A stretch of DNA of 64,000 nucleotides from Vulcanimicrobiales bacterium. Its GTDB lineage: Bacteria > Vulcanimicrobiota > Vulcanimicrobiia > Vulcanimicrobiales > Vulcanimicrobiaceae. The stretch lies in the NCBI GenBank assembly GCA_038231455.1, contig JBBRLI010000001.1, positions 96,001 to 160,000 on the forward strand. Direction: 5' to 3'. Position 1 is the stretch's first letter; each line of letters starts with the position of its first letter. The position numbers were made by a program, and so were the translations under genes. The notes below the pieces were generated by a model. It saw nothing but the letters and a program-made list of their open reading frames with translations, was not told the origin of the DNA and made no database searches. Of this stretch, positions 1 to 64,000 are shown piece by piece.

Positions 1-103
1 CTTCGGCGTCGTACCGCTCGCCGCAGGCATCATGAATTGGTGTCCGAGTGGGATGCTATTCGGGCTTCCGCTGCGAGCGGCCGATATTCTCAAACGTCGC
101 TAG
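1..103 (+). CDS. 3' end of small membrane protein, DUF2892/YgaP-like (partial, runs off window start)
   Basis: Frame 2 reads FGVVPLAAGIMNWCPSGMLFGLPLRAADILKRR* (TAG 101-103). The G.VPLAAG...WC....FG pattern resembles YgaP-like C-termini. Confidence 0.55.
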   Translation, partial: FGVVPLAAGIMNWCPSGMLFGLPLRAADILKRR

Positions 104-413
104 GGGAACCGCAGGTCAGGTCGCGCGCTGAACCAGGAGACTGCGCAAGGTCGCGACCTCTGCGCGTAACTCTTCGGATTGCATCATTGCTGACTGTGCG
201 GCAATGTGTTCGAAAGCGAAGCCCGATGCTTCCAGTAGAACGCGAAGGACTCCGAGCTCCTCCGGATCGATCTAATCGCTGGTAACCGCGCAATTTAAGC
301 CAAAGCAAGCATCCTCCTTGCCCGCATTTCAGCCGCAAAGTAGCGCACCGAGGGAAGATCGACCAGGGGGCATCGAATACGGGAAATGCATCGTCCATCT
401 TGAGGAAATAAAA

Positions 414-665
414 ATGTCGTTACATGATCCCGTGAACGACCAAGAGATTCTCAACGGGTTGGCCTCGCTCCACCAAGCTATGGTGACGGGCTTCGATGCT
501 CTGCGAAATGACATGAGCGCCGGATTCGCCAGACTCGACGGCGAGATCCTCAACGTTCGCAACGATGTCTCCCGCCTTGAGCAGCGCATGCTGCGCCGGT
601 TCGATGAAGTGGACGAGAGGCTCGATGGCCACGAACGCCGGATTACGGCACTCGAAGCGAGATAG
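414..665 (+). CDS. Small coiled-coil hypothetical protein (83 aa)
   Basis: GAGGA SD before ATG 414; heptad-like sequence (FDALRNDM..FARLDGE..VSRLEQR..FDEVDERLDGHERRITALE); followed by an intrinsic terminator. Confidence 0.75.
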   Translation: MSLHDPVNDQEILNGLASLHQAMVTGFDALRNDMSAGFARLDGEILNVRNDVSRLEQRMLRRFDEVDERLDGHERRITALEAR

Positions 666-667
666 AG

Positions 668-699
668 AAAACGGGCCCGCTGAAGCGAGCCCGTTTTTT
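668..699. terminator. Rho-independent terminator, probably bidirectional
   Basis: AAAACGGGC-ccgc-TGAA-gcga-GCCCGTTTTTT between convergent genes. Confidence 0.85.
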
Positions 700-717
700 C
701 ACTGGAGCGCGAGGAGC

Positions 718-1899
718 TTAAGCCACTTCGAAGAGGCCCGCGGCACCCATTCCGCCGCCGATGCACATCGTTACGACGACGTGCTTTGCTTTACGGCGTT
801 TGCCTTCGATGAGCGCGTGCATCACCATGCGCGCGCCGCTAACGCCGTACGGGTGGCCGATCGAGATCGCGCCGCCGTTGACGTTAAGGCGTTCGTTTGG
901 GATGCCGAGCGTGTCGCGGCAATACAGCGTTTGCACGGCGAAGGCTTCGTTGAGTTCCCAGAGATCGATGTCGTCGATCTTCAGACCGTGACGTTTTAGG
1001 AGTTCGGGCACCGCGAACACAGGACCGATTCCCATTTCGCCTGGATCGCAACCCACGACAACGAGCCCGCGATAAATTCCGAGCGGACTAAGGCCGCGCT
1101 TTTCCGCCAGCTTGCTGTCCATCATCACGACGGCGGCTGCGCCGTCCGAGAGCTGCGATGAATTACCGGCGGTGATCGTCGAGTTCTTATCGAGCACGCC
1201 TTTGAGCGAGCTTAGGCCCTCGAGCGTCGTATCGGGACGATTGCCTTCGTCCTTCATCAGGGTCACTTGCTCTTCTGAGACGGTGCCGTTCTCTTTATTA
1301 TCGACGTACTTCCACGTCGTGAGCGGAACGATCTCCGCATCGAACGCGCCTGCGGCTTGCGCTGTGGCCGTGCGCTGCTGACTCTGGAACGAATACTCGT
1401 CCTGCGATTCGCGCGAGACTTTATAGTGTTTGGCAACGTTGTCGGCGGTCTGCAGCATCGGCATGAAGACGTCGGGCTTGTTGCGCAAGAGCCACTCTTC
1501 AGTGAAGCCCTTCATGTGCAGATCGTTCTGCACCATCGAGACGGACTCGCAGCCGCCTGCGACGATCACTTGCGCTCCGTCGGCGATGATGCGACCGGCC
1601 GCGGTTGCAATCGCTTGTAGACCTGATGCGCAGTAGCGATTGATCGTCGTGCCGGGAACGCGGTCGGGGAAACCGGCGCGGAGCGCGGCGTTGCGCCCGA
1701 GATTGTGTCCGGTTGCGCCCTCGGGCAATCCGACGCCGATGATGACGTCTTCGATTTCCGCCGGGTCGAGGTGTGCGCGCTCGGCCGCGTGTTGAACCAC
1801 ATGACCGGCGAGCGTCGCACCGTGTGTTTGGTTGAACGCGCCGCGGAACGCACGCCCGATGGGCGTGCGCGCGGCCGAGACGATTACCGCCTCAGGCAT
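718..1899 (-). CDS. fadA: Acetyl-CoA C-acyltransferase (3-ketoacyl-CoA thiolase)
   Basis: Thiolase motifs NRYCASG, NEAFA, GHPYG, CIGGGMG. Confidence 0.95.
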
Positions 1900-3988
1900 G
1901 AACTAGCTCCTTGCTGTAATCAGCGATTTTTCCACCGCGCTGCGCGATTTCGGCAAGCAGCGGTGCGACATCCCAACCGAATTCTTTCATCCGCGCGACG
2001 ACCTTGGCCACGCCAACTTCATCGGCGTACCACATCGGACCACCGTGATGCGGCGGGAAGCCGTATCCGTAGATGAACACGATATCTTCATCGCCCGGAC
2101 GGAACGACACGTCTTTACGTAAGAGATCGGCACCGACGTTAGCGAGAGCGTACGTGAGGCGCTCGATGATTTCCGTGTCCGTGACTTCGCGCTGAGCGAT
2201 GCCGGCTTTCTTCACTTCTTCCTGCACGAGCGCTTCGAGTTCGGGATCGGCGATCGGCTCGCGATTGCCTTTCTCGTACTTGTAGAAGCCTTTGCCGGTC
2301 TTTTGGCCCCAGCGTTTGGCTTCGTACATGCGATCGATGATGTTCGTGCGCTTCGCACCGAGTGCTTCGGCGCGTTCTTGTTGGATATGCCAGAACACGT
2401 CGACACCCGAGAGATCGAACGTGGCAAACGGCCCCATCGCAAAACCGAAGTTCTTCATGACTTTGTCGATGCGTGAAGGCGAGATCCCCGATTCGAGGAG
2501 ATACATCGCTTCGCGCGAGTAGTCGAAGAACATCCGGTTGCCGATGAAGCCGAAGGCGTTAGCCGAGACGACCGCGACTTTTTTCAGCGTCTTGCCAAGC
2601 TTGACGGCTGTTGCAAGCGTCTGCGGCGAGGTGTCTTTGCCGCGCACGATTTCGAGCAGCTTCATGATGTTGGCTGGCGCGAAGAAGTGCAGGCCGACGA
2701 ATTGACCCGGACGCTTCGTCACCGCTGCCATCTCATCGATGTCGAGCGTTGAGGTATTGGAGGCGAGGATCGCCGAGGGTTTGGCAATCGCGTCGATCTT
2801 CGCGAAGACTTGCTTCTTCACGTCCATGTTCTCGAAGACGGCCTCGATGATGAGGTCGGCGTCCGCGAGTTCGGCAAAGTCGCTCTCCCATGCAATCGAC
2901 TGACCGCGCTTCCAGGCTTCTTCTTGCGTCATCCGGCCCTTGTCGACCTGATACTTGAACATCCCAAAGACCATCGTCTTCGAACGCTCGACCGCTTCGT
3001 CGCTCGTTTCGATCAGCGTGACAGGGATATTCGCGTTCGCAAACGTGATCGCGATGCCGGTCCCCATCGTGCCTGCGCCGATAACGCCGGCCTTCTTGAT
3101 TTCCAGCGGCTCCGACGGCGGCGCACCGGGAATCTTGCTCAGCTCGCGCTCGGCGAAGAAAATATGGCGCAGCGCAGCCGAGGGTTCCGAGCGCACGAGT
3201 TCCTCGAAGAGACGCGCTTCACGTGCAAGACCGTGCGCGAAGTCGAGCTCGAGTCCCGCAGCGACGGCATCGATCAGCTTGTGTGCCGCGTAGCCGCCAT
3301 TGTTTTCGGGCGGGACCATCTTGTGCGCTTGCGCGACGACAAACGGAACGGCGAAGAGGCCCATGCCTTTGATGCCGAGATCCGGCTTGCGCGCGGAAAC
3401 GCGACGTTTGGGCTCTTTTGCTTTCGCGAGCATCGCGATCGCTGCATCGACGACATTGGCGGTGACGACTTCATCGAGGATACCGAGTTCTTTTGCGGCT
3501 TCGGCTTTGTGCAGGTCGCCTTTGAGCATAACTTCGAGGGCTTTTTGCGCGCCGATCAGGCGCGGCAAACGCTGCGTGCCACCGGCACCCGGCAACAAGC
3601 CAAGCTTGATTTCGGGCAGGCCAAGTTTCGATTTCTCCGTTGCGATACGGTAGTCGCACGTGAGCGCGAGTTCCATCCCACCGCCGAGCGCCATCCCGTC
3701 AATCGCCGCAACGTAGGTTTTTTTGCTGCGTTCGACGGCAGCCATGACGTCGCGCGCGGTCTTCGTGTCGGGGCCGGGTTCGGTCGAGAAATCGTTGATG
3801 TCGGCGCCGCCGCTGAAGTTTCCGTTCGCGCCCGTGATGACCATGGCGCGCACGGATGCATCGGCTTCGGCGGCATCGATCGCCGCGACCAGCTCCGCCG
3901 AGGCGGCGAAGCTCATCGCATTGACCGGGGGATTGTTCATTGTAATGATGCGGACGCCGTCGCGGTCGTCCGTGCCGAGGAGTGCCAT
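1892..3988 (-). CDS. fadB: Bifunctional enoyl-CoA hydratase / 3-hydroxyacyl-CoA dehydrogenase
   Basis: Crotonase N-terminus ([32 protein letters not shown]) plus 3HCDH (GAGTMG, ASNTST, GLHFF). Start placed at ATG 3988, just after the upstream stop. Confidence 0.93.
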
Positions 3989-3990
3989 GA

Positions 3991-5808
3991 CTACGCCGTC
4001 ACCATCACGTTGCGATCGAGGTCGTATTGCGCTTCGGTCATCGTCATCACGTCTTCTGCACCGTGCACGATCGTGTGCTGGTACCACGAGGCTTGGCTGA
4101 GCACGTGATCGACATAGAACTTCGCCGTGATGATCTTCGCTGCGTAGAACGGATCGGTGTCGCCGGCGGCGATCTTCTCCGCGCTAATTTGCGCGGCGCG
4201 CGCCATCTGCCAGCCGCCCGCAACGATGCCCCAAAGTTTGAGATAGGGCACCGAACATGCGAAGGCTTTGTTGAGATCGCCCATCGCGTTCATCCCGATC
4301 CAACCCGAGACTTCACCGAGCGTGTCGATCGCTTTATTCATCTGGACTTTGATCGCGGCGACGTCTTTGTTCGACTCATCGAGCGCGGCGATGGCCTTCT
4401 TCATCTGCTTGACCACGGACGTTGCCGTCGTACCCATGTCGCGGATGAGTTTGCGGCCAACGAGGTCGAGCGCCTGAATGCCGGTCGTGCCTTCGTAGAT
4501 CGAGGTGATGCGGACGTCGCGATACTGCTGCGCGATGCCGGTCTCTTCGATGTAGCCCATTCCGCCGAAGACTTGGACTGCCGTCGAGCAGACTTCTTGC
4601 GAAGTCTCGGTGCACCAGCCTTTGACGACCGGGATGATGAGTTCGATGAACGCTTTATGCTGCTTGCGCACGGCTTCATCGGGATGCTTATGCGCCATGT
4701 CGAGTGAGGCAGCTGCGACGTACGAAAGCGCGCGCATTGCTTCGATTTGCGACTTCATCGACATGAGCATGCGACGGACGTCGGGGTGCCGGATGATGGG
4801 TGCAGCTTCTTTCGATTTGCCGGCGACTTCGCGGCTCTGCACGCGCTCTTTTGCATACGCAAGCGCACTCTGATACGCACGGTCGGCGATTGCGATTGCC
4901 TGCACGCCTGTCGAGAAACGCGCGGCGTTCATCATGATGAACATATACTCGAGGCCGCGGTTCGGCTCGCCCATCATATAACCAACAGCGCCGCCGTCTT
5001 TCTCACCGTAGTTGAGCGTACATGTCGGGTTGCCGTTGATGCCCATCTTGTGCTCGATGCCCGCGCAGAAGACGTCGTTGCGCTTGCCGAGCGATCCGTC
5101 AGCGTTGACCATCATTTTGGGCACGATGAAGAGCGAGATGCCCTTGGTGCCTTCGGGAGCGTCGGGAAGACGCGCGAGCACGAGGTGGATGATGTTCGGC
5201 GCCATGTCGTGTTCGCCGAACGTGATATAAATTTTCTGACCGCTGATCTTGTAGTGGTCGCCCTCCGGAATCGCTTTCGTGCGCACCGCCGCGAGGTCCG
5301 AACCGGCTTGCGGTTCGGTTAAGCACATCGTGCCCGTCCACTCGCCCGAGACGAGCTTATGAATGTAGGTCTCTTTTTGTTCTTTCGATCCGACAAGTTC
5401 GATCGCTTCGATCGCGCCCTGATTGAGCAGCGGGCCGTTCGCAAACCCAACATTGGCGCCGTTCCACATTTCGAGCGTCGGCCCGAGCAGCAGTTGCGGC
5501 AATCCCTGTCCGCCGAATTCTTCGGAGACGGGCAATCCGATCCAACCGGCTTTGGCAAACTTGTGATACGCGTCTTTGAAACCGGTCGGTACCGTAACCT
5601 CGCCATCTTTCCACGTGCAGCCTTCGACGTCGCCCGTGCGATTGATCGGGTCGAGCACTTCGGATGCGAACGTCGCGGCTTCTTCGAGAATCGAGTCGAT
5701 GACGTCGGGCGTATCGCCGAAGCCCGGCAGTTGCGCGACGGCGTCGAGGCCGGCCAGTTCGCGCAGAACGAATTGCATGTCTCGCAGGGGTGCGCGGTAG
5801 GTGCTCAT
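3991..5808 (-). CDS. Acyl-CoA dehydrogenase (long FadE5/DmdC-like type)
   Basis: MSTYRAPLRD start with GGAG SD; motifs TMCLTEPQAGSD, IEHKMGI, FGGMG, IYEGTTGIQ. Confidence 0.95.
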   Translation of the reverse strand: MSTYRAPLRDMQFVLRELAGLDAVAQLPGFGDTPDVIDSILEEAATFASEVLDPINRTGDVEGCTWKDGEVTVPTGFKDAYHKFAKAGWIGLPVSEEFGGQGLPQLLLGPTLEMWNGANVGFANGPLLNQGAIEAIELVGSKEQKETYIHKLVSGEWTGTMCLTEPQAGSDLAAVRTKAIPEGDHYKISGQKIYITFGEHDMAPNIIHLVLARLPDAPEGTKGISLFIVPKMMVNADGSLGKRNDVFCAGIEHKMGINGNPTCTLNYGEKDGGAVGYMMGEPNRGLEYMFIMMNAARFSTGVQAIAIADRAYQSALAYAKERVQSREVAGKSKEAAPIIRHPDVRRMLMSMKSQIEAMRALSYVAAASLDMAHKHPDEAVRKQHKAFIELIIPVVKGWCTETSQEVCSTAVQVFGGMGYIEETGIAQQYRDVRITSIYEGTTGIQALDLVGRKLIRDMGTTATSVVKQMKKAIAALDESNKDVAAIKVQMNKAIDTLGEVSGWIGMNAMGDLNKAFACSVPYLKLWGIVAGGWQMARAAQISAEKIAAGDTDPFYAAKIITAKFYVDHVLSQASWYQHTIVHGAEDVMTMTEAQYDLDRNVMVTA

Positions 5809-5819
5809 GTGGTGTTCTC

Positions 5820-6290
5820 CTAGCCTGGAAGTTGGGTGGTCGTGCGGCGGCTGGTGCCCGGTCGTCGCGCGGTAACGGTACGCGGGGGAGTTGCGGATTC
5901 GGCTTTGGGAGCCGAAGCCCCGTAGAGTTCGGTGCGCAGCCGATCGATCGAGGCGGCGAGCGTCTCGAGGTACGGCAGCATATTCGATTTGATACGCTCG
6001 AGGCGGTCGCGACCGGCGGTGGTGATCGCATACATCCGGCGCGAGCGCTTGGTCGGATGCTCCCACTCTCCCGTTATGAAGCCGCGCTCTTCGAGGCGGC
6101 GCAGGAGGGGGTAAATCGTATTGGTGTTCACGGCGACGAGGTCAGAGCAGGTTGCTTCGATCCGCTGCATGAGCCCAAAGCCATGGTCGGGCCCGCCCTC
6201 CAGCATGTGGAGCACGAGCACCGGGAAAATCGTCTTGCTTTTGGCTGGACCTTTAAGGACTTCGTCGGCCCGTGCTTTGGTGGTCGCCAT
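5820..6290 (-). CDS. PadR-family transcriptional regulator
   Basis: HGFGL..., IYPLLRRLEERGFI, RRMYAITTAG winged-helix pattern; first gene of the beta-oxidation operon. Confidence 0.9.
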   Translation of the reverse strand: MATTKARADEVLKGPAKSKTIFPVLVLHMLEGGPDHGFGLMQRIEATCSDLVAVNTNTIYPLLRRLEERGFITGEWEHPTKRSRRMYAITTAGRDRLERIKSNMLPYLETLAASIDRLRTELYGASAPKAESATPPRTVTARRPGTSRRTTTQLPG

Positions 6291-6306
6291 GATCAGTAAG
6301 AGATTG

Positions 6307-6319
6307 ATAGTTTTACTAT
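6307..6319. promoter_or_regulatory. Candidate PadR operator (AT-rich palindrome)
   Basis: ATAGT-TTT-ACTAT inverted repeat 17-29 bp upstream of the padR ATG, next to a minus-strand TTGACC. Confidence 0.45.
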
Positions 6320-6349
6320 TGGTCAAAATCCTTCAAACCAGCATCCTTT

Positions 6350-6739
6350 GCGCGCTCCCAAGATTCTCTCGCAGAACGATCCGGAGTTTCTCGACCAACC
6401 ATCTCGAGAATCGAACGAGGCATCGCCGACGACGTCGGAATCGACGTGGTCCAACGACTTGCCGACGGACTCGGTGTCGCCGTTTCTGAACTCTTCATTC
6501 TCGAAAGCGCAGAAGTTGTGGACGACGCTGAACTCGCTCGGCGTGCCGCAGACGATGACGACGCATTTATTGATTCCGACGCTCTCTCTGCTGCCATCGA
6601 TGAAGCAACCGGAACACCAATCGAACGATACTCCGCTGCTGGGCGTCCAGCCGTGGGTCGTTACATTTCACCCAAAAGTAGCCAAAGAAATAACTCGACC
6701 GGGCCTGTCCGACTCAGCATTTCGACCGACGATTGGTGA
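6350..6739 (+). pseudogene. XRE/Cro-type HTH protein (antitoxin-like), 5'-truncated
   Basis: In-frame SQDSLAERSGVSRPTISRIERG..DVGIDVVQRLADGLGVAVSELF. No start codon lies between the in-frame TAG at 6308 and the HTH, and helix 1 is missing. Confidence 0.7.
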
Positions 6740-6944
6740 CTTGCTCGAACGTCTGAAGAACGATCCCAAGCAATTCGCGAAGAAAAATGGCGATCTAAGC
6801 AGCGCTCGCGCAGCCGAAGCAGCTTTCAACGACGGCGTCGTTTGGCGGGGTGGTTTCACACTTGACGAAAAAAGGCGGACCGTGAAAATCATCTCGTTCG
6901 GCCCGCACGATCGCGCCTATGCGCAAGCGAAGCGCCGTCTCTAG
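6600..6944 (+). CDS. RelE/ParE-like toxin (start uncertain)
   Basis: WVVTFHPKVAKEI...LERLKNDP....K..GDL....WR....DE....VKIISFGPHD.AY matches the RelE-superfamily layout; overlaps the XRE gene. Confidence 0.6.
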   Translation: MKQPEHQSNDTPLLGVQPWVVTFHPKVAKEITRPGLSDSAFRPTIGDLLERLKNDPKQFAKKNGDLSSARAAEAAFNDGVVWRGGFTLDEKRRTVKIISFGPHDRAYAQAKRRL

Positions 6945-6973
6945 GCTAGGCTTTGAAGCGCTTCGATTCGATT

Positions 6974-7738
6974 TTACTTGCTCGTGTCCATCCGGTGACT
7001 CTTCAGAATCGCAGCAGCCTCGGATCCGGCGATGTAGGCGGCGAAAGCCTTCGCCGCCGAACTATGGGCCGACGCCTTGACCGCCGCGACCATCGTAGGA
7101 ACGGTAACGAGGTCCTCGGCGGTCAGCTTGATCATCGAAAGTTTGGCCGGATCGATATTTGATTCGTAGAGAATCGCGGCATCAGCCGTTCCGCTTTCGA
7201 CCATTTCGGTTACTTTGGCGGTGTCGTTCTTTTTACCGACGACGTTCGCTTCGTACTTGGTTCCGAAGTCTTTGCCGTAATGCGCGGTCATCTTCTCGAC
7301 GACTTGCGCTTCCCACGTGCCGGTCGTCGTGCCGGGGCTGCCTTCGGCGATTTTCACGCCCGGTTTCATCAAATCTTTTGCTTCTTTGATCTTGCCCGCT
7401 GCCGATTTATTGACACCGATCGCGGCTCTATTCGTGTAGACGTGCACCGGCGAATCGAGCCCACCGCCACTTGCGGCGATCGCGGGCTCCGCGATGAGCA
7501 CGATGTCTGCAGCCGAGCCGCTCGCGACCGTTTTTGCGATAACGTTACTGCCAACGTAGCTCGCACTTACGGAGATATCGGGATGAGACTTTTCATAGGC
7601 GGCGATGATGTCGGTGAAAGGTGCCTTTGCGTTCGATGCGACGAGCGCGACGAGCGTCGTTTTGTCGGCGGCAAAGGCCGTGCCGCTAAGCGCGAACACA
7701 AATGCCAGAGAAGCCGCGCTATAAAGACGGAAGTTCAT
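6974..7738 (-). CDS. ModA-like oxyanion substrate-binding protein, copy 1
   Basis: Signal peptide (AFA-A); ModA-like segments (YEKSHPD.....[36 protein letters not shown]). Confidence 0.8.
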   Translation of the reverse strand: MNFRLYSAASLAFVFALSGTAFAADKTTLVALVASNAKAPFTDIIAAYEKSHPDISVSASYVGSNVIAKTVASGSAADIVLIAEPAIAASGGGLDSPVHVYTNRAAIGVNKSAAGKIKEAKDLMKPGVKIAEGSPGTTTGTWEAQVVEKMTAHYGKDFGTKYEANVVGKKNDTAKVTEMVESGTADAAILYESNIDPAKLSMIKLTAEDLVTVPTMVAAVKASAHSSAAKAFAAYIAGSEAAAILKSHRMDTSK

Positions 7739-7803
7739 AGTGAGAATCCTTTTCGGATTCGAGCACCCGATCTCGAGAGATGAGGGGACGGGACGTAAAC
7801 GCG

Positions 7804-9870
7804 CTAGGCGTAGGACGTGGTGAGTTCCGGAATTTCGACGTAGTGATCGAAAGCGATGGTTTCGTCGGCGAGGAGCGCGCGCGCATCGTGTTCGTTGCTC
7901 GAGACTTGGAATGCGGCAACGAGTTCGCTCAGGCTTGCCGCCTGTTCGCGCAGTGAGGATGCGGTTGCATCGATCTCTTGGATTTGGGCGGCGAGTTCGG
8001 CGGTTGACGCCGAGACTTCGTCGGCCTTGGCCGATTGATCGATGGCAGCCGCGGCGACCGGGCGCAGGATGTCCGAGACGTTGTCCGTGGTGGACTGCAT
8101 CTCGCCGGCACCGGCGGCGTTTTGCTCGACAACAGCGGAAACGCTGCCGACGTTTTGGGTGAGCGTATCGCTCGTTACGCGCATGCGGCGCGCGCGCTCT
8201 GCGAGATCGTCGGCGACGTCGCGCGTCCGGCCGATAGCGCCCGCGACGACGCCAAGCGAACTGGTCGCCTTACCGGCGAGCGTGCGTCCTTCGGTCATCG
8301 CAGAAGTCGAAGCACTCATTGCGCGAGCCACGTTGGCAGTTTCGGCGCGAATGGCCGTAAGGATACCCGAGATTTCACGCGTCGAGACTGCCGAGCGTTC
8401 TGCGAGTTTACGAACTTCATCGGCGACGACGGCGAAGCCGCGGCCGTGTTCGCCCGCACGTGCGGCTTCGATTGCGGCGTTGAGCGCGAGCAGGTTTGTC
8501 TGATCGGCAATGTCTTCGATCGCGTTGAGAATCTCGACGACGGCATCCGAGCGCTGCTCGAGCGTCTGCATCGCAGCACTTGCAGCTTCCGATTGCTTTT
8601 GTAGGCGTTCCATTGCGTGCTCGGTTTGTGAGACGGCCTCGCCGCCGCTTTTCGCTTCTTCGTTTGCTGCGCGAGCGGCCTCGGAGAGCGCATCGCCCAG
8701 GCCCACGAGCGAGCGGAGTTCTTCGTTGAGTTCTTGCACGGCGATCGCGGAGGCGGCAACGGCCGTCGCCTGATCGACGGAGCCTTGCGCGATTTGCGTC
8801 GCGACACGGGTGAGTTGCTCGAGGGCTTCGCCGCCGCGTCGGCCGCGGTCGGCGGTATCGCGCGCACCGTGCGCGACGGTCAGCATCGCTTGCGAGATGC
8901 CTTCCACGGCGGTGCCGCTATGCGCGGTCGCCGTCGAAACTTCGGTACTGGCGATGAGCACGTTATTCGCGGTGAGCGCGACCGAACCGACGAGATCGCG
9001 CAACTTGAACGTTGCGGCACGATATTCGCGGGCGGTGTTGCCGAGTTCGGTTGCGAGACGATTGAAGTTGGTGGAGAGTTGCGCGATCTCGTCCGTCCCG
9101 GACATCACGATCGGCTTTGGTTCGAGTTCGAGCGTCGAACGCAGGTCACCGGCCGCAAGATCTTTGAAGGCCGACGAGAGCGCGGCGAATTCGTGTTCGA
9201 CGATCGAGCGCAGACCTTCACTGAGGATACGCAGGCGACGGGAGAGCGACATACTTAAGAAGATCGCAAAAGCGGTTCCAAGGATTACCGCGATGACTCC
9301 TAGGGTGATAAACGTGATTCGGGAGCGATCTTGCTGCGCGACCAAGCCCGTAAAGAGATCGTTGAAAAGCGCCGGCGTGCCGATCGATCCGTCATCGACG
9401 TACGGACCGACCTTTTGATATTCATCGACGAGGCCTTTGAGTTTTTGCAATCCGGCGACGGCGCCCGGATGGTTGCCCGCTTGAGCAACTTTCAGGACGG
9501 CATCGAATTGTGATTCGACAGCGGTAAGCTGCGGCTCAGCTTCATCCGTCCATTTTTTGAAGATCGGGTGATTCGAACCGAAGATTTTGAGCGCCGTCAG
9601 ATCTTCGTCGAGACGCGTGCGCGCCGCATCCATCTCGTCGAGATATTTTTTGTCGCCCGTCGCTACGAAACCGCGCAGCGCTGACTCGACAAGGACCACT
9701 TGCAGCACGGAGTCGCGAGTCTCACGCGTACTCGGGATGGTCTGCATGATGGTCTTGGTTTGAGCGAGCGACTGAACGATCGAGGTTGTCGAGAGAATCG
9801 CCTGTGCGACGATCAAGATCACGCACACGCCAAACCCGACGCCCAGTTTCGCAGCGATGGGCCAACGCAT
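7804..9870 (-). CDS. Methyl-accepting chemotaxis protein with CHASE3-like periplasmic domain
   Basis: Two TM segments; [55 protein letters not shown]. Confidence 0.95.
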
Positions 9871-9871
9871 C

Positions 9872-10645
9872 TTAGTTTGCGACCTCGTGATGGTGCGACT
9901 TGAAGATCGCGGCAGCTTCGGGGCCTGCGATGAATTTTGCGAAGTCTTTCGCCTGAGCGCCGTGGGCCGAGGCTTTTACCGAAGCGACTACTGCAGGAAC
10001 GACGACTTCGTCTTCACCGGTGAGCTTGACCATGATCAGTTTGCTCGGGTCGATATCGGCTTCATAGAGGATTGCGGCATCGGCCGCACCGCTCTCGACA
10101 GCGTCCGCGACTTTCGTGGTGTCCGTTTTTTTGGTGGCGACGTTGGCTTCATACTTGGTACCGAAGTCGGCTCCGTAGTGCGCCGTCATCTTCGCGACGG
10201 CTGCGGCCTCGAAGGTGGCGACGGTAGAACCAGGGGTGCCCTCAGCAATACGGATGCCTTGCTTGGCAAGGTCCTTTGCTTCTTTGACCTTCGCCGACGA
10301 CGCCTTATTCACGCCGATTGCCGTGCGATTGCGAAAGATGACGACCGGTGAATCAAGCCCACCGTTTGTACCGGCGACGTTCGGCTGTGCCATCACGACA
10401 ACGTCGGCGGCTGCACCGCTAGCGATCTCGCCCGCGATGATCTTGCTGCCCGCGAAGCTCGGCGAAATCGTCACATCGGGATGGCTTTTTTCGTAGGCCT
10501 TCACGATATCGGCAAACGCGGTCTTTGCGTTGGGAGCGACGAGCGCGACGAGCGTTGTCTTGTCGGCTGCTTTGGCGCCCGTGCCCGAAGCAATGAGAAG
10601 GGAGACCGCACTCATAACGAGCGCGCCCAATTGAGCGGTTTTCAC
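9872..10645 (-). CDS. ModA-like oxyanion substrate-binding protein, copy 2
   Basis: Close paralog of 6974-7738 (shared [36 protein letters not shown]); GTG start with AAGGA SD. Confidence 0.8.
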
Positions 10646-10706
10646 AGTTTTCGTCCTTACAAAGTGAGCATGCCTACGGTCTAACGACCGGCGGCCTTCT
10701 CTGGGT

Positions 10707-10733
10707 GTATCGGCAGAAGAGACAAGCGCTTGA
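10707..10733 (-). promoter_or_regulatory. Sigma-28 (FliA/SigD)-type promoter
   Basis: Minus strand TCAAG-N14-GCCGATAC (TCAA-N15-GCCGATAC), about 60 nt upstream of the modA-MCP-modA operon. Confidence 0.75.
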
Positions 10734-10756
10734 GTTGTTTTACCAGAAACATACCA

Positions 10757-11545
10757 TTAATTTTCCGTTACATACCCTGGGGCCCCTAAACGGGTCGAAA
10801 GAGAAGCGGCAAGCTCTTTCACGCGCGCGACCGTTTCGCTTCTTTTCGGCGATTCGAACTCGACGCTGACCAGGCTGATCGCGACCGCCGCGATGGCGTG
10901 CCGCCCCGCGGCATCGAACACCGGCGCGCCAATGCAGCACATCCCGGCACGCGTCTCTTCGCGGTCCTCGGCGTATCCACGTTCGCGCGCTACGACCAGA
11001 TCCGCGAGGAGCTTCTGGGTTGAGGTGATACTGTGGTCGGTCAGCGCTGGGAGCGTCGGCCCAAAGCGATCGAGCACGTCGGCCGCGGGCATGGTCGCCA
11101 GGAGCGCCTTCCCACTCGCCGTGCACGTCGCGGGGAGGCGCATCCCGATCCGGTAGTTGAGCGAGAGCCCGTGCGACCCGTTGCGGCACGCCACGTAGAC
11201 CACGTCACGGCCGTCCAGCACCGCGAGGAGCACGGTGTCCTCGAGCATTGGCGCGAGCGACTCAAAGGATGCCACGAATTCACTCGTGAGGTCGGCCTTC
11301 GCTAAATAGGCATGCGCGAGGTCCACAAGTCGAACGCCGAGTTGGTACGCGCCGTCGGGCCGCCGGGCGAGCAATCCGCCATGCACCAACGTGGCGCAGA
11401 TTCCGAGTACGGTACTTTTCGGAAATCCGACGCGAGCGGTGAGCGCAGCAAGGGAAAGCGGCTCGCTCGATGCGGCCAGGGCATCCAGCACGACGATCGC
11501 ACGTTCCAGCGCAGGGACGCTACCTTTCGGCTTCGTTGACATCAT
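10757..11545 (-). CDS. IclR-family transcriptional regulator
   Basis: [39 protein letters not shown] effector domain. Confidence 0.93.
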
Positions 11546-11585
11546 GGGCGTTTTTGCCTACTGTACATATTCAGAATACTGCACG

Positions 11586-11605
11586 GCGTTCATGATGCTG
11601 AACGC
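11586..11605. promoter_or_regulatory. Candidate IclR operator
   Basis: Perfect inverted repeat GCGTTCA-N6-TGAACGC between the divergent iclR and mmsA; a second short IR TATTC-A-GAATA lies at 11568-11578. Confidence 0.6.
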
Positions 11606-11630
11606 TAAGCCCTTTGTGCTGGAGGAACCG

Positions 11631-13142
11631 ATGACGACGACTGCCGCTCCGCCCCTTGCGACCGTGCCGCATTTCATTGGCGGGAAACACGCACTCGGGA
11701 CGAGCACGCGCCGCGGTCCCGTCTTCAATCCGGCGACCGGCCTCATCACAAAAGACGTTGCACTCGCAAATGCGAGCGATGTCGACCTCGCCGTTAAATC
11801 AGCTGCCGCCGCATTTCCGGCGTGGTCGGCGATGACGCCGCTGCGTCGGGCCCGCGTGATGTTCAAATACAAGGCGTTGCTCGAGGAGCATCTCGATGAA
11901 CTCGCGGGGCTCATTACCGCCGAACACGGCAAGGTGATCTCCGACGCGCGCGGCGAGGTCATTCGCGGTATTGAGGTCGTCGAGTTTGCGTGCGGAATCC
12001 CGCATCTGCTCAAAGGCGAGTTTTCCGAGAGCGTCGGCACCGGCATCGACAGCTGGTCGATGCATCAGCCGCTCGGCGTATGCGCCGGAATTACGCCATT
12101 CAACTTCCCAACGATGGTTCCGATGTGGATGTTCCCGGTCGCGATCGCATGCGGAAACACGTTCATCCTCAAACCGTCCGATCGCGATCCTTCGGCAAGT
12201 TTGCGGCTGGCCGAACTCTTCTTCGAAGCGGGCCTACCCAGCGGCGTGCTGAGCGTCGTGAACGGTGACAAAGAAGCCGTCGACGCGCTGCTGAATCATC
12301 CGCAAATTGCTGCGGTGAGCTTCGTCGGCTCGACGCCCATTGCGAAGTACATCTACGAAACCGCGGCGCACAACGGCAAACGCGTTCAGGCGCTGGGCGG
12401 CGCAAAGAATCACGCGATCGTCCTCCCTGATGCTGACCTCGATATGGCCGTCGAAGGCCTGATCGGTGCGGCATACGGCTCGGCCGGCGAGCGCTGTATG
12501 GCAATCTCGGTCGCCGTCGCGGTCGGCGATGTCGCAGACACCCTCGTCGAGCGACTCGCCGAACGCGCGCGCTCGCTCAAAGTCGGTAGCGGCATCGACG
12601 ACCCCGAGATGGGTCCGCTTGTGACCGGAGCCCATCGCGATAAGGTGCGTGGCTACATCGATCTTGGTGTGAGCGAAGGGGCGACGCTCGTCGTCGACGG
12701 CCGCTCGTACGAGGTGCCAGGGCATGCCGAGGGATTCTTCGTCGGCGGGACACTCTTCGATCACGTTACGTCCAGCATGAAAATCTATCAAGAAGAGATC
12801 TTCGGACCGGTGCTCGTCGTCGTGCGCGTCCCTGACCTCGCCGCCGCAATCGACCTTGTGAACGCGCACCAATTCGGCAACGGCGTGGCGCTCTTCACCA
12901 CAAGCGGCGAGGCCGCGCGCGACTTCTCGCATCGCATCTCCGTGGGCATGGTCGGCATCAACGTGCCGATCCCGGTGCCGATGGCGTTTCACAGCTTCGG
13001 CGGCTGGAAAGATTCGCTCTTCGGCGACCACGCGGTGCACGGCCCCGACGGCGTGCACTTCTACACGCGATTGAAGACCGTTACGTCGCGTTGGCCGCGC
13101 ACGCAGTCGCGCGCGAGTTCGTTTGTGATGCCGACGCACTAA
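11631..13142 (+). CDS. mmsA: CoA-acylating methylmalonate-semialdehyde dehydrogenase
   Basis: [44 protein letters not shown] signature. Confidence 0.95.
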
Positions 13143-13145
13143 GGC

Positions 13146-13556
13146 GTGCTCGCTCCCGCGATCGGCATCGCCGTCGCCATCGTGCGCGCCGGGACCGTCC
13201 TTTTCGGACGCCGCATTGCCGCACATGGGAACGGCCTCTTCCAACTGCCCGGGGGCAAGCCTGACCCCGGCGAATCGTACGTCCAAACCGCAGTCCGTGA
13301 AGTGTTTGAGGAAACGGGGCTGATCATCGAGGATGCGTGCGAACTTGCGCAACAAGTGAACGACTTCCCCGAAGTCGGCAAACGCTACACGACGATCTTC
13401 TACGGGGCACGCTCCGAGACGGGAACACCGGCGAATCGCGAGCCCGATAAATGCGAGGGTTGGGCGTGGTATTCGCTTGGTGCGCTACCGGGCGAACTTT
13501 TTGCCATCGATCCGACGACAATGACCGCCATTCGCACGTTTGTGAACGGCGCGTGA
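13146..13556 (+). CDS. NUDIX hydrolase
   Basis: Nudix box GGKPDPGESYVQTAVREVFEETGL; NREPDKCEGWAW (NUDT15/MTH2-like). Confidence 0.9.
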   Translation: MLAPAIGIAVAIVRAGTVLFGRRIAAHGNGLFQLPGGKPDPGESYVQTAVREVFEETGLIIEDACELAQQVNDFPEVGKRYTTIFYGARSETGTPANREPDKCEGWAWYSLGALPGELFAIDPTTMTAIRTFVNGA

Positions 13557-14161
13557 GCCGTCGCCGCGGACAGCGCTTCGATGCCGAGCACGGTGTAACG
13601 ACCGAAGCGCTGATTTTTCTTGGCGATCTCGATCCCGACGCCGTCGGTCCGAGCATCGAATTCGCCACGCATTACGAAGCGACGCCCGTCGATGAATTCG
13701 AACGCCTACTCGCCCACAGCTCCCTTGCGCCCGAAGGCGTGACCTTCGTTGATATCGGCGCCGGCATGGGCCGCGTCACGCTCCTTGCAATGCGCTATCC
13801 GTTCAAACAGATCGTCGGGGTCGAAATTTCGCCCGCACTCCACGAAGTGGCGGTCGAAAACCTCACGCGCTACCGGACGAAGACACGCGCCTGTACGGAC
13901 GTTCGTTTCGTGCGCGCCGATGCGGCAACGTTCGCGCCCCCGAGCGGCGATCTCGTCGTCTATCTCTACAATCCGTTCCAAGCGCCGATCCTGGCGGCCG
14001 TTTTGGAACGGCTCCTCGCCGAGCCCCGCGAACTCGTGATCCTCTACCACACCGCGCTCGAACGCGCGACGATCGATGCGACCGGCGCCTTCGATCTCGT
14101 TGCCGATCTCTTCTTTGGCGTTGTGTACCGGCGAAAGGCCGCGGACCGCACCTCCCCGTAA
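13553..14161 (+). CDS. Class I SAM-dependent methyltransferase
   Basis: FVDIGAGMGR, GVEIS, YLYNPF motifs; GTGA overlap with the NUDIX stop. Confidence 0.88.
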   Translation: MSRRRGQRFDAEHGVTTEALIFLGDLDPDAVGPSIEFATHYEATPVDEFERLLAHSSLAPEGVTFVDIGAGMGRVTLLAMRYPFKQIVGVEISPALHEVAVENLTRYRTKTRACTDVRFVRADAATFAPPSGDLVVYLYNPFQAPILAAVLERLLAEPRELVILYHTALERATIDATGAFDLVADLFFGVVYRRKAADRTSP

Positions 14162-14170
14162 GGCAACGGC

Positions 14171-14914
14171 GTGTACGCTGTCATCACCGCAGGCGGCCGT
14201 GTCGATCCCGCTTTCGCCGCCGCGATCGGTATCGACGTTAAGGCGCTCGCACCACTCGGCGAACGACTGCTCATCGATGCGGCGATCGACGCGGCGCGTG
14301 CAATGGGCGTCCAAGGCATCGCCGTCGTCGGCGGCGAGCGCGTGCGCGCGCACTGCGGCAAGCGCGTCGACCGCTTTATCGACGCCGCAGAAGACGGTGT
14401 GGAAAATATTCGTCGGGCGCTTGCCGCGTTTGAATTCGAGCGTCTCGTGTATCTCACAAGCGATCTACCGTTCGTTACGGGAGAAGATCTCGCGTCGTTC
14501 GTGCACGCATCGACGGACGCCCAGCTCGCGATGCCGCTCGCCGATGCCAAAGCGTACGAACGCGCGTATCCGTTCGCTCCGCTCCACACGATGTCGCTCG
14601 GTGGCGAACGCTTCGCTAATGGCAGCGTCTTTGTGATCGACCGGGCGGCGCGCGCGCCGCTCGAAACGCTGGCCGGCCAGTTCTTTACCGCGCGCAAGAG
14701 CCTCCCCAAACTCGCGATGCTTCTCGGGCCGGCGCTCGTGCTGCGCTTCATCACGCGTCAACTGCGGATTCGCGATATCGAAGGTCGCGCGCGCGCGCTC
14801 TTCGGTCTCGACGCGCGTGCGATACGCAGCAGCGCGCCCAGCCTGTGCTACGACATCGATACGATCGCCGAGTGGCAGTATGCCGAACAACTCTGCCGCA
14901 ATTCCTATGCGTGA
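14171..14914 (+). CDS. MobA-like nucleotidyltransferase (NTP_transf_3)
   Basis: AVITAGG, KAL.PL, TSDLPF, C-terminal DID. Confidence 0.85.
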   Translation: MYAVITAGGRVDPAFAAAIGIDVKALAPLGERLLIDAAIDAARAMGVQGIAVVGGERVRAHCGKRVDRFIDAAEDGVENIRRALAAFEFERLVYLTSDLPFVTGEDLASFVHASTDAQLAMPLADAKAYERAYPFAPLHTMSLGGERFANGSVFVIDRAARAPLETLAGQFFTARKSLPKLAMLLGPALVLRFITRQLRIRDIEGRARALFGLDARAIRSSAPSLCYDIDTIAEWQYAEQLCRNSYA

Positions 14915-16130
14915 AGTTCGTCCGCGGCCAGTACCCCTCGCCGCACTTTGGTTCGGCCTGCAATTCGTCTGGGGCGCACTCCTCGCCGTTTCGCTCCAGT
15001 CCCGAAGCGCGGCACTCGCGCCGCAGTCGGCGGTATGGGCCTACGCGCTGATCGCCGCGATCGGGGCGGTGGTTGCAACGATCGTGCAGCTCGTCGTCGG
15101 CCCGCTCTCGGATCGCAGCCGCGCACGCGCGGGCACACGCCTCGCGTTCTACCGTACCGGCGTCGTGCTAGCGGTTCCGGCGATCGTGTGGTTTTATCTT
15201 GCGCCCGACTACACGAATCTCGTCGCAGCGTTTTTTCTCGTACAATTTGCGATGAACGTGGCGACCGGGCCTTATCAGGCGGTCATTCCGGATTACGTCG
15301 AGCCCGACGAGGCGGGTGCGGCATCCTCGCGCATGAGTGTTTTCCAATCGCTTGGCAATGCAGGCGGATTGATTGCCGCTGGATTCATCGCAGATCTGCG
15401 CGTGGTCGCGGCGGTGATCGTCACCATGTTGCTGGGTTCATATGCGATCACTGCGCGTCACATCGCTCGCCTGCGGTCGCACCCGGTACGCAGCGTGCAG
15501 GTTCGCATCGATGCGTCGTTCCGCACCCTACTCGCGAGTCGCGGTGCGATCAATCTTGGATTTTACACACTACTCGGATTCTTATTCTTCTACGTCAAGC
15601 AGAGTTTGAACGTCGCCGACGTGCGCACGCAAACCGCGCTGCTCTTCCTCACCTTCACCCTGTGCGGCGTCGCAGGCGCCCTGATTGCGGCCAAGCCCGC
15701 CGACCGTTTCGATAAGCGTGCCGTCGTCCTGATTGCAAATGGGCTCGTCGCTATCGCGCTCATCACGCTTGCGCTCACCGGTTCTCTTCGAATTGCCTAT
15801 GTCGCCGCAGCACTCGCCGGCGCTGCTTGGGGAGCCTATTTTACGGCAGACTGGGCACTTGCGTGCACGCTCCTTCCGCGCGACGCGATGGGGGCCGCGA
15901 TGGGCATCTGGAACGTCGCAAGCGCGGCGCCTCAAATCGTTGCTCCGCTTCTCGCCGCACCGCTCGTCGAACAATTCAACGCTCGCAGCTCCGGCAGCGG
16001 ACCGCGCGCCGCAATCGTTCTTGCAGTCATCGAATTTACGATTGGGGCACTCTGGCTTTTCCGTCTCCCTCGCACCCTCAGTGCGGGCCAACGTAACGCC
16101 CCAAGCGAACCAGCGAACACCGGAGGTTGA
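14907..16130 (+). CDS. MFS transporter
   Basis: About 12 hydrophobic segments; G.LSDR and ADRFDK motif A copies; overlaps the upstream stop. Confidence 0.9.
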   Translation: MREVRPRPVPLAALWFGLQFVWGALLAVSLQSRSAALAPQSAVWAYALIAAIGAVVATIVQLVVGPLSDRSRARAGTRLAFYRTGVVLAVPAIVWFYLAPDYTNLVAAFFLVQFAMNVATGPYQAVIPDYVEPDEAGAASSRMSVFQSLGNAGGLIAAGFIADLRVVAAVIVTMLLGSYAITARHIARLRSHPVRSVQVRIDASFRTLLASRGAINLGFYTLLGFLFFYVKQSLNVADVRTQTALLFLTFTLCGVAGALIAAKPADRFDKRAVVLIANGLVAIALITLALTGSLRIAYVAAALAGAAWGAYFTADWALACTLLPRDAMGAAMGIWNVASAAPQIVAPLLAAPLVEQFNARSSGSGPRAAIVLAVIEFTIGALWLFRLPRTLSAGQRNAPSEPANTGG

Positions 16131-16132
16131 CC

Positions 16133-16924
16133 ATGGTTGTAAGCCGCCCGCTCGCCGTTGCCGTAACGATCGTCGCACTGACCTCGCTGGGTTCGATCGC
16201 GCGCGCCGACACCGATAAAGTGCTAACACGGGTGAAGGGAAACGTGACGATTCAGCGCGATGGGACGTCGGGTTTCAATATGCTTGCGGGCTCGCTTGGC
16301 GTGCGCGATGAGTCGACCGCGAAGACCGGTAAGAAATCGGCTGCGATGCTCGCGCTTGCCGACTCATCGGAGATCGATCTTGGCGAGATCACGCAAGTCC
16401 GCGTCGGCTCGTTCGATCGGGACGCCGAGGTTGCCGGACACACGATCGTCGTCGACGGTGGGGCGCTCAAATTCACGATCCGCCATCCGCAGGGCGGACA
16501 CGCGAACTACCGATTCGTCACGCCGACGGCCCAGATCGCCGTACGCGGGACAAGCGGCATCCTCATCGTGACCCCCTCGAAGACCACGCTGATTTGCCTG
16601 GATTGTGGATCCGATGACTTGGTGGCAACGCACGACGGTACCGATGAATCGCTGCATACCGGCGAGGTCATGCAAATTGTTGGCCTGCCGGGCTCGCAGT
16701 CGGTCGTGCGGTTGCCGCTCAAAGGATTTCTCGATCCCGCACTCGTGCAGTTTCTCGGCGATACGTATGCGCGCGCGATGGCCAAAGCCATGCCCGCGAT
16801 CAAGGCCGCGATGAAACCGCGCGCGACGCCGAACCCGTGCGCGAGTGTTGCGAGCAATCGCGTCTCGAGCGACACGGCAAGCGAGACGTTCGACACGGTT
16901 GGCAGCAAGACGAACTGCAAATAA
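16133..16924 (+). CDS. Secreted FecR-domain protein
   Basis: Signal peptide (ARA-D); TG..S.A.L.L.DSS.I.L; TPTAQIAVRGT; GGAGG SD. Confidence 0.8.
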   Translation: MVVSRPLAVAVTIVALTSLGSIARADTDKVLTRVKGNVTIQRDGTSGFNMLAGSLGVRDESTAKTGKKSAAMLALADSSEIDLGEITQVRVGSFDRDAEVAGHTIVVDGGALKFTIRHPQGGHANYRFVTPTAQIAVRGTSGILIVTPSKTTLICLDCGSDDLVATHDGTDESLHTGEVMQIVGLPGSQSVVRLPLKGFLDPALVQFLGDTYARAMAKAMPAIKAAMKPRATPNPCASVASNRVSSDTASETFDTVGSKTNCK

Positions 16925-16925
16925 A

Positions 16926-16951
16926 AGACGCGCGCCGAACGGCGCGCGTCT
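16926..16951. terminator. Hairpin terminator between convergent genes
   Basis: AGACGCGCGCC-GAAC-GGCGCGCGTCT; T-run on the minus-strand side. Confidence 0.75.
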
Positions 16952-16972
16952 CGTTCTGATACCGAAGCTCCG

Positions 16973-18400
16973 CTAGTGCGGCGCGTAGATATCCGTAGCG
17001 TAGATCGCCGTGACGCTGACATCGGGTGTGTTGGTCCCGAACGCCTTGTTCATCGTATCGATGAAGACGTTCGCGAGCGTCGCGTAGCCCGTGTTCGAGG
17101 GGTGGATACCGTCGAGGCTATAGAAGCCGCCGCCGTACTGAAAGTTACAGCACTTGGGCGGATTGATCGGGATGCCGCCGGCGGTATATGCGGTTTTCAC
17201 AAATGCATGCACGTCGACGAGCGTCGCGCCGGTCGACGATGCGGCCGCGCCGATCGCTGCGTTGTAAGCATCGTTGAGCGACTGCGTCTGCGCGGCGAGC
17301 GCATCTGGCACGTAGTCGCCCGCCGGTGCGAGTGTGAACGACTGCCTCACCGCAAGTGCGCCGAGGATCTTCGAGAGGCCGGAGATCGTCAGATATCCAC
17401 CGGGTCCGACGCCATACGTCGATCGCAAACTCGTGACAACTTGCGCGGCCGTCCCCGATGCAACCGCAAGCGGAAGTCCGGCGCCGACGAGTCGCTGTGT
17501 GATGACCGGACCGACGAGCGGTTGCGGCAAGAACGTCGCTGCCGTCAGCACGTCGACGAGATTGGCGATTGCAACTTTCGATCCGACGGCATTGAGCTGA
17601 CGGATCATCGAAGTCGCATCGGCGCCCATCGAAGCGGGATCGGTCGGGACGACCGCGCCGCCCGAAAGAACGAACTTGAGCAAGTCGTTCGAGCCAAGCC
17701 AGACCGTGGTTATCGTTGGCTTGAGCGCGATTGCGGCTTGTAACTGCGTCACGTTCGGACCGAAGTTCGAAAGAATCGGCAAGATGTTGTCGGATTCCGG
17801 GAACACGACGCCCGAGAGCGCGCCGATTGGTCCGGGCGGAGCGACGCACGGCGTCGTCGGCTGGATTTGAAAGAGCCCTTCATGGAACGTTTGCCCGGGA
17901 ACGGCAACGTCGAACGGCGTCGTACCGGGATTGAGTCGCGTCGAGAGCGCGGTCGATGACGAGAACGCGAGCGCATTTTGCGATCCGCACGTGGTTGTGA
18001 TCGAGGTGAGTCCGCCGGTCGCCGTTGGCACCAGAATCTGCCCGATGCCGGGCGGCGCGATGAGCGGCAACGGCGAGATCGACGGATTACCGGGATCGGC
18101 CCCGGCGTTCATCTGCGACCACAAAAGCGCCCAGAAACCGTGCGGCTGCGTTGCTTGAACGTAGGGATACGGCGAACCGGGGATGGGGTTTGGCGCGACG
18201 TTTGCGCCCATGAGGCCCTGCGATTGGACGCCCGCGGTGAGGCTATCGCCGATACCGACGAGTCGCACCGTCGAGGGAACCGTCGGCGGTAAAACGCGCG
18301 ACGGCGTTGACGAACCCCCGCCGCTGCAGGCGCCAAGAGAGATCATCGCCGCGACGGCGGTGAGTGCGCGCATGCGCTGAATCATCGTTTGCTCCATCAT
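16973..18400 (-). CDS. SGNH/GDSL hydrolase lipoprotein
   Basis: Lipobox LGAC; GDSLTAG, WLGSND, SLDGIHPS; ATGA overlap with the upstream gene. Confidence 0.88.
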   Translation of the reverse strand: MMEQTMIQRMRALTAVAAMISLGACSGGGSSTPSRVLPPTVPSTVRLVGIGDSLTAGVQSQGLMGANVAPNPIPGSPYPYVQATQPHGFWALLWSQMNAGADPGNPSISPLPLIAPPGIGQILVPTATGGLTSITTTCGSQNALAFSSSTALSTRLNPGTTPFDVAVPGQTFHEGLFQIQPTTPCVAPPGPIGALSGVVFPESDNILPILSNFGPNVTQLQAAIALKPTITTVWLGSNDLLKFVLSGGAVVPTDPASMGADATSMIRQLNAVGSKVAIANLVDVLTAATFLPQPLVGPVITQRLVGAGLPLAVASGTAAQVVTSLRSTYGVGPGGYLTISGLSKILGALAVRQSFTLAPAGDYVPDALAAQTQSLNDAYNAAIGAAASSTGATLVDVHAFVKTAYTAGGIPINPPKCCNFQYGGGFYSLDGIHPSNTGYATLANVFIDTMNKAFGTNTPDVSVTAIYATDIYAPH

Positions 18401-19509
18401 AGCGGAATCACCGACGGCGTTCCGATACCGAACATGAGTTGGACTTGCGAGGATTTGAGACCGCGAATGCTCGGGGCAACTTGGTTTGGCGCACACGGCA
18501 GTTGCTGACAGGTCAGCGAGGTGATGCCGTTCGGCGCGATGTTGGTGGGCTGCCCGGCGCTGACGACGGCTTGGATGAACGCCATCTTGCCGATTTTATG
18601 CGAGACGCCCGTGATGATGGTTGGGATATGCTCGGGGAAAACGTCACCGGGCAGATAATCGATCAAGCGCGAGGGTTCTAAAAAGAACGTCGTGCGGTCG
18701 TTTGCGCGATATTCGAGGTAGGCAAGTTCGAAGAGCTGCATGTGATTGCCGGCGGCGTTTGCGCCGTTGAGATTCACGTTCCACTGCGGTGCAAGCGTAA
18801 TCGTGCCGAACATTTTTGAGGTCGAGAGAAACGGCAGCGTGAACGCGACGAGCTTGGTCTGCACGGTACGCAGGCGAACGGTCTGCGGGAGGCCGTTCGT
18901 TTCGATCAGCGTTTCGTCGCTATGTCCGCCGATCGTTCCACGGCGCGCGATATAGCCGGGCGAAACGATGATCGGCAGCTTTCCGCCGATGAGAAAAAGA
19001 TTCTGTGCGACCACCGTGACGATCGAGTTCTTCACGACGACGTCGGTTGGGTTCTGCGAGAGGTCTTGCAGCGCAACAGGCGAGCTGAGGCCCTGCAGAT
19101 ACAACGGCACGACGCCTTTGTCGAAGCCCTCGGGATACTCTTGCAGTTGATAGTAGCCGGCTTGGAGACGGAGCTTGCGCGAGAAGCCGTAGCCAAATGC
19201 GGCATCGACGCCGCCGGGCATTTTCGTATTGTAGCCGATATTGCCGAGCGGATAGGCGATCGATCCGTCGAGCGTGTAGCTGAAGCCCGTCGGAAGACCC
19301 GGTGTTTTGAGCGGCCGCTCCGGCGTACCGACGGGCACCGCCTGCGCGGTCTGCTTCGCCTGTAATGCCTCGCGGATCGCGCGGTTGGCGGGTTGTACGA
19401 TTTGGGTTCGCATCGATTGAGCGTCGATGAGATCGGCTCGCGCGGCGAGCGGAGAAAAGACGAGCGTAGCGGCTGCAAGTGCAGCCGACGTTCGATGCAG
19501 AATTCTCAA
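18397..19509 (-). CDS. Secreted hypothetical protein, probable outer-membrane beta-barrel
   Basis: Signal peptide (ARA-D); alternating amphipathic beta segments (FSYTLDGSIAY, LRLQAGYY, LAYLEYR, VQLMFGIG). Confidence 0.6.
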   Translation of the reverse strand: MRILHRTSAALAAATLVFSPLAARADLIDAQSMRTQIVQPANRAIREALQAKQTAQAVPVGTPERPLKTPGLPTGFSYTLDGSIAYPLGNIGYNTKMPGGVDAAFGYGFSRKLRLQAGYYQLQEYPEGFDKGVVPLYLQGLSSPVALQDLSQNPTDVVVKNSIVTVVAQNLFLIGGKLPIIVSPGYIARRGTIGGHSDETLIETNGLPQTVRLRTVQTKLVAFTLPFLSTSKMFGTITLAPQWNVNLNGANAAGNHMQLFELAYLEYRANDRTTFFLEPSRLIDYLPGDVFPEHIPTIITGVSHKIGKMAFIQAVVSAGQPTNIAPNGITSLTCQQLPCAPNQVAPSIRGLKSSQVQLMFGIGTPSVIPL

Positions 19510-19600
19510 AATGAGACCACCCTTTCGGTGTTAAGACAGCCTTAAGGGCTTCCCGCCGGGCGAAAAGAATCTTTTTTCTTCAATCGAAGAGAGTTTTTGA

Positions 19601-21379
19601 ATGGCACTTTCAACCGAAACCTTGGTGACTCTGCTCCGTCGCTCTCTGATCGAGATGCCGCGAACCGCCCTCTCCGAACGCGATGCCGGAGGCGCCTGGG
19701 TCGGTCTCACGACCGCTGACATGCTCGCCCGCGTCGAGTCGATCGCCCTTGCGATCCGTGCTCGCGGCATCGGCCGCGGCGAGCGCGTGGGGCTGATGGC
19801 AAACAACTGCTCCGACTGGATCGTTGTCAACTTCGGCATCCTTTCCGCCGGATGCGTTACGGTGCCGATCTATACGACGCAAGCCTCGGACCAAGTCGAG
19901 ATGATCCTCGTCGACAGCGATGCCAAGCTGCTCTTCATCGATCGCCCCGAGACGGTTGAGCGGCTCCAGACCGCAAGCGTTGCGCTTCCGCCGGTCGTCG
20001 AATTCACCGCGATGCGCGGTCTTGCTGCATTCGAGGCGGAGGGTCTGGCACTTCGCGCTGCCGAGCCCGCGCGCGCCGCGGCGCTTGCCGCCGAGATCGC
20101 GCCTGCGGATCTCGCGGTCCTCATCTACACCTCGGGCACGACCGGACGGCCAAAAGGCGTCATGCTCTCGCATTTCAACATCGCATCGAACGCGATCGAC
20201 TCGTTCGAGACGGTGGCCGACATCATTCCGCCGGGAGCAGCTGTGCTCTCGATGCTGCCGTACGCCCATATTTACGAGCACACCAACATCTTCGGCTATT
20301 TCTCACGCGGCGCGAGCATCTCGATCACGCACGCCCCCGAACAACTGCTCGAAGATCTGCGCTCGGTCAAACCGATCTGCACCTTTGCGGTGCCGCGTAT
20401 ATTCGAGCGCGTGCTCGTCGGTATCAATGCTACGGCGAAAAAGGCCGGCGGCGTGCGCGCGAAGCTCGTGCCGTGGGCGCTAGGCGTCGGCCGCGATTAC
20501 ATGCGTGCCAAACACGGTCAGCGTTCGAACGGCTCGCTGCTCTCGCTCCAGTACGCGCTCGCACACGCGCTCGTACTTAAAAAGATTCGCCCGATGTTGG
20601 GGCTAGACAATCTGGTCTTCTTTGGTAGCGGCAGTGCGCCGCTGCACGAAGATATCGCTTACACGTTTGCGGGCTGCGATATCTCGATTCTCGAGGGTTA
20701 CGGCTTGAGCGAAGCTGCGCCCGTGGTCACGTGCAACGATCCGCACGATCCGCACATCGGCACCGTCGGCAAAGCAATCCCCGGCGTCGAGCTCAAACTC
20801 GGCGGTGATGGCGAGCTGCTCGTGCGCGGGCCAAACGTCATGCAAGGCTACTATCACGATCCCCAATCGACGAGCACAACGCTCATCGACGGCTGGCTGC
20901 ACACCGGCGACATCGCGACGATCGATGCCGAAGGCTACGTCAAAATCACCGATCGTAAAAAAGAACTCTTCAAAACCTCGGGCGGCAAGTACATCGCGCC
21001 GGCGCGCGTGGAAGCAGCGATCAGGCGCTCGGCGTTCGTCAGCCAAGTGCTCGTCCTCGGCGCTGGACAAGCCCACCCGGCAGCACTGGTCTCACCAAAT
21101 TGGCCTGCGCTGAAAGCCGAACTTACGATCGAGGACGCGGTACCGACCGCAGACTGCTCGAAAATGCCGAGTGTCATCGACTTTCTCACCCGCGAGATGA
21201 TCGTGCAAACGAGCGACCTTGCGAGTTTCGAGCAGATTCGTTGGGTCGGCGTGCTGCCGCGCGACTTGACGGTTGAAGACGGCGAACTCTCGCCGACGCT
21301 CAAAGTCAAACGGCGTGTCGTCGAAGAGCGCTATGCCGCGCTAATCGATGCGATATTCGCCGCGGGCGCTCAGCGGTAG
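19601..21379 (+). CDS. Long-chain fatty acid--CoA ligase (AMP-dependent)
   Basis: YTSGTTGRPKG, EGYGLSE, TGDI, ITDRKKE..KTSGGK, SPTLKVKR. Confidence 0.93.
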   Translation: MALSTETLVTLLRRSLIEMPRTALSERDAGGAWVGLTTADMLARVESIALAIRARGIGRGERVGLMANNCSDWIVVNFGILSAGCVTVPIYTTQASDQVEMILVDSDAKLLFIDRPETVERLQTASVALPPVVEFTAMRGLAAFEAEGLALRAAEPARAAALAAEIAPADLAVLIYTSGTTGRPKGVMLSHFNIASNAIDSFETVADIIPPGAAVLSMLPYAHIYEHTNIFGYFSRGASISITHAPEQLLEDLRSVKPICTFAVPRIFERVLVGINATAKKAGGVRAKLVPWALGVGRDYMRAKHGQRSNGSLLSLQYALAHALVLKKIRPMLGLDNLVFFGSGSAPLHEDIAYTFAGCDISILEGYGLSEAAPVVTCNDPHDPHIGTVGKAIPGVELKLGGDGELLVRGPNVMQGYYHDPQSTSTTLIDGWLHTGDIATIDAEGYVKITDRKKELFKTSGGKYIAPARVEAAIRRSAFVSQVLVLGAGQAHPAALVSPNWPALKAELTIEDAVPTADCSKMPSVIDFLTREMIVQTSDLASFEQIRWVGVLPRDLTVEDGELSPTLKVKRRVVEERYAALIDAIFAAGAQR

Positions 21380-22179
21380 TCGGGCTTCCGTCGTTCGCGG
21401 AACGCGGCGATCGCCTCGGCGAAATCTTCGCCGTTTAAGAACGCCGCATTCCAAATCGCGGTATACGCCAGGCCATCGGCAACGGGGCGATTTTGCGAGG
21501 CGTTCATCACGCGTTTGATCCCGCTCGTCGTGAGCGGTGAGTGCGCGGCAACCTCGGCAGCAACACCCGCTGCGTGCGCGTGCACGTCATCGGCAATCTC
21601 GTTCACCAAACCGATCGCGTGGGCGCGAGCGGCGTCGATCGTCCTGCCGGTCAGCGCGAGTTCGCGCGCGTTGCCCTCGCCGACGATCGTCGGCAATCGC
21701 TGCAAACCGCCGAGATCGGCGACGATCGCGAGCTGCACTTCGCGCAGAGAGAACTGCGCGGCAGGCGTCGCGTAGCGCAAATCGCAAGCTGCCACCAGCT
21801 CCACACCGGATCCGATGCACCAACCGTCGATCGCGGCAAGAACCGGCATCCGCGCGTTTGCGACGGCGTTGAACGCGTTCTGCATTCCGGCCAGCACCGC
21901 GAGAAACGCGACTCGGTCGCGGCCGCTCTGCGTTTGACCGGGTTCGAGTCCCGGTTGCGCGAGCATCGATTGTACGTCGAGGCCGTACGAAAAGTGATCG
22001 CCGCTGCCGCGCAGTACGACGGCGCGAATCGATGGGTCAGCATCGAGCGCAGCCATGGCCGGTGCGAGCTCTCGCCACAGCGCCGGGCCCATCGCGTTGC
22101 CTTTGCCGGGACCGCGTAAGAGCACCGTTGCGACGGGACCGTCACGCTCGATACCGAGCGCCAGGGAATTTTGTTCCAT
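21370..22179 (-). CDS. Crotonase / enoyl-CoA hydratase (dienoyl-CoA isomerase-like)
   Basis: GKGNAM, FSYGLD, GWCIG.GV, REVQLAIVADLG.LQRL. Confidence 0.9.
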   Translation of the reverse strand: MEQNSLALGIERDGPVATVLLRGPGKGNAMGPALWRELAPAMAALDADPSIRAVVLRGSGDHFSYGLDVQSMLAQPGLEPGQTQSGRDRVAFLAVLAGMQNAFNAVANARMPVLAAIDGWCIGSGVELVAACDLRYATPAAQFSLREVQLAIVADLGGLQRLPTIVGEGNARELALTGRTIDAARAHAIGLVNEIADDVHAHAAGVAAEVAAHSPLTTSGIKRVMNASQNRPVADGLAYTAIWNAAFLNGEDFAEAIAAFRERRKPDYR

Positions 22180-22220
22180 CAGGCCTACTCCATCGGTCAC
22201 GCTTGTTCCAGAGGATGCAT

Positions 22221-23876
22221 ATGAACGTCGTCAATCGCACCGCCGATATCGGGACGATCCCGGGTCTCATGATGGATGTCCCGCTCACGATCCGCGGAAT
22301 CCTCGAACACGCCGTCCGCAATCATCCAAAACGTGAGATCGTCTCGCGCGACGGCGCGGGAATGGCTCGGTACACCTACCGAGAATTCGGCGCGCGCGTG
22401 GCGCAGCTTGCGAACGCCTTGCGTCGCATGGGCATCAAGCCGGGCGACCGCGTCGCGAGTTTCGCTTGGAATACGCACCGCCATCTCGAGCTCTACTACG
22501 CCGTACCGTGTATCGGCGCGATCCTCCACACGGCGAATATCCGGCTCTTTCCCGATCAAGTTGGCTACGTGATCGAACACGCCGACGATACGGTAATCTT
22601 TGTCGACGGCTCGCTTGCGCCGGCCGTGAAGGCGGCGATCGACGTGCGCCCCGCGCTCGCCGAGCGCGGCTACGTAACGATGGGTGAGGCGGCCGTGGCC
22701 CTGCCGAATGCGCTCGATTACGAAACGCTGCTCGCCGCGGAGAGCACGCAGATCGAATGGCCCGATCTCGATGAGAACGCGGCGGCGATGCTCTGCTATA
22801 CCTCCGCGACGACCGGCGATCCCAAAGCGGCGCTGTACACGCATCGCTCGACCGTCATCCACGCGTTTGCGACCGGTCTTACCGATACGTTCTCGCTCTC
22901 GCAAAAAGATACGGTGCTACCGATCGTCCCACAGTTTCACGTCAACGCCTGGGGGTTGCCGTTTTTGACGCTCCTGATCGGCGCGAAAATCGTGATGCCG
23001 GGTGCGGGAATGGATCAGAAGAGCATCATCGAGTTGATCGAAGCCGAAGGCGTTACGTTTAGCGCCGGCGTTCCGACGGTGTGGCTTGCAATTCGCGATG
23101 CACTGCACGCACGCGGCAAAGGTCTTCCCACCCTAACGCGTTTGATCATCGGCGGCTCCGCCGTACCGCCCAAATTACTCGACGACCTCGAAGATCTCGG
23201 CATCCGTGTGATCCACGCGTGGGGTATGACCGAGATGTCGCCGGTCGGCACGGTCTCGTATCTCAAAGGCGAACTCGAATCGCTGCCGATCGAAGATCAG
23301 CGCCGCAAAAAACTCAAACAAGGGCCGTTCTCGCCGATCGTGCAGTGGAAAGTGCTCGACGACGACGGTCACGACGTTCCGCAAGACGGGCATTCACGCG
23401 GCGAACTCTGGGTGCGCGGTCCAGCGGTCGCTGCATCCTACTATCAGAATCCCGAAGCGACGGCCGCAGCGTTTGTCGATGGCTGGTTTAAAACCGGCGA
23501 TATCGTAACGGTCGATGATGACGGCTACATGGAGATCGTCGACCGCTCGAAAGACCTCGTGAAGTCGGGCGGCGAGTGGATCAGTTCCGTCGAGCTCGAG
23601 AACACGCTAATGGGTCATCCCGCGGTCAAAGAAGCCTGCGTCTTCGGCGTGCCGCACGCAAAGTGGCTCGAACGACCGATCGCCGCGGTCGTCAAACGCG
23701 ATGGGATCGATATCGATGAGACAACACTGCGCGACTGGCTTGGCGAAAAGGTTGCAAAGTGGTGGTTGCCCGATCGCATTGTGTTTGTCGATGCGATTCC
23801 GCGCACGGGCGTCGGCAAATTTCTCAAACGCGACCTGCGCGAGAAATATCACGACTTACTCACCGCAAAATCGTAA
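22221..23876 (+). CDS. Medium/long-chain acyl-CoA ligase (DmdB/AlkK-like)
   Basis: GAGGA SD; WNTHRHLELY, YTSATTGDPK, WGMTE, DRSKD.VKSGGEWISS. Confidence 0.93.
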   Translation: MNVVNRTADIGTIPGLMMDVPLTIRGILEHAVRNHPKREIVSRDGAGMARYTYREFGARVAQLANALRRMGIKPGDRVASFAWNTHRHLELYYAVPCIGAILHTANIRLFPDQVGYVIEHADDTVIFVDGSLAPAVKAAIDVRPALAERGYVTMGEAAVALPNALDYETLLAAESTQIEWPDLDENAAAMLCYTSATTGDPKAALYTHRSTVIHAFATGLTDTFSLSQKDTVLPIVPQFHVNAWGLPFLTLLIGAKIVMPGAGMDQKSIIELIEAEGVTFSAGVPTVWLAIRDALHARGKGLPTLTRLIIGGSAVPPKLLDDLEDLGIRVIHAWGMTEMSPVGTVSYLKGELESLPIEDQRRKKLKQGPFSPIVQWKVLDDDGHDVPQDGHSRGELWVRGPAVAASYYQNPEATAAAFVDGWFKTGDIVTVDDDGYMEIVDRSKDLVKSGGEWISSVELENTLMGHPAVKEACVFGVPHAKWLERPIAAVVKRDGIDIDETTLRDWLGEKVAKWWLPDRIVFVDAIPRTGVGKFLKRDLREKYHDLLTAKS

Positions 23877-23907
23877 TGTCTCTCGCGCGCGGCTTCTTCC
23901 GACACGG

Positions 23908-24140
23908 GGTAGCCTGCTCGCACTCTTCTACTACGAATGGGTCCACTACGTCGCGCACGTGCCCTTTCAACCCATGACGCCGGCCGGACGCTGGATGAAA
24001 AAATATCATTTGCTGCACCATTTCAAAAACGAGTGCTCTGGTTCGGCGTGACGAACCCTGCGATGGACATCCTCATCGGAACCTTTCGCGGTCCGAACGA
24101 CGCTCCGTCCGGGACGACGCGACAGCTCTTCCGACCGTAA
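23908..24140 (+). pseudogene. Fatty acid hydroxylase / sterol desaturase family remnant (C-terminal part only, frameshifted)
   Basis: YEWVHYVAH...KKYHLLHHFKNE in one frame continues as LWFGVTNPAMD in another after about 24035; N-terminal part absent. Confidence 0.8.
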
Positions 24141-24142
24141 GG

Positions 24143-24568
24143 CTATGCGCGCGGATAGAGGATCATCTGCGTGCACCGGAAGAGCGCGATCGTGCGACCG
24201 CTGGTCTCGTCCGTAACGATCGAATCCCATACCTGCGTCGTGCGTCCGCCGTGTTCGAGCGTTGCGACACAAGCTATCGCGCCCTCCCGTGCGGTGCCGA
24301 GGAAATTGCTTTTCAGCTCGATTGTCGTAAAGTTCTCGCCACCTTCGGGCAGGCTCGCGAGGCAGCCATAGCCAGCCGATGTGTCGGCAAGCGCGATGAC
24401 GGTCGCCGCGTGCAGATAGCCGTTTGGAGCCATGATTTCGGGTCGCAACCTCAGCCGCGATTCGATGCGGCCGGCGGCGACCGTCGTAATCTCGATGCCG
24501 ATCAAGCCCGGCAGATGCCCGCGGCCGCGTTCGATAAATTCTGCAATGGTCGGCAGGGATCGTGACAT
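24143..24568 (-). CDS. PaaI-family hotdog thioesterase
   Basis: APNGYLHAA...LADT, FTTIELKSNFLG, GGRTTQVW. Confidence 0.92.
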   Translation of the reverse strand: MSRSLPTIAEFIERGRGHLPGLIGIEITTVAAGRIESRLRLRPEIMAPNGYLHAATVIALADTSAGYGCLASLPEGGENFTTIELKSNFLGTAREGAIACVATLEHGGRTTQVWDSIVTDETSGRTIALFRCTQMILYPRA

Positions 24569-24603
24569 AGGCGCCACTTGCACGCCCGCACGACCCAAGC
24601 CCC

Positions 24604-24798
24604 CTAGCGGCGCGAGCTCGTGTCTCTTGCCGGTTCGGCATCCGGCCGGAGCTTTGCCGTCATCGGATAGCCCTCGACTTCGCGCGGTTCTTCACTTGCG
24701 CGTTCGACATCGCCGCGAATCGTTTCGCCCCGAGTCGAGCGCAGTTTCACGATCGCTTTGCCGTTGCCGTTGCCGAGATCCAGAATATAGTCGCTCAT
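24604..24798 (-). CDS. Small hypothetical protein (64 aa)
   Basis: AGGA SD before ATG 24798; fills the gap between MATE and PaaI on the same strand. Confidence 0.5.
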   Translation of the reverse strand: MSDYILDLGNGNGKAIVKLRSTRGETIRGDVERASEEPREVEGYPMTAKLRPDAEPARDTSSRR

Positions 24799-24848
24799 AT
24801 CCGTCCTATACCCATTCACGACAGCCACGAGCGTGATGCGACGTACGT

Positions 24849-26207
24849 TTAGAGCGCGCTTACCTTGCTTTTCAGCCAAAAGAATTTGTAATACACAAGA
24901 TTGCCGGCCAGCGAGCAGATGAACGCAATCGGATAGGCATACCAAATGCCGCTGAGCCCAAGCGGGCCGCGCGAGAGCACATAAGCGACCGGAACCTCAA
25001 TTCCCCAAATCGCAATCAGCGAGATCAACGTCGGCCAGAGTACCGTGCCGCTCGAGCGCATGATGCCTCCAATGACACTCGTATTTCCGATGATTGCGTA
25101 GCTCCAGAGCGTGATCGAGAGGAGACCGTGCGCAACCTCGAGCGTTTGCCGATCGGTGATGAAGAGTCCGAGTACCATCCATGAAAAAGCGTATATGATC
25201 GTAATAATCGTGCCGCTGATGATGTAGTTGAGGACGATCGCCGAGCGGACGATCCCGCGCAGCCGGTCGAATCGCTTTGCACCAATCGACTGCGCGCCGA
25301 AAATCGATGCGGCGATTCCAATCGTGATCGCGGGAAATTGAACGAAACTGACGACCTGATTCACCGCACCGTACGCCGCGGTCGCGCGCGACCCGAAATG
25401 GTTAACGAACGAAATCACTGCGATCTCCGAGAGCGAGACCATCACGAATTGCAGCCCGGTCGGCACGCCGATACGAACGACGTTCTTGAGGATCGGCCAC
25501 TGCAGCTTGAAGTTCGCCGCGATTTCACGATCGAATGCCAGCGGATGATTGCGCGCCCGCAGGTACGCGAGCATGGCGGTTAAGGTGAGGAGCGTGGAGA
25601 TGATGCCGGCATAGGCGGCGCTGTTGATGCCCAGCCGCGGCAACCCGAACCATCCCAAGATCAGCGCAGGGGTCGTAATGAACCCAACGAGCGTACTCAC
25701 GATCAGCGAATAAAACGGTGTTGTCGCATCGCCGCTACCACGGATGAACGAGGTGTACGAGAGATAGACGAAGAGCAGCGGAAACGAGAGGAACATGATG
25801 CGTGCGTAGCTCGTCGCTTCCGCCAGGATGTCGCTGGGCGTACCGATTGCAGCAAGGATCGGTCCCGTGCCAAGCACGCCGACGATCGCAACGACCGTCC
25901 CGACGATCAGCGAGAGCGCGAGCGTCGTCCCCGCGATCGCCTTCAGCCGCCCAAGATCGCCCGCGCCTTTTGCCTGGCCGATGAGAACGGAACTTCCGCT
26001 GCCAATCCCGACAAAGAACGAAATGAGGAAAAAGATGATCGGAAAGAGCGATGAGACCGCCGCCAGTGCTCCGACTCCGATCAGCCGCCCAAGAAAGATC
26101 GAGTTAAGCGTGCCGCCTGCCGACTGCAAGATGCTCGAGAGCATCAGCGGGATCAAGAATACGCCAAGCGACTTCCAAATGGGTTTGGAGTCATCGAGGG
26201 CCGCCAT
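24849..26207 (-). CDS. MATE-family efflux transporter
   Basis: 12-TM pattern; RGSGDATTP, GINSAAYA, RIGVP.GLQ, GQ/AQ..GA repeats. Confidence 0.93.
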   Translation of the reverse strand: MAALDDSKPIWKSLGVFLIPLMLSSILQSAGGTLNSIFLGRLIGVGALAAVSSLFPIIFFLISFFVGIGSGSSVLIGQAKGAGDLGRLKAIAGTTLALSLIVGTVVAIVGVLGTGPILAAIGTPSDILAEATSYARIMFLSFPLLFVYLSYTSFIRGSGDATTPFYSLIVSTLVGFITTPALILGWFGLPRLGINSAAYAGIISTLLTLTAMLAYLRARNHPLAFDREIAANFKLQWPILKNVVRIGVPTGLQFVMVSLSEIAVISFVNHFGSRATAAYGAVNQVVSFVQFPAITIGIAASIFGAQSIGAKRFDRLRGIVRSAIVLNYIISGTIITIIYAFSWMVLGLFITDRQTLEVAHGLLSITLWSYAIIGNTSVIGGIMRSSGTVLWPTLISLIAIWGIEVPVAYVLSRGPLGLSGIWYAYPIAFICSLAGNLVYYKFFWLKSKVSAL

Positions 26208-26267
26208 CGAACGCACCGCCCGCTCTTATTCACGCGCGTTTCCCGTCCCCGCGTTCACCGCGTGAGC

Positions 26268-27878
26268 ATGCTCTTCACCGGCGCCCCGCTCGAAGCGCAC
26301 GCACCGACGATGATCGATCATCTCGAGCGCTGGGCCGCGGAAACCCCAACGCGCGTCTTCTTGGCTGAGCGGACCGGGTCTGAATCGTGGGAGAGCATCG
26401 ATTACGCAACGATGCTCGCGCGCACGATACGTATCGCGCAGGGTCTGCTCGATGCGGGCGCATCGCTCGAACGACCGGTCGCGATCGTCTCGGAGAATAG
26501 CATCGCACACGCGCTCGCGGTCTTCGGCGCTCAGTTCGCAGGCGTTCCCGCAGCGCCAATCGCGCCCGCGACGGCCGTTGCCGGAGGCGAACGGTTCGAG
26601 GCGATCGTCGCCGCTCTCACGCCAATCGCCATCCTCGGCGATGACCTCTCGGCATACGACATGCAAGCGGGCGTCCGGGCTCTTGCGGCACGACGGACAA
26701 TTGGTCCCGACACGATTGCCAAGATCATCTTCACGTCCGGCTCGACGGGGCCACCCAAAGGTGTCATCACAACGCAACGCATGCTCTGTGCAAATCAACA
26801 AAGCATCGCGCAACTTTGGCCGTTCGCGCGCGAACCGCAGACACTGGTCGATTGGCTTCCATGGCATCACGTCTACGGCGGTAACAAAGTGCTCGGCCTC
26901 GCGCTCGCCAGCGGCGGGACGCTGTACATCGACGGCGGCAAACCAACCGCGGATGGTCTTGCGATCACGATCCGCAACCTGCGCGAGATTGCGCCGACGG
27001 CATACTTCAGCGTGCCGCGCGGTTACACGATGCTCGCCGAGGCAATCGCGAACGATCGATCGCTTGCAGCATCACTCTTCGGTCGCACGGCACTACTCTG
27101 CAACGCGGGTGCTGCGCTCAGTGACCGCGTTGCAGACACCTTGCGCGCTCATGCGCGTGCGCACGGCCGCGACGTCCCGATCGTCTCCTGCTGGGGAACG
27201 ACCGAAACCGCACCGATGGCGACCGCTCCATCAAATGTTCAGGACGCGCGCGCGACGATCGGCGGCCCGGTGCCCGGAGTGACGGTCAAACTCCAACCGC
27301 AAGACGGTCGCAACGAGCTGCGCGTGCGCGGTCCGAGCGTCACGCCGGGCTACTGGCGCGATCCCGCGCGCACGGCAGATGCATTCGACGCGCAGGGCTT
27401 CTATTGCAGCGGCGATGCGGGCGCGCCGATCGACGAAATGAACCTGCGCTTCGAGGGCCGTATCGGCGAGAATTTCAAACTGTCCTCGGCGACCTGGGTC
27501 AACGTCTCAGCGGTCCGGGCGCGGTTTCTCGAAGCCATCGGGCCGCTCGTCGAGGACGTCGTCCTCAGCGGCGAAGATCGCGAGCGAATCGGCGCGCTCG
27601 TGTTCTTGGATCCCGGCCAATCCGCGAGCTATTCGCAAGAGGAGATCGCCCGGCAGATCGCTGCGGCGCTCTCGGCCTGCGCGGGACCGGATTCGGCATC
27701 GATCGCGCGCGCGATTGCAATTGCGGAACCGCCGCGGTCAGCAGCGGAACGCACGGCAAAAGGCACCCTCAACGCACGCGAAGTCCTCGGTCGACGGGCC
27801 GCGATCCTCGCGCGTTTGCATGCCGAAAACCCCGATGGCGAGATCATCTGCCGTGCGCAGGGTACACCGTTTACATGA
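26268..27878 (+). CDS. Feruloyl-CoA synthase-like acyl-CoA ligase
   Basis: KIIFTSGSTGPPKGV, QRMLCANQQ, VDWLPWHH, IDGGKP, WGTTETAP, ENFKLSSATWV. Confidence 0.85.
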   Translation: MLFTGAPLEAHAPTMIDHLERWAAETPTRVFLAERTGSESWESIDYATMLARTIRIAQGLLDAGASLERPVAIVSENSIAHALAVFGAQFAGVPAAPIAPATAVAGGERFEAIVAALTPIAILGDDLSAYDMQAGVRALAARRTIGPDTIAKIIFTSGSTGPPKGVITTQRMLCANQQSIAQLWPFAREPQTLVDWLPWHHVYGGNKVLGLALASGGTLYIDGGKPTADGLAITIRNLREIAPTAYFSVPRGYTMLAEAIANDRSLAASLFGRTALLCNAGAALSDRVADTLRAHARAHGRDVPIVSCWGTTETAPMATAPSNVQDARATIGGPVPGVTVKLQPQDGRNELRVRGPSVTPGYWRDPARTADAFDAQGFYCSGDAGAPIDEMNLRFEGRIGENFKLSSATWVNVSAVRARFLEAIGPLVEDVVLSGEDRERIGALVFLDPGQSASYSQEEIARQIAAALSACAGPDSASIARAIAIAEPPRSAAERTAKGTLNAREVLGRRAAILARLHAENPDGEIICRAQGTPFT

Positions 27879-28051
27879 ACGATCGATCACGCCGCACCGA
27901 AACCGACGAGCGGGTCAAAGAAAACAAGACGCCGCCTTCCGCCCCCGCGATCGACCCCGAGCACGACGACCGCAGCCCGCTCGACGTTGCTTTTCCCGAA
28001 CCGAAAATCGAGCGAAACGACGATGATAAGAGCGCGATCCGAGGAGGGTGA
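27875..28051 (+). CDS. Small hydrophilic hypothetical protein (58 aa)
   Basis: ATGA overlap with the upstream stop; disordered, charged composition. Confidence 0.5.
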   Translation: MNDRSRRTETDERVKENKTPPSAPAIDPEHDDRSPLDVAFPEPKIERNDDDKSAIRGG

Positions 28052-28093
28052 GCGCTCGGTCGGCGGCAACCAACTCCCACTACGGAGGATGAC

Positions 28094-28459
28094 ATGGCTG
28101 CCACGGACCTTTTCGCGGGAACGGATCGACACGCACTCTATAACGCCGGCGAGCGCATTTTCGGACGCGGCGAACGTGGAGTGTTGATGTACGCCGTGCT
28201 GGAAGGCGCGGTTGATATCGTTCTGAAGGGCCGCCATATCGAGACGGTCGGCGTCGGCGGCGTCTTCGGTGAAATGGCACTCATCGACGATGAACCTCGG
28301 AGCGCTGAGGCCGTCGCGCAAGTCAAGACGCGCGTGGTGGAGATCGATCGCGATTCATTTCTCGCGCTCGTGCAGCTCTCGCCGGAGTTCGCGCTCGACG
28401 TGATGTCCGATCTCACGCGTCGGCTGCGTCACATGGACGCGCTCGCGCGCACATTCTAG
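28094..28459 (+). CDS. Stand-alone cyclic-nucleotide-binding domain protein
   Basis: GGAGG SD; FGEMALID..PRSA phosphate-binding cassette; no HTH. Confidence 0.88.
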   Translation: MAATDLFAGTDRHALYNAGERIFGRGERGVLMYAVLEGAVDIVLKGRHIETVGVGGVFGEMALIDDEPRSAEAVAQVKTRVVEIDRDSFLALVQLSPEFALDVMSDLTRRLRHMDALARTF

Positions 28460-29919
28460 TGCTGCAGAGCGCGCTTCCTTTTCTGCACGACCGGGCCTAC
28501 ATCGACGGCGCATGGACGAACGCTGATTCCGGCGCCACCTACGACGTGCGCAATCCCTCCGACGGTACGCTGATCGCCTCGGTCCCGCGCATGGGCACTG
28601 CCGAAACACGAAGGGCGATCGAAGCGGCGCAGCGCGCGTACGGGCCGTGGCGTAAAAAGACGGCGAAAGAACGATCGATGATCGTGCGCCGCATCGGCGA
28701 GCTGATGATGGAATCGCAAGAAGACCTCGCATTACTGCTTACGCTCGAACAAGGCAAGCCACTCGCAGAAGCGCGCGCCGAGATCGCTTACGCGGCCTCG
28801 TTTTTCGAATGGTTTTCCGAAGAGTGTCGGCGCATGTACGGCGACGTTATCCCCGCGCACGCCGCCGACAAGCGCATCGTCGTCCTGAAAGAACCGATCG
28901 GCGTGTGCGCGGGCATTACTCCGTGGAATTTTCCAAGCGCGATGATCACGCGCAAAGCCGCTCCCGCCATCGCCGCGGGTTGCACGTTCGTCGTAAAGCC
29001 CGCCGAGCAGACACCGCTCTCGGCGCTCGCGCTCTGCGAGATCGCCGAACGCGCGGGCTTGCCGCCCGGCGTGCTCAGTGTCCTCACAGGCGATGCTGCC
29101 GATGCGCCGGAGATCGGCCGCGAACTCACCGAGAACCCCATCGTGCGCGCGGTGAGCTTCACCGGCTCGACCGAGGTCGGGAAAATCTTGATGCGCCAGT
29201 GCGCGTCCACGGTTAAGCGCGTTTCGCTCGAACTCGGCGGCAACGCGCCGTTCATCGTTTTCGACGATGCCGATCTCGAAGCGGCGGTCGAAGGTGCGAT
29301 CGCAAGTAAATTCCGCAACGCCGGGCAGACGTGCGTGTGCGCAAACCGCTTTCTCGTGCAAGATCGCATCTATCCGGTATTTGCCGAGCTTCTCGCACGC
29401 GCGGCAGCGGCACTTCCGGTCGGCGACGGCCTGGATCCCGCAGCGAAAATCGGTCCGCTCATCGATACCCCCGCGATCGAGAAAGTCGAAGACCACTTGC
29501 GCGACGCGAGCGAGCGAGGAGCACGCGTTATCACCGGCGGACAGCGCGCGAAGCAAGGCGGAACCTACTTCATGCCGACCGTCGTGGTCGATGTAACGAG
29601 CGCAATGCTTATGACGCGCGAAGAGACGTTCGGCCCCGTCGCCGGATTGCAGCGCTTCACGACCGAGGCCGAGGCGATCGCACTTGCCAACGATTCACCG
29701 TTTGGCCTCGCATCGTACGTCTACACGCGGGATAACGCGCGCGTTTGGCGGCTTGCGGAGGGCCTGGAGTCGGGAATCGTCGGCGTCAACACGGGGATCA
29801 TTTCAACGGAGATCGCGCCCTTCGGCGGCATGAAACAATCCGGACTCGGACGCGAAGGCTCGAAATACGGTCTAGATGAGTGGACCGAAACGAAATACGT
29901 CTGTATCGGTGGAGTCTAG
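28459..29919 (+). CDS. gabD: NAD(P)-dependent succinate-semialdehyde dehydrogenase
   Basis: ITPWNFPSAMITRK, FTGSTEVG, LELGGNAP, FRNAGQTCVCANR, EETFGP. Confidence 0.93.
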   Translation: MLQSALPFLHDRAYIDGAWTNADSGATYDVRNPSDGTLIASVPRMGTAETRRAIEAAQRAYGPWRKKTAKERSMIVRRIGELMMESQEDLALLLTLEQGKPLAEARAEIAYAASFFEWFSEECRRMYGDVIPAHAADKRIVVLKEPIGVCAGITPWNFPSAMITRKAAPAIAAGCTFVVKPAEQTPLSALALCEIAERAGLPPGVLSVLTGDAADAPEIGRELTENPIVRAVSFTGSTEVGKILMRQCASTVKRVSLELGGNAPFIVFDDADLEAAVEGAIASKFRNAGQTCVCANRFLVQDRIYPVFAELLARAAAALPVGDGLDPAAKIGPLIDTPAIEKVEDHLRDASERGARVITGGQRAKQGGTYFMPTVVVDVTSAMLMTREETFGPVAGLQRFTTEAEAIALANDSPFGLASYVYTRDNARVWRLAEGLESGIVGVNTGIISTEIAPFGGMKQSGLGREGSKYGLDEWTETKYVCIGGV

Positions 29920-31592
29920 CCAACGACCACGTTTCGGCCCCGGGACTTCGCTGCGTAACACGCGGTATCTGCAGCGGCGAGAACGACCTCTGCTTCTTCT
30001 GCAAGCGTATCGATCGGCGCAAGACCGATGCTCACGCCGAGGGTCATCGCGCCGACGTCGGTTGCAAAGCGATAATCGGCAACAACGCCGCGGATGGTTT
30101 CTGCCACGCGCCTCGCGCCTTGCAGCGTGCAATCGTGCATGAGCAAGGCGAACTCGTCCCCGCCGAGGCGCGCGAAGCAATCGCGGTCGCGCACGACCGC
30201 ACCGATCGCCTCGGCGATTTCACGGAGGACGACGTCGCCGCCCGCGTGACCGCACCGGTCGTTGATCGCTTTAAAATGATCGAGGTCGAGATAGGCGACC
30301 ACGTGCTGCGCACCGCTCGCGCGTGCATCGCCGATTCCCGCCGAAAGTCGATCGAGGAAGTGACGCCGATTGAAAAGTCCCGTCAGCGCATCGTGCGTCG
30401 CCTCAAAAGCGAGCCGCCGATTGAGATTCACGTCCGCCGTCACGTCGACGAGCGCCATGACGTAGCCTTGGGCCTCCCGCTCGTACGAATCGATCGGCGA
30501 GAGATGATACGAAAACGTGCGTCGTCTGCCGCTACTTGCAATGCGGTCGGCATGTCCGCGCAACGTAGGCGAGCCCGACTCTTTCCAAGCGGCGACCGCA
30601 TCGAACGGCGTCTCGGTCCCGTGTTCGAGGAGATGCAGCAAGTTGGAAAGCGGCTGACCGTACGAATCGAAGGGCGTCGTCCCGAGCGCCGTGCAGGCGG
30701 CCGCGTTGACGAATTCGACTCGCTCATCGCCCACCGTCGTGATCACGGCATCGCCGATCGAAGCCAGCGTCACACGCAACTTCTGTCGTTCGGCGAATAA
30801 TGCGGTTTCAAATTCTTTCCGTGCCGAGACGTCGCGCAGTGTCCCGGCATAAAACACGAGCGTTCCCGTTTCATCAACGATCGGACGCAAGTCGACTTCG
30901 ATCCAGACTGGAAAGCCGCCGGCTTTATACATAATACATTGGGTATGCACGGTCGAACCGCGCATGAGCGCGTCGCGGATGAAGTCGACGCGGCGGCGAT
31001 CGGTCATCGCGCCGAGCAGACACTCACCCGTGGTTCCGATCAAATCGAGGCCCGCATAGCCGAAAAATGCTTCGTAGACACCGTTGACATAAACGATCGT
31101 GGGAACGTTGCCGATCGTCGGCGCTTCGAACACGACGAACGGGTCGGGCGATTCGGTGACGCTCTGCGCGAGCAAACGCACGCGTTCGCGCATACGTTCG
31201 TCGGCATCGGTCACGCCGATCGGATGCATGACGAGTTCGGCGATCTCTTGCGCGATGATGCAGATCGTCGCGCGGGCGGCCGGGTCGACGCTGCGATCTT
31301 CGCGATCGAGCACCCACAGGCGTGCACGTGAGGCCCCGGCATCGTCGACGATCGGCTTTACGAGAGCAACGGCGAAGCCGTTGTCGACGCGCTCGCCGAG
31401 TTTCTTCGTAAGCACGATCGTTTCAGCATCGCCAAGGCCGATCCCATAGGCACACGCGACGACGGTGCCGCGATCGGTCCGGCGTTCGAGAATGACGCTT
31501 GGCGCTTTCGCAACTCGCGCGACGAGACGAAGCAACGTTGCAAGCCCGGCTTGCACGCCGATCGAACCGTTTGCCGAGGAAAGCACCTCCAT
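29916..31592 (-). CDS. Diguanylate cyclase with GAF-like and two PAS domains
   Basis: HDALTGLFNR, DLDHFKAIND, RLGGDEF active site with RDRD I-site; PAS/PAC segments. Confidence 0.92.
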   Translation of the reverse strand: MEVLSSANGSIGVQAGLATLLRLVARVAKAPSVILERRTDRGTVVACAYGIGLGDAETIVLTKKLGERVDNGFAVALVKPIVDDAGASRARLWVLDREDRSVDPAARATICIIAQEIAELVMHPIGVTDADERMRERVRLLAQSVTESPDPFVVFEAPTIGNVPTIVYVNGVYEAFFGYAGLDLIGTTGECLLGAMTDRRRVDFIRDALMRGSTVHTQCIMYKAGGFPVWIEVDLRPIVDETGTLVFYAGTLRDVSARKEFETALFAERQKLRVTLASIGDAVITTVGDERVEFVNAAACTALGTTPFDSYGQPLSNLLHLLEHGTETPFDAVAAWKESGSPTLRGHADRIASSGRRRTFSYHLSPIDSYEREAQGYVMALVDVTADVNLNRRLAFEATHDALTGLFNRRHFLDRLSAGIGDARASGAQHVVAYLDLDHFKAINDRCGHAGGDVVLREIAEAIGAVVRDRDCFARLGGDEFALLMHDCTLQGARRVAETIRGVVADYRFATDVGAMTLGVSIGLAPIDTLAEEAEVVLAAADTACYAAKSRGRNVVVG

Positions 31593-31734
31593 ATCACATC
31601 TATCGGCATGCCTTTTCTGAAAGCGGGTAGTCGGATGCGAAAAATGGTCCGTACGCCGTGGAGTGCGATGCAGATCACACCCGCGTTCACATCCCTGACA
31701 CGCCACGTTTACAGCCGCCCGCTAAGCTGGCGCG

Positions 31735-32301
31735 ATGGATTCCGCAGCCGCACTCATTACCGCGACCGATCCCCTCGCCGCCCGCACGATCGAGACGACA
31801 CTCGCGCGTTTCGGGACTGGGGCGCTCGCGGTCGCAGCGGAGGCCGGTATTCGCATCGTTGCACTCGAGCCACGCTGCGCCTACCGCGATGCGTCGCCAG
31901 CACTTCGACGCCTTGGCGCAGGCGTGGACGAGTGGCCCGCGCCCCCCGCCGGCCTGTTCGTCGTGGAAGAACGCACGATGTACCTTCGCACGTGTTCGCC
32001 GATGACCGTGGCGCACGAGTTCGGCCATGCACTGGACTGCGCGCTCGGCGGAGGCGTGTACCGAAGCAGCACGGACGCCGCAATTCGGAGCGCCTTCGCA
32101 TCGGCAACGGCCTTTGTTACACCATATGCGGCTTCCGCGGTCGATGAGTATTTCGCTGAGGCCATGCGCGCCTGGGTCGGCGTCAACGACGTCCGATCGC
32201 TTTGGCCGCGCGCGACACGCGAGCGGCTGCAGACACTCGACCCGCCGATCGCATCGATCGTCGGTACGCTCTTTGCCGTTGAACTCGCCGCCGACCGGTA
32301 G
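31735..32301 (+). CDS. Zinc metallopeptidase, anthrax lethal factor/PPEP (ATLF)-like domain
   Basis: HEFGHALD followed by YAA...DEYFAEA; no signal peptide. Confidence 0.7.
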   Translation: MDSAAALITATDPLAARTIETTLARFGTGALAVAAEAGIRIVALEPRCAYRDASPALRRLGAGVDEWPAPPAGLFVVEERTMYLRTCSPMTVAHEFGHALDCALGGGVYRSSTDAAIRSAFASATAFVTPYAASAVDEYFAEAMRAWVGVNDVRSLWPRATRERLQTLDPPIASIVGTLFAVELAADR

Positions 32302-32334
32302 GGAACGCGAAAGACGACGACAAGACTACTCCTC

Positions 32335-33249
32335 ATGGCATCAACGCTTTCACGCCGCGCTTTCGTAGCCGGCCTCTCGCTTCTCGCTGCGGCGTCGGTC
32401 ACCGGGGCGCGCGCCGCTGATGGTACGGGCGATATCAAAGTTCGCTGGTACGGCGGGGGCGTCGTCGAGCTCGCGACGCCCGATGATTCGACGATCGTGC
32501 TAGTCGATGCGTGGATTTGGAACAACACGGGCTTCGCGCGTTTCAAGCTGACCAAGCCCGCCGAACTCGCGAGCCCCGCCGCTTACATTGCGGCGATGAA
32601 GGCGCGCAAACCGAAATCCATTATCGTCGCGGTCACGCATGACCATGGCGATCACTTCGGCGACTACTTCGAACTGATGAAGGCACTCGTCGATGCGGGC
32701 TTCGACGTGAAGTCGGTCGGCCAAAGCGACTTCATGCGCGCGGGGATTAAAGACAAGTTCACCGCGAACGGCATGGACGAGACGAAGATCGTTCTCAATG
32801 GCGGCAATGCGATCAATTTTGGCGGCGTCGCAACTTATGGGGGCGCGACATTCCGCGCGGTGCCGGCCGTTCACTCGAACGGCTCGGCGTTTCCGCCGAT
32901 CGGTTTCATCATCGATCTCAACGGCGTGCGCGTCTATGCTTCGGGCGACACCGATCTCTACGGCGATATGGCGCTCATCGGCAAACGCTACGCACCGGAT
33001 CTTGCAATCGTCTGCGCGGGCGGCGGTCCCTTTACGATGGGACCGGAAGACGCCGCGACGGCTGTTGCGATGTCGGGCGCAATGCAAGCGATCCCCGTGC
33101 ACTACGCGCATAATCCGCTCATTCACGGGCCCGAAGCGGCTGACGAATTCCGTGTCGCACTCGCAAAGGTCGCGCCGAGCGCCAAGGCCATTGCGCTCAA
33201 ACCCGGCGAGACGGCGAACGTTCACGTCACGCCGCGAACCCGCGGCTAG
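32335..33249 (+). CDS. Tat-exported metallo-beta-lactamase-fold hydrolase (UPF0173-like)
   Basis: SRRAFV twin-arginine signal; THDHGDH, AVHS, SGDT, IPVHY. Confidence 0.88.
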   Translation: MASTLSRRAFVAGLSLLAAASVTGARAADGTGDIKVRWYGGGVVELATPDDSTIVLVDAWIWNNTGFARFKLTKPAELASPAAYIAAMKARKPKSIIVAVTHDHGDHFGDYFELMKALVDAGFDVKSVGQSDFMRAGIKDKFTANGMDETKIVLNGGNAINFGGVATYGGATFRAVPAVHSNGSAFPPIGFIIDLNGVRVYASGDTDLYGDMALIGKRYAPDLAIVCAGGGPFTMGPEDAATAVAMSGAMQAIPVHYAHNPLIHGPEAADEFRVALAKVAPSAKAIALKPGETANVHVTPRTRG

Positions 33250-33252
33250 GCC

Positions 33253-33705
33253 TTAGCTGGCTGCCACGTTCATCGCGGCAAGAATCTCGGTTGTCGGTGG
33301 CATCCCGCGCTTGTAGTACGCAATGCGTCCCTGCGTATCGATGCCGACGACGGTTCGATTCGTGATCTTGATCGGCCCAAGTTTGATCAGGGACCCATAG
33401 GCATCGGATGCCACGAAACCGCGGTCGACGAGCAGGGGCGTTGTCAGGCCGTGCTTCGCGACGAACTTCTTGTGCGAGTCGGCGCTCGCGCTGTTCACGC
33501 CGAACACCGCGATTCCGGCGGCCGTATACTGCGGCGCATCGTCACGCGCGATGCACAACTGCTTGGTACAGCCCGGCGTCATGTCGCCCGGATAGAAGAT
33601 GAGCACGACCGGCTGTTTCCCACGAAAGTCGCCGAGGGCGACGCGCATTCCGTCTTGGGATTCCAGGGCAAAATCCGGCGCGGCGGAGCCAATCGTAAGC
33701 CTCAT
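33253..33705 (-). CDS. bcp: Peroxiredoxin (BCP/PrxQ)
   Basis: APDF.L, FYP...TPGCTKQLC. Confidence 0.88.
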   Translation of the reverse strand: MRLTIGSAAPDFALESQDGMRVALGDFRGKQPVVLIFYPGDMTPGCTKQLCIARDDAPQYTAAGIAVFGVNSASADSHKKFVAKHGLTTPLLVDRGFVASDAYGSLIKLGPIKITNRTVVGIDTQGRIAYYKRGMPPTTEILAAMNVAAS

Positions 33706-33733
33706 ACCCTTCGCTTCGACGCCGCCGAACGAA

Positions 33734-35830
33734 TTACGCGCTTGCGGCGAGCACCCTCATGCCATTCCCGTTTGCCGAAAAGATTGCGGGCTGCTCGAGC
33801 TGGGTGGGGACCTCGGGCGCAGCGGCCGTTGTCTCGAACACCGAAACCAGATCCGTTAGGCTTGCCGCTTGCGCGCTGAGCTGGTGCGCGGTTGCGTCCA
33901 TCTCTTGCACCTGAGCAGCCAGCTCCGCGGTGGATGCCGACACGTCGTCGGCAGCACGTGCCTGACGTTCGGAGAGTTCGGCGATCGGGACGATCATCGT
34001 CATCACCGAATGCGAGGTGCCCTGCATCTGGCGAGCTGCCGTTGCGTTCTCTTCGACGATCGCCGAGACACTCGACATATCGCGATTGAGCGTGGAGCTG
34101 GCGTTCTGCATGACGACCGAACGTGCTGCCACGTCTTCTGCGACAACCGTTGTCTGCGCGATCGCATCGCCGACGTTCGCAAGCGCGGTCGTTGCACGAT
34201 TAGCGAGTTGGAGTCCATCTTCCATCACGCCGGTCGATCCGCGCATCGCATCGGCTGCCGCAGCGGTTTCTTTCTGAATCGCCGAGAGGATGCCGGAGAT
34301 CTCGCGCGTCGATTGACTCGACCGTTCGGCGAGCTTACGCACTTCATCGGCGACGACCGCGAAACCGCGGCCGTGCTCGCCGGCGCGCGCCGCCTCGATC
34401 GCTGCGTTGAGCGCAAGCAGATTGGTTTGATCGGCAATATCTTCGATCGCGCCGACGATCTCTCCGACGGCAGCCGAGCGCTGTTCGAGCACCGACATCG
34501 CGGCGGTCACGTTGGTCGTCGCTTCGCGCAGACGCGCCATCGCATCGGCGGTTTGGCGCACGGCCTCCGAGCCCGCGCCGGCCTCGGAAGTTGCATGGCG
34601 TGCCCGCTCCGCAAGCGACGTGCCGTGCTCGGCGAGCGAGGCGATTTCCCCATCGAGTCGGTCGACCGCTGAGACCGCCGACTGAACGGACTGCATTTGA
34701 TCGGCCGCACCTTGCGCGATCTGCTGTGCGACCCGTGAGAGTTCTTCGACCGCCGTTGTCGCATCACCAACTTGACGCGCTTGTTCGCGCGCGCCGTCGG
34801 CGACGCCCGAGACCGCATGCGAGATGTGTTCGACCGCCGCGCGCGCTTCGCCGGATGAATTCGAGACGTGGCTGCTAGCGCTGGTGAGTTCTTTTGAGGT
34901 ATTGGCAACGCCGTAGATTAGGCGGCCAAGCTGTCCCGTCGTACCGCTGAATTCCGTTGAGATCGACTGCAGACCGTGCGTGAGTTCGTTGTAACTGCGC
35001 GCGAGGTCGCCGATCTCGTCGGCCGCCATCGCCGGCATCGGTTCGCTCTGCGTCGTAAACGACGCCGTGAGCCGTCCGGCGGCAAGATCGGCAAAGGCCC
35101 GCGAGAGCGAGCCGAAATCTTCATTCACTACGCGTCCAAGCGCCGCGGTGACCGCACGCAGGCGGCTCGAGATCGAACGGGCGATCAGGAAGCCGACGAC
35201 GATGGTAACGACGAGTGCGATGCCGATAAAAATAGCGATCGCAAAACGCGCCATGTCGGCGGCGTGTGAAAACGCACTCGCAGCATCGCTCGCAGAAGAT
35301 TCGAGCGTCTTACTCATCTCTTCGAGCGCCGTATCGAGGTGTGCTGCGTCTTTTGAATTATCGGCAAGCAACTTCTTGGTGATCGATGCGCGTCCGTTCG
35401 CCAGTCCGCGGTAGCCGTCGACGACGGCTGTGTCGTCTGTATTGACTTCTCCGACGATTTCGATATTGCGATTGTTGATATTTCCGGCGAGTGTCGTCGC
35501 GGTCGTGACCGTCTCGGGCAAGCCTTTGATCCCCGCCCCGTGTTCTTTGAGATAGATCAAATCATCGGCCGAATCGGTTCGCGCCGACGCCATGACTTTC
35601 AGATGGTTGGGCTTCTGGGTGAGCACGTAACCGCGCGTGCCGAAGCGATCCAGGTACGCTTGTAAGCGGAGGTCGTTCAAGCGATATTTCAAGTCCGAGA
35701 CCGAACTCAAGACGGTTTTCGCTTGGAACATCGTCGCGATCTGCGAAATCGCGATCACACCCACGATGATGAGCAAGAGCACCGGTACCGCGAAGGCCAG
35801 GGTCAGTTGGCCGCCGATTTTTAAGCGCAT
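33734..35830 (-). CDS. Methyl-accepting chemotaxis protein
   Basis: Two TM segments, HAMP, canonical signalling hairpin; same architecture as 7804-9870. Confidence 0.95.
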
Positions 35831-35836
35831 GCCTTA

Positions 35837-35863
35837 TCATCGGCAGTTCCTAAGGTGGATGTA
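35837..35863 (-). promoter_or_regulatory. Candidate sigma-28 promoter, probably leaderless
   Basis: TACA-N15-GCCGATGA ending 6 nt before the MCP ATG; no convincing SD. Confidence 0.5.
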
Positions 35864-35875
35864 GCGCCCGGTTTG

Positions 35876-36757
35876 TTACAGGGCGGTTACCGTGACCAGG
35901 TTGACGTCGTCGCGCGCGGCGGAAGCGGCGAACTTCACCAGCTCCCTGTAGGTCCGAGGTTTTGCACGCAGGATGACCAGCGCGACGCCGGTTCGACGCG
36001 AGATCCCGACGGCCGTACGCAACATGAAAGCGGTGTAGGCGGGTTCTTCACGGCTATCGGCGGTTACGTCGCGGGTGATTGCGGCCACGTGGCCGGCCTT
36101 CGCGCTGCGATAAAAGACGGCAGCGGGTTCACCGAGCGTATCGACGGCCAGACCTTTGTGCGACGCCAGATACCTTGCGAGGGCGCGCGACCCGTTCTCC
36201 TCGGCCGTCGTGCCGATGAAGCCCTGCGCGCCCCAGCGGTGATAGCGTTCCTCGAGCATGGCTCGAGTAACATGGTCGCCCGGGTCAGTCGCATCGAATG
36301 GGACGAGAATTGCTTTGCCGTTCGCCCGTGCGCGATCGACGAGGTCGCTCGACGAATCGCTCTTGGCATCGCACGCAACGGTAAGCGGAATCGCCGAGTC
36401 GATGAATGGCATCTCGACCGCCGGTTCGTGTCCGCAATCCACCAGAACGAGCGCGAGCTTCGAGGCCGCGTGGAGGCGCGGAGTAAAGGCCGGCGCCCAA
36501 CCGCTGGGACGCGCCGCAACGATGTCACCCGGCGACTCTGCGGGATTGTCGTCGGCAAGGTCGAGCGAATGTGGGCCGCTGAGCACGCGCTCGAAGTGCG
36601 TCACGACGATTGCATCCGGTACCGGCATGCGCGTAATCGGGCCGCGGTTGCCCACGGATGCGCGCCCAATCGAACGACCGCCCAAAAATCCGCCGACAAC
36701 ACCGCCGACGGCAATCACCAACACGACAATCCAAAATGTATCGACGAGACGTTTCAC
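35876..36757 (-). CDS. Membrane-anchored divergent polysaccharide deacetylase (YibQ-like), degenerate
   Basis: N-terminal TM; LALVLVDCG, PLTVA, VDT, ITRDV.AD, LV.V..L end resemble Polysacc_deac_2; GTGA overlap. Confidence 0.6.
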   Translation of the reverse strand: MKRLVDTFWIVVLVIAVGGVVGGFLGGRSIGRASVGNRGPITRMPVPDAIVVTHFERVLSGPHSLDLADDNPAESPGDIVAARPSGWAPAFTPRLHAASKLALVLVDCGHEPAVEMPFIDSAIPLTVACDAKSDSSSDLVDRARANGKAILVPFDATDPGDHVTRAMLEERYHRWGAQGFIGTTAEENGSRALARYLASHKGLAVDTLGEPAAVFYRSAKAGHVAAITRDVTADSREEPAYTAFMLRTAVGISRRTGVALVILRAKPRTYRELVKFAASAARDDVNLVTVTAL

Positions 36758-37989
36758 CTCTGGGCGCGGCGTTCGCTCGAAATCGACCAGACGAGTGCGA
36801 TCAAGAGAAAGTTCGTGAGCAGCGAACTACCGCCGTACGAGAAGAACGGCAGTGTGATCCCGGTGAGTGGGAAGAGACGCAAGACACCGCCGATGATGAT
36901 GAGCACTTGGAAGCCGAGCGTTGAGGCAAGGCCGGTCGCCAGTAATTTCGTATAGAGATCGGGCTGCCGCATCGCGATCGTCAGCGCGCGGCTGACGATC
37001 ACCAAGAACGCGATACAAATGACGATCGCGCCGAGCGCGCCGAGTTCTTCGCTCCAGGCCGCATAACTATAGTCGGTTGCAACTTCCGGAATGAAACCGG
37101 GATGTCCGAGACGGTAGCCCGTCCCGAAGAGGCCGCCGGCACCAAGCGAAAAGAGCGCTTGCAGCGGCTGGTAACCCGCGCCTTGCGGATCGGCGAAGGG
37201 ATGCTGCCAGACATCGATGCGCGCGTGAATGTACCGGTAGTGCGTTGCAGCCCAATACGCAAATATTCCGAAGACAGCAAAACAGCCGACGATCAGATCG
37301 ATGCGGCGCGTGGCGACGTACAGCATGGCAGCAAACGTGCAGAGTAGGAGCGCCGCCATCCCGAGGTCACGCTGGAACACCAGGATCGCCATCGATGCGC
37401 CCCAGCCGATGAAAAGCGGCCCCAGATACTTTGCGTTGGCACGCAGCGACCAGGGTCGCGTGCGCGCGATGACGTCGGCAGTTTCCGCTAGATACGAAGC
37501 CATGAACAGCACGACGAGCAGCTTGATCACTTCGACCGGTTCGAACTGCAGCGTCCCAAAACGAATCCACAGTTTCGCGCCGTTGACTTCTTGACCGAAG
37601 ATCGCAAGCATCACAAAGAGTACGATCGTTCCGAGAATCCAAATATACTTGTACGGAGCGAGCACGCGATACCGATCGAATGCGGGACCCGCAATCACCG
37701 CCAGCACGAGCGAGATCGCAAGCCAGATTTCTTGCTTGTGCGCAAGATCCGGCGAGAGCCGCGCGATCGTAAAGAGGCCGAGCGAAGCGAGTACGACGGC
37801 GATCGCCGGGATCGTATTATCGCGATCGACGCCGGTCGGACGCACGAGCATCCATCCAAATGCAACGAGCGCGAGCAAAATTAGGAGCCAGGTCGGACCG
37901 AGGGAGTTTGGCGGAACGAGGGTAAACGCGCCGGCCGCAATTGCGAGCGCACCGAGCATCGGCACGCTCGCGCGAAGTCTACGGACCAA
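36754..37989 (-). CDS. FtsW/RodA/SpoVE SEDS protein (start uncertain, 37959-38010)
   Basis: NGAKLWI, FEPVE.IK, QRDLG, GYQ..Q, TDY, PLTGITLPF.SYGGSS. Confidence 0.93.
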   Translation of the reverse strand: MVRRLRASVPMLGALAIAAGAFTLVPPNSLGPTWLLILLALVAFGWMLVRPTGVDRDNTIPAIAVVLASLGLFTIARLSPDLAHKQEIWLAISLVLAVIAGPAFDRYRVLAPYKYIWILGTIVLFVMLAIFGQEVNGAKLWIRFGTLQFEPVEVIKLLVVLFMASYLAETADVIARTRPWSLRANAKYLGPLFIGWGASMAILVFQRDLGMAALLLCTFAAMLYVATRRIDLIVGCFAVFGIFAYWAATHYRYIHARIDVWQHPFADPQGAGYQPLQALFSLGAGGLFGTGYRLGHPGFIPEVATDYSYAAWSEELGALGAIVICIAFLVIVSRALTIAMRQPDLYTKLLATGLASTLGFQVLIIIGGVLRLFPLTGITLPFFSYGGSSLLTNFLLIALVWSISSERRAQR

Positions 37990-38833
37990 AGACGACGTGC
38001 GCGATCGCAAACGCGATCAGTGCAGCTAGCATGACGAGCGCGAGCGCCAAGACAATATTGCGCGGAGAAAACGCCGCACCGGAACTGCCTGCCGCGAGGG
38101 GCACCTGTTCGGAGAGCTGACGACCGATGACGAGCGTCCCGCCTTCGCCGGCGCTGCGCATCTTACGCATGGTGAGCAAACGCGAGACGACATCGCTTGC
38201 GCTATCGTTCCCGCCGAGCGCGTAGGCAATTTCATCGCCGCTGATATGGCGGTGAACGCCATCGGTACACAGCACGAGCGAATCGCCCGCCATCAGGCGC
38301 ACGTGCAGAACGCTTGCCTCGAGCGTCGACTGCGTGCCGAGGGTGCGCGTGAGGAGCGATCCGTATTTCGCTTCCGTGGGCGTCGCGGTGCGCGTCGATG
38401 ACCAGCCGTCACCGGCAAGCGAATCGTCATCGGTGAGCAGCGAGAGGCCGCCGTCGCGCGCGAGATACGCGCGCGACTCACCGACATGGCCGACGATCGC
38501 ATGATCGCCCGTGACGAGCACGGCGGTGAGCGAGGTGCCGCCCGCGACGTAATCGTCGTGGCTGCCGGTTTGCGCGTAGACGCGTGCGTTTGCGGCAGAG
38601 AATGCAGCGCTGAGGGCGGCGCGCAAACTCGCGGGATCGGACCCCCGTACCCGTCGTTTGAGCGAATCGCGCAAGAGCTGGAGCGCAACGCTACCGATGC
38701 CGGTACCGCGCACGACGCCGAAGCCATCAGCGACGGCGAGTAAGGCAATCCCCGGCGCGATCACGTCCGAACAGTGCGCATCGGAACTCGTCCGTTGCCA
38801 CATTCCAGGTTGTGAACCAATCGCTATGTCCAT
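37979..38833 (-). CDS. PP2C/PstP-like phosphatase with C-terminal TM, degenerate active site
   Basis: VADGFG, GTSL, HVGESRAY, LTRTLG, LCTDG; lacks the C-terminal DN motif. Confidence 0.85.
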   Translation of the reverse strand: MDIAIGSQPGMWQRTSSDAHCSDVIAPGIALLAVADGFGVVRGTGIGSVALQLLRDSLKRRVRGSDPASLRAALSAAFSAANARVYAQTGSHDDYVAGGTSLTAVLVTGDHAIVGHVGESRAYLARDGGLSLLTDDDSLAGDGWSSTRTATPTEAKYGSLLTRTLGTQSTLEASVLHVRLMAGDSLVLCTDGVHRHISGDEIAYALGGNDSASDVVSRLLTMRKMRSAGEGGTLVIGRQLSEQVPLAAGSSGAAFSPRNIVLALALVMLAALIAFAIAHVVFGP

Positions 38834-39237
38834 GCGCCCACCCCACGAAAGATCAGGGACGCCGGTCCGACCGTCACTTCATCGTCAACGTGGAGTTTCG
38901 CGTTCTCGACGCGTTCCCCGTTGAGCTGGGTGCCGTTCCGGCTTCCCAAGTCTTCGACATAAACGCCGTCATCCCGCATCTCCACCCGAGCATGCAAGCG
39001 GCTCACCCGGTCGTCTTCGATCGGCAGGTCGGCACCGGCGGCTCGGCCCACGAGCACCCGCCGACCGTAGCGGTACGTTTTGATCGTGCGCCCGTCATCG
39101 ACGGTCAGTTCGATCCCCGTCGGAATGTCGACATCCAGCGCTTCCTGGGGCGGCTCGCCACGATTCGGCCGCACCAGCGTCACGAATCCCAGCACCGCCA
39201 TCGCGAGCCCAAACGAGGCCAATCGCAGGTCAACCAC
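38824..39237 (-). CDS. FHA-domain protein with N-terminal TM (FhaB-like)
   Basis: VGR...D.RVSRLHA...EDLGSRNGT. Confidence 0.9.
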   Translation of the reverse strand: MVDLRLASFGLAMAVLGFVTLVRPNRGEPPQEALDVDIPTGIELTVDDGRTIKTYRYGRRVLVGRAAGADLPIEDDRVSRLHARVEMRDDGVYVEDLGSRNGTQLNGERVENAKLHVDDEVTVGPASLIFRGVGAWT

Positions 39238-39832
39238 GGGTCACCTCGACCCGCAGGGCGACATCGCCCACACCGATCTCATCGCCCGAGGCGAGTGTGC
39301 GTCGACCCACACGTTCGCCATTGACGAACGTTCCGTTGGTCGACCCCGTGTCTTCGATCGCAAGGCCGCCGCGCTCCATGACGATCTTCGCATGAAAACG
39401 CGAAACGCGTACGTTCGGAACGACGATTCCGCATTCATCGGAACGTCCGATCGTCATCCCATCGACGAGCACCACGCCGTCGACGGAGAGCTTGGTCGGC
39501 GTCTCATCGACGAGCGCTTCGATTGCAACCGATCCCGCGACGATGCGCACGTCTTCGGCAAGGATCGCGCGCGGTTTCTCAGCGCCGTGCGACGTCATCG
39601 CATCGGCAAGGAGAGCGCTCCAGCGTTTTTCGAGAAACGCGCGGTCGCCCGCGAACCGTTCGTAGTCGAGCGGATTGACTCGCACGACAAACGTGTCGCT
39701 CGGCGTACTCTGCATCGTAGCGACGAGTTTACGTCCGACTTGCGCGGGTTCGAGTGCCGATGGGAACACACGGGCGAACGCGGCTTCGACGAAGCGCGCA
39801 CACGTCAATTCGACCCGCGCGAAGACATTCAC
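39230..39832 (-). CDS. FhaA-like protein (DUF3662 + FHA)
   Basis: VEAAFARVF.S.LEP..V.RKL N-terminus; IGR...VSRFHA...DTGSTNGT. Confidence 0.88.
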   Translation of the reverse strand: MNVFARVELTCARFVEAAFARVFPSALEPAQVGRKLVATMQSTPSDTFVVRVNPLDYERFAGDRAFLEKRWSALLADAMTSHGAEKPRAILAEDVRIVAGSVAIEALVDETPTKLSVDGVVLVDGMTIGRSDECGIVVPNVRVSRFHAKIVMERGGLAIEDTGSTNGTFVNGERVGRRTLASGDEIGVGDVALRVEVTRG

Positions 39833-41277
39833 GTCCGCGTGAGCGTTGCGATGTAAAACCCATCGCGACCGTCGATCCCCGGCGGCACGAGCACGTCGCC
39901 TGCGGGAGTCAAGAAATCGGCGTAGCGCTCGGGCGCCGCCGCGCGCGTGAATTGCGCGTTCGCACCCAGAAAGCCGTCGACGACGCCGTCCCCTTCGCGT
40001 GCATCCGACGAGCAGACCGCGTACACGAGCGTGCCCCGAGCGCGCAGACGCTTCGCCCCCGCTTCGAGAATCGCGCGCTGGAGCGGCGCAAGACGCGCGC
40101 CGTCATCGGATGCTTTGCGCCAGCGCGCTTCGGGCTGCCGGCCCAGAATGCCAAGGCCGGAGCACGGCGCGTCGACGAGCACGCGGTCCATGTCGTCGGC
40201 ACCGCGTGGAATCGTGGCGTCGGCGCATTCGAGCGTGACCGAAGCGAAGCCATGCTCCGCAAGGCGTTTGCGATCGAGCTCGACTTTGCGCTCGTCGTTG
40301 TCGATTGCTTCGAGCGTGCCGGTATCGCCGGTGCGTCCGACGATTTGGAGCGTCTTGTTGCCGCGACCGCTGCACAATTCGAGAATGCGTTCGTTTGGCT
40401 GCGGATCGAGCAAGTCGACCGGCATGCAGGCGCTCTCGGCTTGCAAATTCCAGCGTCCGTTCGCGCGTTCGGCCAAGCGCGAACTCGCGTGCCCGTCGGC
40501 GATGACGATTGCATCGCGCACGAGCGGCGATGCATGCGCGATGATGCCATCGGCGGCAAGTTCGATCACGATTGCAGCCCGATCGAGTTTGGGATCGATG
40601 CGCAGACCGGCGGGCGCGGGGGCGTTGATCCCCGCGAGGATCGCTTCAAGTCGTTCGCTGCCAAAACGTGCACGCCAGTGCGCGACGATCCAATTCGGCA
40701 GTGAGTAACGCGTGCCCAAATAGTCGTCGTCCGTCTCGAACGAGCCGCGATGCACGGGGACCGGCACGGCTTCCGCGACGCGCCGCAAAACGGCATTCGT
40801 CAATCCCGCGGTGCCTTTGTGGCCGTAGCGTTTTGCCAAGCCCACGGATTCCGAGACGGCGGCATACACTTCGACGCCGTTCATCAGATCGAGTTGATAG
40901 GCTCCGAGGCGCAAAACCTCGACGATCGTCGGCGGCATCGATTTGATGCGCTCGCCAATGAACGGTTCGAGAATGAAATCGAGTCGGCGGCGCATTTTGA
41001 TCGAACCATACGCCAGTTCCGTTGCAAACGCCCGGTCGCGCGGGTCGAGTTCGGCCGTGCGGCTGCGATAGTCGAGCGCATCGTGCGCGCCGCGCGGATG
41101 CTCGCCAAAGACATCACGCACGACGTTCAGGGCGACCTCACGCGAGGAGACCTTCCGATCGGCGGTGCGCTCTTTAAACGCCGGGGTGTTGGCTTTGGCA
41201 ACGAACGCGGGTTTCGGACCGGCGGCGAATGCGGGTTTACGGCGGCCTTTGAATGCCGGTTTGCTATTGGTTTTCAT
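39829..41277 (-). CDS. rsmB: 16S rRNA m5C967 methyltransferase
   Basis: NusB-like N-domain; LC...GNKT, VDAPCSGLG, LVYAVCS, DGFYIA; located downstream of fmt. Confidence 0.9.
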   Translation of the reverse strand: MKTNSKPAFKGRRKPAFAAGPKPAFVAKANTPAFKERTADRKVSSREVALNVVRDVFGEHPRGAHDALDYRSRTAELDPRDRAFATELAYGSIKMRRRLDFILEPFIGERIKSMPPTIVEVLRLGAYQLDLMNGVEVYAAVSESVGLAKRYGHKGTAGLTNAVLRRVAEAVPVPVHRGSFETDDDYLGTRYSLPNWIVAHWRARFGSERLEAILAGINAPAPAGLRIDPKLDRAAIVIELAADGIIAHASPLVRDAIVIADGHASSRLAERANGRWNLQAESACMPVDLLDPQPNERILELCSGRGNKTLQIVGRTGDTGTLEAIDNDERKVELDRKRLAEHGFASVTLECADATIPRGADDMDRVLVDAPCSGLGILGRQPEARWRKASDDGARLAPLQRAILEAGAKRLRARGTLVYAVCSSDAREGDGVVDGFLGANAQFTRAAAPERYADFLTPAGDVLVPPGIDGRDGFYIATLTRT

Positions 41278-42215
41278 GACTTGTGTGCCGCGAGAAACGA
41301 GCGCGCAAAATCGCGACCACTCATCTCACTCCGATTCGGCGGGACGATCCGATCGATCGCAACCGCTCCATCGCCCGTGCGCACCAGCGCATCGGATCCG
41401 GCAAAAAAGAGTGTTCCCGGAAGCGCAGCGCGTTCCGCATCGGGGCACGGCGCGGCATGCACGGCGATAAATTTTGCAATCGTTTCGGGGTCGAGCGCAC
41501 CGCGTGCACCGGGCCTCGGCGCAAGCGAACGCACGAGATCGACGATGCGCTTGGTATCGGCCGACCAGTCGATGAGCGTCTCGTTCTTGGCAATCGGGCG
41601 CGTCAGCGTTGCGGCAATTTCGGCCTCGGCAATTCCCATCGCGCTCTGCTGCGAGCGCACGAGCGTTCCACTTTCGAGTCGGTCGATTGCCTCAACGAGC
41701 AAATCCGCGCCGCGTTTCGCCAGTCGGTCGTGAAGCGAGCCGTACGTCTCACGAGCATCAAGCAGCGTGCGCTCTTGAACGAGAATATCGCCCGTATCCA
41801 TACCAGCGTCCATGACGATGATCGTCGTACCGGTTTCGGTTCGGCCGTCACGGATCGCCGATTGGAGCGGCGTCGCGCCGCGATAGAGCGGCAACAGGCT
41901 CGGGTGCACGTTGAATGCACCGAGCGGCGCAAGATCGAGCACGGCCTGTGGCAAGATCTTGCCGTAGGACGCAACCACGAAAAGCTCGGCGTCGAACGCC
42001 GCGATTTCGTTGATCGCCGGACGCAACTTCTCGGGAGTGAGCGCCGGGACGCCAAGCGTTTCTGCCGCTTCGCGGACCGGAGTGGGCGCGAGCTTCTGGC
42101 CGCGCTTGGCCGGACGATCGGGCTGGGTGACGACGGCGACGAGTTCGGTGCGAACGTCGAGTGCATGCAAGATCGGAACGGCAAACTCGCTCGTTCCGAA
42201 GAGAACCGTTCTCAG
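41274..42215 (-). CDS. fmt: Methionyl-tRNA formyltransferase (probable CTG start)
   Basis: (L)RTVLFGTSEFAVP, VVTQPDRP, NVHPSLLP.YRGA.P, MDAGMDTG; CTGA overlap with the def stop. Confidence 0.93.
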   Translation of the reverse strand: MRTVLFGTSEFAVPILHALDVRTELVAVVTQPDRPAKRGQKLAPTPVREAAETLGVPALTPEKLRPAINEIAAFDAELFVVASYGKILPQAVLDLAPLGAFNVHPSLLPLYRGATPLQSAIRDGRTETGTTIIVMDAGMDTGDILVQERTLLDARETYGSLHDRLAKRGADLLVEAIDRLESGTLVRSQQSAMGIAEAEIAATLTRPIAKNETLIDWSADTKRIVDLVRSLAPRPGARGALDPETIAKFIAVHAAPCPDAERAALPGTLFFAGSDALVRTGDGAVAIDRIVPPNRSEMSGRDFARSFLAAHKS

Positions 42216-42781
42216 CGCGAAAGCGCGACTTCGTCGGCGATGCGCGCTACGCCAGCGGCCTCGGCTTCGACGGCCGCGGCCTCGGCTTGTTCTTCTTCGG
42301 TCATGGCAGGACGCACGTTCTGCGCTTTATCGGTGTAGAGAATGCCATCGAGATGATCCATCTCGTGCTGCAAGCAACGCGCGAAAAGACCGGTGCCTTC
42401 GAGTTCGATTTTCTTCCCGTAGCGGTCGATCCCCGAGCAGACGACGCGCTCGAAACGCGTCACATCGCCGACGTAGCCGGGGACCGAGAGGCAGCCTTCG
42501 ATCGATTCGATCTCGCCTTCGGTCACGGTGAATTTCGGATTGACCACGACGAAGGGACCGTGCGCTTCTTCATCGTCCTGAAGGTCGATCGTGAAGATGC
42601 GCTTGGACACGTTGACCTGCGGCGCGGCAAGACCGATACCCGGCGCTTCGTACATCGTCTCGTACATGTCGTCGATTAGCTGCTGGAAGAGCGGGTCTCG
42701 CAGCTCGTCGAGGGACACTTTCTTGGCGACTTTTCGGAGCGTCGGATGGTTGTCGGTGAGGATCTCGCGCAGGTAGGCCAT
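42212..42781 (-). CDS. def: Peptide deformylase
   Basis: GIGLAAPQ, EGCLS, QHEMDH. Confidence 0.97.
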   Translation of the reverse strand: MAYLREILTDNHPTLRKVAKKVSLDELRDPLFQQLIDDMYETMYEAPGIGLAAPQVNVSKRIFTIDLQDDEEAHGPFVVVNPKFTVTEGEIESIEGCLSVPGYVGDVTRFERVVCSGIDRYGKKIELEGTGLFARCLQHEMDHLDGILYTDKAQNVRPAMTEEEQAEAAAVEAEAAGVARIADEVALSR

Positions 42782-42790
42782 GACAACTCT

Positions 42791-42796
42791 ATTATA
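42791..42796 (-). promoter_or_regulatory. -10 box TATAAT of the def operon (near-leaderless)
   Basis: Perfect TATAAT 9 nt upstream of the def ATG; no SD. Confidence 0.55.
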
Positions 42797-42919
42797 CCCC
42801 CGCCCGCCAAGGGGCGGTTGCGGGCGTCCGACCGTTCGGTCGGTTCCTCTCTCCCGCCCTATGCGTGGGCCCTTGCCGTCGACGTCCGACGTCGCTCTCG
42901 TGAGTCATCTGGCGCGGAA

Positions 42920-43888
42920 CTAACCGCCGATGGCAACACGTAAGAGATGGCGTGCGTTGAAGTCGATCACAAGAGCACTCGTCAATCCGTCGGCCTCGAT
43001 GCGTGAAGCCGACGCAATTTCGGGCGACGCAATCGCGACACGGTCGCAATCGCGCACGTAGCCGACGCGTCCAGCTCCACGATCGGCAAACCAGACGCCA
43101 TTCGCATTCGAGCTCAGCGAAACGATCGCGCTCCGGGCGGGACCTGCTATTTGGCATACCTTGATCGTGTGAGTAACGACGTCGAGAAATGCGATGCGCG
43201 CGGTCGTTCGGTCAGCAAACCACACGCGTTTGGCGGCCGCGCTTGCCGCTGATGGATTCTGGAACACCGATGGGAGAAGATAGGACTTTGTCGAGCCATT
43301 GACGCTCATGGTTTCAAGTTTATCGCGATGAACGATCCAGAGCGCGCCGTTTTCATCTACGGTAATGGGTCCATCGACCTTGAGCCGAAATGCATTGAAT
43401 CGTCGTGTTCGAGTATCAAAGCGCCCGATCGACGCCGGGCCGCGCCCGAACCACACGTCATTGCCATTTGCTGCTATTGGCGAGAGAAATGGAATCGCTC
43501 CGCCGGGAACGGGGATGTGCAACGTGTGACCGTCTCTGAAGACGTGCCAAAGCGCGATCGTGTCGGCCCCACCCGAGTTTTTCCTGACGGATTCTGTCGT
43601 CCAGAACCCACCGCCTGAATCGCGCGCGCCGATTCCGAGTTCGTGGTTTCCCCGCAGCTTCACATTCGAGAGAACGGTTCCGGAGTGCGTATCAATTCGA
43701 TACAAAGCCGAAGGTTCAATGCCGACTACGACGAGCTCGTCTGAACCCGCAGAATACGCCGCCGTGATCCGCGCCGACGGCAGAGATGCCGAAAGCGGAA
43801 GCGCATCGACGGTAAACGCATCCTGTGCGAATGCGGCGCCGCCTGAGCACACCGCCGCAAGCACGAGAGATACGATTACACGCCGCAT
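42920..43888 (-). CDS. Secreted beta-propeller protein (Vgb/streptogramin lyase-like repeats)
   Basis: Signal peptide (AFA-Q); repeated G.(F/V/L)W(F/T)...I(G/A)(R/F).D blades. Confidence 0.65.
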   Translation of the reverse strand: MRRVIVSLVLAAVCSGGAAFAQDAFTVDALPLSASLPSARITAAYSAGSDELVVVGIEPSALYRIDTHSGTVLSNVKLRGNHELGIGARDSGGGFWTTESVRKNSGGADTIALWHVFRDGHTLHIPVPGGAIPFLSPIAANGNDVWFGRGPASIGRFDTRTRRFNAFRLKVDGPITVDENGALWIVHRDKLETMSVNGSTKSYLLPSVFQNPSAASAAAKRVWFADRTTARIAFLDVVTHTIKVCQIAGPARSAIVSLSSNANGVWFADRGAGRVGYVRDCDRVAIASPEIASASRIEADGLTSALVIDFNARHLLRVAIGG

Positions 43889-45177
43889 GGATTATTAGGA
43901 TCGGCGTATATGCCGTCATATTCTTCGGTTGCGTACGATACTCCCGATATCGTCTGCACCTTGACGACTCCCGGATAACACGGATACGACTGAGCGCCTC
44001 CGTTCACGGCACCGTCCCACTGTACCGGGTTCGATCCGCTTCCATTCTGCGCGAGCGTCCCGTTATACCAGTGAACGAGCGGGGCCGGATTGCTATCGTA
44101 ATATCGCCATCCAAACGCACTTCCATCCGTCAGTTGATCGGACGTATTGCCGGTCGTCGGGTCCGACTGGCCAATCGAGGTCATGCGCTTCATGACGATA
44201 CCTCCGGCTCCCCCGCCGTCGATCGGCCAGTCGTTTGTTGCCGCAGCGTCCTTTAGACCATCCACGGCGGTGACCGTTTCGTTCGTGCCACCGATGAGGT
44301 TACCGGTCGATGCGATCGCAACATAACCTGGGTTTGGAACGTAATAGGCCATGTTCACATCTTGATTGCAAGTGAAGCGCGATTGATACTGATTGTATAT
44401 GCCGCTGTCAGCTGTTCCGTAGACGAAGCCATCGGGGTTGCCCGCTTCTTTTACGAATAATGCGAAGTTGTCGTTTACGCTACCGTCGAACGCCGAGCTG
44501 TGTTGGAAACCTGCGTCTACGGAGCTGTTTCCCGTTACGCCCCAGCCGCCAAGATAGGCATAACCGGTATCGGCGGCGTTGCCATTTGGGCCGGTAACGG
44601 TGATTTGCCCAGCGCTACACTGCAAGTGAACCGTCGCGGCTACATATGCATAACCACCCTTCGAATACACGCGCCGGTATGGGCCGGAGCCGCCATTCGT
44701 ACCGGGCGTTCCAAATTTTGGCGCGCGGATGGCTGATGATACAAAGCGGTTCTCCGCGCCTTGCATATCGACGCCGTCGAATCGAGTCGGTTTAGCCGAA
44801 TCGGGCGGCCCGGAAAAAATGCGGCCAGCCACATCCGTAAACATATTGCGACGACCTGGCAGAGCGATCAAGCGCATCGTGCCGGCGAGCAGCGTTTTGT
44901 GGTTCGCATACACGCTTCCATCGGCATCGATGAACATCACGTTCGCCCGGTCTTGCTTGCGCAACATTTTCATGATCTTTCGTATTTTCTTTCGATCGTG
45001 ATCGGACTCGTCTCGATCGATGTGCGCGTCAATGTCCGAGTTCTCGACCGCCTGAGCCACCCTGTTGGTGCTCATTTCGTTTACGGCGGTGTTCGATGCA
45101 GGCAATGCGTGTATACCGCTGCCAGCACTACACCCGCTTAGGAACAGGAAAGCAAAAAATATGCTCGTGATTCGCAT
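43876..45177 (-). CDS. Lipoprotein with YrpD-like beta-rich C-terminal domain
   Basis: GAGGTG SD; lipobox LSGC; charged N-terminal region, then a G/N/Y-rich domain (GPYRRVYS, DTGYAYLGG, VDAGFQHS). Family assignment is from memory. Confidence 0.6.
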   Translation of the reverse strand: MRITSIFFAFLFLSGCSAGSGIHALPASNTAVNEMSTNRVAQAVENSDIDAHIDRDESDHDRKKIRKIMKMLRKQDRANVMFIDADGSVYANHKTLLAGTMRLIALPGRRNMFTDVAGRIFSGPPDSAKPTRFDGVDMQGAENRFVSSAIRAPKFGTPGTNGGSGPYRRVYSKGGYAYVAATVHLQCSAGQITVTGPNGNAADTGYAYLGGWGVTGNSSVDAGFQHSSAFDGSVNDNFALFVKEAGNPDGFVYGTADSGIYNQYQSRFTCNQDVNMAYYVPNPGYVAIASTGNLIGGTNETVTAVDGLKDAAATNDWPIDGGGAGGIVMKRMTSIGQSDPTTGNTSDQLTDGSAFGWRYYDSNPAPLVHWYNGTLAQNGSGSNPVQWDGAVNGGAQSYPCYPGVVKVQTISGVSYATEEYDGIYADPNNPCGV

Positions 45178-45376
45178 AGTGAACACCTCATCACTCGTCA
45201 AATATGTATCACTGCGCCTTTTTGCGAGGCGCGGTAGTGCTTGGAGTCTTGCCCTACCCGTGAGCCCGCGAGGTCAAACCTCGAGGCTATAGGCGATAAT
45301 GGCGCGGCGGTGCCTATGCCGACCAGCGTCGAATTCATTGACTTGGTCGAACCCGCCGAACCTTGTCATGCGAAGG

Positions 45377-46816
45377 CTAAAGTATGAAGTTCGAAAGATC
45401 GCTATTGCCGGCGATTGTTTCAAGTTTCTCGCGGACGTAGGCGCCGTCGATGGTCACCGGACCGGACTTTTCCGGCGCTTCATAGCCAATCTCGTCGAGC
45501 AACCGTTCGAGGACGGTATGGAGGCGGCGTGCGCCGATATTTTCGGTCTGCTCGTTGACTTGCATCGCGATACGCGCGATTTCGACAATCGCATCGGGCG
45601 TGATATCGAGCTGGACGTTTTCGGTCGAGAGCAGTGCCTTGTATTGCGTGATCAGTGCATTCTTCGGCTGCGTGAGAATCGTTTCGAAATCCGCGGCGGT
45701 AAGCGAATCGAGCTCGACGCGAATCGGGAAGCGTCCTTGCAATTCGGGGATCAGGTCCGAGGGTTTGCTGACGTGGAACGCGCCGGCAGCGATGAACAGC
45801 ACGTGATCGGTTTTGAGCACGCCATATTTCGTCGTGACGGTCGAGCCTTCGACGATTGGGAGGATGTCGCGCTGGACGCCTTCGCGTGAAACGTCGGCGC
45901 CTTGCGAACCGCGACCCGCGACTTTATCGAGTTCGTCGATGAAGATGATGCCGTTTTCGCCCGCGCGGCGTAGCGCTTCGCGCTTGACCGCATCCATATC
46001 GATTAGCTTGTTCTCTTCTTCTGCGGCGAAGATACGGCGCGCTTCGATTACCGTAACGCGCTTCTTCGATTTCTTCTTGGGCAAGAGACCGCCGAGCATC
46101 TCGCTCATGTCGTTTCCGCCGCCCATGCCTTGATCGCCGCCCATCATCCCGATCGGCAAAGTCGCCTGTTCTTCGATTTCAATCTCGACCAAGCGAACGT
46201 CGTAGAAACCGCGCAGAATGTCGCTACGTGCCTCATCGCGCACGCGCGTCACCTCATCGTTATGCGGGGGCGGCGCTGCCTGCGGCGGTGGCGGCTGCGG
46301 GTTCATGTTCCCGAACTGTCCGCCGAAGATCGAGCCCAACTGGGAGAACGGATTGTTTTGCTGCTGGGCTTGCGGGGGTCGCGTTTCGGGATGAAGCAGA
46401 TCGATGACGCGTTCGACGGCAGCGCGATCGGCAGCCTCGACGACGTCCAAACGGCGCTCGTCCGTCACCATGCGCACGGCGGCTTCCGCAAGATCGCGCA
46501 CCATCGACTCGACGTCGCGACCCACGTAGCCGACCTCGGTATACTTCGTCGCCTCGACTTTAATGAACGGCGCACCCGCGAGCGCCGCGAGGCGGCGCGC
46601 GATCTCGGTCTTGCCGACGCCGGTCGGCCCGATCATCAGGATATTTTTTGGAATGATGTCTTCGCGCATCTCGGGCGGCAGTGCATCGCGGCGATAGCGG
46701 TTACGCAGCGCAATCGCAACGGCGCGCTTGGCTTTGTGCTGGCCGACGATATAGCGATCGAGTTCGGCGACGATTTCGCGCGGCGTCTTGGCCGCGATCG
46801 GAGCGATGGCAGTCAT
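45377..46816 (-). CDS. hslU: ATP-dependent protease ATPase subunit
   Basis: [45 protein letters not shown]. Confidence 0.97.
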
Positions 46817-47346
46817 CCCGCGACCTCCACGGTGATATCGGTATTGGTATAGATACAGATACCCGCCGCGATCTCGAGCGACGCGCGAGCGATCGCCTCG
46901 GCATCGAGCGACGAATTCCGCAGGAGCGCTTGCGCGGCGGCTTGGGCGTACGGTCCGCCGCTGCCGATCGCAGCGATGCCCTCGTCGGGCTCGATGACAT
47001 CGCCCGTGCCGGAGAGCACGAAGAGATGTTCGGGCGTTCCCACAATTAGGAGCGCTTCGAGACGACGGAGCGCGCGGTCTTGGCGCCAATCTTTGGCAAG
47101 TTCCACCGAGGCGCGCACGATGTTGCCTTTGTACTCGCTAAGTTTGCCTTCGAATTTCTCCAGCAGGGTGATACCGTCAGCGGCAGACCCCGCGAAGCCG
47201 ACGATCACGCTCCCGTTTGCAATCTTGCGAACTTTACGCGCGCTGTGCTTCATGATGGTTTTGTCGAGTGTGACTTGACCGTCGCCCGCTATAGCAAGTT
47301 TGCCGTCTTTTCGCACGGCGACGATCGTGGTTGACCGAATACGCAT
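46813..47346 (-). CDS. hslV: ATP-dependent protease peptidase subunit
   Basis: STTIVAV, GDGQVT, LAKDWR, IGSGG; short pro-peptide before TT. Confidence 0.97.
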
Positions 47347-47382
47347 CTCGGTTGGTATGCGCGCCCGTCCCGAAAGTTTCTT

Positions 47383-48774
47383 CTAACGAACCCCGGCGAG
47401 GGTCCGATCGCGGCCGAGCTTAACGGCAAACTCATCGATGCGCCCAAGCGCGCGCGTAGCAAGCAAGCCGCGCTTCTCCATCTTCGCAAGCTTAATCGGG
47501 CGGCCGTTCCCGTTCAGACGCAGTTCGACCTCAGGCGGGCTGAAGTACGACCAGGTGACGTTCGCCGGCTGAAAGTCGTCGGTGACCGTATTCTGGATGT
47601 GCGCGACGACGGCGCCCAGCGCCGTATCCTCCGGTACGGGGACCGGCGGGAGACCGAGCAGTTCGCGGGCCGCAGCGTTGCCGGCAATCATGCCGCAAGC
47701 GGCCGCTTCGACGTAGCCTTCGGCGCCCGTGATCTGACCCGCAAAATAGATGCGCGAATTGGCACGCAGGCGCAACGTTTCATCGAGCGCGCGCGGGCTA
47801 TCGATGAACGTGTTGCGGTGCATCACGCCCAGGCGAACCCACTCCGCGTTTGCCATGCCGGGAAGTTTGTTGAACGCTTCTTTTTGCGCGGGCCAGGTTA
47901 GACGTGTCTGGAAACCGACGAGATTCATCGCCGTGCCGGTCGCGTTTTCGTTGCGGAGTTGAACGACGGCATACGGCGTCTTGCCGGTGTCGGGATGACG
48001 CAAGCCAACGGGTTTGAGCGGACCAAACCGCATCGCATCTTCACCGCGTTCGGCCATTTCCTCGATCGGCAGACAGCCCTCGAAGAACGGCACCTTCCCC
48101 GCCGCGACGTCCGCCTCGAAGGCTTTCGGCTCGTGCTTGGGCAGCGTGCGCAGGTCGTGGACGAATTGCAGATACTGCTCTTTATCGAGCGGGATGTTGA
48201 GATAATCATCGCCGTCGCCTTTGTCGTAACGCGACTTGCGATACATCTGCGTGAGATCGAGCGACTCGGTCGCGACGATCGGCGCTGCCGCATCGTAATA
48301 ATGGAGCCGCTCGGATCCCACCAGCGCGTCGATTGCGGCCGAAAGCGTATCGGAGGGCAACGGCCCGCACGCGATGATGACCGTGCCTTCGGCCGGTATT
48401 TCGGTTACTTCTTCGCGGTGGAGCGTGATATTCGGATGCGCGGTGAGGCGCTCTTCGACGAGCGCACCGAAGCGCTCGCGATCGACCGCAAGCGCACCGC
48501 CGGCTGGAACCGCCGTCTCGCGAGCGCAGGTCACGATCAGAGAATCCAGGCGATAGAGTTCTTCTTTAAGCAATCCGACCGCGTTCTCGAGCGCCGCGCC
48601 GCGCATCGAATTCGAACACACCAGTTCCGCGAGCATATCGGTCTGATGCGCGGGTCCGCGTTTACGCGGACGCATCTCGAAGAGGTCGACGGTCACGCCG
48701 GCCTGCGCGGCTTGCCAGGCGGCTTCGCAGCCAGCAAGCCCGCCGCCGATGACGGTGAGAGCCTTAGGCTTCAA
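47383..48774 (-). CDS. trmFO: Folate-dependent tRNA U54 methyltransferase (start uncertain, 48774 or 48807)
   Basis: GGGLAGCEAAWQ, ELVCSNS, FEGCLPIE, VGFQT, GVMHRNTFI, GAEGYVE. Confidence 0.96.
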   Translation of the reverse strand: MKPKALTVIGGGLAGCEAAWQAAQAGVTVDLFEMRPRKRGPAHQTDMLAELVCSNSMRGAALENAVGLLKEELYRLDSLIVTCARETAVPAGGALAVDRERFGALVEERLTAHPNITLHREEVTEIPAEGTVIIACGPLPSDTLSAAIDALVGSERLHYYDAAAPIVATESLDLTQMYRKSRYDKGDGDDYLNIPLDKEQYLQFVHDLRTLPKHEPKAFEADVAAGKVPFFEGCLPIEEMAERGEDAMRFGPLKPVGLRHPDTGKTPYAVVQLRNENATGTAMNLVGFQTRLTWPAQKEAFNKLPGMANAEWVRLGVMHRNTFIDSPRALDETLRLRANSRIYFAGQITGAEGYVEAAACGMIAGNAAARELLGLPPVPVPEDTALGAVVAHIQNTVTDDFQPANVTWSYFSPPEVELRLNGNGRPIKLAKMEKRGLLATRALGRIDEFAVKLGRDRTLAGVR

Positions 48775-50962
48775 CGGCTTCTCGATCGCGTTCTTCTTCG
48801 ACATCATCCGATGATTCGGCATCGGGATTCGCCGCTCCGAGCGATGAGAGATCGTGTTCCTTATCGGCCTTGCATTCCAAGGTCACGACACCGCCGCGCT
48901 TGGTTTTTGCGGTGACGTACGAGCCGCAAATGGGGCACGGTTCGGGGATGACGCGATCCCACGAGACGAAGTCGCACTTCGGATAATTCGCGCAGCCGTA
49001 GAAAATGCGACCTTTACGGGACTTGCGCTCGACGACCATGCCCTGATCTTTGGGACACTTCGCGCCGGTGTCTTTGAGGATCGGGCGCGTTGTCTTGCAC
49101 TCGGGGTAGCCCGTGCACGAGATGAATTTGCCGAAGCGTCCGGTCTTGATGACCATCGGCCGCTCGCAATTCGGGCAGATTTCATCGGTCGGCTCGTCGC
49201 GCATCTCGACTTTGGGCAGCTTCTCTTCCGCCGAGTCGAGTTCGATTTTGAAGGTGGTATAGAAGTCGCGCAGCACGCCGACCCAGTCTTCGTTGCCCTC
49301 GGCTACACGGTCGAGTTTGTCTTCCATGGACGCCGTGAACGTGGTGTCGACGATATCACTGAAATGCTCGACGAGCAGGTCGTTCACGGCAAAGCCGATT
49401 TCGGTTGGATGGAAGCGGCGGTCGATCTGTTCGACATACCCACGTGCCTGCACGGTCTCCACGATTGCGGAGTAGGTCGACGGACGACCGATCCGATTTT
49501 CTTCGAGTGCCTTGACGAGCGAGGCTTCGGAGAAGCGGGGCGGAGGTTCGGTGAAGTGCTGCTTGGGATCGAGCGACGTGCGATCGAGCACTTCGTCTTG
49601 CTTCATCGCCGGCAGAATCGGACGCGCCTTCGGGGCAGCTTTGCCGTTGAGCGCCGCGGCCGCATCGCCCGGCTCGGGTTTTTCGTCGTCCTTGCCTTCT
49701 TCATACACCGCGGTGAAGCCGGCGAATTTCATGACGCTGCCAGTCGCGCGGAAGCCATAGGATTTCGCTGCGATGTCGACCGTCGTTTGATCGAAGATCG
49801 CCGCCGCCATCTGCGATGCGACAAAGCGCTCCCAGATCAGTTGATACAGGCGAAGTTCGTCGCGCTTGAGGATCTTCGCCATCTTCTCGGGCGTGCGCGT
49901 CACGTCGGTCGGGCGAATCGCTTCATGAGCGTCTTGCGCACCTTCACGCAATTTATGCGTGCGGGTGCCACCGTAGAATGCCTCGCCGAACGTTTCATCG
50001 ATAAACGCGCGGGCCGCGTCCTTGGCGGAATCGCTGATGCGCGGCGAATCGGTACGCATGTAAGTAATGAGACCCTGCGTGCCGTCCGCTCCGCCGAGGT
50101 CCACGCCTTCGTACAGCGCTTGCGCGACCTGCATCGTCTTACGAACGCGGAACTTGAGCTTTCGCGAGGCTTCTTGCTGGAGGGTCGAGGTGGTGAATGG
50201 CGCGGCGGGATTGCGCTTCTGCTCGCGCGTTTTGATCCCGCTCACGACATACGCGGCGCCCTCGAGGTCGGCGACGATCTTCGCGGCCCGATCGCCATTG
50301 GTTACTTCGGCTTTCGTACCGGCAATCGCGACAAGCTCGGCGGTGAACGGCGGCGGGTTGCCGACCGAGGCCAGTTTGGCCGTGATCGACCAATACTCGC
50401 GCGGGACGAATGCTTTGATCTCGCGCTCGCGGTCGACGATGATCTTCACGGCGACGGATTGAACGCGTCCCGCGGAGAGTCCGCCACGGACCTTGGCCCA
50501 GAGCAACGGCGAGATTTTGTACCCGACGAGACGATCCAAAATGCGACGTGCCTGCTGCGCGTTGACGCGCGGCATATCGATCTCATGTGGGTCTTTAAGC
50601 GCCGCGAGTACCGCGTCTTTGGTGATCTCGTGGAGCTCGATGCGCTTGGCATTCGGGAGTTTCAGCAACTCCGCGAGGTGCCACGCGATCGCTTCGCCTT
50701 CGCGATCGGGGTCGGATGCAAGGTAGACTTCGCTTGCGCCTTTGACGGCCGCCTTGAGCTCTTTGATGATGTCGCCCTTACCTTTAATGGTAAGGTACTT
50801 CGGCGTGAAATCGTGATCGACGTCGACACCGAGCGTGCTCTTTGGGAGATCGCGGACATGACCGACCGATGCCTTGACCACGTAGCGCGGCGGCAAGAAT
50901 TTCTTGATGGTTTTGGCTTTCGTCGGCGACTCGACGATGATTAACGGCTTTCCGGCTGCCAC
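48764..50962 (-). CDS. topA: DNA topoisomerase I with C-terminal zinc ribbons
   Basis: IVESPTKAK, DPDREGE, GRVQS, ITYMRTD, GRPSTY; Cys-ribbon tail. Confidence 0.98.
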   Translation of the reverse strand: MAAGKPLIIVESPTKAKTIKKFLPPRYVVKASVGHVRDLPKSTLGVDVDHDFTPKYLTIKGKGDIIKELKAAVKGASEVYLASDPDREGEAIAWHLAELLKLPNAKRIELHEITKDAVLAALKDPHEIDMPRVNAQQARRILDRLVGYKISPLLWAKVRGGLSAGRVQSVAVKIIVDREREIKAFVPREYWSITAKLASVGNPPPFTAELVAIAGTKAEVTNGDRAAKIVADLEGAAYVVSGIKTREQKRNPAAPFTTSTLQQEASRKLKFRVRKTMQVAQALYEGVDLGGADGTQGLITYMRTDSPRISDSAKDAARAFIDETFGEAFYGGTRTHKLREGAQDAHEAIRPTDVTRTPEKMAKILKRDELRLYQLIWERFVASQMAAAIFDQTTVDIAAKSYGFRATGSVMKFAGFTAVYEEGKDDEKPEPGDAAAALNGKAAPKARPILPAMKQDEVLDRTSLDPKQHFTEPPPRFSEASLVKALEENRIGRPSTYSAIVETVQARGYVEQIDRRFHPTEIGFAVNDLLVEHFSDIVDTTFTASMEDKLDRVAEGNEDWVGVLRDFYTTFKIELDSAEEKLPKVEMRDEPTDEICPNCERPMVIKTGRFGKFISCTGYPECKTTRPILKDTGAKCPKDQGMVVERKSRKGRIFYGCANYPKCDFVSWDRVIPEPCPICGSYVTAKTKRGGVVTLECKADKEHDLSSLGAANPDAESSDDVEEERDREAVEA

Positions 50963-50990
50963 GTGACTCCCTCGATTAGTAAACGGGTTC

Positions 50991-51020
50991 AGTATACGCC
51001 GGACGTCAAGTGGGTGTCAC
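50991..51020 (-). promoter_or_regulatory. Candidate sigma-70 promoter of topA
   Basis: GTGACA-N18-TATACT upstream of the GAGGGAG SD. Confidence 0.5.
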
Positions 51021-51059
51021 GAAGCGCGGCTCACGCGAACCCGTCCAAAGCACAATAAG

Positions 51060-51088
51060 TTGCAAAATAATTGGATGCAGTGTACGAT
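51060..51088 (+). promoter_or_regulatory. Candidate sigma-70 promoter of the histone-like gene
   Basis: TTGCAA-N17-TACGAT in an AT-rich stretch; palindrome TCTCAT-T-ATGAGA downstream at 51104-51116. Confidence 0.55.
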
Positions 51089-51165
51089 GCAATAAATTGT
51101 GTCTCTCATTATGAGACGATGCATATGCCTTTCGATAACGTCTGTGCACAGACGGGGAGTACGAA

Positions 51166-51657
51166 ATGGACACCGAGTCAACGGATCCCATGGGCGATTC
51201 GACCGCTTCAGCGGCGCCCAAGAAATCAACGCGCAAGAAGTCGTCGCGCAAGAAATCGACCGCCAAGAAGACGGCCGGACGCAAGAAAACCGGAGCCAAG
51301 AAGACCGCCGGACGTAAGAAAACCGGCGCGAAGAAAACGGCTGGACGCAAGAAAGCCGGAGCCAAGAAGACCGCCGGACGCAAGAAGACCGGCGCCAAGA
51401 AAACGGCCGGACGCAAGAAAGCCGGAGCCAAGAAAACCGCTGGACGCAAGAAAGCCGGAGCCAAGAAAAAGACGGCCGGACGCAAGAAAGCCGGAGCCAA
51501 GAAAACCGCTGGACGCAAGAAAGCCGGAGCCAAGAAAAAGACGGCTGGACGCAAGAAGGCCGGAGCCAAGAAAACGGCCGGTCGCAAGAAGACCGGAGTG
51601 AAAAAAGCCGGACGCAAAAAGGCCGGAGCCCGGAAAAAGACCTCGCGTAAGAAGTAG
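51166..51657 (+). CDS. Histone H1-like lysine-rich repeat protein
   Basis: GGGGAG SD; short acidic N-terminus, then K/R-rich repeats; own terminator; mostly synonymous variation between repeats supports this frame. Confidence 0.85.
   Translation: MDTESTDPMGDSTASAAPKKSTRKKSSRKKSTAKKTAGRKKTGAKKTAGRKKTGAKKTAGRKKAGAKKTAGRKKTGAKKTAGRKKAGAKKTAGRKKAGAKKKTAGRKKAGAKKTAGRKKAGAKKKTAGRKKAGAKKTAGRKKTGVKKAGRKKAGARKKTSRKK
51265..51630 (+). repeat. Coding tandem repeat, 11 units of about 33 bp (KKTAGRKK[T/A]GA)
   Basis: Eight 33-bp units, two 36-bp units and one 30-bp unit. Confidence 0.95.
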
Positions 51658-51670
51658 TTCGAGCGCTTAG

Positions 51671-51706
51671 AAAAAGAGCGTGATCCTCGCGGATCACGCT
51701 CTTTTT
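51671..51706. terminator. Bidirectional Rho-independent terminator
   Basis: AAAAAGAGCGTGATCC-TCGC-GGATCACGCTCTTTTT perfect stem between convergent genes. Confidence 0.92.
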
Positions 51707-51720
51707 TGTCTCTTTTTTGG

Positions 51721-52781
51721 TTACGAGAGGAGGGCGGGGCCAGCGGTGAGATCCGGCGCTTTCCCGCCGTGTTGCTCGACCCAGTGACACGCTGCTTGAT
51801 GGCCGCGTTCGTACTCGATGAACTCCGGCACTTCGGTTTTGCAGCGGTCGAACGCGACGGGGCAGCGCGTGTGAAAACGGCAGCCCGAGGGCGGATTGAC
51901 CGGTGAGGGAATGTCGCCGCTGAGGATAATCCGTTTGCGTCGGCCTTCGATTGCGGGGTTCGGGATCGGGATTGCCGAGAGCAGCGCCTGCGTGTAGGGG
52001 TGCAAGGGGTTGGCGTAGAGCTGATTGCGGTCGGCGATCTCGACGATCTTGCCGACGTACATCACGGCGATCCGGTTCGAGATATGGCGCACGACCGAGA
52101 GATCATGGGCGATGAAGAGGTAGGTCAGCCCAAGCTTCTGCTGCAGATCCTGAAGCAAGTTGATAACCTGCGCTTGGATCGAAACGTCGAGCGCCGAGAC
52201 CGGCTCATCGCAGACGATGAACTTTGGATCGACGGCAAGCGCACGGGCGATACCGATGCGCTGGCGCTGCCCCCCCGAAAATTCGTGGGGATAGCGATTG
52301 GCGTGATACGGCTGTAAGCCGACGATCCGGAGCAACTCTTGGGCGCGGGCCTCGGCGGCTTTGCCTGTTGCGATTTTGTGAATGCCGAGCGGCTCACGGA
52401 TGATATCGCCGACGGTCATGCGCGGGTTCAGCGATGCATACGGATCCTGGAAGATGATCTGCATCTCTTTGCGCAGCGACCGCAGTTCCGTGCTGCCCAT
52501 CGCGCCGACATTGCGGCCTTCGAAGAGAACATCGCCTTTGGTCGCGGGCGTGAGCTGGAGAATAACGCGGCCGACCGTGGTTTTTCCCGAGCCGGATTCG
52601 CCGACCAGGCCCAACGTCTCGCCGCGTTTGATGCCGAACGAAATGCCGTCGATCGCTTTGACATCGCCGACGTGGCGCGAGAAAATGCCGGCGTTGATCG
52701 GAAAATATTTGTAGAGGCCGCGGACTTGAACCAGCTCATCGGTCGCGGGCACGACGCTCTCTGGCGGGCTTGCGAACTGCG

Positions 52782-52785
<4 letters not shown>
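51721..52785 (-). CDS. oppF: Oligopeptide/dipeptide ABC transporter ATPase (OppF/DppF type)
   Basis: [41 protein letters not shown]. Confidence 0.92.
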
Positions 52786-53828
<1,043 letters not shown>

Positions 53829-53841
53829 TAAAACTCCCGGT

Positions 53842-53946
53842 GGCGGAGCGAGCGAAGAAACATCGTGCCTCGAATCAAATGATGCGGCGAGCTCGGACTG
53901 GAGGCCCCACGCAAAGCGTGGGGGGCGCGGAGCGTGAGCGTAGCGC
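53842..53946. repeat. REP-like intergenic palindromic element
   Basis: Hairpin CCCCACGC-AAA-GCGTGGGG (53905-53923) flanked by GCGGAGCG-type motifs; single copy in this window. Confidence 0.35.
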
Positions 53947-53975
53947 CGTTAAACAACGCTTATCAGCATTTCGGG

Positions 53976-54353
53976 CTATATGCCCGAAATGCTGATGAGC
54001 GTGGCAAAGATCACGAACGTGATGGCGACGACGGTCGTTACACGTTGGATCTGGCCTTCGAAGCCCAAGCGCCCTTTATATGCCGATTCGACGCGGCCGC
54101 CGAGTGTGCCGGTGAGGCCCTCGTTCTTGGTCGTTTGAATCGCCAGGAGCAGCACGAGCAGAATCGCCGAGATGATGAAAATCCCGGCGAACGTGTGGGT
54201 GAGCCAGCCGGCATGATCGGCGAGCCACGACTTCGGAACGAAGGTGTAGTTGAAGTTCTGAAGCGCGGTAGGAAGCGGGACGGACGTCGCCTTCGCAGCC
54301 GGCGCCGCAGCAGCGGCAACCGGAGACGCCGCAGCGAGCAGCAGGGTGATCAC
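53976..54353 (-). CDS. secG: Preprotein translocase subunit SecG with N-terminal extension
   Basis: TM-LAIQTTKNEGLTGTLGG...IQRVT-TM SecG pattern; GTG start after AAGGAG. Confidence 0.8.
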   Translation of the reverse strand: MITLLLAAASPVAAAAAPAAKATSVPLPTALQNFNYTFVPKSWLADHAGWLTHTFAGIFIISAILLVLLLAIQTTKNEGLTGTLGGRVESAYKGRLGFEGQIQRVTTVVAITFVIFATLISISGI

Positions 54354-54425
54354 GGTGAGAGTGGCTCCTTGAAGATAATCGTGCGGGATTGTATCACGCT
54401 CCCCCACCAGGCGTCCACGGATGGC

Positions 54426-56318
54426 CTAGGACGTGAGGGGTAAGGCGACTTCGATCGCCGCGATGCGAGCGGCCACGTTGTCAGCCGAGAGGCCGACGAG
54501 GGCACGCTGCCTAGCTTGGGTGCTGTGGTGAACGAGGGTATTGGGGACGCCGATTCGCTCGACGTGGACCCCAAGGCCGCGGTCGGCGACGAATTCGACA
54601 ACCGCCGAGCCATAGCCGCCCGCGAGCGAATGTTCCTCTAAGGTGATGAAGCGATCGTGCGTCTGCGCCAATTCGAGGATGAGCGATTCGTCCAGCGGCT
54701 TGGCAAAGCGAGCGTTCACGATCGTCGGCTTGGGACCGCCGGTTGAGGCGATCTGGTCGTAGGCATCGAGCGCGACATCGACGGTGTTGCCGTAGGCGAA
54801 AACGGCCACGCGTTCGCCGCGGCGGAGCACTTCGGAGCGGCCCTGAACGATCGAAGCAACCGGCTCGTCGTGGCGGCCGCTGGTCGTGCCGCGCGGGTAC
54901 CGAATGCCGACCGGCGTGCCCAAACTCAGCGCGTGTTCGAGCATCGGCGCGAGTTCGTATTCGTTGCGCGGCGCCATCAGCGTCATGTTCGGCAGCGTGC
55001 GCATGTAGGCGATATCGTACAGCCCCATGTGCGTTGGGCCGTCGTCGCCGACGAATCCCGCGCGATCGATCGCGAAGATCACCGGCAAATTCTGCACGCA
55101 GACGTCGTGTACGACTTGGTCGTACGCGCGCTGTAAGAACGTCGAGTAGATCGCGCAGACGGGTTTGAAGCCGCTGGCGGCCATCCCCGCAGCAAAGCAC
55201 ACCGCGTGCGCTTCCGCGATGCCAACATCGAAGTACCGGTCCGGGAAGCGTTTGGCAAATTTCGCAAGCCCGGTACCGTCGGGCATGGCCGCGGTGATAC
55301 CGACGATCTTCGAGTCTTTTTCGGCCGCCGCCATTAGCGCATCGGCGAAGAACGCCGGAAACGCCGGCCGCGACTCGGGCTTCTTCTCGATCTTCCCGTT
55401 CTCGATTTGGAACGCCCCAAGACCGTGGAACGTGCGCGCATCGAGCTCCGCTGGCTCGAAGCCTTTGCCCTTTTTGGTATTGACGTGCAAGAGCACGGGG
55501 CCGTTAATTTTGCGCGCGTTCGAGAGCACGTCCACGAGCGTATCGTAGTCGTGACCGTCGATCGGCCCGATGTACCGGAAGCCCATTTCCTCAAAGATTA
55601 CCGCCGCTTTGGAATCGGGCGAGACGAATTTCATCGCGGCGGCCTCGGCGGTCGAGAGCGCTTTACGCGCCGTCTTGCCGAGCGGAACCGCGCCCAAAAC
55701 GTCTTTGGTTTTTTCGCGTGCGAACGTGAAGAGCGGCTTGGAACGCAGCACCGAGAGATACGAGGCGATCGAGCCGACGTTCGGCGCGATCGACATCTCA
55801 TTGTCGTTGAGGATGACGATGAAGTTCGTCTTGAGGCCACCGGCGTTGTTGAGCGCTTCGTACGCAAGACCGCCCGTCAGCGCACCGTCGCCGATCACCG
55901 CGACGATCGTCGAGTGTTCTTTGCGCAGATCGCGCGCGAGCGCCATGCCGAGCGCCGCCGAAACCGATGTCGAGGCGTGACCGGCACCGAAGACGTCGTA
56001 CTCCGATTCCGTGCGCATCGTGAAGCCCGAGAGCCCGCCGCCTTGACGAATCGTGTTGAAGCGCTCGCGCCGCCCGGTCAGCAGCTTGTGCACGTAGCAC
56101 TGATGGCTGACGTCCCAAACGATTTTGTCCGTCGGGAGGTCGAGCACGTGGTGCAAGGCCAGCGTAAGTTCGACAACGCCAAGATTCGGCGCGAGATGTC
56201 CGCCGTTGGTCGAGCAGACCGACACGAGCGTCTCGCGGATTTCCGCGGCCAAGGTGTCGATATCGCCGCGACTCAGGGCGCGGACGTCGGCGGGTGAGTT
56301 GATGCGTTCCAGAACCAT
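54426..56318 (-). CDS. dxs: 1-deoxy-D-xylulose-5-phosphate synthase
   Basis: GGHLAPNLG, WDVSHQ, GDGALTGG..YEALN, DVGIAE, YSTFLQRAYDQ, DGPTH. Confidence 0.98.
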   Translation of the reverse strand: MVLERINSPADVRALSRGDIDTLAAEIRETLVSVCSTNGGHLAPNLGVVELTLALHHVLDLPTDKIVWDVSHQCYVHKLLTGRRERFNTIRQGGGLSGFTMRTESEYDVFGAGHASTSVSAALGMALARDLRKEHSTIVAVIGDGALTGGLAYEALNNAGGLKTNFIVILNDNEMSIAPNVGSIASYLSVLRSKPLFTFAREKTKDVLGAVPLGKTARKALSTAEAAAMKFVSPDSKAAVIFEEMGFRYIGPIDGHDYDTLVDVLSNARKINGPVLLHVNTKKGKGFEPAELDARTFHGLGAFQIENGKIEKKPESRPAFPAFFADALMAAAEKDSKIVGITAAMPDGTGLAKFAKRFPDRYFDVGIAEAHAVCFAAGMAASGFKPVCAIYSTFLQRAYDQVVHDVCVQNLPVIFAIDRAGFVGDDGPTHMGLYDIAYMRTLPNMTLMAPRNEYELAPMLEHALSLGTPVGIRYPRGTTSGRHDEPVASIVQGRSEVLRRGERVAVFAYGNTVDVALDAYDQIASTGGPKPTIVNARFAKPLDESLILELAQTHDRFITLEEHSLAGGYGSAVVEFVADRGLGVHVERIGVPNTLVHHSTQARQRALVGLSADNVAARIAAIEVALPLTS

Positions 56319-56354
56319 AGTAAAGGATTAGACGACGCCCGGCCGTAGACCCGG

Positions 56355-57005
56355 GTGGTGCAGCAGCGACCCCCGCCACCGACCCCGCTCCGGCCGGTGC
56401 CCGTCCGCTTCCGGGCGCGGGTCTGGACCGATGTTGCGCGCATCTTCTCGACGATCTGCAACCCGTTTCTCACGGCGCTCGCACTCTTCGTCATCTTGGC
56501 GTACCAAACGACCGCCACGCCCGTGGCGTTTTGGCTCCAGGTCCTTCAGAGTACGTTCTTCACCTCGATCGCGCCGATGCTCGCGATCTTTTGGATGTAC
56601 GCCACGGGCCGGATCAGCGATCTGGATATGTCGATCCGCGAAGAGCGCTCGAAAGTTTTCGGGATCTTCGTCGTCTTTTACGTGCTGGGGACGATCGAGC
56701 TCTACGTCACGCACGCGCCGAAGATCGTCATCGCGACGATGGCCGGTTATGCGCTCAGCTCGGTGCTCGTTCAGGCGATCACGCAGTACTGGAAGATTTC
56801 CACACACGCACTCGGCGTGACCGCACCGATCGTCGTGCTCATCGCGGTGTTCAGTTGGCTGCCGCTGCCGCTCTTAATTTTGATTCCGGTCGTCGGCTGG
56901 GCACGTGTGTATTTGCACGCGCACACCGTCTTACAAGTGATTGCGGGGACGATCCTCGGCGGAACCTCGACCTTCTTGCTCCTGCGTCTTTTCGGGTTGC
57001 CGTAA
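56355..57005 (+). CDS. PAP2-like membrane protein
   Basis: Multi-TM; WKISTHA and WARVYLHAHT..QV.AG motifs. Confidence 0.75.
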   Translation: MVQQRPPPPTPLRPVPVRFRARVWTDVARIFSTICNPFLTALALFVILAYQTTATPVAFWLQVLQSTFFTSIAPMLAIFWMYATGRISDLDMSIREERSKVFGIFVVFYVLGTIELYVTHAPKIVIATMAGYALSSVLVQAITQYWKISTHALGVTAPIVVLIAVFSWLPLPLLILIPVVGWARVYLHAHTVLQVIAGTILGGTSTFLLLRLFGLP

Positions 57006-57006
57006 G

Positions 57007-57543
57007 CTAGCGCGCGAGCGGGCGCGCTTGACGCGTGAAGAGCAGCGTCGGATCGCCTTTGAACGACGTAAGGAGCGAATCGCCGAATCCGCATTTTTCT
57101 GCGACGTGAATCGAGGCAAGGTTTGCGGGACTAATGATGCACGCGGTGCGCGCATCGGCAAGCGTCGCATCGCTCCACGCGAGCGCCGCGCGTACGGCCT
57201 CGGTTGCATAGCCGCGGCCAAAGTACGCGGGTTTAAGCGCCCAACCGACTTCGGGAATACCGACGATCGAGGGTTCGATCGGGCGTCGGTGATCGCCGAA
57301 GCCGACATCGCCGACGTAGTGACCGCTCGCGTTTTCCTCGACGATCCAGTACCCGTATCCGAGCAGCTGCCACATTCCGGCATAGCGCTGAAGGCGTATC
57401 CACGTCTCGTCGCCCGTCGAAACTCGGCCGCCGATATACCGTGTCACGAGCGGGTTTGTCCACAGCGCAAGGCAATCGTCAAAATCGTCGGCGCGAACCG
57501 CCCGAAGCGTTAAACGCTCGGTCGTGAGGACGGGCGTCTGCAT
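57007..57543 (-). CDS. GNAT N-acetyltransferase (RimJ/RimL type)
   Basis: TERLTLR, EVGW, GRGYATEA, N.AS..VAEKCGF. Confidence 0.92.
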   Translation of the reverse strand: MQTPVLTTERLTLRAVRADDFDDCLALWTNPLVTRYIGGRVSTGDETWIRLQRYAGMWQLLGYGYWIVEENASGHYVGDVGFGDHRRPIEPSIVGIPEVGWALKPAYFGRGYATEAVRAALAWSDATLADARTACIISPANLASIHVAEKCGFGDSLLTSFKGDPTLLFTRQARPLAR

Positions 57544-57544
57544 C

Positions 57545-58312
57545 CTAGACGGGGAGACTTTCGGCGTCAGCGACGGCGGCGTGCGGGTCGTTCATCCACG
57601 CGCGGACGTTGGTTTCGAACGCACGAAGATCGCCGTTGGTGAAATACCGTACGGTCCCATTGCCCGGCCTCGTGCAGAGGGCAGCGGCAACGTGCGCTTG
57701 AGCGATCGCCGGATCGACGATCTCCGTCTGTGCCGGTAACAACGCGCGAAAATGCTCGGCGAGCAGCGGATAGTGGGTGCATCCCAAAACGAGCGCATCG
57801 ATCGGCCCCGCGATCTGCGCGATCGCCTCGGCGACCGCGGCGCGAGCTTGCGGCGTTGCGGCGTCGCCGCGCTCGACCAGCGGCACGAGCGCGGGCGCGG
57901 CGATCTCTTGCACGTGAATGTCCGGCGCGTGGAGCGCGATCGTTCGGGCATAGGCGCCGCTACGCACTGTCGCTTGCGTCGCGATCACAGCGACGCGCCG
58001 GTGTGCGGTCCGCGCCAGTGCTCGCGCGGCGTTGTCGATCAAATCGAGTACGCGTTCGCGCGTCGTCGGCCAACCGTACTTTCCGCCGATCGCGCACGAC
58101 GTGTTGCACGCCATCACGATTCCGCCGACGGGAAAGCGTTCGAGAAAGGCGAGGTTCTCACCGAGCAGATGGACCAGATCCGCATCGGTGCGTTCGCCGT
58201 ACGGGACGTGCGCCTGATCGGCGAAGTACACGAGATCTTCGCTGGGAGCGAGCGCACGAACGGCCTTGAGGACGGTCAATCCGCCAAGGCCCGAATCGAA
58301 GAGTCCGAGCAC
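57545..58312 (-). CDS. murI: Glutamate racemase
   Basis: FDSGLGGLTV, PYG, ACNTS, LGCTHY. Confidence 0.96.
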   Translation of the reverse strand: MLGLFDSGLGGLTVLKAVRALAPSEDLVYFADQAHVPYGERTDADLVHLLGENLAFLERFPVGGIVMACNTSCAIGGKYGWPTTRERVLDLIDNAARALARTAHRRVAVIATQATVRSGAYARTIALHAPDIHVQEIAAPALVPLVERGDAATPQARAAVAEAIAQIAGPIDALVLGCTHYPLLAEHFRALLPAQTEIVDPAIAQAHVAAALCTRPGNGTVRYFTNGDLRAFETNVRAWMNDPHAAVADAESLPV

Positions 58313-60348
58313 TAGCGCTCGCCCGCCATTGACGCGGTCGCGGGCTGCGATCGCGTAAAGTCGCGCACGCCGTTTGCGATACCCTGTGCTACGTGTTGCA
58401 AAAACTCGGGCGAGCGCATGAGCGATGCGTCTCCGGGGTTGGAGATGAATCCCGTTTCGACAAGGATCGCAGGCATCGTGGTCTTTCGCGTTACGTACAG
58501 GCGGCCGGCGCGGGCGCCGTCGTCTTTGGTTCCAAGCAGCGGGATGAGGTCGCGCTGCACCGCATCGGCGAGCGGTTTATCGATGCCTTTCGAGTAGAAC
58601 GTCATCGTTCCGTTCAGATCGGCCCGCGGGAAGCTATTGATGTGCACGCTGATGAAGAGGCGGGCATTTTGCACGTTCGCAACGTCGACGCGGGCTTGAA
58701 GTTCTTCGGCGTCGGCGGCATTTGCACGCGCCACATCGACATCCGTCGAGCGCGTCATTTTTACCGTCCACCCTTGCGCGACGAGCAGCGCGCGTAAGCG
58801 CAGCGCAATATCGAGCGTGAGCGTCTTTTCGACCAGGCCATTGCCAAGCGACCCGGGGTCGCTGCCGCCATGACCCGGATCGATCACGATGAGTTTGGAG
58901 CCATTCGGCGGCACCGCATACTTCCACGGCGAGCTCGAGCCGAGCGGAGTTGGGTACGCAGACGCTGCCGGCGCGAACGTTTCGCCGGGATACGGCGATC
59001 CGAAACCGCTTGCGGGTGCGGTCGGCGGCACGCCGATGGCACCGCTACCGAATCGCGCTCCTTCGCCGAACGCGCTGCCGTCGATTGCAAGCGAAAGGCC
59101 GCCGTCGAGCGGGACGATTTCGACGCGCCGGTCACCTTTGAGCGTCACGGCGACGCGCACGATCGGAATTGGCGATGTCGCGACTTGGCGTGCGCGAACC
59201 GCATCCACGGCAGCAACGTTCGGGCGTTCGTCGCGACCCGACCCGCTGAGTTGTGCGTTTTTGAAATCGATGTACCAGCGATTATCAGCGAGGCGGTGCC
59301 ACTCGTACGATACCGGTCCGCTCGCCGTTACGCGCACGCTCACCCCATCACCGAGCGGATCGACACCGATGTCGGTGATGGTCACGGGTGCGTTCACCGT
59401 CTCCGGAGTCGCGGTTGCAGCGGGGGCCGATCCTTCGCTCGGCGCGTACGTTGCGGCGGCATTCGGCCCCGGCGTCGGCGCGAGCGTTGCCGCGGCGCGC
59501 GGCGTCCGCACCGGAATCGGGAACGTTTGCGCGATTGCTGGCTGCGTGATTCCCGGCGTGAACCACTCGGGGATTGCCGCACCGAGCGCCGTCCCCGACG
59601 GACCGAAGGCAACGGCGAATTCATTACTCGAGGGCGCGATTGCAAGGCCATGCGCAACACCGGCTGGGCCCTCGATCGTGACCGTGGTTGTGGCGTTTCT
59701 CGGGTTGCCGCTCACCAGCACATCGACTTCGTTTACGGCCCCGCCGTTCAGGCGGCGGGCCTGCGTGAGGGTCGATGCAACGCCGGAGAACGCGATCGTC
59801 ACGCGCTCGGGTGACTCGGAGATCTTCGTATACTTGAGCGGGATCGCGCCCCGGAACGTTAGCGTCGTGCGCTTCGCCTCGGTGCGTACGTCGAGACCGC
59901 CGAGCTGCGGCTGCAAGACCGTCTCGCTACCGATTTTCACCGGCTCGACATACAGTGCGCGCGCGAGTGCGAGAAACGGCACGTAGAGTTCGCCAGCCTC
60001 GAGATACGGCGCAAATGGAGCGCGCGTCGTCACGCCCCCGCCCGCGATCTGTGCATCGCCGATCGTGAGCGTGATCGTGCGCCTATCCGCCGTCGTGACG
60101 ATCGCATAACTTTGACCGGGCGCAAATGCAAGCGTTGCTCCGAGCTTGGCCAAGAATCGCTCGAAGCCCGCATCGTGAATCGGAGCGGCGACATCGCCTT
60201 TGACGGCTTGCGATCGCTCGAGAATCAGCTTGGTGCCGACGAACCAGAAGGCGCTCGCTTCTTGGGCACGCAGCGGCGCCGGCACGCAGAACGCGGCTAG
60301 CGTCAGCGCGAGAAACGCGCTACCAGCTCGAGCGCGAGAGCGGCTCAT
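58312..60348 (-). CDS. N-acetylmuramoyl-L-alanine amidase (N-terminal stalk/AMIN-like domains + Amidase_3)
   Basis: Signal peptide; IDPGHGG.D, EK..L, MTR, SVHIN, ILVETGFISN. Confidence 0.92.
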   Translation of the reverse strand: MSRSRARAGSAFLALTLAAFCVPAPLRAQEASAFWFVGTKLILERSQAVKGDVAAPIHDAGFERFLAKLGATLAFAPGQSYAIVTTADRRTITLTIGDAQIAGGGVTTRAPFAPYLEAGELYVPFLALARALYVEPVKIGSETVLQPQLGGLDVRTEAKRTTLTFRGAIPLKYTKISESPERVTIAFSGVASTLTQARRLNGGAVNEVDVLVSGNPRNATTTVTIEGPAGVAHGLAIAPSSNEFAVAFGPSGTALGAAIPEWFTPGITQPAIAQTFPIPVRTPRAAATLAPTPGPNAAATYAPSEGSAPAATATPETVNAPVTITDIGVDPLGDGVSVRVTASGPVSYEWHRLADNRWYIDFKNAQLSGSGRDERPNVAAVDAVRARQVATSPIPIVRVAVTLKGDRRVEIVPLDGGLSLAIDGSAFGEGARFGSGAIGVPPTAPASGFGSPYPGETFAPAASAYPTPLGSSSPWKYAVPPNGSKLIVIDPGHGGSDPGSLGNGLVEKTLTLDIALRLRALLVAQGWTVKMTRSTDVDVARANAADAEELQARVDVANVQNARLFISVHINSFPRADLNGTMTFYSKGIDKPLADAVQRDLIPLLGTKDDGARAGRLYVTRKTTMPAILVETGFISNPGDASLMRSPEFLQHVAQGIANGVRDFTRSQPATASMAGER

Positions 60349-60817
60349 CAAGCTCAAAGTGGCCTCCGGGAAGTGTTGCGACTTTGGCTCCGCCGATCGT
60401 GATGCGCACGGCTTTGATATTCGGCAGAGCGGTCAGGGTCCAAACCAGCGACTTGAATTCACCGTTTTCAGCAAAGCCGCCGGCAGCCGATGAATCGATC
60501 TCTTTTGAGATATCGACATGGATCGTCGAACCCTCAACGTCGACGGCATTCAGGTGCGTTCCAACGGGAAAACGAATCGCATCGACGCCCGGAGCGGGAC
60601 CCGCGAGCGCTTGGGTTGCGGTGTAAAACGCGACGCTCTTGAGATCGCGCGCAGAGCCGAGGCTCACTCGCCACGGCACCTCGCTTTGCCCGTCAAGTTT
60701 GGTGTAGTAGACGGTCACGGTATCGCCCGCTGCCGGCCGCTGACCGAACCACCACCACGCCGCATAGGCGGCGCCCGTAAAGAGTGCGATAAAAATGAGG
60801 ATTCGCAGCGATCTCAC
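60320..60817 (-). CDS. GerMN-domain protein
   Basis: N-terminal TM; L.GP...FP.GT.L, SLVWTLT.LP.I..V.I.I.G. Confidence 0.85.
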   Translation of the reverse strand: MRSLRILIFIALFTGAAYAAWWWFGQRPAAGDTVTVYYTKLDGQSEVPWRVSLGSARDLKSVAFYTATQALAGPAPGVDAIRFPVGTHLNAVDVEGSTIHVDISKEIDSSAAGGFAENGEFKSLVWTLTALPNIKAVRITIGGAKVATLPGGHFELDEPLSRSSW

Positions 60818-60878
60818 GGGATGAGAACTTCGGAGAAATGACGAGAACAGCCTGTGGACTTATCGGTGGGGGGCGTGA

Positions 60879-62432
60879 ATGGATAACGGGCCGGGATTTT
60901 TGCCGCACGGAATGTGTTTTCTGTGGGATCCGCGCGTACTCTCGCTCCATGTGATCTCCGATGCGCTTACGGCGATCGCATATTTTTCGATCCCGGTCGT
61001 CTTGATCTGGTTCGCGCGCACGCGCGGCGACCTGCCTTTCCGCAGCGTCTTTATCATGTTTGGCCTGTTCATCGTTGCATGCGGAACGACGCACGTGCTT
61101 TCGATTTGGACGATTTGGCACCCGGACTACTGGCTCTCGGGGTGGGTGAAAGCGCTCACGGCAACGGCCTCGGTCGCGACCGCCATCATCTTAGTGCCAC
61201 TGGTCCCGCGAGCTCTCAAGCTGCGCAGTCCACGTGAACTCGATCAACTCAACATCGCACTGCAACGCTCGCTCGATGAAAAAGACGAACTGCTCGTGCG
61301 TTACCGGCGCGAGCACTTCATCGCCGACACCTTTCAAAGCGCGTCGCTTGCCGCGCATCTGCCGACGGTCGATGGAATCACGTTCGATGCCGTGTATCAA
61401 GCCGGAACGAGCGATCTCGAAGTCGGCGGCGACTGGTACGACGCCTTTCGCTTAGGCGACGGACGGATCGTGATCTCGATCGGCGACGTCGCGGGAAGCG
61501 GCCTCGGCGCGGCGGTGACGATGGGCAGGATGCGTCAAGCGATTCGCGTCGCCGCGCAAATTCAAGTCGAACCCGGCGCCATTCTCACCGCCGCCGATCG
61601 CGCGCTGCGTGCCGAAGAACCCGACCGCATCGTCACGGCGTTTGTGGGCGTGATCGACAACGTGGATGGCACGCTTGCGTATGCATCTGCCGGGCATCCG
61701 GCGCCGCTGTTGCGCCGAGCCGACGGCACGATCGTCGAATTGACGCTCGGTTCGTTGCCGCTCGGACTACGCGAACGCTCGGATGAGGCAAGCGCCACGG
61801 TCGCGCTCGAACCCGGTTCGATTATCGTGCTCTATACCGACGGGTTAACGGAGTCGACGCGCGACGTCATCGAGGGCGAACGCCGCTTACGGGAAGCGCT
61901 CGAGATTCAAGCGGCGGCCGTCTCGGCAAATCCGGCGCGCGAAATTCACGATCTCGTCCTGCATGACGGCGCGCACGATGACGTTGCAATCCTTACGGTG
62001 CGTATTGGAACGACGGCCGTACCCTCCGCGCGGTGGACGCTCGACGTCCGCGATGCCGCCGCCGCAAGCGCGATTCGCGTTGCGATCGTCGCCGAACTCG
62101 TAACGGCCGGAGCGAATACGGAGAGCGCAATGGCAGCCGAACTCGTTTTTAGTGAACTCATCGGCAACGTCGTGCGTCACGCGCCGGGCCGCGCCGAGAT
62201 TCGTCTCGATTGGTCGGGGGGTGCGCCGGTGTTGCACGTGCTCGATGAGGGTCCTGGCTTCCAATACGTCGGCTCACTGCCCAAAGATCTCCTGAGCGAG
62301 AGCGGTCGCGGACTGTTTCTCGTCGGCGCGCTTTCCGATGGGATTTTGGTGTTGCGACGGCCGGGCATCGGGAGCCACGCGCGGGCTATTTTAGCGTTCG
62401 TCAAACGGCCGCTGCGCGCGATGCAAGCGTAA
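60879..62432 (+). CDS. Membrane sensor: ETR1-like ethylene-binding domain + SpoIIE/PP2C phosphatase + RsbW-like HATPase
   Basis: SD..AIAYFSIP and FIVACGTTH in three TM helices; GGDWYD, GDVAG, AGHP, YTDGL, HDD; SELIGNVVRH, DEGPGF, ESGRGL. Confidence 0.9.
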   Translation: MDNGPGFLPHGMCFLWDPRVLSLHVISDALTAIAYFSIPVVLIWFARTRGDLPFRSVFIMFGLFIVACGTTHVLSIWTIWHPDYWLSGWVKALTATASVATAIILVPLVPRALKLRSPRELDQLNIALQRSLDEKDELLVRYRREHFIADTFQSASLAAHLPTVDGITFDAVYQAGTSDLEVGGDWYDAFRLGDGRIVISIGDVAGSGLGAAVTMGRMRQAIRVAAQIQVEPGAILTAADRALRAEEPDRIVTAFVGVIDNVDGTLAYASAGHPAPLLRRADGTIVELTLGSLPLGLRERSDEASATVALEPGSIIVLYTDGLTESTRDVIEGERRLREALEIQAAAVSANPAREIHDLVLHDGAHDDVAILTVRIGTTAVPSARWTLDVRDAAAASAIRVAIVAELVTAGANTESAMAAELVFSELIGNVVRHAPGRAEIRLDWSGGAPVLHVLDEGPGFQYVGSLPKDLLSESGRGLFLVGALSDGILVLRRPGIGSHARAILAFVKRPLRAMQA

Positions 62433-62473
62433 GGGACGAAGGGACGCGCGTGCGCGCGTCCTAATCGCCCGCC

Positions 62474-64000
62474 ATGAGAACTCGCATCGTTTCGATCGCG
62501 CTTGCCTGCGCATTTGCCGTCGCGATTCCGGTCGCCGCACAGGCGCGAATGACTGGGTTCACCGTGTCCTCGCGGACCGATGTGCTCGATGGCAAGCCCT
62601 TTGCCGTCGGCCCATACGAAAAGATCGTTGGGACGGCGACGTTTGCCGACGATCCGAGCGACCCGCACGACCGAGGCGTCGTCGATCTTGGGCTCGCGCC
62701 GCGCGATGCAAACGGCCGTGTCGCCTCGCACGCCGACGTGTATATGCTTGCGCCGAAGAATGGTGAGAACGGCAACGGAAACGTACTGCTCGAGGTCAAT
62801 AATCGCGGCGGCAAAGGGATGCTGCGCTTCTTCAACCACGCCAAAAGCTCGCCGGATCCAACAACGGCGCTTGAGTTCGGCGATACATTCTTACTCGATG
62901 CGGGTTACACGTTGGTATGGGTAGGATGGCAGTGGGACGTGCCCCAGCAGCCCGGCAACATGCGCCTTTACGCGCCGGTCGCAACCGAGCGCGGCAAATC
63001 CATCATGGGCCTCGTCCGCTCGGACTTTACGACAACGAAGCCGATCACCGAACAACCACTCTCGCATCGCGATCATATCGCCTACCCGGTCGCGGATGAA
63101 AACGACCCAGCAAACGTGCTCACGATGCGTGAGGGCGTCGCAAAGCCGCGCACCATTATCCCGCATAGCGCCTGGCGTTTGAACGCCGATCGCACCGCGA
63201 TCGTTGGCAATTTTGTCCCCGGCCACATTTACGAATTCGTTTACCGCGCGAAAGACCCGGTCGTCGATGGCTTGGGGATTACAGCCGTGCGTGATTTCAT
63301 CTCGTATCTGAAATACGACCCGACCGCAATCAAGCACGTTCAGCGCGCCTACGGTTTCGGCATCTCGCAGAGCGGCCGGTTTTTGCGTGACATGCTCTAT
63401 CAAGGGTTCAACACCGATGAGTCCGATCGGCTCGTGTTCGACGGCGTGCTCGCGCACGTCGGCGGCGCGGGCCGCGGCGCGTTCAATCTGCGTTTCGGCC
63501 AGCCTTCACGCGACGGCCCAAGCTTCTCGTCGTTCTTTTATCCAGTCGATCTCTTTCCGTTCACCGACGTCGACGAGAGCGATCCGCTCACCAATGCGGT
63601 CGATGGGTTGCTCACGCATTCGCATGCCGATGCGACCAAAGTCAAAGTGATGTTCACGCACACATCGTACGAATATTACGGACGCGCGGCATCGCTGATG
63701 CACACTTCATCCGACGGATTGCGCGACGTCGAACCGGGCCCAAACGCACGCATCTACTTCTTCTCCGGCGGCATGCATTACGTACCGGCGCTTGGATCGC
63801 GCGATCCGCTCGCGCAGCAGCTGCAAACGCCGAGCGACCACACGTTCGCGATGAAAGCGCTGCTCGTGGATCTCGACCAATGGGTGCGCAACGGAACGGC
63901 GCCGCCTCCGAGCAGCGTGCCGAAAATTGCAAACGGTACGCTCGTGCCGCTCGATAAAATTGCGTGGCCGGCAATTCCGGGCTTCGCGCATACGCCGACC
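62474..64000 (+). CDS. Secreted alpha/beta-hydrolase domain protein (partial, runs off window end)
   Basis: MRTRIVSIALACAFAVAIPVAAQA signal; GPYEKI, EVNNRG, GWQWDV, GISQSGRFL nucleophile elbow; absent from the ORF track because no stop lies in the window. Confidence 0.85.
   Translation, partial: MRTRIVSIALACAFAVAIPVAAQARMTGFTVSSRTDVLDGKPFAVGPYEKIVGTATFADDPSDPHDRGVVDLGLAPRDANGRVASHADVYMLAPKNGENGNGNVLLEVNNRGGKGMLRFFNHAKSSPDPTTALEFGDTFLLDAGYTLVWVGWQWDVPQQPGNMRLYAPVATERGKSIMGLVRSDFTTTKPITEQPLSHRDHIAYPVADENDPANVLTMREGVAKPRTIIPHSAWRLNADRTAIVGNFVPGHIYEFVYRAKDPVVDGLGITAVRDFISYLKYDPTAIKHVQRAYGFGISQSGRFLRDMLYQGFNTDESDRLVFDGVLAHVGGAGRGAFNLRFGQPSRDGPSFSSFFYPVDLFPFTDVDESDPLTNAVDGLLTHSHADATKVKVMFTHTSYEYYGRAASLMHTSSDGLRDVEPGPNARIYFFSGGMHYVPALGSRDPLAQQLQTPSDHTFAMKALLVDLDQWVRNGTAPPPSSVPKIANGTLVPLDKIAWPAIPGFAHTPT

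Follow-up and report, generated by a model that had tools for sequence, protein, structure and literature searches.

Two ModA-fold binding proteins flank a CHASE3-type chemoreceptor in Eremiobacterota: a candidate binding-protein-dependent chemosensory locus

The locus and its gene products

In a flagellated soil or sediment bacterium of the little-known and almost uncultured phylum Eremiobacterota, three open reading frames follow one another on the minus strand in the order SBP1, MCP, SBP2, and code for two periplasmic binding proteins (SBPs) and a chemoreceptor (MCP). They were studied within the window, by which we mean the whole stretch of 64,000 nucleotides that was analysed (G000:C1:96001-160000), and their coordinates are as follows.

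10708-10733, minus strand: candidate sigma-28-like promoter, TCAA-N15-GCCGATA, an exact match 63 nt before the SBP1 start
9872-10645, minus strand: SBP1 (P0001), 257 aa, GTG start, secreted ModA-fold SBP (SBP_bac_11, 104.4 bits)
7804-9870, minus strand: MCP (P0002), 688 aa, with TM1, CHASE3-type bundle, TM2, HAMP and signalling domain (Pfam)
7739-7803, minus strand: MCP-SBP2 spacer, 65 nt, with AAAGGA ahead of the ATG (sequence inspection)
6974-7738, minus strand: SBP2 (P0003), 254 aa, paralogue of SBP1 (SBP_bac_11, 116.7 bits)

The preliminary description of two paralogous SBPs on either side of a CHASE3-like MCP, all on one strand, agrees with both the reading frames and the Pfam domains, and the one-nucleotide gap that it reported was read at the SBP1/MCP junction, where a single base separates the SBP1 stop codon from the MCP ATG (TAA-G-ATG). 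No terminator-like site was found on the minus strand in the 65-nt gap between MCP and SBP2, and the three genes probably form one transcript.

Both SBPs belong to the SBP_bac_11 family (PF13531), with scores well over the Pfam gathering cut-off of 25 bits, and they are 65% identical to each other (153/237). The label 'ModA-like' applies to them in a loose sense only, as with 53.5 bits (SBP1) and 47.3 bits (SBP2) they score under the cut-off of the ModA equivalog TIGR01256 (62.5 bits); they were the sole matches when the whole genome was searched with the ModA model, again under the cut-off. The SBP1 signal peptide ends in AKA, followed by ADKTT, and by sequence inspection lacks a lipobox Cys. 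The AF2 model of SBP1 (pLDDT 89.5) is a complete two-lobe class II PBP fold, with 7tav, ModA, PEB3, AcfC and Sbp as best fold matches (Foldseek E 2e-16 for 7tav; 1e-15 to 1e-12 for ModA, PEB3, WtpA and Sbp). At the sequence level the SBPs match ModA/YvgL-like chains (E 1e-15) and, far less well, PEB3 (E about 3e-4), with no match to AcfC; ModA is their nearest solved relative. In a tree of 45 rows (L030, with no tblastn match at 1e-5, is absent from it), SBP2 sequences form a clade (SH-aLRT 100) sister to that of SBP1, and both branch near ModAs of the phylum that are linked to modB.

The oxyanion in E. coli ModA is held by what we take to be Ser12, Ser39, the Ala125 and Val152 NH groups, and Tyr170. 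On that numbering, alignment shows the Ser39 equivalent retained in the main SBP clade, and the Tyr170 equivalent to be Tyr in the clade of the window and Phe or Leu in three further loci (G194a, G350a, G191) and in a second clade; the Ser12 equivalent is Asn in the SBPs, as it is in two of eight modB-linked ModAs. Binding loops 3 and 4 of the SBPs (GTPGS, KKTD) are remodelled relative to those of the modB-linked ModAs (VPxG, NV(K/E)), which are also without the conserved lysines that the SBPs carry. Because these loops differ from their counterparts in the phylum's modB-linked ModAs, kinship with ModA does not point to the ligand.

The receptor matches the Pfam models CHASE3 (32.6 bits, cut-off 28; model positions 4-107 of 138), HAMP (32.6 bits) and MCPsignal (137.4 bits). 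By sequence inspection, two hydrophobic stretches, near residues 5-27 and 185-207, flank a periplasmic CHASE3-type four-helix bundle (residues ~30-184), an organisation that identifies the protein as an MCP. The model of the sensor domain (pLDDT 83.4, five helices) gave no match at E <= 0.001 by Foldseek alone, its clear matches coming from VIA-align only, with a Z of 15.3 against 3va9 (rmsd 2.0, 125 residues aligned), 15.2 against LytS-N (5xsd_L), 13.0 against TorS and 12.5-12.7 against Tar/Tsr, where, for helical bundles, values under about 13 may mean only a common arrangement. The Pfam score and the bundle fold place the domain in the CHASE3/4HB_MCP superfamily. The sensor bundles of LytS, TorS and Tar dock SBPs, and LytS-N has been solved with XylFII and TorS with TorT.

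Recurrence of the gene pair and its surroundings

An SBP gene directly upstream of an orthologous MCP gene was found at ten distinct loci of the phylum (the window, G001 (= L038), L089/L090, G194a (= L093), G350a, G161, G191, G377, G194b and G350b), across which identity to SBP1 falls from 79% to 27.5% and sensor-domain identity from 89% to 24%; this co-divergence adds little beyond the linkage itself, because adjacent genes have a common history. Among 30 loci retrieved with the sensor domain, the best nine (E <= 1.6e-18) all have an SBP, and the remaining 21 have none within 1.5 kb. The junctions range from an overlap of about 20 nt to a gap of 4 nt, on our assignment of start codons, and two genomes (G194 and G350) hold two pairs apiece. 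At every related locus, the copy kept ahead of the MCP is that represented by SBP1; SBP2 occurs downstream only in the clade of the window itself, where it is also present in G001/L038 and L089/L090. Against a role tied to the MCP, partial versions of the arrangement exist as well: L092 has a close family member (46-53% identity) without an MCP, between an amidohydrolase gene and ogt/dnaE, and in L091 the SBP is followed by no more of the MCP than 31 residues of its N-terminus.

Within the flanks examined, tblastn detected neither an ABC ATPase nor a ModB-like permease beside the ten loci, with the exception of L093, where an OpuA-type system lies 3.5 kb off, past an opposed ppk gene; some flanks were short (2.2 kb in L206, 4.9 kb in L238), and those of L094 (1.8 kb) and L095 (1.1 kb) are too short to judge. 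The window itself has no match to the ModB model, and its only ABC ATPases (51721-53828) are of the Opp/Dpp type with oligo_HPY domains, in accordance with the reported absence of modB and modC from this stretch. The SBP and MCP pair without modBC in the flanks examined, which had been proposed as a subject for a neighbourhood survey, does recur in the phylum.

Gene fusions were sought with a profile of the SBPs (17,682 proteins at E <= 0.001), and ten longer proteins among the best 150 representatives were scanned for domains. Four combined ABC_tran with the SBP, five the SBP with Oxidored_molyb, and one consisted of the SBP alone; an MCP, kinase or GGDEF domain was present in none of these ten, so that there is no Rosetta-stone support.

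The docking of an SBP on the sensor that the preliminary description envisaged was modelled for SBP1. The prediction for the sensor dimer plus SBP1 reached an ipSAE of 0.47 (0.32, 0.60 and 0.47 in individual runs) against 0.01 for the best of three controls, which is graded as weak support and falls in a score band that is wrong more often than right unless the pairing is already likely. Partner pLDDT was at least 89, and at least 51% of contacts were common to the runs. On calibration, 58 of 80 solved complexes reached the mark, as did 2 of 110 mismatched pairs, and scores of 0.60 or less belonged to only seven of those 80 solved complexes plus both passing mismatches.

A proposed private adaptor for the receptor, and the alternatives

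The explanation that we favour, and hold to be reasonably probable, is that of a binding-protein-dependent chemoreceptor with private SBP adaptors. Both SBPs would be exported to the periplasm, where each would close on a small, probably anionic, ligand; the loaded SBP would dock on the membrane-distal part of the sensor dimer formed by the four-helix bundles, and the signal would cross TM2 and HAMP, reach the signalling domain and from there feed the CheA and flagellar pathway of the genome. By analogy with RBP and GBP for Trg, a single receptor would probably gain two ligand specificities from the pair of paralogues. The SBPs would descend from ModA-type transport proteins and now be without transporter company. 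The earlier proposal of dedicated adaptors for the MCP is thus sustained by the conserved tight linkage, the lack of ABC parts in the flanks examined, a genome with neither ModB nor ModC over cut-off, the bundle sensor and the weak support from the predicted complex, whereas its ligand side is not carried along with it.

In its most specific form, the proposal would describe a first dedicated trace-metal-oxyanion chemosensory system, in which cells, by means of ModA-derived SBPs that have ceased to feed a transporter, swim up molybdate or tungstate gradients, paralogues might tell Mo from W, and taxis serves cofactor-metal foraging. We consider this fairly unlikely; if true, it would provide the first receptor for cofactor-metal taxis. 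No molybdate or tungstate taxis receptor appears in Table 1 of PMC8050422 or Table 2 of PMC10443332, and a literature search found none; in Pseudomonas aeruginosa, metal oxoanions elicit moderate taxis, to which no receptor is assigned (PMC6829864, section 2.10).

The alternative that survives best is dual use or pure transport, in which the SBPs feed an oxyanion (molybdate or tungstate) to an unlinked permease and an unlinked ATPase, and either also signal to the MCP, in the manner of MBP and PstS, or merely adjoin it. The genome does need Mo or W, since it makes molybdenum cofactor (MoaA, 389 bits), and model searches recovered no ModB or ModC over cut-off anywhere in it; canonical modABC is absent. 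It also codes for a WtpB/ModB-like permease that has neither an SBP nor an ATPase as neighbour, and most of the bacterial SBPs known to work on chemoreceptors belong to transporters (PMC8050422, section 2). In addition, the SBPs branch close to ModAs that, at 23-30% identity to them, adjoin ModB-like genes elsewhere in the phylum. Yet, of 36 genomes belonging to the family, 31 have orthologues of the permease and only 8 a match to the SBP query, a distribution independent of the SBPs that does not support the permease as their partner. Two WtpA-like SBPs encoded elsewhere in the genome fit the WtpB-like permease better by family, and these proteins, judged from sequence, are other candidates for Mo/W uptake. 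With no ABC gene next to any of the ten pairs within the flanks examined, and binding loops 3 and 4 unlike those of the modB-linked ModAs, we regard the dual-use or pure transport explanation as unlikely.

A decidedly unlikely alternative accepts the SBP as partner of the MCP, acting not as a shuttle for a taxis ligand but as a constitutive co-receptor or stabiliser, or else the MCP has an output other than motility. The pocket altered relative to ModA would fit this, as would the frameshifted MCP of the relative G377 and a second, partial CheA match on contig C77. However, the SBP is modelled with high confidence as a complete two-lobe binding protein, the Ser and mostly also the Tyr at what we take to be the ModA ligand positions are retained in the main clade, and the sole full CheA of the genome lies in the flagellar cluster, beside FlhA.

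The private-adaptor explanation includes a transcript that possibly starts from a sigma-28-type promoter. The sigma-28 (FliA) consensus is TAAA/TCAA-N15-GCCGATAA, and the near-consensus site noted earlier upstream of SBP1 does exist: TCAA-N15-GCCGATAC at 10708-10733 (minus strand) is the sole match in the window, against 0.07 expected by chance, and 7 of 100 shuffled windows had at least one match. The genome codes for FliA (263.8 bits, cut-off 189.6), and its motility and envelope set comprises 14 MCP-domain matches, five flagellins over cut-off and a BamA-like protein. Two promoter blocks, ACTCAAGCG and TTCTGCCGA, do not vary among three orthologous loci, the spacer being variable and L089 having GCCGACC, and the motif is missing before the more distant SBP-MCP pairs. 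Genome-wide, T[AC]AA-N14-16-GCCGATA occurs 11 times against about 10 on a rough estimate from 814 GCCGATA sites, and TCAA-N14-16-GCCGATA was not found at 10/11 or better around the 14 MCP-domain and five flagellin matches. GCCGATA, as a -10 element with TAAC or TTAAG as the -35-like element, precedes one flagellin gene (C6) and, downstream of flhA, one PilZ gene (C9). A relaxed pattern, TCAA-N14-16-[GA]CCGA[TAC], gave 282 genome matches, mostly within long ORFs, and was uninformative. The assignment of a sigma-28 promoter from the motif is plausible; the control by sigma-28 that had been claimed is in keeping with the presence of FliA and the blocks kept in three loci, but not with the lack of a genome-wide excess and of the motif at other MCP genes. 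That the gene order arose by neutral accident within a single lineage, with the sigma-28-like site as a chance match, would suit the motif count at chance level and the lack of matches before other MCP and flagellin genes, but it is highly improbable given a linkage that persists at about 27-40% SBP identity with genes overlapping or nearly abutting, two genomes with two pairs apiece, and promoter blocks kept in three loci despite the variable spacer.

Relation to known binding-protein-dependent receptors

In the compilation of Matilla et al. 2021, most bacterial SBPs known to stimulate chemoreceptors are encoded alongside transporter genes, and it is sensor kinases that typically have dedicated SBPs (PMC8050422). 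The locus family described here offers a clean and conserved bacterial case of an SBP gene translationally coupled to a chemoreceptor gene with no adjoining transporter, and would illustrate how signalling can recruit a transport protein in nature. A screen of the soluble SBP, instead of a membrane protein, provides an easy handle on the ligand of an opaque CHASE3-type receptor. The locus also gives a first glimpse of what a flagellated bacterium from this almost uncultured phylum steers for.

The view in the preliminary description that such a layout is not known from any described system is not supported. In the Vibrio cholerae TCP island, acfB codes for an MCP and acfC, in the same polycistronic operon, for a probably sulfate-binding periplasmic protein; chemotaxis is affected by acfC, and AcfB and AcfC have been suggested to interact (PMC5976639). 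The likeness to our locus lies in MCP and periplasmic SBP genes placed together, AcfC (4jb7) also being a fold match of SBP1 at rank 20, and the differences in an MCP gene that comes first, a single SBP and another phylum. AcfC groups with PEB3/Paa, whereas the SBPs of the window are closer by sequence to ModA/YvgL-like proteins, and the two loci probably have independent origins. The second precedent is archaeal: in Halobacterium salinarum, the SBP genes of BasB/BasT and CosB/CosT lie with signalling-protein genes, and the SBPs stimulate the transducers BasT and CosT (PMC8050422, Table 1). Like SBP1 and SBP2, BasB and CosB are associated with signalling rather than transporter genes, but they are Peripla_BP_6/OpuAC proteins and their transducers have dCache-like sensors.

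In the classical cases, Tar-MBP, Trg-RBP/GBP and Tap-DppA, and in CtpL-PstS of P. aeruginosa, the loaded SBP stimulates a TarH or HBM helical bundle, and Trg is one receptor served by two SBPs (PMC8050422, Table 1). The SBP genes of these E. coli and P. aeruginosa systems lie with ABC transporter genes, uptake coming first (PMC8050422), whereas those of the window are without transporter genes. Helicobacter pylori TlpB-AibB joins a ModA-family SBP (IPR005950) to a chemoreceptor (PMC8050422, Table 1), but AibB is transporter-associated with AI-2 as ligand, and the TlpB sensor is sCache_2. ModA of modABC shares fold and Pfam family with the SBPs of the window, which differ from it in scoring under the equivalog cut-off, in having no adjoining modBC and in their altered binding loops.

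Dedicated SBPs encoded with a signalling partner are known from HptA-HptS, XylFII-LytS, TorT-TorS and GlnH-GlnX, HptA being itself an SBP_bac_11 protein (PMC8050422, Table 1); GlnX has a CHASE3-like periplasmic bundle and is proposed to bind GlnH (PMC9769921). The output of these pairs is a kinase, whereas that of our locus is a chemoreceptor, the sensor of which has LytS-N and TorS among its best fold matches.

Organization of the locus and its candidate promoter

The preliminary description placed two ModA-like solute-binding proteins (SBP1 and SBP2) on either side of a chemoreceptor (MCP) on one strand, an arrangement confirmed by the minus-strand ORFs and their Pfam domains. The source assembly comprises 3.7 Mb in 106 contigs (93.7% complete), and the locus reads as follows.

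Genes of the locus, in window coordinates
10757-11545, minus strand: IclR-type regulator, upstream neighbour of SBP1 on the same strand
9872-10645, minus strand: SBP1, 257 aa; SBP_bac_11, 104.4 bits
7804-9870, minus strand: MCP, 688 aa; CHASE3 (32.6 bits, cut-off 28), HAMP and MCPsignal
6974-7738, minus strand: SBP2, 254 aa; SBP_bac_11, 116.7 bits

SBP1 and SBP2 share 65% identity, and both carry, as read from the sequence, a Sec-type signal peptide ending in A-x-A ahead of ADKTT, with no lipobox cysteine found on inspection of either. A BamA-like gene in the genome suggests that the host may possess a periplasm. One base separates the SBP1 stop codon from the MCP ATG, and the 65-nt spacer between MCP and SBP2 holds no terminator-like site on the minus strand. 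Downstream of SBP2 lie a fatty-acid oxidation cluster and a convergent ORF (6348-6944, plus strand) whose C-terminal 67 residues match a ParE-like toxin domain (24.1 bits, under the 28-bit cut-off). A second MCP signalling domain occurs in the window at about 34058-34603 (contig positions G000:C1:130058-130603, minus strand; 135.7 bits).

The proposed sigma-28 promoter upstream of SBP1 is an exact TCAA-N15-GCCGATA, expected 0.07 times per window, and FliA is encoded in the genome. Three orthologous loci share the blocks ACTCAAGCG and TTCTGCCGA unchanged around a spacer that varies, and a weaker version was read by eye in the metagenome contig L091. A GCCGATA -10 with a TAAC or TTAAG -35-like element also precedes a flagellin gene and a PilZ gene located just after flhA, beside cheA. 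However, the genome shows no excess of such sites, the 11 matches to a loose pattern being close to a rough chance estimate from 814 GCCGATA sites; no match of at least 10/11 lies near the 14 MCP-domain or 5 flagellin hits, and the motif is absent from the distant SBP-MCP loci. We regard the sigma-28 assignment of this candidate site as evenly balanced. Outside this locus, a single exact intergenic TCAA-N15-GCCGATA occurs in the genome, ahead of a gene for a 949-aa PAS-GAF-SpoIIE phosphatase (G000:C46:6878-9818).

Conservation of the SBP-MCP linkage

Close relatives of the SBPs are few (in the length band covered by the search, 29 clusters at E <= 1e-5), and with one genome per species a close copy was found in one record only, at 84% identity, the next best reaching 28-30%. 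Relatives on metagenome contigs share 74% (L089/L090), 57% (L091), 46% (L092) and 44% (L093) identity, besides short pieces. By tblastn, the order SBP1-MCP-SBP2 recurs in L038 and L089/L090, and SBP-MCP in L093; L092 holds an SBP without an MCP. In L091 (7116-7980), only the first 31 MCP codons (71% identical) stand between an SBP1-like gene (57-62% identity) and unrelated sequence beyond; this truncated MCP is either a relic or the result of a break in the assembly.

The sensor domain (MCP residues 1-215), searched against 401 genomes of the phylum Eremiobacterota at E <= 1e-8, was matched in 26 of them. The search yielded 30 loci: in each of the nine best (E <= 1.6e-18) an SBP_bac_11 gene is directly upstream, and the remaining 21 have no SBP gene within 1.5 kb. 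With L038 and G001:C23 counted once, as were L093 and G194:C4 (same tblastn figures), ten distinct loci carry an SBP gene followed by an orthologous MCP: the window, G001, L089/L090, G194a, G350a, G161, G191, G377, G194b and G350b, where a and b denote two pairs in one genome. Counts for this search and for the 36-genome family include genomes flagged as unpublished, G048, G059, G361, G020, G022, G029 and G030, none of which contributes to the ten loci. Across the ten loci, identity falls to 27.5% for the SBP (relative to SBP1) and to 24% for the sensor, and the SBP-MCP junctions range from an overlap of about 20 nt to a gap of 4 nt (start codons inferred). The second, downstream SBP is confined to the window's own clade. 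In the larger flanks examined, tblastn detected no ABC ATPase or ModB-like permease, except in L093, where an OpuA-type system lies beyond an opposed ppk gene. The G377 MCP (L236:6744-8723, G377:C8) produces matches split over three reading frames and a nonsense alignment beyond about residue 360, which indicates a frameshift, due to pseudogenization or sequencing error.

Transport genes, ancestry and ligand of the binding proteins

The label ModA-like holds at the level of the SBP_bac_11 family, but SBP1 and SBP2, the only matches to the ModA equivalog model in the whole genome, reach 53.5 and 47.3 bits, short of the model's 62.5-bit cut-off. The absence of modBC from the window was correctly described, since all ABC ATPases there are of Opp/Dpp type. 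Genome-wide, neither ModB (best 134.6 against 182.6) nor ModC (best 184.2 against 285) exceeded its cut-off. The top ModC match is a PotA/PhnT-like ATPase located next to one SBP of phosphonate type and to SBPs of SsuA type; the top ModB match is a WtpB/ModB-like permease (G000:C1:414069-414827; L012:6070-6828) with no SBP or ATPase gene adjoining, flanked by genes for a response regulator and a proline dehydrogenase.

The MCP-linked SBPs might instead serve transport as partners of this unlinked permease. Molybdenum cofactor is synthesized, as MoaA (389 bits) shows, so Mo or W must be imported. Yet permease orthologues occur in 31 of the 36 genomes of the family (49-57% identity) and the SBP query matched just eight, while a pair of WtpA-like SBPs, each at about 150 bits and so under the cut-off, lie on other contigs, at G000:C31:1430-2689 and on G000:C32 (L260:4838-5809); this mismatch and these other candidate partners make such a pairing less likely. 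The WtpA-like genes lie apart from any ABC genes, next to CbbX/ComB-like and PanE genes, and together with the lone permease look like a scattered Wtp-type system.

In a tree of 45 SBP rows (quick IQ-TREE run, with SH-aLRT as the sole support measure and a midpoint root used just for drawing), the SBP1 and SBP2 clades are sisters inside a 16-row group (support 99), and their duplication is therefore recent. This group is nested in a 29-row clade (support 99) to which the majority of MCP-linked SBPs belong; a second clade with MCP linkage (G377, G194b, G350b; support 100) falls among ModAs adjoining ModB-like genes. By this placement, the MCP-linked SBPs are descendants of transport ModAs or closely akin to them. 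The longer relatives agree with this, carrying an ABC ATPase or molybdopterin-oxidoreductase domain as a fusion; of ten scanned, none was fused to a signalling domain. Public examples are ABC ATPase-SBP proteins (P0069, P0078, P0105, P0176) and SBP_bac_11-Oxidored_molyb proteins (P0173, P0083, P0139, P0152, P0140). A third clade adjoins MFS transporter genes, an unusual pairing in which the SBP_bac_11 gene lies directly downstream (L014:1471-3569 in G014; L015:1480-3654 in G011).

The SBP1 structure model (pLDDT 89.5) matches the folds of a YvgL-like protein, ModA, PEB3, AcfC, WtpA and a sulfate-binding protein. The MCP-linked SBPs were aligned with modB-linked ModAs of the phylum, using E. 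coli ModA numbering (Ser12, Ser39, Tyr170). The Ser39 equivalent is kept in the main MCP-linked clade; that of Tyr170 is Tyr in the window clade and Phe or Leu in G194a, G350a, G191 and the second clade; the Ser12 position is Asn, as in two of eight modB-linked ModAs. Loops 3 and 4 have been remodelled, with GTPGS and KKTD in place of VPxG and NV(K/E), and lysines are conserved in NAK and KKTD. Differences between SBP1 and SBP2 loops are clade-consistent and would fit two specificities. Solved SBP_bac_11 ligands covered in PMC10443332 are mostly molybdate and tungstate, and also sulfate, phosphate and phosphorylated metabolites. An anionic ligand for SBP1 and SBP2 is a reasonable conjecture; there is no specific support for molybdate.

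Sensor domain, predicted docking and known systems

The MCP sensor was modelled as five helices (pLDDT 83.4). Foldseek returned nothing at E <= 0.001.

VIA-align Z of known domains to the MCP sensor model (values under about 13 are common among helical bundles)
3va9, histidine kinase HK9 sensor domain: 15.3
LytS-N, solved with the SBP XylFII: 15.2
PcaY, chemoreceptor ligand-binding domain: 14.2
MCP2201, chemoreceptor ligand-binding domain: 14.1
TorS, solved with the SBP TorT: 13.0
Tsr, chemoreceptor ligand-binding domain: 12.7
Tar, chemoreceptor ligand-binding domain: 12.5

Predicted complexes of the sensor dimer with SBP1 scored 0.32, 0.60 and 0.47, with partner pLDDT of at least 89 and at least 51% of contacts common between runs. 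The median of 0.47 stands against 0.01 for the best control, but falls in the weak-support band of a calibration in which 58/80 solved complexes and 2/110 mismatched pairs reached the mark, scores of 0.60 or less occurring in only 7/80 solved complexes and in both passing mismatches; our job, with its own alignments and three chains, was set up unlike that calibration. The proposal that the SBPs are dedicated ligand adaptors for the MCP is upheld in part: the linkage is conserved and an adaptor role is rather probable; the support does not extend to molybdate in particular.

SBP-mediated chemoreception is well established for Tar-MBP, Trg-RBP/GBP, Tap-DppA and CtpL-PstS. As outlined in a 2021 review (PMC8050422), SBP genes for chemoreceptors mostly lie with transporter genes, and those for sensor kinases with signalling genes; BasB/BasT and CosB/CosT of Halobacterium are tabulated there as associated with signalling-protein genes, and AibB, of the ModA family, and HptA, an SBP_bac_11 protein, are listed as working with TlpB and the kinase HptS, respectively. 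No molybdate or tungstate chemoreceptor was found in the literature searched: Table 2 of PMC10443332 lists arsenite and chromate as the sole oxoanions with receptors, and the moderate taxis of P. aeruginosa to metal oxoanions is described in PMC6829864 with no receptor assigned. The V. cholerae MCP gene acfB shares an operon with acfC, which follows it; the product of acfC, periplasmic and described as probably sulfate-binding, affects chemotaxis to mucin, and a role together with AcfB has been suggested (PMC5976639). Because of acfB-acfC and the tabulated BasB/BasT and CosB/CosT cases, the layout has precedents, and the statement that no such system had been described was wrong. Relative to the literature searched, three features are new: a CHASE3-type MCP is paired with a ModA-derived SBP, no transporter genes accompany the pair throughout an entire conserved SBP-MCP family of Eremiobacterota, and one MCP is flanked by two paralogous SBPs.

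Follow-up and report, generated by a model that had tools for sequence, protein, structure and literature searches.

The gene and its domains

In the window, meaning the whole stretch of 64,000 nucleotides that was analysed, an open reading frame lies exactly at 60879-62432 on the forward strand. It encodes a protein of 517 amino acids with three Pfam domains, which confirms as a whole the observation behind the original prediction. The gene and its parts are as follows (EBD, ethylene-binding domain).

60879..62432, + strand: whole gene of the 517-aa EBD-PP2C-HATPase_c_2 putative sensor protein, stop codon included (ORF list, translation, three Pfam domains, AF2)
60903..60926, + strand: PHGxCxLW motif with the conserved Cys13, residues 9-16, in the predicted extracytoplasmic N-terminus (family alignments)
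60930..61220, + strand: EBD with three predicted transmembrane helices, residues 18-48, 55-80 and 84-114 (Pfam ETR1_N, AF2, hydropathy, AzoEtr1 alignment, conservation)
61230..61346, + strand: linker helix, residues 118-156, predicted parallel dimeric coiled coil (AF2 monomer, dimer model)
61377..62006, + strand: PPM/PP2C (SpoIIE-type) serine phosphatase domain, residues 167-376 (Pfam, motifs, structure matches)
62028..62393, + strand: RsbW-like GHKL ATPase / serine kinase domain, HATPase_c_2, residues 384-505 (Pfam, motifs, Foldseek)

The Pfam profile ETR1_N (PF25487) matched residues 20-115 over profile positions 2-97 of 97 with 137.1 bits (cut-off 27, E 2.4e-40), and this was the single ETR1_N match in the whole genome. 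SpoIIE (PF07228) matched residues 194-376 with 141.9 bits (E 3.1e-41) and HATPase_c_2 (PF13581) residues 393-494 with 39.7 bits (cut-off 27.4, E 5.9e-10). HATPase_c (PF02518) scored 22 bits, under its cut-off of 26.4, inside the HATPase_c_2 match. The same Pfam search found no GAF, PAS, HisKA or receiver domain in the protein at E <= 1. The order is the one predicted, namely EBD, helical linker, PP2C and RsbW-like ATPase with neither GAF nor HisKA, and the AF2 monomer model has a mean pLDDT of 88.1. The output of a canonical ethylene receptor, which is GAF or PAS followed by a histidine kinase or histidine-kinase-like part, is not present in this protein.

Two other explanations were rejected. 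A chance or degenerate EBD-like segment is ruled out by the E-value of the ETR1_N match together with the invariant site residues. A truncated or frameshifted histidine kinase is ruled out by the continuous frame, the two intact C-terminal domains and a family of conserved length (about 495-554 aa). When we scanned 60500-62700 for promoters and terminators, we obtained one promoter-like site, on the wrong strand and within the gene, and one terminator-like site within the coding region; site counts were no higher than in shuffles. No RNA run containing the DNA of the gene was listed, and the one match was to a set of DNA reads, possibly from the source sample.

ETR1, SynEtr1 (Slr1212) and AzoEtr1 have, like the 517-aa protein, an N-terminal three-helix EBD with the same Asp/Tyr/Ile/Pro/Ile/Cys/His set and a helix-3 lysine. 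However, their outputs are GAF or PAS/cyanobacteriochrome domains with a histidine kinase where the 517-aa protein has PP2C and HATPase_c_2, and they signal to response regulators or CTR1, as described in the accessible parts of PMC11819568 and PMC6682694. The claim that characterised receptors are of the histidine-kinase type held throughout the literature surveyed, as far as the available text of these and other sources goes (including PMC11819568 and PMC6682694). We found no description of an EBD paired with SpoIIE, RsbU or PP2C in bacteria in a search of papers other than the main EBD-architecture reviews. Among the top-ranked literature matches there was no published pairing of an EBD with a serine phosphatase or anti-sigma factor, the papers that bring together ethylene receptors and PP2C were plant studies throughout, and by title or abstract there was no ethylene receptor in Eremiobacterota. 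The wiring of EBD, phosphatase and kinase is thus not described in the literature searched, while the sensor and the enzymes are each of a known kind.

The putative copper site and the spread of the domain

The seven residues proposed to form the binding site, D28, Y35, I38, P39, I65, C68 and H72, are all present in the translation. Their gapless +3 offset to Arabidopsis ETR1 was borne out indirectly, through the published residue numbering of ETR1 and a BLASTP alignment to AzoEtr1 in place of the Arabidopsis sequence itself. The spacings of 40 from Asp to Cys and of 4 from Cys to His are common to ETR1 (D25/C65/H69), AzoEtr1 (D35/C75/H79) and the 517-aa protein (D28/C68/H72). Wang et al. 2006 reportedly counted ETR1 Y32 among the residues needed for ethylene binding, and alanine at P36 is said to have abolished binding in the same work. 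According to the available text of PMC6586836, ETR1 needs I35, P36, I62, C65 and H69 to bind ethylene, and its D25 contacts copper.

The closest experimentally tested comparison was AzoEtr1, for which we used a 525-aa ORF from a plasmid record of Azospirillum brasilense Sp7 carrying D35/C75/H79/K98. These are the site residues and the helix-3 lysine reported for AzoEtr1, and ethylene binding of the AzoEtr1[1-130] fragment was shown experimentally (PMC11819568, accessible part). In BLASTP the sensor domain was identical to AzoEtr1[1-130] at 58 of 119 positions (49%) with 0 gaps. D28, C68, H72 and K91 align to D35, C75, H79 and K98, and all seven binding residues and K91 are identical in AzoEtr1. 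The proposed match of helix 3 to ETR1 stands as well, but its offset there is 0 (K91 = K91) and not +3. The TM2-TM3 loop is therefore three residues shorter than that of ETR1, and it has the same length as that of AzoEtr1.

The seven residues are nearly invariant among 81 three-domain family members. Counted over non-gap rows, D28 and Y35 are each found in 77/77, I38 in 73/77, P39 in 59/77, I65 and C68 each in 77/78, H72 in 79/79 and K91 in 80/81. Position 39, the equivalent of ETR1 P36, is alanine in 16 of the 77 members with a residue there and proline in the 517-aa protein. We counted these alanines against the proposed ethylene mechanism, since P36 is one of the residues named essential in ETR1 (PMC6586836, available text). 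Judged by profile, alignment and conservation, the N-terminal domain truly belongs to the family of copper-dependent ethylene-binding domains and would be expected to bind copper and ethylene. Its C68 and H72 are, by the same alignments, the equivalents of the copper ligands Cys65 and His69 of ETR1.

The output could be as we propose below and the signal still be another one, with the Cys/His Cu(I) site responding to copper, redox, CO, acetylene or other alkenes. What can be read from the gene is only the metal ligands and their surroundings, and the ligand specificity of EBDs was measured in few cases, according to the accessible parts of PMC11819568 and PMC6682694. Ala39 in 16 family members suggests a pocket that can be retuned, and the label of the sample names a sediment metagenome rather than plant tissue. 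However, the conservation reaches beyond Cys/His to all seven residues defined in ETR1, the nearest tested relative, AzoEtr1, binds ethylene, and no EBD-family member with another physiological ligand was found in the literature surveyed. We consider a signal other than ethylene unlikely. In rice, ethylene receptors were reported in 2026 as Ca2+-permeable channels (PMC13261662, available text). EBD proteins may thus have other roles, which we also counted against the proposed mechanism.

The wiring is not unique to this protein: at least 83 clusters at 90% identity carry all three domains among the 120 matches listed, and ten orthologues come from genomes sampled within its family-level group. 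The earlier interpretation is borne out in part, namely in the architecture, the intact site residues, the histidine-kinase type of the characterised receptors and the lack of a STAS gene in the window. Its EBD shares 58-73% identity with those of other proteins in the best 120, including cyanobacterial histidine kinases. Among the matches listed, GGDEF, EAL, MCP and HWE kinase outputs are joined to the domain as well, as is PP2C without the kinase in Nostoc and Rhizonema. Since the domain is fused to so many outputs, wiring to something other than a histidine kinase is not exceptional, and these alignments indicate that the EBD is a freely exchanged module. No SpoIIE or STAS domain was found among the 72 longer EBD proteins listed.

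These cyanobacterial EBD-PP2C proteins (e.g. WP_334918987.1 of Nostoc sp., about 400 aa) likewise consist of an EBD, a helix and a SpoIIE-type PP2C, and their EBD is about 60% identical to ours. They differ in having no HATPase_c_2. The alignment shows 37% identity over 398 columns with 12% gaps, and because the gaps fall mostly after the EBD, they probably recruited a different PP2C subfamily. The dissimilar PP2C parts of the Eremiobacterota and Nostocales forms suggest separate fusions. In public annotation the cyanobacterial proteins are named only 'PP2C family protein-serine/threonine phosphatase'.

A scan of genome contigs for orthologues, with three PP2C motifs as patterns, gave no clear orthologue. 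Of its 80 loci, 78 kept a match only from query residue 85 onward. The match of L075 starts at residue 66 and that of L087 at residue 41 with 29% identity, so that both extend only partly into the EBD. The organisms belong to Eremiobacterota/Vulcanimicrobiota, with Baltobacteraceae as the closest, and include Cybelea, Elarobacter and Lustribacter.

Topology, linker and predicted dimer

Hydropathy peaks are present at the three AF2 helices. Lysine and arginine together number 3 in loop 1 and 4 after TM3, and both are absent from the N-terminus and from loop 2. By hydropathy and the positive-inside rule, the topology is predicted to be N-out/C-in, which would place the output domains in the cytoplasm. 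The short N-terminal segment, which is free of Lys and Arg, is itself conserved: P9, H10, G11, C13 and W16 reach at least 90% in the 80-sequence family alignment and 80-95% or higher in 176 EBDs. Cyanobacterial EBD proteins have one cysteine in their N-terminal region which may serve dimerisation (PMC6682694, accessible part).

The short coiled coil of the original prediction appears in the AF2 model as a single continuous 39-residue helix (118-156), but a crude heptad count on the linker gave no single dominant register, and we counted this against the coiled-coil proposal. In the dimer model the two linkers touch every 3-4 positions, at 124-125, 127-128, 131-132, 134-135 and 138-139 and further at 141-142, 145-149, 151-153 and 155-156. 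Prediction of residues 1-380 as a homodimer gave an ipSAE of 0.65, while the best of three controls gave 0.00. Of 30 proteins whose structures are same-chain pairs, 20 attain the ipSAE mark, compared with 1 of 23 whose structures are single chains. At least 94% of contacts agreed between runs, with a pLDDT of at least 81. The predicted interface runs through TM1/TM3, the heptad-periodic linker and PP2C helices 208-228 and 232-246. The score may in part reflect resemblance to solved PPM dimers such as RssB.

The homodimer expected of the EBD family is predicted here by the model, and the predicted interface is built of the same elements as in RsbU and RsbP of Bacillus subtilis, which have a sensor/dimerisation domain, a crossing helical linker and an alpha1/alpha2 PP2C dimer. 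RsbU is switched by RsbT and RsbP by RsbQ, and both are without a fused kinase. The 517-aa protein, by contrast, has the opposing kinase in one polypeptide with its phosphatase and would be switched directly by a membrane domain that binds the ligand. The available text of PMC12143880 proposes the PP2C dimer formed via a coiled-coil linker as general for PPM phosphatases, and with this geometry explains the exchange of sensors among histidine kinase, GGDEF and PPM outputs. By the available text of PMC6586836, the passage of the signal from the three-helix EBD to its output still eludes explanation.

The predicted interface through TM1 and TM3 would also suit an EBD that is mainly a membrane anchor or dimerisation module, with a partner protein, the membrane state or ATP sensing by the kinase as the input. 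B. subtilis RsbU is activated in this way, with a partner protein that acts on its linker and no ligand involved (PMC12143880, accessible part). However, a mere anchor would not hold D28, Y35, I65, C68, H72 and K91 at 77/77 to 80/81, nor would it stay 58-73% identical to EBDs on quite different outputs. We regard this explanation as very improbable.

Output enzymes, targets and proposed mechanism

In 80 sequences the PP2C domain has invariant G183-G184-D185-W186, D188, G202-D203, T320-D321-G322 and D367-D368. Its motifs GGDWYD, GDVAG, TDG and DDV align to the same motifs of Rv1364c; the motifs contain the aspartates that are the metal ligands of the family. By phmmer and Foldseek the domain aligns to the structures of Rv1364c, RssB and SpoIIE. 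The best solved relative is Rv1364c (phmmer E 1.1e-22, residues 154-435), and in Foldseek the PP2C and kinase domains together align to its structure 3KE6, which comprises its RsbU and RsbW domains, with E 3.3e-21 over 370 columns.

The N, G1 and G2 boxes of the kinase domain are invariant in the same number of sequences (E426, N430, D456, G458 and G476-R477-G478). Searched alone against PDB sequences, the kinase domain gave no match at E <= 0.1 and two chance-level ones (E 0.5 and 0.6). With NCBIfam it scored 11.2 bits against a cut-off of 145 for RsbW (PRK04069) and 38.4 bits against a cut-off of 210 for RsbA (RsbA_anti_sig). Fold and motifs mark the domain as RsbW-like, and these scores indicate that it is not an RsbW orthologue. 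The divergence of the kinase domain was counted against the proposed mechanism.

Rv1364c of Mycobacterium tuberculosis has its PP2C followed by an RsbW-like kinase, in the same order as in the 517-aa protein. Unlike it, Rv1364c is soluble, with an N-terminal PAS and its own C-terminal anti-anti-sigma (STAS) domain (PMC12143880, accessible part). The 517-aa protein has a membrane EBD and neither PAS nor STAS, so that only the PP2C and kinase core is common to the two.

The genome encodes 18 SpoIIE-type phosphatases, and 11 of the 18 have HATPase_c_2 fused in the same order. The pair is the stock output module of this organism, and the 517-aa protein is the only one of the 18 with an EBD. The paralogous sensors in Eremiobacterota have the same two-enzyme module, with PAS, GAF, CHASE3 or MASE4 at the N-terminus instead of the EBD. 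Their modules are 49-57% identical to ours over 68-84% of the query, which is comparable to the identity of many true orthologues.

Twelve STAS matches over the cut-off were found in the genome, and its single-domain STAS proteins number 11. That the window has no STAS gene was correctly noted, and the whole contig C1, which holds the window, has no STAS match. An rsbV-like (C6:8118-8462), an rsbW-like and a sigma gene lie in a row at C6:8118-9259; no link between this row and the 517-aa protein was found. Of the 11 fused paralogues, two, one on C13 and one on C8, are followed directly by a STAS gene. Among ten orthologous loci there is one, L143, in which the EBD gene and a STAS gene overlap at the stop codon of the former. 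The STAS product carries a 'YFDSR' site and finds its best match in our genome at C8:33633-34004 (42% over 112 aa, E 8e-20), versus 24.7% to the rsbV-like gene of the C6 sigma operon. No conserved neighbourhood was found, the EBD gene alone being common to all 11 loci compared, and the partner is therefore unreadable from gene context. The missing adjacent STAS gene, together with a neighbouring one in only 1 of the 10 loci scanned, was counted against the proposed mechanism. The target of the 517-aa protein, presumably a STAS protein, would be encoded elsewhere in the genome.

We propose that the 517-aa protein would be a homodimeric inner-membrane sensor. Ethylene or a comparable Cu(I)-site ligand would alter the packing or register of the parallel coiled-coil linker, and this would set the alpha1/alpha2 'switch' of the cytoplasmic PP2C. 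The fused RsbW-type serine kinase would catalyse the reverse of the PP2C reaction, which would make the protein a bifunctional kinase/phosphatase acting on an anti-anti-sigma type STAS protein from elsewhere in the genome. One more signal would thereby enter the large partner-switching network of the organism. We give this joint reading, from membrane Cu(I)/ethylene-type sensor through linker and bifunctional enzyme to the network, a probability of about one half. Its inferred parts are ethylene and copper binding, signalling through the linker dimer, the action on a STAS substrate and the sigma factor at the end of the chain. The domain identities, the conserved site and catalytic residues, the predicted topology, the family with its spread and the lack of a conserved partner gene were established in this analysis.

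The STAS target could instead serve a purpose other than sigma-factor control, for instance by regulating a transporter, second-messenger enzymes or genes for biofilm or polysaccharide, as happens in partner-switching systems without a sigma factor. The STAS protein coupled to the EBD gene in L143 best resembles the C8 protein and not the rsbV-like one of C6, and no connection of the 517-aa protein with the C6 operon was found. In SypE, an RsbW-like kinase is joined to a PP2C, and the two act on the STAS protein SypA. SypE regulates biofilm (PMC3610818, available text). Against such a target stands the canonical rsbV-rsbW-sigma row in the genome, along with 18 phosphatases that need targets. 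We judge it improbable, and a sigma factor would be the output under the mechanism preferred here.

More specifically, it is possible, and we suggest it with some doubt, that ethylene or a related Cu(I)-binding gas directly flips a single-chain STAS kinase/phosphatase. This would be the first gas- or hormone-gated partner-switching sensor. Wiring of this sensor to PP2C would then exist in two forms, with the fused kinase in Eremiobacterota and without it in Nostocales, and ethylene perception via Ser/Thr phosphorylation would be a recurrent bacterial solution beside the histidine-kinase route. With an enzyme reaction this simple as its output, the protein could be the first to allow in vitro measurement of how a signal leaves an EBD. 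An EBD, a single helix, a PP2C and an opposing kinase, with a small STAS substrate that can be assayed, would make a compact test bed for EBDs outside plants. It would also extend to a membrane gas sensor the idea of an 'exchangeable toolkit' shared by histidine-kinase, GGDEF and PPM outputs (PMC12143880, accessible part). With 18 phosphatases and 12 STAS proteins in this genome, the partner-switching network is unusually large, and uncultured Eremiobacterota may use it to perceive ethylene or a gas like it. The source is described as a soil bacterium of the uncultured phylum Eremiobacterota.

Domain make-up of the sensor protein and its ethylene-binding domain

The sensor protein (P0001) joins an ethylene-binding domain (EBD) to two output domains, and these three were its only Pfam domains of note.

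Sensor gene and Pfam domains
60879-62432 (+), sensor gene, 517-aa open frame (ORF list, translation)
Residues 20-115, ETR1_N ('Ethylene receptor 1-like, N-terminal domain'), E 2.4e-40
Residues 194-376, SpoIIE, 141.9 bits, E 3.1e-41
Residues 393-494, HATPase_c_2, 39.7 bits against a cut-off of 27.4, E 5.9e-10

The ETR1_N match reached 137.1 bits against a cut-off of 27 and covered profile positions 2-97 of 97. No GAF, PAS, HisKA or receiver domain was found in the protein at E <= 1 (Pfam). The original prediction, an EBD with SpoIIE/PP2C and an RsbW-like HATPase and without GAF or HisKA, was thus borne out by the Pfam matches, and all seven residues it named (D28, Y35, I38, P39, I65, C68 and H72) were found in the translation. 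Judged from the sequence, this make-up and these residues are well past chance.

We took AzoEtr1 as the nearest experimentally tested EBD for direct alignment and compared ETR1 via its published numbering. In a tblastn search of a plasmid collection, residues 1-125 gave matches including Azospirillum megaplasmids (7 of 21 records). The match on A. brasilense Sp7 plasmid p1 lay inside a 525-aa ORF whose end is overlapped by a small ORF. Since AzoEtr1 is described as 525 aa long and its stop codon as overlapped by a response-regulator gene (PMC11819568), this ORF was used as AzoEtr1. Counting along it gave D35, C75, H79 and K98, which the same source matches to ETR1 D25, C65, H69 and K91, and it describes saturable binding of 14C-ethylene by residues 1-130 (PMC11819568). 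BLASTP aligned sensor residues 1-125 to AzoEtr1 1-130 with 58/119 identities and 0 gaps, and the seven residues as well as K91 were identical; helix 3 also matches, as originally stated. The D-to-C spacing of 40 and the C-to-H spacing of 4 are equal in the sensor protein and ETR1. However, the H-to-K spacing is 19 in the sensor protein and AzoEtr1 and 22 in ETR1, so the proposed +3 offset to ETR1 is valid for helices 1-2 only and becomes 0 in helix 3. Ethylene binding by ETR1 is described as requiring I35, P36, I62, C65 and H69, with D25 contacting the copper (PMC6586836).

Conservation of the binding site was counted over non-gap rows in an alignment of 176 EBDs from our searches, including 81 from proteins with ETR1_N, SpoIIE/PP2C and HATPase_c_2 (three-domain members) and 83 with other outputs.

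Conservation among three-domain members with a residue at the position
D28, 77/77
Y35, 77/77
I38, 73/77
P39, 59/77 (Ala in 16)
I65, 77/78
C68, 77/78
H72, 79/79
K91, 80/81

Each of these eight positions was conserved in 82/83 to 83/83 of the EBDs with other outputs. The N-terminal motif PHGxCxLW, including Cys13, is likewise conserved among EBDs; the single N-terminal Cys of cyanobacterial EBD proteins may serve dimerisation (PMC6682694). Ala at position 39 (ETR1 P36) was seen in P0028, P0031, P0032, P0035-P0039, P0041, P0043-P0045, P0064, P0071, P0075 and P0082, together 16 of the 77 three-domain members with a residue there, and 8 of the 16 also carry G69A. Wang et al. 2006 reportedly found ETR1 Y32, also listed in the original prediction, to be needed for ethylene binding, and Ala at P36 to abolish it. 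By this analogy, ligand binding may be altered or lost in the Ala-39 sub-group. In P0076, Gly replaces the copper-ligand Cys.

In the AF2 model of the sensor protein (mean pLDDT 88.1, pTM 0.72), helices span residues 18-48, 55-80 and 84-114. From hydropathy and the Lys/Arg distribution, the N-terminus is predicted to face outward, with everything beyond residue 115 cytoplasmic.

Output enzymes and the predicted dimer

In an 80-sequence family alignment, no variation was seen in the PP2C motifs (G183-G184-D185-W186, D188, G202-D203, T320-D321-G322 and D367-D368) or in the kinase's GHKL boxes for ATP binding (E426 and N430; D456 and G458; G476-R477-G478). Among solved proteins, M. tuberculosis Rv1364c came closest (phmmer E 1.1e-22 over residues 154-435, Foldseek E 3.3e-21); its crystal structure 3KE6 covers an RsbU-type phosphatase fused to an RsbW-type kinase, the pair seen in the sensor protein. 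P. aeruginosa RssB, SpoIIE and SiaA-PP2C followed. The kinase domain alone found no relative among PDB sequences. Since its scores are far under the NCBIfam cut-offs, it classifies as RsbW-like and not as an RsbW orthologue.

Residues 118-156 form one long helix in the AF2 model. Homodimer prediction with residues 1-380 gave an ipSAE of 0.65 (3 runs, 0.64-0.66), while the best of 3 controls gave 0.00. The prediction thereby passed the ipSAE mark, which 20 of 30 proteins solved as one-chain pairs and 1 of 23 single-chain structures also reach. Contacts agreed between runs by at least 94%, with pLDDT of at least 81. The confidently predicted interface consists of TM1 against TM3 of the partner chain (where K91 meets residues 23-31), positions recurring every 3-4 residues along linker stretch 117-156, and phosphatase helices 208-228 and 232-246. 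A crude heptad count on the linker gave no single dominant register. The predicted dimer has the arrangement which Baral et al. describe as the general layout of bacterial PPM phosphatases, namely a dimeric sensor, crossing helical linkers and an alpha1/alpha2 PP2C dimer, and which in their account explains the common sensors on histidine kinases, GGDEF cyclases and phosphatases (PMC12143880). The score may be partly due to likeness with solved PPM dimers. In this model, the signal would pass from the dimeric EBD through the helical linker to the PP2C dimer.

Distribution of the family and other outputs of the domain

The whole-protein search gave 3121 proteins at E <= 0.001 among 8000 candidates. 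Among the best 120 of these, 83 had ETR1_N, SpoIIE and HATPase_c_2 together (45-82% identity, most of them 495-554 aa long), one had EBD and SpoIIE only, and 36 shared PP2C+HATPase_c_2 alone, behind PAS, GAF, CHASE3 or MASE4 sensors. Since these 36 are 49-57% identical across 68-84% of the query, PP2C+HATPase_c_2 is a stock module in this lineage, and an EBD was grafted onto it. By these matches, the sensor protein belongs to a family and is no singleton. At source, members go by 'serine phosphatase RsbU / anti-sigma regulatory factor', and ethylene was absent from all names among the matches listed. The closest C-terminal modules in named genome records came from Eremiobacterota/Vulcanimicrobiota, the nearest from Baltobacteraceae.

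ETR1_N was above cut-off in 28 of 401 sampled genomes of the phylum; the one other genome in the sample congeneric with the window's (92% complete) had no match. We classified the ORFs in 29 EBD loci of this sample by phmmer, with the window's own locus as a check. Eight loci had all three domains and two more had EBD+PP2C with a C-terminal extension, one of which (P0084) is HATPase_c_2 by Pfam. All ten orthologues and the window's genome fall in one family-level group.

Searching with residues 1-125 gave 493 proteins of 284-905 aa at E <= 0.001 among 643 candidates. The best 120 comprised 30 with EBD+PP2C+HATPase_c_2, 7 of about 400 aa with EBD+PP2C alone (Nostoc and Rhizonema proteins among them), 17 with GGDEF and 66 that were mostly histidine or hybrid kinases, many in named cyanobacteria. 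None of the 72 longer EBD proteins listed (906-2585 aa) had SpoIIE or STAS; 2 had an MCP signalling domain, 6 had GGDEF and the remainder were kinases. The EBD is thus a modular domain. In a quick EBD tree of 172 rows, architectures clustered strongly (13 changes against a shuffled mean of 72.3) and were not single clades; well-supported branches force at least 2 changes for three-domain and at least 3 for PP2C-only proteins. At 129 columns the tree is weak, and the order of events was not inferred from it.

P0214 (1379 aa) and P0225 (1263 aa) run from EBD through PAS domains to the methyl-accepting chemotaxis signalling domain PF00015, which suggests putative ethylene taxis receptors. The kinase-less EBD+PP2C proteins of ~400 aa (P0206-P0210, P0191 and P0196, from Nostoc sp., Rhizonema sp. 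and metagenomes), such as WP_334918987.1, carry no annotation beyond 'PP2C family protein-serine/threonine phosphatase'. The Nostoc protein is about 60% identical to the sensor protein in the EBD, but only 37% over the full 398 columns, with 12% gaps mostly past the EBD; it therefore probably took up another phosphatase subfamily. Culturable Nostoc could be the easiest ground for studying ethylene-to-phosphatase signalling.

That characterised receptors are kinase-type, as originally stated, agrees with the accounts of ETR1, SynEtr1, AzoEtr1 and, as predictions, GeiEtr1/2 (PMC11819568, PMC6682694). We found no published description of a bacterial EBD paired with SpoIIE, RsbU or PP2C in the literature searched; the main surveys of bacterial EBD architectures may list a phosphatase output. 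As far as this literature goes the architecture is uncharacterised, and a family of at least 83 three-domain proteins shares it. Sensor and output are each of known type, and exchange of sensors among kinase, cyclase and phosphatase outputs has come to be expected. On in silico grounds, the EBD-PP2C-HATPase_c_2 protein is real, well supported and uncharacterised; its chief worth is as a compact biochemical handle on EBD signalling.

Gene neighbourhood and candidate partners

The genes flanking the sensor gene are unrelated to it.

Flanking genes
57545-58312 (-), Asp/Glu racemase (glutamate-racemase-like)
58312-60357 (-), AMIN + Amidase_3 N-acetylmuramoyl-L-alanine amidase, 681 aa, start overlapping the end of the Germane gene
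60320-60817 (-), Germane (GerMN) domain protein, upstream and divergent
62474-64000, on to ~C1:160457 (+), Abhydrolase_10 protein, ~660 aa, N-terminal signal-like segment

The stretch 57545-60817 (-) is a cell-wall cluster divergent from the sensor gene. The Abhydrolase_10 gene begins 42 bases past the sensor gene on the same strand and may be co-transcribed with it; it is not kept beside the orthologues in the 11 loci compared (own and 10 orthologous), which have only the EBD gene in common. No STAS match was found in the window, as originally stated, or anywhere on its contig C1.

Among the 10 orthologous loci whose neighbours were scanned, only L143 (genome G376) has an adjoining partner-switching substrate gene, a 121-aa STAS gene (L143:9708-10073, +) whose first 4 bases lie within the end of the EBD gene and overlap its stop codon. 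In the window's genome this STAS is closest to C8:33633-34004 (42% over 112 aa, E 8e-20), which shares its 'YFDSR' site; to the rsbV-like protein on contig C6 it has only 24.7% identity. As the best match to the STAS coupled with an orthologue, the C8 gene is our first, low-confidence candidate substrate of the sensor protein, and it sits downstream of another PP2C-kinase paralogue of 890 aa. Since the L143 STAS resembles the C8 gene and not the rsbV-like one, a sigma factor is one possible endpoint among others. At another orthologous locus (L151, genome G238), a stand-alone 152-aa HATPase_c_2 (RsbW-like) gene (L151:1119-1577, +) lies 41 bases upstream of the EBD-PP2C-kinase gene.

Of the 18 SpoIIE matches in the window's genome, 11 are fused to HATPase_c_2 in the order of the sensor protein and 1 more in reverse; the genome also has 13 STAS matches (12 above cut-off, one of them inside a 565-aa frame) and 23 sigma-70 region-2 matches. 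A STAS gene directly follows 2 of the 11 fused paralogues, and at C6:8118-9259 an rsbV-like gene with a 'DSTG' site, an rsbW-like gene and a sigma-70-family gene stand in a row. For a genome of 3.7 Mb, this partner-switching set is unusually large. It is spread over contigs C2, C3, C5, C8, C9, C10, C13 and others, with a stressosome-like gene row at C2:111136-115034.
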